A stretch of 51,953 nt of DNA, filler included, from Sphacelaria rigidula (GCA_964200075.2; 3 parts of 3 records of this genome joined end to end with filler, not necessarily neighbours in it); one strand, 5' to 3'. Positions 1 through 51,953 are shown, counted from the first letter of the whole stretch. Notes: generated by a model not told the origin, from the sequence alone. Numbers and translations: made by a program.

Positions 1-165
1 GTTTTTTCACTCTTTGCATTTTTCTCCGCGCGCCGCTAATTATAATTTTGAGTTGAAGCCTTCGAGGAACATAAATGCGGTGGACCTATCATAAAGGCAA
101 AAAAAACTTCGATCGCACTTTTTCGATCGAAAAAAAAAGTGCGAAGACACGCCCTGAGGCTACTT

Positions 166-619
166 ACTATGTATCAGAGAGTAAAACTTGTTGAAAAGTG
201 CATTTTTGGCACTTCTCCGTCGTTTTTCCCCTGAAAAGAGGGCTGGGCGGCTGTTGACACCTTGGGATGACTTGCTCTACTCGCTGAGACGCTTCCAGAG
301 CACACGTGCGTTTCCCGTAGGCCACGGTTTCGTTTTTGGCCAAACTTTTATTTTCAATAATAAACGGCCAAGTTACCAAAATAATGTCAGTTTTCCCCCT
401 GTTTTTTGATAACTTGACCGTTTGTTATTGAAAATGCAAGTTCGGCCAAAAAACGAAACCGTGACCTACGGGAAACGCACGTGTGCTCTGGAACCGTCTC
501 AGCAAGTAAAGCAAGCTATTCCAAGGTGTCAACAGCCGCCGTGCCCTCTTTGGGGGGGAAAAACGACGGAGAAGGGTCAAAATATACTTTTCAACAAGTT
601 TCACTTTTTGATACATAAG
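166..619. repeat. ~450-bp near-perfect palindrome (foldback MITE) with ~215-bp arms
   Basis: The left arm tatgtatcagagagtaaaacttgttgaaaag...caagttaccaaaa matches the reverse complement of the right arm ttttgataacttg...cttttcaacaagtttcactttttgatacata. The mirror-image ORFs 167-379/422-706 and 188-409/425-616 reflect this symmetry. Confidence 0.9.
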
Positions 620-622
620 AGA

Positions 623-1820
623 GGCTACTTCTTATGTATGAAAAAACACGTTATCAGAAAAGCCCTTTTTCTAAAGCACGTATTTCAACAGAATTTTTCA
701 AAGTAGCCCTGCTCGCGTGATCGACGCACTATCAACATTGAAAACGCAGTGTTCATTGTTTTCTATGAGGTGTGCAGGCATGATCTCAAATTCTGGGGCG
801 CGCGACAGAGACGCAGCACTCTGCTGTCCTGTCGTGGTGTGCGGTCCGTACTGACTGTACTACTGTGATACATTGCCTGAGCAATATATGGTGAGCTGCG
901 TGACGCAAGACTATCAAGAAGAACACCACCTTGCTGTACCAACTGACTGTAGAAGTGACGGTTGTGCTTTTTCACTGCATGGTAGTACTTACCTCAAACG
1001 ACAGCACGGATAACAGTACACACAACAGTGCTGTATTGCATGCATCGGCTGTGGGACTACAACAGTAGCATTGTTCATATTCTTGTGTGTACTGTCAATA
1101 CGGTCCTGTATCTACAAGGTTTGGGTGCGTAGGCAGTCTGTGCTGCAAAGCGACGTCTGTTTGCAACAAGCTGCATTCACAGACCTGAACTGAGCGGCAA
1201 GTTCGCTGCACTGTACAGTACAGACACTACTGTTGTGTTGTATGCGTTGAATCTACCACAGTAGTAGCACTACCTATCTCATAGTCTTGTGCGTACTTTC
1301 AGTCCGATCCTGTCTCTACAAGGCTTGGGTGCGTGGGCAGTCTGTAAAACATTGCGGCGGCTGTTGTTGACAACGCGCTGCGTGCACAGACCTGAACTCA
1401 GCTACAATATTGTACGGACGACATTAAACATAGACTGTCGTGTCTGTACAGCAGTCGCCATCGACCCTGCCCTCTGCTGTTGTCATGGCGTAAAGGGCCA
1501 CCACGCTACTGGCGAGCGAAGGATAATGATGCAACACGCTGAATGCCCGCGAGCACCACCGATAACAATTGTAGTGATGGCCGCCAAGCCATCACAGGTG
1601 CTGTCGTGGGCTGTAAGGTGTGTTCAAACGAGGTTCAAACGCTCTTTCGATGACATTTTTCGATAGCCCGAGGTTATCGGAAAATCCTGGTTTTCTAATA
1701 CCTTGGGCTATCGAAAAATGTTATCAGAAAAATTCTAGGATCACATGATGAGTGGGTTTTTGGTCGTTGATCAGAAAACGCGATGTCCGATAGAGTTTTT
1801 TTGAGACATACGAAGTAGCC
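623..1820 (+). mobile_element. PIF/Harbinger-like non-autonomous element, copy 1 (~1.2 kb)
   Basis: TIRs GGCTACTTCTTATGT (623) and ACATACGAAGTAGCC (ending 1820). An outer left end GGCTACTT at 158 is preceded by TGA (155-157) and the right end is followed by TGA (1821-1823), giving a 3-bp TSD. GGC termini with a 3-bp TSD are Harbinger-like. Confidence 0.7.
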
Positions 1821-2803
1821 TGAGGGCGTGTCCCAGCATTATTTTTCGATCGAAAATGTGCGGTGGAAAAAGAAAACTCCAAATGCGTAGGTTGTGATTT
1901 CAACTATCGTAGATTATGTTGACGGCAATCATGGCCTATCATATCGCAATTCTTGTTTCCACCTTACTTTTCCGATGGAAAAGTGCGATAAAAATATTTT
2001 TGCCGATCTGGTAGGTCCACCGCATTCATCTTCCTAGAAGGCTTCATCTCAAAATTATATTGAGTGGCGCGCGGAGAAGAAGTATTTGAGACAAGAAATA
2101 ATCCTTTTCGATCGAAAACATGCGGTCGAAAGGCAAGAAGCGGCCCTTGATTCCTATCTTACAGACCACCACGCCAGATAACACCCGTTCACAGAACAAT
2201 GCAAACTCCATCCAACTAATTCTCAGCTACCACCACAACCTTGAAGCATAAGGCACGAGCTGAGCACAGGGGTAGATACACTACAATAGTTGGGTGTGCT
2301 TTGTTTATTTTTTGTTGGCGAAAACTCGCGCATCTTCTTTCATGGTGGACATCAGCAAAGGAACTGCGTGGTACGGTGGGCAACCGAGTCGCGTACACGC
2401 TCATTGACAGCCGCTCATTGACAGTGCAGGCAGCACAGCTGCACGCGGTTGAAGTCCTTTTTACCTCGCATTGTAAGCAGAGAGAACTGAAAGTCTCGGG
2501 CTTCTGCACTGCACGTTGCTCGCTTCTCTTCCAAATCCTATTGTACGAAACACGCACACACGCACTCAAGGCACACGGCTTGCAAGCAGTGCAGACAGTG
2601 CAGACTGTCTGTACTGTACACGAGTGACCATGCACCGTTTCACGAATTTCACCGTCTTTTCTCGATCGAAAGCTTGAATATTCTCTTGGACCCAAGTCGA
2701 CAAAAATGAGTGATTTTCGCTCAAATCAATTTCACCGCCCAATTTTTTCGATCGAAATCAAACGTGCTAAGACACGGCCTAAGCGTGTGTCTACGCACAA
2801 ATC

Positions 2804-2950
2804 TTTTCGATCGAAAAAGTGCGGTGGAAAAGCAAAACTCCGATCTGATAGTTCGTGATTTCAACTATCATGGTTGATTTTGAAGATGGTTGGAATCACG
2901 ACCTATCAGATCGGAATGCTTGTTTTCCACCGCACTTTTTCGATCGAAAA
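2804..2950. repeat. Hairpin of the host foldback repeat (a diverged copy lies at ~1843-1988)
   Basis: ttttcgatcgaaaaagtgcggtggaaaagc...ccgatctgatag.tcgtgatt.caac pairs with gttggaatcacgacctatcagatcgg...ttttccaccgcactttttcgatcgaaaa. Confidence 0.85.
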
Positions 2951-2974
2951 ATGATGTGCTGAAAAACGGCCCAA

Positions 2975-4186
2975 GTCTACTTCTCATGTATGAAAAAACA
3001 TGTCATCAGAAAAACCCTTTTTCAACAGCACGTTTGTCACCGGAATTTTTCAAAGTAGCCCTGCTTGCGTGATCGACGCTCTATCAACATTGAAAACGCA
3101 GTGTTCCTCGTTTTCTATAAGGTTTGAGGGCATAATTTCAAATTCTGGGGCGCGCGAGAGAGACGCAGCACTCTGCCATCCTGTCGTGGTGTACGGTCCG
3201 TACTGACTGCCTGTACTGCTGTGATACATTACCTGAGCAATACATGGTGGGCTGCGTGACGCAAGACCATCAATAAGAGCACCGCATTGCTGTACCAACT
3301 GACTGTAGAAGTGACGGTTGTGCTTTTTCACTGCATGGGTAATACTTGACGGAAGGTACAGCACAGACAACAGTACACACAACAGTGCTGTATTGCATGC
3401 ATCGGCTGTAGTACTACAACAGTAGCACTATTCGTGGTCTTGTGTGTACTGTCAGTACGGTCCTGTAGTTACAAGGCTTGGGTGCGTAGGCAGTCTGTGC
3501 TGCAAAGCGACGTCTGTTTTCAACACGCTGTATGCACAGACCTGAACTGAGCTGCAAGTTCGCTGCACTATTGTACTCGGTTGTATGGGCAGCGCGGACA
3601 ACAGTACAGACACTACTGTCGTGTTGTACACGTTGGATGTACTGCATTAGTAGCACTGCCTATCTTATAGTCTTGTGTGTACCGTCAGTCCGGCCCTGTC
3701 TCTGCAAGGCTAGGGTGCGTGCTGTTCGCAACACGCTGCGTGCACAGACCTGAACTCAGCTACAATATTGTACGGACGGAATACAGCACAGACTATCCTG
3801 TCTGTATAGCAGTCGTCACTTGACCCTGCCCTCTGCTGTTCTCATGGGGTAAAGGGCCACCACGCTACTGGCAAGCGAAGCACAATGATGTATCATGCTG
3901 AATGCCCGCGAGCACCAACAATAGCAGTTGTAGTGATGGCAACCAAGCCATCACAGGTGCTGTCGTGGGCTGTAAGGTGCGTTCAAACGCTTTTTCGATG
4001 ACATTTCTCGATAGCCCAAGGTAATCGGATAATCCTGATTTTCTGATAACTTTGGGCTATCGGAAAATGTTATGAGAAAAAAATATATCAGAAAACGCGT
4101 TTTCTGATCACATGATTAGTGGGTTTTTGGTCATTTATCATAAAACGCGTTTTCTAGTGGAGTTTTCTCATGGATGAGAAGTAGCC
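2975..4186 (+). mobile_element. PIF/Harbinger-like non-autonomous element, copy 2 (direct repeat of 623-1820)
   Basis: Colinear with copy 1 over its full length (e.g. tgctgtaccaactgactgtagaagtgacggttgtgctttttcactgcatgg; ccaagccatcacaggtgctgtcgtgggctgtaaggtg). Ends are GTCTACTTCTCAT and ATGAGAAGTAGCC. Confidence 0.8.
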
Positions 4187-4930
4187 GGAAATGGTCTCTA
4201 CTGGGAACCATTTGACTTATATTTTGAAAAATTTAACGGGTGGTGACCAGAACCACTCTTATCGAATAAAATCGTGATGATTTTGAACAAACTTGATCCC
4301 CAAATTCTAAACGGATCCCAATTCCAGCCAAACGTTTAAAATCGGGAGACGATCCTGAACCTGTTTGAAATTTGGCACTGGAAGTGAAGTGGGAGACATG
4401 TCGCGTTTTACTGTACTACAGCACACATACGGATCTTTCATGTGCTGCACCTGTCACTACGTTGTCGTGTGCGCGTGTTTGGATCTTGTTAAAATTGTCT
4501 GTTCTCTGCTGGAATTACCTGAGCTGCTGTACTGCTATTATTGTGGTCCGAACAACTGCAGTCGGCAAACAGTGCTGTCTTGCCGAAGTTGACAATGCTC
4601 CACAGTCAGTATGTGTTTGTTGGATTTCGTCATTCCCAACAAACAAGGTCTTTGATGGGCAGACCCAGCATTCCTGTCCTGTAGTTGAAAGAGTAGTGTG
4701 GTGTTCTGTGAAGACGGTTTAATCTGCACTGAGGATCGCCTGAACTGCCGTACTGTTGTTGTGTCCCGGTCGGTACACACTGCCGAAAGCACCATCATGG
4801 TGTGTTGGATGCGTAGTGTTGTTTATGAAATCAACAATGCGATTTGTGCCCACATTAATACTTTCTGTGCTGTAGTTGTCGTTGCACTGACTTGTGCGTT
4901 TGAACCGACCGACCACGATTTGATGTACGC

Positions 4931-5290
4931 TCAAGATTGCCCAAGATGCTGTACTGTCGCTGGTCCGATCTGTACAGAATTTGGGTGGTAACGAAATGCC
5001 GTTGACACGAAGTTGGAAAAGGCACGTGATGATGGCTGTGCAGCCGTCATGTCTTCTTCGAGTTCTGTTGTACAGGTGTACAACTCCCATATGTACAACT
5101 CCAACTTGATGCCATAAAAGAGTGCTTTTTGGTCCCCGTTCAGAATCGCGGCAGGCAAGAAACGGATATGAATTGTTTCAAAAATATTTTTGTGAACTGC
5201 GCCCACCAGTGTCCACCTAATACACTGCCTGAGCAAATCATGTTTCAGTCGAAAAGGTGCGACGGTAAAGAAACATTCTGATTGTTTGGT
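4931..5290 (-). pseudogene. Possible decayed DNA-transposase fragment (DUF7869/Sola-like)
   Basis: The translation VHKNIFETIHIRFLPAAILNGDQKALFYGI resembles the LVxxxIFxxIxxxFLPxGHTHxDxDxLFxxI motif, but the GHxH part is degraded. Recognised by eye only. Confidence 0.3.
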
Positions 5291-5540
5291 CGGTCGCTAT
5301 TCATCGAAATGACTGCCAATCATACAGATCGCAATTTTGTTTCCCGCCGCACGTTTTCGATCGGAAATAATTTGCGAAGAAACGGCGTAGGATGGGAAAC
5401 ATTCGAGCTGAGCCGGCCACCATACTTTTTTTCAGAAGACAGCTCACGCGGAGCTGATTTTGAGACGTCCGACCGTTTCGTGCGGTTCGTATTTTCTTAT
5501 CGTTTTTTTCAAAATGCGATGGGAAAATACAAGCTTCTCA

Positions 5541-6510
5541 GGCTTCTTCTCATGTGTAAAAAATAACATGATGAAGAAGCCGTTTGCTGACAATCGGCCA
5601 TAAACCCACTTGTGATGTGATGACAAAACGCGTGTTTTCATAAAAACAAAATTCTGACAGCTATTTTCAATCGCTCAAAGTTATCAGGCGTCTCTGATAT
5701 CTATGTGCTACAGAAAAACGTTGTAAAAAAAGCATTCGAACTCCTTCTGCTCATCAACCCTAAATCCCTTCACACCCCAGAACAGCACCCATGCTGGCTT
5801 GGCGGCCATCACTGCGGCTGCTGCGGCTCGCCCCGGGCACTCAGCGTGGTACGTCTCGTCTCCCGGTGGCCCCTTACTTATCCCGTGAGGACAGCACAGG
5901 GCGGAGTCGATGGCGAGTACAGTATGTACGTAGTCCGCGCGAAGAGTACTTGTAGCACAGTTTAGCTCTGTGCATGCACTGTGCTGCCAACGGCAGTCGC
6001 AGTGCAGTACAGACTGTCGATTCAAGCAAGTCTTGCAGAGAGAGGACCGCTTGTTCACTCAAGGGCTACAAGTAGTCCTACTAATGTACAACCGTCGATA
6101 CAGTGCGGCACTGTCTGTGCTGTCCGTGCTGTCCGTGCTGTCCGTGCTGTCCGTACAGGAAAGTACTACTTTGCAGTGGAAAAGCACAACCGTCAGTTCT
6201 AGACAGGGAAAACAGCAAGGCGGCGCGCTAAATGATGGCATTTCGTCATGCAGCCCACCATATATTGCTCACTCAATTTATTTTAGTAGTATAGTACGGC
6301 CGTACATCACGACACAACAGCAGAGCGCTGTCTCTCTCTCGCACACCCCAGAATTCGAAAATCACGCCCACACGCCTTGTAGAAGACGATGAACACTGAC
6401 TTTCGGATTTTGATAACCTCGATCACATGAGAATGGGCGCATGATAAACATTTGTTGGAAAACGTTAATTTTTTTTGCTTAATGGGTTTTTCGACACATA
6501 CGAAGTGGCC
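5541..6510 (-). mobile_element. PIF/Harbinger-like non-autonomous element, copy 3 (inverted, more diverged)
   Basis: Reverse-complement homology to copies 1 and 2 (5790-5920 vs 1450-1600; 6170-6430 vs 710-990). Ends are GGCTTCTTCTCATGT and ACATACGAAGTGGCC, flanked by TCA (5538-5540) and TCA (6511-6513). Confidence 0.75.
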
Positions 6511-6527
6511 TCACGGTTTGTTTTTCA

Positions 6528-8179
6528 CACACCCTGGACACTACAATATGTAATATATATTGCCCGTTCAGTATGTCGACGCGTCGGGTGGTCAATATAT
6601 ATTGGGCGAGCAACATGATGGCACGAGAGAGGGTCAATATATATTGTGCCATCAATGTCAAGGCCCGTGACATGCAATATACATCGACCGAACAATATAT
6701 CACGGCACGCGCCACCTCAATATATATTGGCCAAGTAATATGTTGGTGCAAGAAGGCACCAATATGTATTTGTCGAGTAATATATTGGCTGCCACACGAG
6801 GAAAATATATATTGATGATTCAATATACTCAACACCCGAAGCGTCAATATATATTGCCGCCCCAATGTGTCGTGCGTCAATGCGTCCAATATATATTGGG
6901 CGGACGATATACGAGGAAACCGACGGTCACAATACATACTGGTGTAGCAATATATTTTGATTTTCAACATGTAGATTGGAAAGTGTATTGGAATTAGTAT
7001 GGTGGGCAACTCTGTATTCGCGGGCGCCATTGAAAGATGTGTCACCAGATGCCGAAAACGCTCAAAATATTCCTCCGCAAGCGTGTTTAATATATATATA
7101 TATATAGGCTGCATAATAGCTATGCGATGAGCATGCGCAATATATATTGGAAAAACAATACTTTTTGCATGGTTTGCGTTCACTATGTATTATGACAACG
7201 AGTTTTATTCATTGAACAAAGGGAAGACAATATGCTACGCATCGCTTCGACTCAATATATATCGACACTTCAATACATACACAGCTGGCATGCACAATAT
7301 ATATTGAATGTTTTAGTCCCGGAGCAAATGCATGTCCAATATATATTGTCATCCATTACTTCATGATCATGACACGAGCAATATATGTTGTTGCTTCAAT
7401 GTCTCCGAGGACATCTCAACACAAAATATATATTGAAAGGACAATGCTTGAGCTGGCTCCAATACAAAGCATTGGTATCATATTGAAACAAATTGTCTTG
7501 TCCAGGGGTATCAAAAGGCTCATATCGACCCGCGTTTTCTGTCATCGTGATGTTTAGCCAAGATATATTAATTACATGCTGTGAAGGGGATGAACGGTCT
7601 CGCACCGGTGGCCAGATAGGTATTAGAAGACGTATATACCGCGTCGTCTCTTCTGTCACCATACTTTCTGACCAGTATATATATATATATGTACATATGT
7701 CAGCGCATTCGACAATTCTCCGTAGTGATGCACGCGAACTTTTGTGGCTCCCTTTAAATTTTTTACCAAGCTAGACGGGCTCCGGCATCCATCGCGTCTT
7801 GACCTTTCTTGAAGCGTACACCACAATTATGATATCCAATATATATATTGACCGGCCAATACATTGACATCCACGCAGACCCAATATATATTGACCGGTC
7901 AAAATATTTCGATCAATGCGACTCTAACATATGTTGGTCGCCCACGCTGCCCATTATATTTTGATAGGACAATATGTGTTCAAACCCCAGTACCACGGAT
8001 GATGTATATATATTGGGCGGGCAATATGTATGCAGTCCTACGACATCAATGTATATATTGTGCGCGTAATACGTTTGCAGTCCAAGGGTACCAATATATA
8101 TTACGCCGGCGATATATCGCGAAATTCCAATATGATCGACCAGTACGTGTTGGAAACATATTGTAATGTCCAGGGTGTG
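6528..8179. mobile_element. Non-coding TIR element (CAC termini) filled with a phased ~42-bp CAATATATATTG array
   Basis: 24-bp TIRs CACACCCTGGACACTACAATATGT and ACATATTGTAATGTCCAGGGTGTG (1 mismatch). More than 20 copies of CAATATATATTG or close variants lie inside. No clean TSD. Confidence 0.85.
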
Positions 8180-8529
8180 ATATTTTACAAGAAATCCCTG
8201 AAAAAAATACGAGAGCAGGGAAATTTTACGAGATGCGCGCTCCCGGCTCGTATATTTCAGACAGGTACGAGCCGAGATCGAGTTGTATTTTTCTCTCGTA
8301 GTTTTCAACCAAGACACGCCGAGACTACCAACGCCCGCCAGCGCTGAAGACGTTTGTGCCATTTTCCGTTACTGCGGGGCTCTCCTGGCGGCAATGTTGA
8401 ACATCCCCAGCGCCGTTCACAAACTAGAAAAGACTCCGCTTCGCCATCCCTGCGCACGGTGAATGGCGTCAGGGGTTGATGATCTGTTCTTATCGACCGT
8501 GCTTTCGAAACCCTGCAACACCGACAGTA

Positions 8530-9000
8530 CAGTGGTGTCTGTGCTGCCTCATGCAGTACAATGTGTGTGTCGGCTGTAGTTAGACTAACGCGGACAACGT
8601 GAGAGATGTGGACAACGTGCGATGCCGACAGTACTAGACAGTACTATACTGTCTATACTACCGCATTCCTCAGTAGAACAAATTTCAGTTTGCACCCATT
8701 AATATACAATGGCTAAACTGAAAATGATTTGGACAACGTGCAGTCTAGAGAGTATTCAACAGCAGGGTGCAGATGTCAGTTTGCACCCAGTAATGTACAA
8801 CGGCTGCACTAAATATAATGAAGAGAGCGTTCAGCACAGACAGTACTAGGCAGTACGGTTCTCCCTGTACTGCCCCATACGGGAGAATAGGATTGAAATG
8901 TCAGTTTGCGGACGGAAACATACAACGGCTGCACTCATAATGGTATGGAGAAGTGCAGCACAGGCCGTACTAGATAGTGCACCACTGGCCCCGGTGAAAT
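8530..9000 (+). repeat. Degenerate tandem repeat with ~90-125-bp units
   Basis: The core tcagtttgc...tacaa(t/c)ggct..act starts at 8685, 8776 and 8901, with recurring ggacaacgtg and (c/a)gtactag(a/g)(c/t)agt blocks. Confidence 0.65.
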
Positions 9001-9381
9001 CAGCAGACGCGATGAAGCATGAAACTGCTTTTTCGGCTGAAATTGTGGACCATGTACGTGGTCACCTCCTCCAAAAAAAAGGTCTTGACTGTACACCACA
9101 TTAGACAAACTGACGGTGGGTGGTACTGTTTCTGCTAAATCAACCGCGAAAATAGTATGGAGAGCGCGAACCGCGTACAACCAGCCCAAGCGCTCGCACC
9201 TACATGTATACATCGACGCCACCGCTGGCCAAATCGTTCCTGTCCTCTGGTGCAGTAGCTGCAACGGGTTTGGTTCTTTGCAACCCTGTTTTCCGTCCTG
9301 GCGTGTGAGCCAGGCAACGGAAGCAGAGGTGGCACGATACTACGAAAAAAGACGCGAAAAGCGCAAAACACTGAGCATATA

Positions 9382-9895
9382 CTTCCTGTCTCATAAGTCT
9401 GCCGTTATGTTCGTTTGATCGTTTGGGTATTTCAACGCTGACGACTTGTTTTCAATACAAAAATTAGGTCAAAATGTACCCCATTCTGCCGCTTTTTGGT
9501 CCACTTACACCTTAATGTTGACCGATTTTGGACGTTTTTACGTCGAGTACTAGCAATTACATGCTGAAAAATTGTTAGATGGGGCGTGCCTAGGTTAACG
9601 TCACGGAGATATCCAAATCAGAGATGGTTTTGCGGTTTTCACATTTTTTCAACGATTTTCGCGATTCCCGGGTTTGTTATGCTTTACTGGGAAAAAAAGC
9701 GAGAAATGGCCATATTTTGACCGACCCACTTTTTCTCGGCGCGAGGCTGCACGGGTCGAGCACCCACGTTGCAGAAGGAGTATTGTTTTTAGCTAAAAAA
9801 ACGCCAACGAATGCAACCAAAGAATCGAAAATCAAATCGGACATCGTTCAGGGCTCATACAAACATGACGGCACAGTCTTATGAGACAGAGGAAG
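9382..9895. mobile_element. Stowaway-like (Tc1/mariner) MITE, 514 bp
   Basis: TA|CTTCCT--GTCTCATAAGTCT--GCCGTTATGTTCGTTTGA at the left end versus the reverse complement of the right end, TA|CTTCCTCTGTCTCATAAGACTGTGCCGTCATGTTTGTATGA. TA TSD at 9380-9381 and 9896-9897. The terminus resembles the Stowaway CTCCCTCCGT consensus. Confidence 0.85.
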
Positions 9896-10259
9896 TATGC
9901 ATACGAAAATCTGATCTGCTGCCTGGTGGAGTTTGGAGTTTTGCACCTTGTCCAACGAGGGGGGGGGGTGTCCTCATGATCATGCATGCCATAGTCGTCG
10001 GACCATTGACCTCGCATCGACCCCTAACGTTCCGTAACGGGAGGGGGGGGGGGATCACAGATTCCCATAATTCCAGCCTACGCCCCCCCTCCCCCCCGGG
10101 CTTTGTAGGGTTTTGCTTTGATATGTACTGAACAAACAGCTCTGTACCACTGTACCGTCTCTCATGGCTGTATTATGCGGTGCGACCATACTGTGCGGTA
10201 CAGTACCGTTTGCAGAACTGATCTGTACCTTTCTTTTCCGCATCAAAGTTTGAACCCCC

Positions 10260-10790
10260 CTCCCCATGCAAGGGTTGGCGCTACTTAGCAACGATGCTAT
10301 AAAACACGCCACGCACCATGTAAGCTAGGCAACCAGGTTGCCGGTTTTTCCGTTTGCGTTTTTTTACTTCGTTAACCATGATGGTGCTCGAGTTGGGTCA
10401 TTGTGTGCGGGGTGGAGGACCTGCACTCCGTGCAAAGGTAATGATCGTCCTACTTAGTGTTTCATGTTCTACACTTTGTATCGTATTTCTGCCACACTCC
10501 TCTGTTTTCAAGAGAATCGTATCTTCATATATTTCTCACTTCGCCGGCACCGACCCGGATGGGTGGTGGAAGGGGTAACCTATGGAGTACGCTGGGGTAC
10601 GTTTTTCATATTGGGCCTCTGCCGGTGTTCACATCGGAAAAATTCAATGTTCTGGCATACGCTGCGTGTCATGACAACCTCTTCCCTCTGTCTCCGAATT
10701 GCATACTTGAAGTGATCCGGACTCACTCCCTGGTTTTCAAGGGATTCACAGCTGTAAAACCATGGCAATTTGGACATGGGGCGTCAGGAA
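10260..10790 (-). pseudogene. Possible decayed KDZ-type transposase fragment
   Basis: Stop-riddled frames give CPNCHG, LPPPIRVGAGEVRNI*RYD and GKTGNLVA..VRGVFYSIV, weakly resembling the TGGxFxxxCxHGVCY region. Confidence 0.25.
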
Positions 10791-20700: not shown

Positions 20701-23468
20701 CACGCGCGCTTGGACGTACGCGGCTGAAAACTCGCATTCAAGAGCAGCAGTAGTAGTACTAGCATCACCAGCAGCAGCAGGGAGAGGTCCTCATCGGTGG
20801 TGAAAGACGGTGCGCCGGAGAGCAACAACAGTCGTGAGGCGAGGCTAGCCCCCTGTCAATCGAGCCGCGTGCGCTAGGTCGCACACGACAGCAAACCCGC
20901 ACACAACAGCCGAGCATACCGGCGCAGATGACGGACCTGACTGAGGACATCAACTCCGCGACCCCTTCAGTGGCTTTCATGTCCGCTTCAGGGGAGTATG
21001 GTGTTGGAAGGGTGCACGTAATAAGGTAGAGTCGGCACCCAGAACACGCCGTGAAGTACTGGAACTGGAGAACAGAAACTGTGGGAAGAGGCTATGCAGA
21101 GTGAGTCAGTCAGTCCACTGGGGAAGTGGAAAAAGGAGCTTTTGAGGTGATAGATCAGCTCCCGGAGGGACGCAAGGCCATTTGGTACGAAGTAGTTGTA
21201 TAATTGTAAGATAGATTAAGATGGGTTAGTAATCAGGACCAAGGGTAGGATTGTGTGTTTGGGAAACATACAGCAGAATGATGTTGATTTTGACCATGCC
21301 TCCGCCCCAACCCAGCTAGTCATACGTCAACAGTACTCACTGCGTACGCGTGCCAAAATAACCTTAAGATATTTCACTTCGACGTAGAACAAGCGTCTAT
21401 TCATTCATCTCTAGAGGGGGAGTTCGCTTGCGCTTAGCAAAAGGCTGTGGTGCTTTGTCCGGACGTTATTTCAGAGTCTTGGGAGCATTATATGGACCCA
21501 AGAAAGCGGGTAGGGGGCGGAACACCAGTCTTGTGCCAGAACTCAAGAAGTGCGATTTTGAGTAGTGCTTGATGGAACCGTGTGTTCTCAGGTTGGTAGA
21601 GGAGGGCCACGTGAAAGCGTTACTGATTGCCCATGTGGATGGCCTCCTTGTGTATGTAACAAGGAGGGGTGTGCTAAGATCAGGGTAGCGTTGCTACTCC
21701 AGTTTCGCACAAAGGATCTTGGGGAACTAACATGCTATCGTGAACGTGCGTGCGAGAGTGACTGGGCCAACGGTTCGATAAGAACATTCTCGGCCCTCGT
21801 TAATAGAGTAATCGACAAGTTTGACATCACGCGCACTGCTCACATACCCGCATCTGTTGCACTTTAGAAGACGACGCAGGTGGACGAGAGTGGACCTAAG
21901 GTGGATGTGCCGTGCCCTTCAGGCAGGCGGTAGGAGCGTTAATGTCGCTGGTCAAAAACATTCGCCCCGGCATCGCAGACGCTGTGAGTGGAGTGTCGTG
22001 ACACAGCCATAAGTTTTAATATGATGACGGACAGAGGGTGGTTCGCATCTCGGAGTACCTGAATAACACGCGCGATTCAAGTATTACCTACGAGCGTAGC
22101 TCTAGTGAGGGACTAATGGCATACGTCGACGTCGACTGTGCGAACTCGGGGGGAAAACGATATGTGACACAAGGTGATTTGATGTTTGGAGGTGCAATTG
22201 TGGTTGGTGTGTCGAGGACCTGGGGCAATGTATCGTTGTCCACTAGTATGGCAAAGTACGTACCAGTTGTTCGTGCGGGAACATCTCAAACTAATCTAAC
22301 TGGATGTGGAGGAGAAGCGAACTACGGCTTTTGAACACAATTAGGGTGCCATTCAATGGGCCAACGACCCGCTAAGCGATGGTCGAAGCAAGCATCTTGA
22401 CATAGGCCACCTTTCGTTTTGTGAGCTAGTTAATGACAGGGGGATTACGTTCAAGTACATACGATACAAACAACAAAGACGCAGACATGATGACCAACGC
22501 TTTGCGTGGAGCAGGTTTCGAGTACAGTACCACACGGATGCCATAGTGAGCATAAAGTAGGCTGAGTGGTTTTCCTTTTTTTCGTTTGTCATTACGATTT
22601 TTCGTTGGTTTCTTTGGTAAGGGGGGAACTGTGTTAATCGTTCCTAAACGTACGTGTGCCTGAGTGACCAACCTTACTACGTCAAGCGCGTGAGGCAACC
22701 ATGAGTAGCAACTCCGAGATAACGAGGAGCTTTGGATTTTGCGCTGGATCGTAGTTGCGACTCACTCAATCTGCGATAATATCAGGTATGAGCTACGGTT
22801 GCCATTCATAGCTGTTCCATTCTTTTCTGCCGAATAACTCCAAGAGTCATCGACGCACAGCTTTGTGCGTGTAACGAGTTGAGGAGGGGATTCAAGTCCT
22901 GTAATTTTTCGATTGCTAAGTAGGTGAGTTTAGGGCGCTTGTGCGCAGCTGGTATGAGTATTTTTCTGGCAGATCCGGGTTTCCTCTTCTAGTCTTGGTG
23001 GCACTGTGTTGCAGACGGATTGTCAGTTCGCTAATGCTCAGCAGAACGAAGGCAGGGTGTATGCTGAAGTGATTTGCTTCAGCTCATATCGACGGGTACT
23101 TACCGAAATATATAGAACTAAGGGACGGAGGATTTTGAGCGAGGGAAATTATTTAGCTGTGCAGGCGTTAGTACGTGCTTACAGGTGAATATCTCGGATT
23201 GTTATTTGGGTTAGGCAGCTACACGAGAGTTCTCCCCAGCGTATAATGTCCCTCTCCCTTCTGGGGGTTGAGTGCCCTGAGCTGAGTTCACGAGTAATAA
23301 TATAGCTCGTGTCTAGAAATATTTTATCTTGTCTGCACACGGCTGCGCGGCAGTCGTGCGTACTGCTGTGCTAGTCGTAACGGTGAGACATGGGCAGCAA
23401 ATACAATATTTGGAGTATGACAGAAGCCAACTCGGTGGGGGAGCGGTTATCCTATCCGCTATACTACA
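17740..23468 (+). mobile_element. Decayed Ty1/copia LTR retrotransposon
   Basis: Gag zinc knuckle ECFNC/EVGHISRYCPK (~18900-18955, frameshifted). Protease region VWTAGGGPSCMTT...IANGSILPIEGYGSV...HVPMLEFNL (19158-19930, split by a MITE). Integrase HHCC FHQSYRHLNEVLLRETTK...PCHGCSPAKG (20180-20300). RT motifs PEGRKAI/GTK*LY..RTKGRIVC, FHFDVEQA, ALYGPKKAGR, IAHVDGLL and KDLGEL (21160-21740). RNase H AYVDVDCA..SLSTSMAKYV..RSKHLDI (22115-22500). PPT aaggggggaa at 22619-22628 followed by TG. The LTR limits are uncertain. Confidence 0.92.
19375..19912. mobile_element. hAT-like MITE (538 bp) inserted in the copia protease region
   Basis: Perfect 18-bp TIRs TAGGCTTTAGCTCCGTAT and ATACGGAGCTAAAGCCTA, with a perfect 8-bp TSD GCTAGAAT at 19367-19374 and 19913-19920. 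Confidence 0.95.
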
Positions 23469-23761
23469 ATGTCATAACATGTACCGGGAAAGAGATCGGT
23501 GGATCCCCTAAGACTCCGGACTCGTCCCGACTAAATTCATGAATTTACGGCGAATATATATATATATATGTGTGTGTACACACAAATCACTGTTTTATGT
23601 TCACTGATCATGCCGGATTTCAACATACTATGGTTTTTGTTTGTTCCCTAGAGCAAAGAACTGCTGTATGGCAATCCTTAGCGCTTTAATTATCTCAAGT
23701 TATTCTCTATCAATATTAATTGTATAGCATGTCACGTTTCAAGGCTCGAATAAAATTCCAT

Positions 23762-23830
23762 TCATTCTTCTTCGACATATCTTTCCATAAATCGTATGAA
23801 TCGATCCCAATCTTTTGAACTTGTTGTACG
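23762..23830 (-). pseudogene. psb28-like C-terminal fragment (possible plastid-derived insertion or co-opted last exon)
   Basis: The minus strand reads RTTSSKDWDRFIRFMERYVEEE*, matching the Psb28 C-terminal signature WDRF(M/I)RFMERYAEEN. No upstream Psb28 sequence is visible. Confidence 0.45.
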
Positions 23831-24133
23831 AGTGTTGTGGTCAAGCACGCCCACCTGCGCCATGTCCTATTTGCATACCAACCTCACAGACAAACGAAAA
23901 AACATTAATCCGGCAGACTTCGCGAGTTGTAAAAACCGATCATCCGAGCACATTGCACATCTACAAGTTCGTTTAAAAACATCTTACCTTCTATCAGATG
24001 CTGTAAGCACTGTACTGCTGAATAGTGACCACATGACGTGAAAATATCAATGCTACTGTACTTGTAAACGGTTTCAGACACGATAACGAACAATTATGCG
24101 CGCCCTTCAATATAGACAATCTTCACAACTCAC

Positions 24134-27100
24134 GTCGACCATGATCTTGAGCACATTTCTATTCCGGGTAGCCTTCAGTATTAACGCGCGCTGAATCTTG
24201 GCCCGCGCCCACCGGATCAGCTTGAAAGAGGCCGCCATTCTCCTTCGGATCTTGGCCCGGAACTGCCGCCTCCGCTCCGCTCGCTGTAGACAGATAGCAC
24301 TGCGCTGAACTAAGGCAATAAACTCATCTTTCCGCATCTCGCGGTCTATCTTGCGTGCCCTTGCTTTACGCCTAAGCTCCTCGATTTCTTCCAGTCGTCG
24401 GACAGCCTGTGCGCAGGATTTCGACAAAACCACGCCGGAGGGGGTACAGTATAAGGTGCGTGTATCTGCATGTGTACACAGGAGTATTCTTGACCGTGAC
24501 GGAGCTCTAAAGATGATCGAAGCACACGAGGGTGCTTCGCGGCCCGCTTCGCTCGCAGGCTGCATGCGATGTCAAGTGCTGTAGTAGTACTCGCAATTTA
24601 GCGTCTTGTAGATGGCGATTAGTGGAATGAATCATGTTGACGATGAAAAGAAACCGTTGTTGATGCAGTTGCAAGAGTAGCACCGGAGAAGAAGACGCAT
24701 ATGTGCATGGTCGGTGCCGCAGAAAGATAAAAATTGAAAAGTTGGTTGGTATTGATGCAAAATGGAGACTTTGTTCCGCTCGTCTAAGCCGGCATTGATT
24801 TATTATTTTATTATTGTAGGCGTCGCTACTCTATGACAACGTGGGCCACCTGCTACTACTACATAGTGGCCTGACCCAATATATACATGGCTCCTCTATT
24901 CTCCTCTATAACCTAACAATATTTTTAGGTTCTCTGAAGCAAAGTTGTCAGCGGAAGACAGCCCCTCTAATCTAACCTTACAATTTACTTTTGCTCAGAG
25001 GAAAAAAATTGTTAGGTTAGAGGGGCTACCCTCTGAACCAAAGTAGCCAGGTATGGAAACGGCGGGATGGAAAACAGAGAAATGCCCCATTTTTGGCGTA
25101 TATCCCCGGCCAATAAAAACGAAACAAAGTAAAAACCCTGGAAGCAAGCAATGATAGACAGTAGAACAGTGCAGCAACACGACTCGCGCGACCGGTGTTG
25201 CGACGATGGACGCACGCTGTCACGCGGTAGTCATGACGGTCGAGAACCAGAAAGAGACGAAAAAAAAAGAGCGTGGCCGCGGGACTGTAGGAGGACTCCA
25301 ACAGACTGGCCGTTGTGAAGAAACAGGGCTGTGATTGGGGCGCGTGTGGGAGACCGCGGAAACGCGACGTTGCCACCTCGCCAGCGCTGCGCGACGGCCG
25401 CGGCGGGGGCGATCCGCACGCGGGCAAGGTCCGCGCGACTGAGGGCAATCGCTGCGCGCAAGCCTCGCGGCGAAACGAGGCCGAGCGGCGGAGAAATCGC
25501 AGAAAAACAGCTCTAGGGCGCTGAGAGCACACGGATGCTCAATGGAGCACGCTGAGCGCTCGAGTATCAAGGTTTATAGGTTTATATTTGAAGACGAGCA
25601 CCAGACAGGCAGTAGTGGCGCTCTTATCTCCAAGTCTGGACTGAAAGACAGCAGTTGCAGGATAGCTCGCGAGTCTTGATCAATCCTATCGCTGTTGGAG
25701 ATAGCTCATCAGTGGTTTCGTCGGATAATTCTCGACCATTGCGGAAACGAACGATGAACACATTATTGATTTCGTGAGCCTTATTGCTATTGTCAGGTGA
25801 TTGATACGATATCCCCCAGATCTCGTTGGCCGTTCTAAGGGTCAGGGACACTAAACATAATTCAATCTTATCATTATATCACCAATACCGATAACCCCTC
25901 AAACCATCAATTTCATCCCATTATACACTAACATGTCAACGCTGAAGGCGAACATTAGCGCGGGATCTACCGCTCATGTGAATCCCGCGTGCTATCTCCT
26001 CCAAATACACCATCTTGAGTATGCGAAGTCGATGAATCGTTCTCCGACAGCTCGCTCACCACGCGCTACTGTGGCATCGCTAACTAGTCGTAACCCTCAA
26101 GCTTATTTTTCCCCCACACCGTAGCCCCAGTCGCCTGCTCAAATTGAGAATGCATCTACACCCTAAATCAATTCTGAATCGAACCAGTTCTTGGGAACCA
26201 ACCTTGCAGCTGTTTCTCCTCTCCTGATGAAAACTATTGTCCCTCCCCCTTCCCACACATACTCTCTGTCTCTTTCCACCGGTGTCCGCGAAAAGAGTGC
26301 TATCTTGTTCATGCCAACGCGGCGTACGATATACGCTTGCCGGCCGGATTTACATGGCATGATATTTTTGCGGCCACCTCTGTGATTGATGAGCAAATGC
26401 TCTGTACGGAATACGTTGGTTAGCCCAGGTCACTGCAAAAGCGGGCGTGGCAACGACATAGCCCAAGGGAGAACCGGAAGATAGCGTGTATCGTCGGCAG
26501 TAGTACGTGAGCCGGGGTTCCGCAGCATGAGCACATTTCTGCAAGGTCTGCCATTATGACGACTTGACATTGAAAGTTAATGTCAAAGATTGGGCGTTCA
26601 CCTTGAAACTTGATGGAACTTTTACATGAAACTTTAAACTTCACCTCGAAATTTTACCTTGCAAGTTTACTTCTCAATCGAGTCTGATCCCCCAGGGTTG
26701 CCCATGTGTTGAATCAGTATCATTTACAGTTGAAAGATGACGACCAGACTTGGGTGTCCATTTGTTGGTGTTCAAAGGGTCAACGTCGAATCCCCTTTCA
26801 AATGTTAACTGAAGGTTCGATTTGAAACTGTCCGCTCCTGAATTTTACCTTGAAGATCAAATTAAACGCTAACTAAGTTAAACGTTTAATTTGAAAGTCG
26901 AATATCTCAACAATTGTTCAATGTGAAGGTGGAAAATTAAAGTTGAGCATCCAAAAGTTTTACTTGAGCCTGCACCTGGGTACCCAACTCGTAACTTGAA
27001 CGTTCATATTCGAAGCCGAACACTCAATTCAGACCTTCGACGTCCAAGACATAATTTTTTCCAAGGTTCGGAGTCTTCGGGGTTCGATTCCACACCCATG

Positions 27101-28669
27101 GTCGAACATTCTTGTTAAACCTCCGACTCTAAATGAAAAGTTCGGGGGGGCACCAGTGTATCTCCACGTACACTGCGCGGATTTGCACGATATGAGTGTG
27201 GCCGGGGTTCTCCTACGCCTACACAATTGCAAAATGCGTGTGTGTTGTGCGTGTGTTCTCACATATTTGCAGCCTACGCGCGTATTAACAGTGCTTGAAT
27301 CCTGATCAGGAGTTTATCACACGTCACAGAATGGCTATTGTAGCGAAGACATGATTGGCTTGAGCGTTTGGGATGTTCACTGCAACCCAGCACGCTCCAG
27401 GTGCTGTGTTCTTTTCCCGGACAAGACCGTACTCAGCCGCACCGGTGCCCTTCACGCGTGCTCATCTCGGCCTGAACACACACTCGCGCAGATGGACCAC
27501 TGTGGACGATGTCGAGTACTCAATGACCGCAGAAACACAGTAGCTCAACTCCCCGTACCATCGCCTGCTTCACAGTAGGTGCTGCACACATTTACAAATA
27601 GTAGGTGTTCTATGGTACATTTACACCCCAACCATGTTCAACCGACGAATCATGGACTATCCATCTGTAATAATGGGCCATCCATCTCTTTCTTCCACCC
27701 CTCCTCGTACCTCGCCAAGTCCGCCGTGGTAGTCCTATGTGCACGGCATTCATATTGCCCACTAACCTCTTGCACGTGCCGACACTCTCTCTCGTGCTCC
27801 TTCACCAGCAGCACCTTCTTATAGGCGTCGAGCGCACTCCTTTCGCCAGCCATCAAAGACACTGGCACCGGCCTCACGCGCGCTTCCCCCTCCATCTCTG
27901 CTCTTGGTGTACGGCTCATCTCCGCCCGCGACCGTCTCTTCCCCGGGCGCAAGCCTGCCTCACCGGGGGCAGCGGCCGTTAGTGTGGCCGCCATCTCGGC
28001 TTGGTGACGTCCTGACTGTACTGTCTGTAGCGATGTGTTTGGTTCGCAACGACGTTGTCGGGGCCTCGGGGTCCCGCTCATGAAATACGAAAGTGATACT
28101 TGGGCAGGAACAGCGTCAGCAGCGACAGGCTGTTAATGGACACGGCAGCATTGTGGCTTCCGCGCTCGGTCTCGAGGTTTGGTATTTTGATGCCTGCTCA
28201 GGCCGAGCAGTCAAAAGGTACTTGCTGAAATATTATCCTCGGAACTTGTGCTCTAACGGATTGTTTTCTGATCCTGTTTCATTTCACTCCCTCACCATGC
28301 AGCTGTTCCGCTGGGTGCTTACGAGTGGTTGGGATGGTTCGCCGACAGGAGGTTGTGTGACTCCTGTGCGGTTTATAGCTGTGACATACTGCCACACAGG
28401 CAGCACTGCAATGCACAGTACAGTGCAGACCAGTGCGGGACTGTTCAGTTTAGTACACTAAGATAGTGAAGGTCACTCAAGGTGAAATAGCGTCGAGGAA
28501 TAAGCAGGTGGGCTCGCTGAGATACAGAGTACAACAGTGATGAGGTGTACAATGCGGCAGAACCTGGTGAAACACTCTCCAAGCGGTCAAGTTAACACCA
28601 CTTTCGTCGGTTACACTATCTTTTTTCGCGTCGAGTGACGCCTCCTTATCACATGTGAGAGCTTGTGTC
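24134..28669 (-). CDS. Multi-exon gene (partial) for a basic coiled-coil protein with IQ-like calmodulin-binding motifs
   Basis: Phase-compatible AG/GT exons at 28669-28564, 28317-28296, 28011-27767 and 24406-24134 give ...AWRVFHQ|HPAEQLH|GRHQAEM...KEHERECRHVQE|AVRRLEEIEELRRKARARK...SAICLQRAERRRQFRAK...ASFKLIRWARAKIQR...KIMVD. Start and end were not identified. Confidence 0.6.
26550..27052. repeat. TTGAA/TTCAA/AAGTT-word-rich interspersed repeat (intronic), related to 51050-51630
   Basis: Dense ttgaa, ttcaa and tcgaa words. The reverse complement of ~26975-27030 (ttgagtgttcggcttcgaatatgaacgttcaagtt) aligns to 51060-51095 (ttgaatattcaagcttcgatattgaaggtccagtt). Confidence 0.55.
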
Positions 28670-29662
28670 CTGTACATAAAAATGCTGCCAAAATATCATC
28701 ATCCAGTGATGAGTTAATCCGAGCGCGGGTCCCGAGCGTAGGTAGGGTCAGGGGTCGCCGTGGACACACATCGTGTTGCCTACTTGTCGTATTTTGTCCT
28801 ACCACCTACATGCTATCTTATTTACCAAGTTGCCTTACTTACTTCCGTCCTACTCCTTTACTTCCCACACTCTCGTCATGAGGCGTAGCCACACCTGTAC
28901 AGGGGGTGACCACTATTGATTTGACATGTTCACTCATAAATTCACCACTCATCTGGCCGCCGTGACCGTTAAAAGCAATTATCAACAGTCCGTTGCAGTA
29001 TTGTGTGCAAAGTCTCCCGGGCGGCCTGGTTGTGCAGCTTGACATGAGATATCCCGTGCAGTATTCTTGCTATAATCACGAAACTCTAGCCCATCACAAA
29101 TAATATGAGCCCGGAACACCCAAGCACGATGCGACGGTATATTTTCTGTGTCGATATGTGGTGAGTGGACATTGCACTGCACGTTGCTCCTCATTCTTCT
29201 TGTTTTGCGGTATACTCTGTTCTCTCTGTCTTCGCCTTCCCCCATTGATGGTCTTCCTCGGGTAGGTGATTCCGTTTTCATTGAATTTGGTACGTCTCTG
29301 TCGTGGCCGTGGCCACGACAACATCAGAAAAAGTTCGTGGCACATGGGAGATAATGTCTCTCTAGCTCAAGCTCCCAGGGGACCAGCTGCTCACCACCAC
29401 AAGACTGGAAAATAACCCGAATATCTCGGTTCAAACAAATATATGTTTATCGGATTGTTCCGTTCAAACAAACCAGCACCAGAGACTTCGGCAGGAGCTA
29501 TCTATCTCATACCGTGCTGCTTGTTTTCGCTACCACTGAAATACTTCACGCGTGTGCTTTTGCATTACTTCTGGGCGCGTGCTGCGTGCTGTGCTCTGTC
29601 TTATCTTCTAGCAAACACATACACATACCCTGCACATCATCGTAACTGGAGCAACATTAGAC

Positions 29663-29801
29663 ATGGGAAACGACAAGCGATGGCAAAATATGATGGTGGC
29701 GGCCACCTGTTCGCTGTGCTTGATGATGGTTGAGGTGGCGGGAGGTGATCGGCTGCGAACGATGAGCTTCTCCCCACCCTTCACGAAATTCAATGCTCGA
29801 G
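29663..29801 (+). CDS. Candidate first exon of a secreted L-type lectin (ERGIC-53/VIP36-like); no downstream exons found
   Basis: ATG at 29663, a signal-peptide-like MMVAATCSLCLMMVEVAGG, then DRLRTMSFSPPFTKFNARG, with a strong donor G|GTGAGA after 29801. SFxxPF is typical of the N-terminus of this lectin domain. Confidence 0.45.
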
Positions 29802-31321
29802 GTGAGATAGAGGGGAGCTTTGCGATGAGCACGGGGATGCTCGTTGTGCCGAGCAGGTTGTATTCTTGGGGGTGGTTTCTATCGTATATATACTGTGTAT
29901 TCATTTATTTTGGGGTTGCCCAACTCAGGCCGGGTGTCGATGTAGACAGTGGTGGTATAACATAGAGCCGGTACATTCTTGGGACACGGCGTATGGCCGC
30001 CTGATCTTGAACCTTTAAGCACTTATACGCCTGTATGTTGCTGATTTTGCCGCGGGATTGGATTAGTATTGTTCGTTGTGTGTATCGGGTGTAGCCAGAT
30101 GGTGCTTCGATCCGGTGATTTCCATTTTTTTTGCGGAAAGTTTCCGAGTTACCCCCCTCCCCCAACAGCCACCTGGCAGAACAAGCACAACTTCAGACAC
30201 GAACGATGCGCGTGAATACGTAGCTGTAATCTCCTCCCCTTCACAAGTCGCTGCTGCCCGAACGGGGTCTCGTGTACTTGGATTTTGGGACGGAAGGGCG
30301 ATTTCGGTTGGTTTTTGCGTCATGAACAACTGGTGGGCACAGGACACCTCTGACTGCTGACGGTCCATCGCGAGGCTTTTGTTCTTGTTCCGCACAACGG
30401 CTTCCCGTGGGGATAGATTTTTGTAGTGAAATGTGAAATTCAACCAATCAGAGGCCCTTCACTAAGGAATCGGCGGAATCTAGCGCCAATGAAATGCGAC
30501 CTTCGTACTGAATTATGTAGTGGAAAATGCTTGTGAGGGGCTCGCAGACTCGAGTGACTCCTGTAGCGCACGCCGGGACGGATAGAACAGCAGCAGAGGA
30601 ACGCAGCTGCAAGCAGACAAGCAGACAGCGAGTGGTACATCGCCGTCGCAGTTAGTCATTGCGACGTTCGTGTACAGGCATATCCCCATCATGGCATGAC
30701 TGGTTGTGCCTTTCCGTGGCCGCGAGCGCTGGCGCCGATTCCAGCGGCAGCAGCGGCAATGCTGACGGGTGTAAGCAGTACCCTGGCGGTGTATTATATC
30801 CGCACTGCGCTGTGCGTTGCTCCTTTCATGGGAGCACGGGGTATGGCCCAGCCGGTCGAGCGGTGTATACGACGCTGGTTGTGTGTCTTCACCCAGCCAT
30901 GTTCGGTATCGCGCAAGTGATGGGTCTGGGTAACATGAAGTTTTCAACAGACGGTCAAGTGTGTAGACCGGCACTGCATCCCGACTGATGCTATATTTTA
31001 CAGAGACGAATACAACCATACAACACCTCAAGCAATCTCAGCGAAGACCAAACCGTCTTCGCAACGTCTAAACACCATAGAACAGTTATAGCTACAGCAC
31101 ATGAAAGCGGACGTGAGTGTAATTGTGCTGCAGTACTGTGGAACAGGACATGTTTCATGTTTGAACTCTTCAGCTGATTTCAAAGGGGTCCTCAGTGTTT
31201 GCCGGGTGCCGATCTTGAACGCTCGGCCGTAATCGCGCTTCGCGCAAACAATTTATTATACTTCAAAATCATCCACATGCATGGGTGAAGCGCCTTTTTT
31301 CCCGTATGCGCGTTTTTCTCT

Positions 31322-32105
31322 GGCTCTGCACGTTACACGTGCCACACGTTACACCTTACGCTTTGGCCGAAACTTGACTTGAACGTTTATTTTTCTAAAG
31401 TGATGAACATAACCTAACGCAATCGTTTTTTTTCAAATGGAGCGTTAACGTAACGTTATTTTTTTAACGTGCCAAACGAAACGCAACGTGTACGTTGAGA
31501 TGTCCAAGTGTTCAAAGCACGTCACACAAAATTTTTCATGGAACGCGTAACGTCTATCACATGTTGCACGTGTTTTAGACGTTAGACGTGAATTAGACGT
31601 TACACGTTACATGAAACGTCATGAGCACGTTACATGAAGCGGTGCACACTTCAAGTTCGCAGTGAAATTTGAAATCCTATGAGATTGTGCTTCAATAAAA
31701 ACGAGTGGGTTTGCAAGAACGTAACGTGAACGTGAACGTGAACGGGTAACGTGCAAAGCCTTGGAGAATATAACGGTAATGAACGGGATGAACGATAACA
31801 CTGTCTGCAGACAAAGTAATGTTACACAATCAGATAATGCGCCTACGCTCAAACCTACGAAGGGCCGCCGTAAGCGTCACGTACACGGTAACGTCACGCC
31901 TTACATAGGACGTTACAACGCCTCAAACACCAGTGAATGAGCCGCGACATGCACAGAATGAAGAGTTACATTTGAACGTTACACGTGTCAATGAAGCGTT
32001 TTATTAGGCGTTACACGTGACATCGAAACGTTCCGTATCACGTCACATGTAACGAAACGTAACGTGATGGACGTAACGTAACGTGAACGTGTAACGTGCA
32101 GTGCC
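31322..32105. mobile_element. TIR element (GGC termini, Harbinger-like) filled with ACGTTAC/GTAACGT words
   Basis: 19-bp TIRs GGCTCTGCACGTTACACGT and ACGTGTAACGTGCAGTGCC (1 mismatch). Dozens of ACGT-core words lie inside. No clean TSD. Confidence 0.8.
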
Positions 32106-32819
32106 TTGAACTTCAGTTTTATTTTATTTTCGTTTTTTTTTTTCTTTGCACATTTAGGCGTGCTTTATGCCCCTTATTGGCGTCCTTGTTGTGGCGTTGT
32201 GGCAGTATCCCCTCACGAAGCGCGCCTTCTAGCATGAGGACAACGCGGCAAGTTGGGCATTCAAGTTCTTGTTTTTACTTTTCACTACAGAATTAAACGT
32301 TTTCTCGGTCATTGAGTTTAAAGGTCACAACCTGCACACCTACACCCTAACCCACCTACGGAAACAACAAATGTCACGACACTCATGATACATGATACAG
32401 CAGTAGGGCATCGCAGCCTTTGGACACAAGACATTGCAGCCTTTGGCCTCTCTCCGGGGTAGCTACAAGCTACAAGCTGCCCCCCCCCTCACCATCATCT
32501 ACCGTCAATCGAGATTGGAAATCTTGTGTGCGAACCACTGGTACCGATTGTACTTGATCATAAGCGCGGATGCGATCCGGTCACCTACCGCCTTCTGCCG
32601 GGAGTTCAATCACCCCCTGAAAATCCAAAACGTTCGCTCCATTGACGCGGACTATGGCTAAAAAAGTACAACATCCATCGTCACGAGATACCAACTGGGA
32701 AACCGAGATACCAGCTGGGAAACCTGTTCTTGTTGTCCCAAAAAGACGGCGACCTTCTAGGGCAGTAGGCCCGCAATGACCTCGGGGGTCACAAAGGGAG
32801 ACATAACAAGCTGGCAGAC

Positions 32820-34500
32820 CTCGTTCCCGGTGTAGCGTGCGTACTGCTTCATATTAACGAAATCGATGAGTTTGGCTGCTTCACTTACTATCATGTCATC
32901 ACTTCTTCTTACTGCTGCTGCTGCTGCTGCTGCTGTCCTACAGTTGTTCGCTGTACGCTGCACAAGTGTACTAGTCTCAATCACATTCTTGAAAACAACA
33001 TAGTACCACGTATATAGAAATATAAAGCGGAAGGTTCTACTCATCAGACTCGCAACTAAGTAGGGGCACAAAACACGACCATCGAAGTTTGAATTATTGA
33101 AGCCTGTCGGTCTGTCGGTCTGTCGGTCTGTCTGGTGACGAGTTACGCCACATGGAGCACTTGCGGGCAGCTGCTAGAGTGGCTGCAGGAGGCGCATGAA
33201 AGATTATCGCAGTTTTATGCACGTTGCAAGCATATTAAGATCATGATAAGTTGAGAATAAAGTTCATTTAACCCTCAGACAGCGAGCGTCGTCTCGGAAC
33301 AGTTTCACAGGCTGACAGCCCGGAGACATTCAGGGGTTTCTAGTGACCGGAGGGGGGGAAGTGTCCGTTCGTAGAGCAGCCGAAAAGATCCCCAAGTCAA
33401 CCATGTGTATTTGGAAATTTCCTGCGGAAGATTCTAAGGATGGAACAAGGCCCGAAAGGAGCGGAATGACCGTTCTGAGCAATCATGGCCGTGAAAATGA
33501 GCACATAGTTCCACGTCGCCGTCCACCGGTACTTCTCATTTTGATCATGGCCATTCAACCGTAGATTACATCGGTACAAACAACTTGTTTTGTACTCTGC
33601 TCGAGGTCTGCGCCGCCTGTCTGACGCCTCATGCGTCGCCAGCATAGCTTCACACTGTCGTGTCATCCTTTCAACCAACACAGATGTGGAGTTTCAACAT
33701 CATCAGACGCCAGGTGTGCTGTGTTTGGACTCCCAACCTTCCAAAATCACGGCCTCCATATTATTGAACGGTAATGGCACTGCATCAGGTCGCACACCCG
33801 GAGAATTTACAAGTTGCCTGCTGTTGCATGTTCAGGGCCTGGTGGGCTTTTACTTATTATGCCAGCACGGTTTTGAAGTATTTGTTCATCTTGAAAACAA
33901 TGATGGGTCGCTATTTTGTAAAACCGTGCGAGCATCATAAGTAAAAGCCTAGTGCCTGACCATGGGTGCCGCTGAACCACAAGAATCACATGTGCAGCAT
34001 ACGCTTCACGACTTTGCAGCCAAGCAGAGCTGAGGAAGTTCTTCTCAGCGCCCAAGCATGTGAAATCGAGGTTGGAGCAACTTCTGTCTCTTTCCCGTCT
34101 TGTTGTGATTGTTCTTTGCTCATTACCCTGTTAGATTTTGTTTCGTGACTTTCTCCTCTGTTTTTCTCGTGTTTGGTGTTGTTTTTGGCCATGGCCGTAC
34201 GAGCATACCCGTGGTCCCATTTGCTCATGGTTGCCTCCACTCGTGCAGCTACAGTTGCTGTACAAGCGGGGTTTGCTCTGTGGAGAGAAAGAGAGTAGAG
34301 GCTTGAAGTGATTGACAGCAAGAGTTGATCCGTGGGTGTCGGCATAGATTGACGTACGTATGTTGAGCCATCTGTTCTTGAGTGTCGGCTGAAGATGTCT
34401 AAATTATCCATATCGTATGATCTGTCAACGTCGAGTAAGCATGAACCGGCATGCATTCCCTCTTGGGTGGCATTCATGGCGCATCCCTTCACCGCCTGTT
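32820..34500 (-). pseudogene. Possible degenerate exonic sequence of an unknown gene
   Basis: Protein-like stretches (MIVSEAAKLIDFVNMKQYARYTGNE|gt; VEATMSKWDHGYARTAMAKNNTKHEK) occur, but the frames are broken by stops and no family was recognised. Confidence 0.25.
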
Positions 34501-34609
34501 ATTTTCTGCTCTTACTTACCCCCCCCCCCCCCCCCGTAGCCTGGTCCGGCGAGAACCCGGCGTGCCCCGTCCCCGCTTTTTAGGGGCGGCCCCCCGATGG
34601 GGTTGCCGT

Positions 34610-34709
34610 NNNNNNNNNNNNNNNNNNNNNNNNNNNNNNNNNNNNNNNNNNNNTTAATTAATTAANNNNNNNNNNNNNNNNNNNNNNNNNNNNNNNNNNN
34701 NNNNNNNNN
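34610..34709. other. Assembly gap with artificial six-frame-stop linker
   Basis: 100-nt N run with TTAATTAATTAA at 34654-34665. Confidence 0.97.
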
Positions 34710-35660
34710 GGCCTCAGTGGTCAGTTCTTGCAGAAAGCATGTTGGGCCTAGTGGAAGTGCATTTCGCAACTGAAACGATTCCTTCACTGATGGACCGCTT
34801 TTCACTCTCGATCGTATCATCTACTCTCAATCTCACGAAAACAATGTTGGTGATGGTAATCGCCAACCTAGTTTCAAGATTTGTTCAAAAAGCGATGTAC
34901 ACACGGCGGAAGTTGTGCTTTGAAAACAGACGTTCGAGCTTCCCCACGTGACAATTGATGAGAATCATCATTGACAAAGGTGGGAGTCGAATTGTTTTCT
35001 GATCCCTCGACGCGACAAAATCGGGTTGTTGCTTTTTCAGAATTGAGAGATGGAGGGTTGAGCTCTTCGGCACAACCCTCTTTGTTCATGTCCTCCCTCA
35101 GCCCACTCCGGTAGTTTACGCAGTCGGTATTATTCATATTTTCCCTGCTCGAGTTCCTTCTTGAGATAAAAGCCCGGTTTGATGTCTTTCGGCGCCGGGT
35201 TTGCGACCATGCATTCGTGGGGGATCACTTGATGTGCAACACTGGAGAGTTCCGGAACCGCGTTTGGTTTTCGTCACCGTATATCTCACGAAAACGGCGG
35301 GTTTGTAAATTTTACTCCTCTTCACACGACATATCTGATTCCGACAGTGTTGATAAAACAGATGAGAGAGTCGTCGGAAATATCAACTTTATGAAATATT
35401 CTCGGACGGAATGCGTGTCCGGAATCACACGACTAACCACTGAAGTGTTGACGAAATGCTGCCGTGTTCACCACCGTATCGATCTTCCAGATTGTATCAA
35501 CGTGTATTGTATACGACCTCTAGTGTCAGCTGTTGAGAATTTCTTCAGGTCCAAGACGATACGATTTCCACGGTGATACTTACCTTCGAAAGAGGAATAG
35601 ACGATGAAGAACTTGTTTCACAGGCACAGTGATATGTCGCTCGAAAATTGAAGCTGTTTC

Positions 35661-35916
35661 GAGTCATCCTACGATAGGGGTGGGGGGGTATTTGATTGCA
35701 CGAAAAAAAAGGCTGATAAGTGTGTCAGATGACCTGGAACACTCGCGATGCGCTGGTATTTGGTCCAAAACGGTGTTAATCGGTATGAATTAGCGTTATG
35801 TATCTAAAACAAGCTCGTTCGAGCAACCGTTGCTGATTTCAGCGGCGATTTGTCTTGGAATTTCGTGCAAGAAGTGGCCCAAAATACCCCCCCCCCCCCC
35901 TATCGTAGGGTGACTC
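35661..35916. mobile_element. Sola-like MITE (256 bp)
   Basis: TIRs GAGTCATCCTACGATAGGGG..GGGTATTT and AAATACCC..CCCCTATCGTAGGGTGACTC, with a 4-bp TSD TTTC at 35657-35660 and 35917-35920. GAG...CTC termini with a 4-bp TSD fit Sola2/Sola3. Confidence 0.85.
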
Positions 35917-36839
35917 TTTCACGAGCGTACGAAAACAAGACCCTGGGTGTGATTGGCATTCACTAAAAAAAACGGACAACACTTGATGCGCAACACTTCA
36001 TTCATCCAGGAGCCAAAAATCTTTGTCCGCTAAGAGGTATACGCGGAACGGGTTCTCGTTCCCAATCATTGAGACCCATTCACAAAGCATTGGTCCGAAG
36101 TAACCACATATACTCACAGAACGAATCGAACAAGCCTCTTCTGTATGGAAAACATTCTCCGTAAAAAAAAACAATCCAGTCAATGATGATATTCGTCTTC
36201 ATTTTCGCCACCTGAGTGCTACGCGCGCGTTGTCAACAGGATGAAAGCGGCAAGCGGCACTTGACCGGCCCGAAACACGAAACCATATGTATTGTGTCAG
36301 GGAAAAAAAGCAAGGAGACATATTCAGGGGCTAATACGAACACCACTGAGCATTTCACTGGAACGTACCTCATCAAGTGTATATCGAACGACGGAAGCAC
36401 GCAGTATATTGCACCTTCTGATGGATTCGGTGGGCAGTTTTCCAAAGTACTATCCAACAATACACCATCAGGTGCTTTTGTCATCGCCTCTGAATACCGC
36501 GTCCTCTCATCGGGTTCTTTGACACGGCATGATTTCGCGTTTTGAACTGCTCAAGGGCCGTTCGTCGCCCACACCCTGCAGGTTGGTTCACGCTTCTCAC
36601 CCAAAATTGTGTCATCAGCAAATGTCTTTCGCAATACCTACCCAACAGCCGCATACATGATATCATACTGACCGCCATGGACAGCTCAAGAGCGTGACAT
36701 AGCCGGGTTTGTGCGCTAACGGCGGAAAGGTATATAGACCAATCAGCGCCCGCTAAGTTGTCCCGAGAACGAAATTACAAATTCAAAGCCCAATATTCAC
36801 CCAATCTCCACATTTCGAATCATACCCGAAACCGTGATA

Positions 36840-38000
36840 TTTCGGTGATGTCGGGTGTTGGCGTCGTCTAATTTCCACTCATGATACGCACGAAAGACCC
36901 AGGGAGCCTCGTGACGATGTTCCCTGTATCTGTTGTAGAAGAGCTCAGATCGCCCTCAAACTTGGCAGTTCCGTGGGCATTGATGCTCCAAATAGAAAAA
37001 ATTGTATTCTTGACAGTGAATATTTCATGGTTTCTTCGTTATCTACCGGCTTCCAGGGGTCCCCGTATGAAGACCCACGGAACGCGGTGTAAAATGCCCC
37101 AAACGCAAAACAAAATCCAACAGATGCGTCCCGGGACAGTCCAGGGAACACATGTACAAAGTTTGGTGGAGAAAAGTGAAGACCCCGTGAAAGTTTTTTT
37201 GCCTTGACGTAAAGTTCACCCCGAAATACGTTTTCATACTGAAACCAAGTAACTAAGAGTTGTACTTTTCAAGCCCACGTCCTCCACAAACGCGCGAACC
37301 TTCACGCCGTTATGAGGAGTTAGACCCTGAAGCTTTGCACAAATATGCTCTGTGCCATTACTCAATTTTCCATGGACGGGGTTTCTTTACTTCTTGAGTT
37401 TTCACCGTTTTTCGGGAGTCCCACGGAATCCAAGTCGGTTTTTGAAGTAGTCTCCATTATGGGACCCCAGAAAACCGGCACTACGATTTTCGTCTCTTTT
37501 TTCCGTGGACGAGCTGTCGCCGCATAACCCAGTAGAGGGCCCTTCAGAACTTCGTGGCCAAACTCGATCAACTGATGTGGAATTTTTCATGTTCACGTCA
37601 GAGAAGGCCGACAAACGCCGTTTTCGTACGAAAATTCAAGTAGTTTGCGGTTTCACCGCGGCACGTCAAAGTTCGTCGCACAAAAGCATAAAACCTCACG
37701 CTTTTTTGAAGGAGTTAGACCCTGATATTTTGCACAAATATACTATGGGTATTTACGCAACGTTGGATCGATGAGGTCCTTTGCTTTGTTCTTTCTTTAC
37801 CGTTTTACGGGGGTTCGATTACGTCGATGTTTCCTCGAAAACCCTGGGGCCCCCGAAAAATGGTGGAAAAGTCGAAACGTCGAAAAACCTCGACCTTGAA
37901 AAGTTGCGTAATGCCTCATAGAACATCTGTGCAAAATCTCGAGGACTAACTCCTTCAAACGGCGTGAGGTTTTGCCGATGAGTGTTTTTTGGGGCATAGC
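36840..38000. repeat. Transposon terminal/subterminal region with internal direct and inverted repeats; related to 44145-44790
   Basis: gaggagttagaccctga...tttgcacaaatat occurs at ~37314 and ~37708 and inverted at ~37925-37960. gcgtcgt.t.atttccact.atgatacg.ac.aaagac occurs at ~36861 and ~44159. Confidence 0.65.
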
Positions 38001-38369
38001 CCTCAACAAGCCTGCGAAAGGATCCAGTATAGCTCACGAGGCTCAGGTGAAACGTTCGCGCCCAAACAATCAAACAAATCATCTGTAGAACGGAAATGAG
38101 CGTGGAACGGTCCGCTTTTTGCTAGTATGTATCATGTTCGTGAGATCATGAACGGATTTGTTTTCGAAACTGGAGATTTCTTGTGATTTGCACGAAGACG
38201 GCCGAATCGCCCGCCCGGTCTTCACCCGCGCCTCAACCCGTGATCTGACGGGAATTTCGGCGCAACGAGATTCATGATCGACGTGCTCAGGGTGGAGATA
38301 TTAGGATAATCATGTTGAACAAGTGGCACATTTTTGGCCGTATCTCATGAAAGGCGTCACCGATTTCAA

Positions 38370-38521
38370 ACTTCTCCCGCGCATTTCACCGACTCGGTGA
38401 GCCTACAGCGCTGACCGAAACCGTCATTTTCCCTGCATTTTCAAGGGTGTGATGTCCGGTGAAACGTCGGTTTCGGTCAGCGCTGTAGGCTCACGGAGTG
38501 GGTAAGATGCACGGGAAAAGT
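38370..38521. repeat. 152-bp hairpin with a 27-bp perfect stem core
   Basis: gtgagcctacagcgctgaccgaaaccg (38397-38423) pairs perfectly with cggtttcggtcagcgctgtaggctcac (38468-38494). The arms extend to ~54 bp with mismatches. Confidence 0.9.
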
Positions 38522-39227
38522 ACCTACGCGATCGAGGGGCATTAGGCCGACAAAAAGGTCATCATCAGGCACAATCGCTGAAAGTGTGGGGAAAGCACCG
38601 TTTCGAGCTTGAACCGCATTTCATCATACAACCGGATTTTACAGAGTTGTCTGTTCAAAGATTACGAACCATATATCAAATAATGCTGTATGGTTTTGTC
38701 CTTGTGCCTCCACTATGCCGGGGCGTAAAACCCGTCCGGGCTGTTGTACGCCGGCCATGTTTGTTTCCCACCCATATCTACGCATGCCTGGGGGGTCTTC
38801 AAAACCAAAGTACATGCTTTAATTGTGTACTCAAACCCGCCGTACGAAGACGTTTGAGGGATATCCATGTGTCCGTGAATTCTAGACATAACAGTAAGCG
38901 AAACACCACACAGCAACACACCGCACCGGAGGAAGGGAACAATGACACCAGTTTCTCCACCCGATATTTAGTCATGGTACAGTAGTGATGAGGTGGTGAT
39001 AGCTACACGGTAAAACGATGGAGGCGTCTGTTATGAGCGAGTCATGTGTCCGTGTGGTCGACCAGAAGCCTTGAGATATCACCCGGATATGTCCCCCCAT
39101 CACCTCACCTTTTTTTCAACCCACATTATGAACGATCGGGTGAGACTGTTCAATCAACTAGTGAAATTATACACTACTAGACGTTCTTTTCAGGATGCAG
39201 TATTCGTCCATCCTACTGATAACTGGC

Positions 39228-39300
39228 TGCCCCGGTGGCTCAGTTGGTAACCTTCGAACCTTCCGACAGTTGGGGCGTGGGTTCGAATCTCGGTGAAGTC
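39228..39300 (+). mobile_element. tRNA-derived SINE head or tRNA pseudogene
   Basis: Pol III A box TGGCTCAGTTGG (39236-39247) and B box GGTTCGAATCTC (39280-39291) at tRNA-like spacing. The acceptor and anticodon stems do not pair. Confidence 0.65.
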
Positions 39301-39329
39301 AGATGATCGGAGATTGATATCACACATCA

Positions 39330-41500
39330 CAACCTACAGGGGATAGCGATTCCAAAAGATCTTCTTGACATTGAGAGTGAAGCTGACGATTGTGAGACAG
39401 ATTTCAACAGGAAGGCGGCTGTTTTGGTGCGTTCCATTGATGCACGAAACGCTTATGAGTAACAACAAGAACGACCCGTTAGTCGAACCATGAATAGAAG
39501 CAGGGACGAGCACATCAGTCATCAAAAATGTTTTTTCTATCAACGCGCCATGTACGTTAAATAGGTTATGATCACTCGTCGGACAGAATGTCATACATGC
39601 CAAAACGGTTTGTCCCATTAATACGTCGAACGCGAGTGTAGGGTATCGACCCGTCGCGTTTCCAAAGAACCGTATATCGGCGTTCATTTGCTTTCGAAAC
39701 ATTTGTCCAACGACAACTTCGTCGGGACCTCAAAGCTGTGGTTGAAAAGATTACAGATCAGGGTCACCCAGTAGCGTTTCATGTGAAAATAGTGCCGATT
39801 CCATAAAGGATACAAGACATTTGACTCGGATGCCATGCTCTCAATGTCACGGAATCATCGTTTCATGTCATGAGTACGCAACGTTCGTCTTCACGGCTGA
39901 CGATGGAAAGGAATCACCAGAGGCTTTTCGTGACAAAAAGGATGACAAGGCCAGCAGAATGAAGGTGGGGTACTGAGGAGAAAAAACGACACATATCTCT
40001 TGACCCTTCTCCAATGTGACCCCGGCTGATGTGTTTATGTGCACTGAAAGGTGTTGATTGGCGTCCAGAAAAGATAGGGCGGCAACACACACAACTAAAG
40101 TACTACGGCATCATAGTGCAGTTGCGGACAACCTGTCGTATGCATGTGCTAGTGCGTGTCCTCCACAATGGTGACCGAGCTCTGAGCACTACCTCTGCGT
40201 AAGTCGGGTCGACTGCGCGGCGTGGGCTCAAGCTGAGGTCATGGTTTGCAACACCGACCACTCCCGACGCAAGGACAGGCAAGAGCACAACGGGAGCTGT
40301 TGTTGTCTGCAGCCGTACCGTTGTATATTGACCGTATACGGGCAGTGCACATCCTCCAAGAACATGATGCAACTCACCGTCCAACGACCATCTTCATGCT
40401 TTGCCGATACGGGGCAAAGAAAAAAGCACCGTAGAACGCCAACACAGGCAAGCGCAGCTGAAAGATCCCATCGCACCATCAAGCGTGGTGTCAGTTCGGG
40501 ACAGCAGCGGCGGTGTATACACGAGTACACAGCGGAGCCGAAGGGCAAGAGGTGGCGCAGGGTGGTGTAAGCTAATATCAGTGCATGTGTACGAGGTCAC
40601 GCCATGTGGAGCATGGAGAATTGCTGGTAGATAGCAAAAGCGGCGTCGTGTGTTTTCCTCGAATACAAGTACGAGTACGCGTACCTGACACCACAGCAAG
40701 AGACCTCGGACCGTAGGTGGAGGATGAATGCAGGCAACCGCACATCATAGTTTCCTCGGTCTGGTTGACAAGTTCGACGGCTCAAAAACCCTTGATGTAC
40801 GTGTAGAGACAAGCACAAAACAGTTGATCATCGAAATTGAAGGTGGCGCTTGACATCGAGGATGAGAACCCGGAAGATTCAAGTATTCGTATCCGCACCC
40901 AATCTTCGAAATATGGTCCCGTCCCTTCATCTACTAGTAGCTGTTTATAGGTACTACACGTCATACCAATTTGGATTCCGATAACTGAAACGTTGGGGTC
41001 CTAGGTGAAAAACCAATTTCGAGGAATTCCGGCAATTCGATTGGATCACTTGAATTGCCTAGAGTTGATGTTTCGTCTAGAACACCAACTTTTCGGTTAT
41101 CGAAATCCAAATTTGTAGGGCGTGTAGCAGTTGTCAATAGCTACCAGTAGGTGAAGGGGTTGAACTATTTTTCGACGGTTTGGTGTGGATACGAATATTT
41201 TAATCCTCCGGATTCTCACCCTCAATGAAAAACTTCATCCTCAATTTCGATGATCGGCTGTGATATTTGGATCTTCCAGCGGCCGAGAGTCCCGGACGCC
41301 CGCCAGAGTGCGCCCGCCTCGGTTTTGCTCGAGTCGGCGCCCTCGCGTTAACGTCTCTTACTGTGGGTATCCCATCTGCAGCTAACAAGCTACTGGCTGA
41401 CGAAAAATGATGGTGGTTACTAGGGGCCATGTCGCATCGTAGAACTGATGGCTTCAGGTGTATGATGACCACAATATTATGAGTTCAGGCTGGCGTGCAG
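39330..41500 (-). pseudogene. Decayed KDZ (Kyakuja-Dileera-Zisupton)-like transposase, interrupted by a MITE
   Basis: Across frameshifts, in the expected order: LLAADGI (~41375), EHGIRV (~39835), RFFGNAT (~39665) and SFLLLL/KRFVHQWN (~39430-39475). Confidence 0.4.
40821..41260. mobile_element. 440-bp fully palindromic MITE (CAG termini, Tc1/mariner-like)
   Basis: The arms pair end to end: cagttgatcatcgaaattga with tcaatttcgatgatcggctg; gagaacccggaagatt.aagtattcgtatcc with ggatacgaatattttaatcctccggattctc; aatttggattccgataac with gttatcgaaatccaaatt. The centre is near 41045. The TA TSD is not preserved. Confidence 0.85.
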
Positions 41501-42869
41501 CTAGCTGATGCCCTGCTTTGCATACATGTGAGAAAGTAGGATCCGGTCGTTGAAGAGCCAAAGGTAGACAATATGGGTACCCCACTCCAGAGGTGTACCG
41601 CTCCTGGGCGTCACTTGCAGCTCCAAATACCTCAAGGCAGAAACTAGATCATCGACTGAAACCAGAAGCTGCGTGTTATTCCTCAGAGCATCACAACGGC
41701 TGAGCCGACTTACCCATGCAGTACCCTACCTAAATCACATTCCACCACTATGCTACTATCGCACACGACGGGAAGAAGGGTTACGTGGAACAAAAGCAGC
41801 AATCATCTATAGCGTATGTGACGGTATGGTGATCAGTATCGAGAAAAGCGAACATGTAAAGTATTCAAAGCATCCACCCAATCTCGTAGATCTTCATTCA
41901 GAACTCATTCGTTTGACGGGATATCATTTTCTACAACTTTCTGAGCGTAGCTCATCACCACGCATTTACCCTCGAAAACAACATAACATGTGGATATTTT
42001 GCTCTCGCCGCAAGGCTGTACGTCGTAGGGTGTGTGTGGAGGGTTGCTACAGGGGATTCTGGACCTTGTACAGGTTCTGTAGAGGGTCGCCGCAAGGGGT
42101 TCAAGACCTTTAGAGGATCGCCCTCATTTCTTCACTGATTGTTACTGATCCCTCATGATCTATTCTATATCTGCTACTTCTATTTTCTCACAATTTATTC
42201 TTCATCTTGTATTCCTCATTCTCCATTCACCGTTCTTCGTTTTTCATTCTCCAGTGTTTCAAGGTTCGGACGGATCATCGTCGATTCGAATCACCGTCGG
42301 TTCGAATCACCACACGCACCATTGGTCAGGCCTCATTACTCGAATGAGAGAAAACAATTGCTGGCTGTTTGAAAGCAGTTCCTTGCAATGTCCGAGCCAT
42401 TTCACGTACCTGGGTTCCAACGCTGACAACAACGCCCAAGGATTGGTTCGAACGACACGAATCAATTGTACTAAAATCAAGTAAACTTCAGACGCATCAC
42501 TAACTTGGAGGAACACACTTTGTCCGAAGCTGTCCAGTCACTTAGATATTGATGCCAGCATAATAGGTTGGTGTGAAGAAGAAAATTGTGAATCATAGCT
42601 TAACACTCCCCGGGTACTGACCACTGCTATGGCTCGCCGCCGAACGCCTAGTTGCTCCTTGTGCTAATTGTGGTCAAAACAGTAAAGAATGTAACACGCA
42701 GCAAGTGTGTACCCGCGTGGTAAGACAGCAGATGTCCTCATACCTGTAGTGCATTAGCATCCGAGACCGGTTCTTGGACCAGCACTCTTCCGGATATGTT
42801 TTCCACAGACAGTATCATACCCACCGACGACTCGTACGCGATAACAGTGTATTTGGCGATTACGAATAC

Positions 42870-42960
42870 AACGACGACGACGACGACGACTGCTGCTGCT
42901 GCTGCTGCTGCTGCTGCTACTACTACTACTACTACTACTACTTCTAGCACTGCTACTACT
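42870..42960. repeat. Compound microsatellite (ACG)n(GCT)n(ACT)n
   Basis: Directly visible. Confidence 0.95.
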
Positions 42961-44929
42961 GTAGGCACCCCGCAACAAACACTTGGTTAACGAAACTTGG
43001 CGAGGGGAGAACACGAGAAAAAGGGGAACAGGACAAAACAAGTAAAGCGACCAAAAATGAGGGACATGAAGAGGGAAGGAAGCGAGAGGAAAGGAGACGA
43101 CCCAAAGTGTCGGCTCAGACACGTATGTGGAGCTTTTGGCAGCGGAAACGGAGTAACACGCGCTACATCTTTTGTCATTACTCGCACTCACCTTCCTCGA
43201 AAGTTTCTCAATATACGGGTGACCGAATCCCGGCGCCAGCACGTGTGCTCGGGATGCACCGAACACAAACACTGGTAGAACCACATGTCGACCCTATTTT
43301 CATTATTTTGTTCAAGATGGAACGACCAAGCCACAAGCATTCGGGGGCGGAGGATAGGTTATGAGCATGGCGGGGGGCGCATAGATCGAGTAAGCATCGC
43401 CCGCATTTATCCACGGAGTGGACGAGCGAGCAACTGTACTTCACCTGTAACGCAATTTTCGCGAACCCCGGTCGAATCTCTTTCAGCTTCTCTATCTCCT
43501 GAGACACGAACATCTCTCCAATTCCACCGGAGCAAACACCGACCGCCTTCTCCAGAACGCCATTTTTTTCCGAGGGTAGAGGCAATTGGTGGGAAGAGGG
43601 TAGGGGGGTTACATCTCAGTCCGCTACTGTTTCTGCTCAGCGTCACTGCTAAATCGTGGACAGGTTCACTGTGCTTTGGTCGCTTCTCAAACGGGCGTTC
43701 AAAGAATAACAGCCAACAAAATCCCATGTCACTCGTAACGCGTGGCCAGGGAACCGAATGAAGAAGGAGAGACACAGGGCGGATATACGGTACACGCTGA
43801 TGGTTCAAGGTGAATGCCCAAAACATTTTTTCCGCTAGATACAGAACCCACAACTGACCCGATTGAAACATATTTGGTATCATCGTAATCCCCAGGAGCA
43901 AGCGAACAGTGTGACACAGTCAGAACTTGCTTTGCTTCCTTTTCTGTGGCGCTAGTGATGAAGTTGTTTCTCGCTAATCGGGGGCCTTCAGATTGTTCTG
44001 AAGTTCAAAATGCACGCAGTATTCCCGACACAATTGTTACCTAAACGTATCGTAAATGAAACCATCGTGGCCGTCATCAGTCAGGAAATCTGACATGGAA
44101 AACGCTCGGGAGAAACCATTTGTACGGAATCGAGTGAGAGCCCAGACGTGGTGATTTCGCGTCGTTTGATTTCCACTGATGATACGAACCAAAGACTCCA
44201 AAAACCTCGTTGCGGTCGTACACCCGCCGTGGATGGGCTACGAAAATCCTCAAAGTCCGCAGTTAAAGATATTCGGGTGCTCGAAATGGATCAAAACAAA
44301 TGTTGGAAGAAGTTTCGAGATTCATCTCTCTACCGGCGCCCGGGAATCCCGGTTGGAGACTCTTCGAAGCCGATACACAATGCTTGAAAATGAACACAAT
44401 GCCAAATTTTCTCGTGCCGAGGTAGTCCAAGGGAGGTTTGCACAGCGGTTTGTCACCTATCTCGAAAACCTGAGCCCAAGCGGTCGACGTAAGCTTCAAC
44501 GCGCAATGGAACGGTCGGTAGTATACTATAATCAAGTAATCAAGAGCTTTGTGCACATTTGTACACTCGATCGCACGCGCGCGGGATTTCTCACGTGGAG
44601 GTTTCGAGTTGGATCCTGTACATTTCCATACGTGCGCTACGACGTATTTTGATATGGTTTACGAATGCATCCTTTTGTTTTCCTTTTTTCCCTCAGATAT
44701 CCGGGGTCCCAGGAAGCAACATGAGCCCCGGGACCCTCGGAACCCTTGGTTTTAGGCAAAAAAAGTACGAGCTTCACCCGTTTTCGTTTTTTGTTCTTTC
44801 ATTTGTCGCACTCTGAACCTCCCCCCCTCCTCGGGGGACGGGTCCGTGGTCTCAAGGGATCAAACCATCTCTCCCCGGTACTCAGGAAACTCGGGAAAAC
44901 TGCGTGAAAAACCCGATGAGGGGTAAAGT

Positions 44930-45720
44930 TTGAGCGTTGAACCTGAACCAGCCTGTATGACGGTGTGTCGTTCTCCCCGTTGTTGTACGATCACCACCTG
45001 TTGCTCTACCCGCACGCTCCACGCATCACATGTCTATCATCTTCGCCTACTCACTCGAAACCCGGCCTCGAACATCGACCTGATAGCGGCGGAGCCGGCT
45101 TCTCGGACCCCCAGCAAGTTCACGAGATGGCGGACTACGGGTGTCCGCAGGAGCGCACTGGCCACTACACCCGACATGGGCCACATGTCAGGAAACTCGG
45201 CATGCAGAGCCGACATGCCCAGCACCGCTCCCAACGGCTTTAAGGTACAAATATTATGCAAGTTAGATGGGCACGCAGGCAGGGATCGGACGGTGAAGTG
45301 ATCTTGTCAAATGTTCATGCTCAAGTTCACTTCATCGCACAAGTGTTAATACTGTGCCGTCAGCTTACACGGGGAATATGCTGGGCAAGTGTTTACCCCG
45401 TGTGAGTGTTGCCATCCAAAGTCGACGCCGGTTTCGTTAGTCGTCGACCTTGGAACCAGATATGTTTGGTTAATCGATTCGCGCTCATCATAAACGAATG
45501 TATCTGAGAGTGATGCCGCGATACCCCGCCCCCCAGGACCGTGGCTGGTGTGGAGAGGCAAAATCGGCATGTCCATCAAAATGACAAACCCCAAGCATGC
45601 CAAGCAGCACAGAACTTCCACACTTGGGATCGGTTTGGCCAACCTCGCCCATATGAGGCGATTCATGCAGTCTTAAACTGCCCATCATATGCTGTACGGC
45701 CACCTTCTTCGTGAGAGTTT
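44930..45720 (-). pseudogene. Decayed KDZ-like transposase, C-terminal catalytic region
   Basis: Minus-strand frames give ETGVDFGWQHSHGV, ACPSNLHNIC, FPDMW/HVGCSG and VNLLGVREAGSA. This parallels the motif series TGGxFxxxCxHG, ACxLHxYC, DxxHWxxHxxCS and NSxxxEQ. Confidence 0.5.
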
Positions 45721-45999
45721 GTGGTTGGTTTGGGGGACGGGGCTATCGCGGCATGCCTACTCGTGAATCGTCATCATGTGTATCGTCTACGATGCGCTGC
45801 GTTGTGTATGCAAATATGGTTGGAATCGCTTCACAGCTGCGTCTTGTTCTACATTAGCTGGGTATGCGACGAACAGCGCGACACCCTATCCTCGGACTCC
45901 GTATTCATCTGCTGATTGACGCTTGTGCAGTGTGAGTCTTGCGCAAGAAATGGTTGGGGCCTCATGATGAAACGATCGCCTTCATCGATCACAAACCCT

Positions 46000-48480
46000 C
46001 GCAGTAGGACGTTCACTTACCACGATCCCATGCGGCGTCTGGGCAATCAGAAACGTCTTTCCCTTGTCCACCAAGTCCTGTAGTGCTTGACGGTCTTCAA
46101 AAACGGTCTCGAAGTTGAAGTACGTCTTCCACACGCCCAACAGTGGGTGCTGCAGATGCTGAGGATTCGGCGTTCGGTATCTCAAACGTCTTTTGTCGTT
46201 GAAGTTTTGCAATCGGCGGCGGAGACGACGGCAACGAGTCAAAGGTATTCAAATTGGATATTCGGATACTCGATCTCATTTTGCATTGAGTATCGCAATT
46301 ACTTTTGTAGCTGCCCATGTGTGTCGCCGCGCCCTGGGTCAAATGGTACAGCTTCGCCATTCGGTCAGACGAAGGTGGGTTCGAAGCCCGGAAGGTGCGT
46401 TCGGGTTACTGATTTCCGTCGTTAACACATGAAGGTGCGAGTAGAAAACGACTGTATCTGGCGAGATTCCATCCGGTGAGGAAGTGCTGATCCAATCGAT
46501 GCGCGATACCGTGATGCAATCAGACGCATACAGGGGGAGGGATGGGTTTGGCGCTCCAAATGACGGTCTACGGAATCGTCCCGGAGAAAGGTGTGTGTGA
46601 AAAGGAAGGAAAACGATGAAAAGTGTTACCAACATATTCATACAGCATTTACCCCCCACCAGGACGAGTCAACGAAACCCCGGCGTGCTCCGTCCCGACT
46701 TCGTAGGGACGGAACCCCTTATGGTGTTGGCGTCGGTTGGCGACGACGCTGTAAAACACGCCACTCACTGCGCAATCTAGGCAATCAGGTTACCGACTTT
46801 GTTTGCGCGCTTTAGTTTTGGTTTCGCGGTAACGATGAGGGTGTTCGAGGTAGATATATTGTGCGGGATGGGAGAACATTGAGTCTGCACAAAGGAGATG
46901 ATCGTATTATGTAGTGTTTGATGGTGAGACACCCATGAGGCAGTGTATGAACCGTCGCTGTCTCTGGAAGTGGCGATACCACAAAATGAAGCAACTCGTT
47001 ACAGGCTGCCATCCAAATGCAAGATAAGCAATACCCTTCGGGTCGAAAACTTTCAGCAGGATGCAGCTCACCCTTCGTGCGAGTCGCCGAGCACACCACG
47101 ACGCCTCGCGCTTGGTGATTGACTACGAGCCTGGTCCGGCGAAAATCCGTCTTTCTCCGTCCCGGCTTTGTAGGGATGAAAGGTCAATGGCCATATGACT
47201 GTGGCATGTAATACCGTGAGTACAGAGCAATGCTACGGTAGGGGTACACTTTTTGCGCAAACTCTCGTGTGTTTCAGGAGGTCCTAACGATGCTAGATGT
47301 TACAAATATGGCTCAGGGCGTCCCCGTTTGCAAATTCATTCGGGAAATCCTCAGCACATTGAAACCGTAACCCTGGCGTACCTCCACGCATTCCATAAGT
47401 TGTGTGCTGGATAAGATGAAGGGCTCTTCACAACTTTTACAGCGGAAGGAAATAGTTGCGCACCCCTGCCGTGGCATCACTCCACACCACCACGAGCCGG
47501 TAATTCGAAGAGATCAGTTCGTCTCTCACCCTATAGTGGCCCTTACATTCCGGTGTCGCGGGTTGCATCAGCGCTATCGTCAGGGTTCCTCTGCTGCTCA
47601 TGCTGTCACACTTTCAACGACGGATCCCATTTTCTGTTTTGCCCCGCAAATCGTACGGTATCTGTCGGGATTTGCACTCGCAATCTGTCGCCTTACCCGG
47701 CTTTGTTGCACTCGTTCGACCACGGAGGCGCCGCCGTGGTACGAACTGGTGATGCGGGATATACACAGGTGCAATGCTTGTGCGAACTGCGTGCGCTTTG
47801 GGCCGCATCAGAGTTCAAAACACCCCGGGACCGACGGTTTCCAATATTTTTCAAGACCGCTCGGGCCATTACCCGCAGAGACCGCGCCTCCGACCCTCAC
47901 GGTGATCCTAACCTCAACCGTAGGGTGTTCCAGATCCGATGCGGTTCGAAAGGCATGCGGTCCGCACACTCGTTACACTGGTACCTATAATGATGACACT
48001 GAAGAGCGAGTCACGCATCCTAAACGATGAGATCGTATAGACAACATTTGACGTGTCCATGGACGGCGATCACTCAAAGCCAAAACAATTACTTGTGCTG
48101 AATTACGTTTAGTCCACGATACTAGAGGTTTGCACCGCTACGGAAGGCTTCGCTCTTACGAACTAGAACGGATGACTGATGCCATAGGGAGGTGATGCTA
48201 AGACAGCCCCCCCAAACCAGCGCCGAAACTGCCAAGAGGAACACGGTCGTACAGCGCATGATGATGGGTGGTTCCAGGCTGCGTGAAGCGCCTCATATGG
48301 GCGCCATCGACGAAAACAATCCCAGGCGTAAGAGTACCCAGCAGCTGCTACTCGGTGCACTCCTATTTTTCCATTTCGACCCGCCCGTCGATTTTGCCTC
48401 GTCAAACCAGCCACCTTTCGAGGGGCTTCACTACTTGATAGAGATAGACAAAACATGTCTCGGGTTTGAATTGTGAGTAG
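46000..48480 (+). pseudogene. Second, oppositely oriented relic of the same transposon family
   Basis: 48245-48415 (VQRMMMGGSRLREAPHMGAIDENNP...HFDPPVDFASSNQP) is homologous to the minus strand of 45540-45700 (VQHMMGSLRLHESPHMGEVGQTDP...HFDGHADFASPHQP). 47230-47350 matches 15255-15378. The left boundary is approximate. Confidence 0.55.
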
Positions 48481-48851
48481 CCCGTGTGGTCGTTGAAAAC
48501 TTCACTTATTGTGCATGGTCAGGGCCCGCCACCATTTTCATTCCAACGCGCTAGGGATATCTCGGATTGATTTTGAAACAGGAATGTCCCAAGTCGTCTT
48601 CTTGTTTAGCTCCTAACGCAAGGAGTCTCCCTCAATGAGAAACATTTGAACCCGAGTGTGCAACCGATACCATGGTATGGCCCGGATGGTAGTACAGGTA
48701 TTGCGCGTATGATGTACGTGTCGTGCGTAAAAACGTGGATTGCACCCAGTGCTTGGGGGGGATTCCGCCACGACACGTCCTACAGGAGAGCTCGGCATCT
48801 CTTTACATACTATAGAGCAGACGCAAGACAGCTCCAGGAAAGAAGCATTCA

Positions 48852-49207
48852 CACGCGGCCATTTGGCTACCTCTCAAAATGCTCCCGGAGGGATGCGCCG
48901 CCCTCCGGAGGCAAAACAAGCCTCCGGTGGCCTTCCATTCCTCTGAAACAAACCAAACACTACCGTGTGGGAGGGCCGCGTACCCCTCCAGAGGAGTGGG
49001 GGGGCGTAGCAAGAATCCCCCAGAGGGATGCGCGGCCCTCCAGAGGCAATTACAAGTCTCTGGAGGCGTTTCATCCCTATGGAGGAAACCAAAAAATACT
49101 TTTCTCGAGAGCCGCGCACCCCTCCGGGGGCGTTCAGTTCCTCTTGAGGCTCGAAGCGTTGACCGACCGCCCTGGAGGAATTTTAGGGGTAGCCAAATGG
49201 CCGCGTG
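48852..49207. mobile_element. MITE with CAC termini and a CCTCC(A/G)GAGG word array
   Basis: Perfect 20-bp TIRs CACGCGGCCATTTGGCTACC and GGTAGCCAAATGGCCGCGTG. There is an internal ~135-bp tandem duplication (~48882 and ~49016) and about 9 CCTCCRGAGG-like words. No TSD. Confidence 0.85.
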
Positions 49208-50211
49208 GGTGGCACATGGCTACGTAGACGCAGGATATACTGCCCACAGCGATGATGACGTCAGCAGTACTGGCACCTAATACTCTACAAAACAAATACC
49301 ATCGATCGAGAAAAGAGCATGACAAATAATAACCCGGGGGTGGAGATGTGGGGGAACCTCGAAATTTCAGAGTTTTAGCAAAGAGGGCCGCGCATGTGAC
49401 GGAAACGCTATGAACACATAAAGGGTGACAGACATGACAGTAATGAGCCTATTTTGTGTCCCGAGCAACTTTCCCTCTCGTTGCATGATTATACATACAC
49501 ACACATATATACAATATTTCGCTTACCACACGCAAGCACAAGGAGTGTTGCTCGGACCCTAGTTGAGGCGTTCAACTCACTGAAAAGTAAAAAAGTACAT
49601 CGATATGCCGAGGAGGCAGCTCGGCAGAACGCAGATGCCACAGCCCCACGACAACCGCATGGTGTAGGCCAAGTATATCTCCGTCGCCGCGAAGGTCGCG
49701 GTTCCACCGAAACACACCTGTGTAGGTTTCGACAAGGCCGTACGATGACACGGCTGTCAGGAAAGCTGGGGATAACGAAACCACTCAGATTGTCTGGGGT
49801 TGTGATGAAGGAGGGGGTAGTAAAAGTTGAAATCTCTGCGACAGCCACAACACGGCCCCGCTGGTTCACAACGGTACACAGCATGGAAGGGATACGGCGA
49901 TTCCCACCGCAATCGAGCGGTGACTATTGTTCAAACAACACGAGCGGCGAGCGCATGTCGTTTCGCGTACGTTCCGAAACTCAAACACATCTGGCCTTTT
50001 CCTTACAATGGAGTTGCCGAAGATCGGTTTTGTCCACTGGCTCTTAGATACCTCCACAAGTTCCCACGTAGCTCCAACTACGACGCTGCGCATTGTACAG
50101 CACTGCCGAAAGTGTGCCGCGGTCGCGCCACACGAAACGGTTACACGTCAACAACACTCCGGATCCTCTAGATATCGACGAGTGTATCTTCGTTTACTAG
50201 CATGAACTCAC

Positions 50212-50412
50212 CAGCCACAACGTCGTCACCGCGATTAGCCTCGTGGAGTACGGCATTGTTTCCGTGACAGCAGCTAATCCGGGTCGGAGTCGCCTTGGTC
50301 GCATGGCAGCAACTACGAGTCCCACCATGTTACCCACGACCAACAGCAGCGGTAAAATGACTGTGAACCACGACCATGACTCATCATCCGCGTGGATACT
50401 CAGGGCATCCGG
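50212..50412 (-). CDS. Internal exon of a membrane protein (TMEM185/FAM11-like WSWxxVxxPL motif)
   Basis: ctgtcAG acceptor and GTGAGT donor bound a 201-bp phase-0 exon: PDALSIHADDESWSWFTVILPLLLVVGNMVGLVVAAMRP...RLIAVTTLWL. Confidence 0.55.
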
Positions 50413-51049
50413 CTGACAGGGTAGTGCACATACGTCTGTACTGGGATCACGAACAATCCCAGGGCTACTCCCGTCATGGTGGAGACGGGAGAAGAGCACT
50501 AGTGCCTGTGCAGTTGCCAACGGGAGGGTTCGGCGGGCAAGGGGGGCGGAGAGCAGGCGGGATAGCGGCACGTCAGCCCTGCACACTTGGTGTAGCGAAT
50601 GCACGGGCTACCGGGTGCGATACACGTGGTCGGGTGAGATTTGCGGTGATCGCTATATATCTATGAATGGTCACGCAGAGTACACGGCGAGTTTATTCAC
50701 GTATGCAGCTGAAGCAAAGAAAGACAGCATTTGCTCCAAATCTTGATATTCAACTGGACGACACCTTTGAGTTTTTGTCCGAGTCGGCGTCTGGTTCCGA
50801 AGAAGCTACGTCTCGATGTTCTTCGTTGGTCGGCAGCGTGACTGGGACAAGCTGGGATGTCACGCTCGAATTTGCCACGGCCGTCTCTCTGCGGCAGCAT
50901 ATGCCCTATGCAGAGAGTTGATAATACCCAGCAGCGGTAGCGAACAAGAAAATGCAGCAAGCAGCGGACACGTTTCCGGCGGACGGAACTCAGCGAGACA
51001 CAACGTCGAGGCAAATATATATGCTGAATGTGGGATGCCACCGTTGTCG

Positions 51050-51630
51050 CGTATTCAGCTTGAATATTCAAGCTTCGATATTGAAGGTCCAGTTGAAGTG
51101 TCAGGCGCCCAATTTGAGCCTTCGGTGCTTGACTTCAGAGTCCGAGCTTCACGTTGAACCTCCATACTGAAGCCTCGATCCACAGGTTCAAGCTCGGGGC
51201 TTCAACGTTACGGTTAGGGGATTCAAGACCCGAGACTCAACCTGAATGTCCAAAGTGAGACCCGAGGATTCAACTCGAATCCCTGCCTCGAAGGCCCGCC
51301 TTCGACCAACAGCACAGATGTAAGGTAAAGAACAACTCCAAGTTCAAAGTTGAAGCCTCAACCTCAATCTGAAGCGCTTATGTCGGAGCTTCAAGTCGAC
51401 GGTTGAACGTTTAGATTGGGATTTCCATCTTCTGCGACGTACTGGTTGAGCCTCTTGCTTTGCATGGTTCAAAACACAATTCGACCACTCAAGTGGGCAC
51501 TCGAATCGTCAAGCTGAAAGTCCACGCTCAAAGTGGAGGTAAAGGCGTCGAAGTTCGGAGTAGGAGGTTCGAGTGAGGGCACGAGTCATGCGACGGTAGG
51601 GTTGCAAGGAATATCTCTCCGTCTTGAAAG
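51050..51630. repeat. TTGAA/TTCAA/TCGAA-word-rich interspersed repeat
   Basis: Starts with the perfect 18-bp palindrome AGCTTGAATATTCAAGCT (51057-51074) and is dense in ttcaa, ttgaa and ctcaa words. Related to 26550-27052. Confidence 0.6.
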
Positions 51631-51930
51631 TTTTGGAGCCATCCATCTCATTTAAAACCTGACTCGTGGAGTATGTGAGAGCACGCCACGGTTAGCATTC
51701 AGGTGGGCTAGGGATGCCTCAAGGTTCGCTGAACTCGACTGAACGATCGACGACGGAAAGGGACTGCTGAGCCGCTCTCGCGATAAACAGATGTAGGCAA
51801 GCACCGCAGAAGCAAAGCGGAGAACTAAGACAAATGAAAACAAAAGAAAACGCCTGTGTTGGCCCTCCTCTTGTGTGACCCCACATACACCGGAATGTGT
51901 AGACCGGCGTCCAGAATAGGTGGGATAACG

Positions 51931-51953
51931 ACACACACACACACACACACACA
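51931..51953. repeat. (AC)n microsatellite
   Basis: Directly visible at the window end. Confidence 0.95.

What the first reader, a model, noticed from the sequence alone, without database searches (positions are those of the whole stretch)
6528..8179. TIR element carrying a strictly phased repeat-spacer array (CAATATATATTG-N6-CAATAT-N~18, period ~42 bp)
Seen: the palindrome CAATATATATTG or a close variant starts at 6551, 6593, 6635, 6675, 6718, 6760, 6803, 6845, 6887 and 6930 (steps of 40-43 bp). It recurs at 7138/7181, 7253/7295/7337/7379/7424, 7837/7882/7925 and 8004/8049/8092. A half-site CAATAT-like word follows at +18 in most units. The 6-nt and ~18-nt spacers differ between units (cccgtt, ggcgag, tgccat, accgaa, gccaag, gtcgag, atgatt, ccgccc, ggcgga) while their length is conserved. 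The +18 half-site lies on the same side in both halves of the element, so the array is directional, not a mirror pair of subterminal repeats. Inference: a neutrally decaying satellite would mutate evenly, so motif and spacing look constrained. 42 bp is about four helical turns, which suggests a phased protein-binding lattice (transposase or chromatin/centromere protein). More speculatively, it could be a CRISPR-like repeat-spacer cassette processed into small RNAs. No associated nuclease gene is visible in the window.
Basis: partly seen in the sequence, partly recalled or inferred. Interest (0 to 1): 0.8.

Follow-up and report, generated by a model that had tools for sequence, protein, structure and literature searches.

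The report
Transposon with phased binding-site repeats
This is one decaying copy of a very abundant, gene-less cut-and-paste transposon of a brown-alga-like genome, and its regular 42-base repeats are most likely docking sites for the transposase rather than anything CRISPR-like.

Summary
A 1,652-bp element (6528-8179) has 24-nt inverted ends. It carries about 24 units of CAATATATATTG-N6-CAATAT-N18. Of 22 neighbour spacings, 14 are 40-45 bp, against 1.3 expected. The half-site sits at exactly +18 in 17 of 23 units and always has the same polarity.

Contigs of four public runs show a high-copy family. About 7,700 contigs per DNA run lie on the element, and depth rises more than tenfold at 6528 and falls after 8183. 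The longest listed contigs are colinear with the window through the spacers at 83-90% identity, so spacers are inherited, not acquired.

Where the family majority differs from the window inside a motif, all 8 visible cases restore the motif. Spacers changed about as often. This copy therefore decays neutrally, and the constraint acted on the mobile lineage.

No transposase, nuclease or known RNA was found here.

Best reading: a non-autonomous TIR DNA transposon with phased subterminal binding sites for a transposase or accessory protein, as in CACTA/En-Spm. The superfamily is unresolved because no target-site duplication and no autonomous partner were found. The CRISPR-like reading is rejected. 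It is a tidy but ordinary new member of a known kind.

The parts
6528..8179 (+). Whole element: one copy of a high-copy non-autonomous TIR DNA transposon, 1,652 bp, GC 0.41
   Evidence: TIR pair. Summed contig depth rises more than tenfold at 6528 and falls after 8183, and loose ends pile up at 6528. No protein family in its open frames.
6528..6551 (+). Left terminal inverted repeat. It starts CACAC, and its inner part already holds a CAATAT half-site (6543-6548).
8156..8179 (-). Right terminal inverted repeat, ending GTGTG. In most other copies a palindrome lies 4 nt inside it. The window copy has diverged from the family here, from 8140 onward.
   Evidence: Loose ends at 8140 (45-46 contigs per run in X1 and X3).
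6551..6971 (+). Left array: 10 consecutive units (palindrome, N6, half-site, N18) at steps of 40-43 bp
7138..7465 (+). Middle array with the same polarity. Units at 7138, (7181 weak), 7253, 7295, 7337, 7379 and 7424.
7379..7510 (+). Internal, degenerate copy of the right end (two units plus a TIR-like word at 7488-7510). It is 75% identical to 8049-8179. The window lacks about 30 nt at 7502/7503 that other copies carry.
   Evidence: (pair I13), (tables 5c and 7).
7511..7836 (.). Internal stretch without units. It holds a (TA)n run at 7676-7698. A second (AT)n run lies at 7090-7106.
7837..8133 (+). Right array with the same polarity as the left. Units at 7837/7839, 7882, (7925 weak), 7952, 8004, 8049 and 8092. 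The last three still resemble each other through the spacers.
   Evidence: 45-bp period, 76% matches; units 8004 and 8049 share 71% spacer identity.

Best explanation
The stretch is one old, neutrally decaying copy of a very abundant non-autonomous cut-and-paste (class II, TIR) DNA transposon in a brown-alga-like genome.

The 42-bp units are subterminal and internal binding sites for a sequence-specific DNA-binding protein supplied in trans by an autonomous relative. That protein would be the transposase itself or an accessory protein like TnpA of En/Spm.

Proposed mechanism:
- A dimer sits on the palindrome, which is two inverted CAATAT half-sites.
- A further subunit sits on the half-site at +18.
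- Because 42 bp is four helical turns, all palindromes face one side of the helix, so bound proteins can contact each other.
- This loads the ends cooperatively and brings them together for cleavage at the CACAC...GTGTG termini.
- Only element lineages that keep motif and spacing are mobilised. That is why the motif and the spacer lengths persist while spacer letters drift.

What is shown: the TIRs, the phasing, the motif-against-spacer contrast, the high copy number with sharp borders, the colinear spacers among copies, the even decay of this copy, and the absence of a gene.

What is inferred: protein binding, its stoichiometry, cooperativity and mobilisation in trans.

The superfamily is open. 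I lean to the CACTA/EnSpm (CMC) group at about 45% and to hAT at about 20%, with the rest other or unknown.
For: Anatomy:
- TIR 24 nt, 96% complementary. The terminal word is unique to the two ends.
- Palindrome: 30 matches against 2.16 expected, 24 of them in the element.
- 14 of 22 spacings are 40-45 bp against a null of 1.3, with 0 of 10,000 trials reaching 14.
- The half-site is at +18 in 17 of 23 units.
- Motif columns hold 0.6-2.0 bits. Spacer columns hold mostly 0.0-0.2 bits.

Family:
- 7,727, 7,429 and 6,605 contigs of three DNA-type runs lie on the stretch at 80% likeness or more.
- In X1, summed depth is 1,584 just left of the element, 220,783 in the first array, 65,828 at the right end and 1,380 just beyond it. 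The single-copy flank contigs have depth 63-65.
- 76, 89 and 63 contigs leave the window exactly at 6528, with flank agreement of only 0.4.

Spacers are inherited:
- The longest listed contigs are colinear over 284-360 bp with 29-58 other letters (83-90% identity; table 8).
- Only 12 of 7,727 contigs fit two places.

Decay: of the 32 shown element positions where the family majority differs from the window, 19 lie in units. Eight are motif positions and all 8 restore the consensus. Eleven are spacer positions.

No gene: no Pfam family in the element's open frames.

Precedent:
- In En/Spm the TNPA protein recognises reiterated subterminal motifs that are cis-determinants of excision, and CACTA elements have asymmetric subterminal regions (PMC2613891, passages read).
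- The curated Ectocarpus library lists EnSpm families with CACCC/CACAG termini, 20-25 bp TIRs and 'complex palindromes in subtermini'. It also lists a hAT family with CACAC-GTGTG termini and 21-bp TIRs (PMC12477816, supplementary file 1, parts 2-3).
Against: - No target-site duplication is evident in this copy. The 2-bp flanks are CA/AT, the 3-bp flanks TCA/ATA, and the 8-bp flanks match at 5 of 8. The best alternative is 6 of 7 with the right border moved by 3 nt, in T-rich sequence.
- No autonomous partner or transposase could be sought, because no genome is held and the public collections gave nothing.
- Binding is inferred from conservation only.
- The units have the same polarity at both ends, rather than the mirror symmetry expected of simple end-binding sites. 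An array also lies in the middle of the element.
- The evidence on decay rests on the 40 best-supported of 458 difference rows that one search printed, not on all of them.
- The (AT)4 core of the palindrome could partly be kept by slippage rather than selection.
Confidence: 0.75

Rival explanations
1. The arrays are an internal tandem-repeat (mini-satellite) expansion that the transposon happens to carry. The units arose by duplication and have no binding role. The apparent motif conservation comes from AT-dinucleotide slippage and from choosing units by their motif.
For: - Spacers keep a faint common origin: 27.5% identity against 24.9%, adjacent units 34%, and the pair 8004/8049 71%.
- TRF finds a young 45-bp tandem at 8005-8101.
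- Single-unit deletions occur in other copies, such as joints that skip 41 or 46 bp (table 5).
- The palindrome core is (AT)4.
Against: - The +18 half-site was not used to pick units, yet it is kept in 17 of 23 units at one exact offset.
- The C and G that close the palindrome are kept in 17 and 21 of 24 units, while the spacers are near random.
- Neutral drift that left spacers at 27% identity would have erased an 18-nt motif.
- The half-site also lies inside the TIR itself.
Confidence: 0.12
2. The lattice is read by a host protein (a transcription factor, or a chromatin or centromere protein). The element spreads ready-made arrays of host binding sites, so the constraint is host-level regulation or chromatin organisation.
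For: - The strict four-turn phasing and the composite dimer-plus-monomer site would also suit a host factor.
- TEs are known carriers of factor sites (general knowledge).
- No call bears directly on this reading.
Against: - This copy loses motif letters as fast as spacer letters, so there is no host-level constraint on it.
- 63-89 contigs per DNA run leave the element at 6528 into unlike flanks, so the family sits at many different places, not at one class of locus.
- The motif extends into the TIR, which ties it to transposition.
Confidence: 0.06
3. It is a CRISPR-like repeat-spacer cassette that is transcribed and processed into small guide RNAs.
For: Short conserved repeats separated by length-conserved, sequence-variable spacers.
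Against: - Spacers are colinear and 83-90% identical between copies of a high-copy family, not acquired.
- Unit changes are internal (table 5).
- The 12-nt palindrome has no loop. In the fold it pairs with other units, equally on both strands (z -5.5 and -6.1), so it is not a repeat hairpin.
- No Rfam match.
- No nuclease family in the 108 open frames of 100 aa or more that were scanned, of 121 found.
- The genome is eukaryote-like.
- No array of this kind in viral or prokaryote collections by exact pattern (with a positive control).
Confidence: 0.01

Closest known systems
Subterminal repeat regions of CACTA (En/Spm, Tam1, Tgm) transposons, bound by TNPA-like proteins
   Same: - Short TIRs that start with CAC.
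- Several hundred bp of reiterated short motifs inside both ends, arranged asymmetrically.
- The motifs are cis-requirements recognised by an element-encoded DNA-binding protein.
- Non-autonomous derivatives keep them (PMC2613891, passages read).
   Different: - The terminus is CACAC, not CACTA.
- No 2-3 bp target-site duplication is seen.
- The motif is a 12-nt palindrome plus a half-site, in strict 42-bp phase and one polarity. En/Spm has 12-bp motifs in mixed orientation at irregular spacing; that detail is recalled, not checked here.
- No Tnp2-type transposase could be linked.
Brown-algal families in the curated Ectocarpus library: EnSpm-1/-N1..N3_Ec32 and hAT-2_Ec32
   Same: - The host group is probably the same.
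- EnSpm entries: CACCC/CACAG/CACCG termini, 20-25 bp TIRs and, for EnSpm-N1, 'complex palindromes in subtermini'.
- hAT-2_Ec32: CACAC-GTGTG termini and 21-bp TIRs (PMC12477816, supplementary file 1).
   Different: - Those non-autonomous EnSpm entries are 6.9-11.2 kb and have 2-bp duplications.
- hAT-2 is an 8.9-kb autonomous element.
- No entry is described as a 1.6-1.7 kb element with 42-bp units.
- The library's FASTA files could not be read, so sequence identity is untested.
hAT elements with subterminal transposase-binding repeats (Ac/Ds, Hermes)
   Same: Short TIRs, many short subterminal words needed for transposition, and abundant non-autonomous derivatives. PMC3260210 was seen only as an abstract in the listing. 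The Hermes octamer work is recalled and was not read here.
   Different: - hAT words are 5-8 nt, irregularly spaced and in both orientations.
- The 8-bp duplication is not confirmed here (5 of 8).
Iteron arrays of plasmid and viral replication origins
   Same: Directly repeated protein-binding words in helical phase, with variable spacers and one polarity (recalled).
   Different: - Here the array lies inside a TIR-bounded element that is present in very many copies at different insertion sites.
- No replication gene lies nearby.
- No viral relative was found.
CRISPR arrays
   Same: Repeats alternate with length-conserved, sequence-variable spacers.
   Different: - Spacers are inherited colinearly.
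- There is no repeat hairpin.
- There is no cas-like gene.
- The genome is eukaryote-like and the family is high-copy.

Membership tests
Class II TIR DNA transposon, non-autonomous | Terminal inverted repeats at both ends | tested here: met
   24 nt, 96% complementary. The word occurs only at the two ends.
Class II TIR DNA transposon, non-autonomous | Many copies that share the same borders at different genomic sites | tested here: met
   About 6,600-7,700 contigs per DNA run lie on it. Depth steps at 6528 and 8183. 63-89 contigs per run leave at 6528 with unlike flanks.
Class II TIR DNA transposon, non-autonomous | Target-site duplication flanking the element | tested here: inconclusive
   No exact duplication of 2-10 bp at the borders. 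An 8-bp window matches 5 of 8. A 7-bp window matches 6 of 7 only if the right border moves 3 nt, and the sequence there is T-rich. No empty site could be found.
Class II TIR DNA transposon, non-autonomous | No transposase gene of its own | tested here: met
   The element's open frames have no Pfam family. The 236-aa frame is an artefact of stop-free repeats.
Class II TIR DNA transposon, non-autonomous | An autonomous partner with the same ends | not testable with these tools
   No genome is held. The pattern scans of the public collections found no relative.
CACTA / EnSpm (CMC group) | Termini CACTA, or at least CAC...GTG | tested here: inconclusive
   The termini are CACAC...GTGTG. CAC is met, CACTA is not. 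Ectocarpus EnSpm entries also deviate (CACCC, CACAG).
CACTA / EnSpm (CMC group) | 2-4 bp target-site duplication | tested here: not met
   CA/AT, TCA/ATA and TTCA/ATAT in this single old copy. Other copies could not be examined.
CACTA / EnSpm (CMC group) | Reiterated subterminal motifs over hundreds of bp | tested here: met
   Arrays at 6551-6971 and 7837-8133, plus 7138-7465.
CACTA / EnSpm (CMC group) | Tnp2-type DDE transposase in the autonomous member | not testable with these tools
   No partner is available.
hAT | 8-bp target-site duplication | tested here: inconclusive
   GTTTTTCA against ATATTTTA, 5 of 8. My estimate of the chance probability is about 0.06 or more in T-rich sequence.
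hAT | Short TIRs (10-25 bp) and subterminal short repeats | tested here: met
   The same CACAC-GTGTG termini are listed for hAT-2_Ec32.
CRISPR-like array | Spacers acquired individually, so that they differ between otherwise related arrays, with gain at one end | tested here: not met
   The longest listed contigs of other copies are colinear through the spacers at 83-90% identity. Unit deletions are internal (tables 5 and 8).
CRISPR-like array | Associated nuclease or processing genes, and a structured repeat RNA | tested here: not met
   No such family in the 108 open frames scanned. No Rfam match. The fold shows inter-unit pairing only.
Satellite / tandem repeat | Head-to-tail units alike over their whole length | tested here: not met
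   Spacer identity is 27.5%. TRF reports only 2.2 copies, at 8005-8101.

The most novel reading that the evidence does not exclude
The element marks a brown-algal transposon group that has not been described. Its DNA-binding protein would not simply mark the ends. It would polymerise along one face of the DNA on a lattice of about two dozen composite sites (a dimer site plus a monomer site, four helical turns apart, one polarity across the whole element). That would be a filament-like mode of end recognition and synapsis, possibly belonging to a new superfamily, since neither the termini nor the flanks fit CACTA or hAT cleanly. The conserved AATATTY word that other copies show just outside 6528 would then be a further outer site or a strong palindromic target preference.
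Probability: 0.12. Interest if true: 0.55.

Novelty: new member of a known kind. Interest (0 to 1): 0.25.

Why it matters
This family may be one of the more abundant DNA transposons in a brown-alga-like genome, and it shows an unusually clean picture of what such elements must keep to stay mobile. A composite 18-nt recognition word and its exact spacing survive, while everything between drifts.

That makes it a good substrate for finding the matching transposase and testing cooperative, phase-dependent binding. It is also a useful marker for repeat annotation in brown algae, where many DNA families remain unclassified (51 'DNA/Unknown' families in Table 1 of PMC12477816).

It does not open a new kind of biology. 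The CRISPR-like and chromatin-lattice ideas find no support.

Tried and rejected
- **Metagenome scan with the TIR word:** 3 loci, all chance matches without any palindrome.
- **Viral scans:** the TIR word gave 0. One unit gave 6 AT-rich chance loci without arrays. The two-unit pattern gave 0.
- **Prokaryote genome scans:** the TIR word gave 0 and the two-unit pattern gave 0. The two-unit pattern does match the window twice, as a control.
- **Sequencing runs:** no RNA holder is listed. X6 is only guessed to be RNA, and its few contigs (175 laid) say nothing firm about transcription.
- **Rfam on 6000-8700:** 0 matches at E up to 1.
- **Pfam:** 108 of the 121 open frames of 100 aa or more were scanned. 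Five in the ATT run and eight overlapping the long ORF were left out. The only hits are the EsV-1-7 motif and one sub-threshold DUF4553.
- **Open frame 6479-7189 (-), 236 aa:** rejected as coding. It reads the palindrome as QYIL in shifting frames and has no family.
- **Empty-site approach:** the left flank 5948-6465 is another repeat, 70% identical to 678-1202 and 3069-3559. That repeat ends near the junction, and the right flank is not homologous to what follows in the other two copies (score 18 against null 17.6-18.1). The lenient alignment was therefore discarded.
- **TSD scan with shifted borders:** nothing convincing.
- **Papers:** the 12-nt palindrome is printed in 0 papers of the library. 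The terminal words hit only unrelated primer lists.
- **Ectocarpus TE paper supplements:** the readable ones do not contain the words. Its two FASTA libraries could not be read, so identity to a named family stays open.
- **Earlier findings of this scan:** none by place, by sequence or by words.
- **Spacer searches against viruses:** not run. 18-nt words would give chance hits, and colinearity already settles the question.

Full report
**What is there**

The window reads as eukaryotic DNA. It has no long prokaryote-type genes. One 796-codon open frame (12005-14395) carries the EsV-1-7 cysteine-rich motif (E 5e-17). From my own knowledge that motif is typical of brown algae and their viruses. 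The public runs that hold the stretch are labelled with one organism and with 'algae metagenome'.

Between 6528 and 8179 lies a 1,652-bp element bounded by 24-nt inverted repeats that are 96% complementary. The terminal word occurs only at these two places in the window, where chance gives none.

**The repeats**

- The palindrome CAATATATATTG (up to 2 mismatches) occurs 30 times in the window against 2.16 expected, with a largest shuffle of 9. Of these, 24 lie in 6551-8103, and all 9 exact copies lie inside the element.
The starts at 7181, 7925 and 8049 are weak.
- Of 22 neighbour spacings, 14 are 40-45 bp. Random placement gives 1.3 on average, and none of 10,000 trials reaches 14.
- A CAATAT half-site (up to 1 mismatch) stands at exactly +18 in 17 of 23 units. 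The mirror position is filled once. So the units have one polarity in the left (6551-6971), middle (7138-7465) and right (7837-8133) arrays.
- Column information over 24 units is 0.7-2.0 bits in the palindrome and 0.6-1.3 bits at +18 to +23. It is near zero in most spacer columns.
- The units make up about 61% of the element. Spacers are 52% GC and motifs 21% GC.
- The inner part of the TIR already contains a half-site.

**Are the spacers free?**

Not quite. Spacer identity at fixed register is 27.5%, against 24.9% for shuffled spacers, and 0 of 500 shuffles reach it. Adjacent units share 34%. The pairs 8004/8049, 7424/7952 and 7839/7882 share 71%, 62% and 58%. TRF still sees the last three units as a 45-bp tandem.

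The units therefore descend from one unit by old tandem duplication. Since then everything except the 18 motif letters and the spacing has drifted.

**The family**

No genome is held for this window. I therefore laid the contigs of four public runs on 6000-8700 at 80% likeness.

- 7,727, 7,429 and 6,605 contigs of the three DNA-type runs lie on it.
- In X1 the summed depth is 1,584 in the bin left of the element, 220,783 in the first array, 65,828 at the right end and 1,380 just beyond. The single-copy flank contigs have depth 63-65. The tool warns that summed depth is not a copy number, so I read it only as 'very many copies'.
- 76, 89 and 63 contigs leave the window sequence exactly at 6528, with flanks that agree at only 0.4. 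This confirms the left border as a mobile-element border.

The spacers are shared by the copies.

- The longest listed contigs run colinearly through up to 9 units (284-360 bp) with 29-58 other letters, which is 83-90% identity. Matching in the motifs alone would give about 50% by my estimate.
- Only 12 of 7,727 contigs fit two places of the stretch.
- Differences are mostly transitions: 161 of 261 places in X1.
- Some copies lack one unit (joints skipping 41 or 46 bp) or larger internal pieces (77-204 bp). These changes are internal and not at one end.

**Who is under constraint?**

One search printed the 40 best-supported of 458 positions where other contigs differ from the window.

- Of these, 32 lie in the element and 19 lie in units.
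- Eight are motif positions, and in all eight the family majority has the consensus motif letter where the window has lost it. For example, it turns CAACAT, CAATGT and CAATGC back into CAATAT.
- Eleven are spacer positions.
- Per base, that is about 1.9% in both classes.

So this copy has decayed evenly since insertion. The motif was kept only in the lineage that was still moving. The caveat is that only the printed rows could be counted.

**Other anatomy**

- The stretch 7379-7510 is a degenerate internal copy of the right end, 75% identical to 8049-8179. It includes a TIR-like word at 7488-7510.
- Other copies carry about 30 further letters at 7502/7503 that the window lacks. From 8140 on, most copies have a palindrome only 4 nt inside the right TIR (tables 5c and 7).
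- The element carries no gene. Its longest open frame (236 aa, minus strand) is the stop-free palindrome read as QYIL in shifting frames, and it has no family.
- As a single strand the left array folds better than shuffles on both strands (z -5.5 and -6.1), but only because palindromes of different units pair with each other. There is no hairpin within a repeat.
- Rfam finds nothing.

**What it is and how it most likely works**

The features are:
- short TIRs
- very many copies with the same borders
- no gene
- arrays of a short word reaching several hundred bp in from both ends
- that word also present in the TIR

These are the features of a non-autonomous cut-and-paste DNA transposon with subterminal binding sites.

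The known model is En/Spm. Its TNPA protein recognises reiterated subterminal motifs that are cis-determinants of excision, and the subterminal regions are asymmetric (PMC2613891, passages read).

I infer the following steps.
- An element-encoded protein supplied in trans binds the palindrome as a dimer and the +18 half-site as a further subunit.
- The 42-bp period, four turns, puts all dimers on one face of the helix.
- Contacts between the bound proteins then load and pair the ends for cleavage at CACAC...GTGTG.

The binding, its stoichiometry and its cooperativity are inferences. Nothing here tests them.

**Superfamily**

This is unresolved.

- The CAC terminus and the heavy subterminal arrays point to the CACTA/EnSpm (CMC) group.
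- The curated Ectocarpus library lists EnSpm families with CACCC/CACAG termini, 20-25 bp TIRs, 2-bp duplications and 'complex palindromes in subtermini'. It also lists a hAT family with exactly CACAC-GTGTG termini and 21-bp TIRs (PMC12477816, supplementary file 1, parts 2 and 3).
- In the window copy no duplication is visible: CA/AT, TCA/ATA, and 5 of 8 for 8 bp. The best alternative is 6 of 7 with a shifted border, in T-rich sequence.
- An attempt to find an empty site failed. The left flank is another repeat present three times in the window, but it ends near the junction, and the right flank is not homologous to what follows in the other copies.

**Rivals**

- A functionless mini-satellite inside the element explains the common origin of the units. 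It does not explain the survival of 18 specific letters and the exact +18 offset next to spacers at 27% identity.
- A host-factor lattice is not excluded, but this copy shows no host-level constraint.
- The CRISPR-like idea fails on inherited colinear spacers, on the absence of a repeat hairpin, RNA family or nuclease gene, and on the absence of such arrays in viral or prokaryote collections (with the control).

**Novelty and verdict**

The 12-nt palindrome is printed in none of the papers searched. No described Ectocarpus family matches by description, though the sequence libraries could not be read.

I rate it a new member of a known kind: a well-ordered example of subterminal transposase-binding repeats. 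The points that remain odd are:
- the single polarity at both ends
- the strict four-turn phase
- the array in the middle
- the conserved AATATTY word that other copies show just outside 6528

These leave a small chance (about 0.12) that the partner protein uses an unusual, filament-like mode of end recognition, or that it belongs to an undescribed group.

Noticed in passing
window 6518-6527, from the flanks of other copies (table 7): In three DNA-type runs, the consensus of 63-89 unlike flanks just left of 6528 ends in GG(A/G)AATATT(C/T), although the rest of each flank is noise. The window copy has TTTGTTTTTCA there. This is either a strong, near-palindromic target preference or an outer part of the terminus that this copy lacks.
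   Followed up: partly
window 5948-6465, 678-1202, 3069-3559: Another dispersed repeat lies directly left of the element. Its two other copies in the window are about 70% identical and in inverted orientation. Contig depth there is 25-50 times that of the single-copy contigs.
   Followed up: partly
window 12005-14395 (+): A 796-codon open frame carries two EsV-1-7 cysteine-rich motifs at its start (E 5e-17), followed by a long, internally repetitive Ser/Pro/Gly-rich body. The region is GC-rich (0.56-0.58).
   Followed up: no
window 15514-17249: A 1.7-kb (ATT)n microsatellite of about 578 copies with 78% matches. GC falls to 0.12.
   Followed up: no
window 17262-17361 and 34610-34709: At two places there are two 44-N runs separated by 12 letters. 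They are either assembly gaps or withheld stretches, and the identical layout is odd.
   Followed up: no
window 6111-6154: The 9-bp tandem CTGTCCGTG, 4.9 copies with 97% matches, in the flanking repeat.
   Followed up: no
window 7090-7106 and 7676-7698: Two (AT)n runs inside the element form a 21-nt inverted pair (pair I11) and bracket the middle array and the internal right-end copy. Contigs are cut there.
   Followed up: no
window 6546-6909 and 7274-7546 against 7547-8001: Summed contig depth is 2-4 times higher over the left array and the middle array with its internal right-end copy than over the segment that follows (table 2). This could mean that a shorter form of the family exists, or only that similar parts cross-map.
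   Followed up: no
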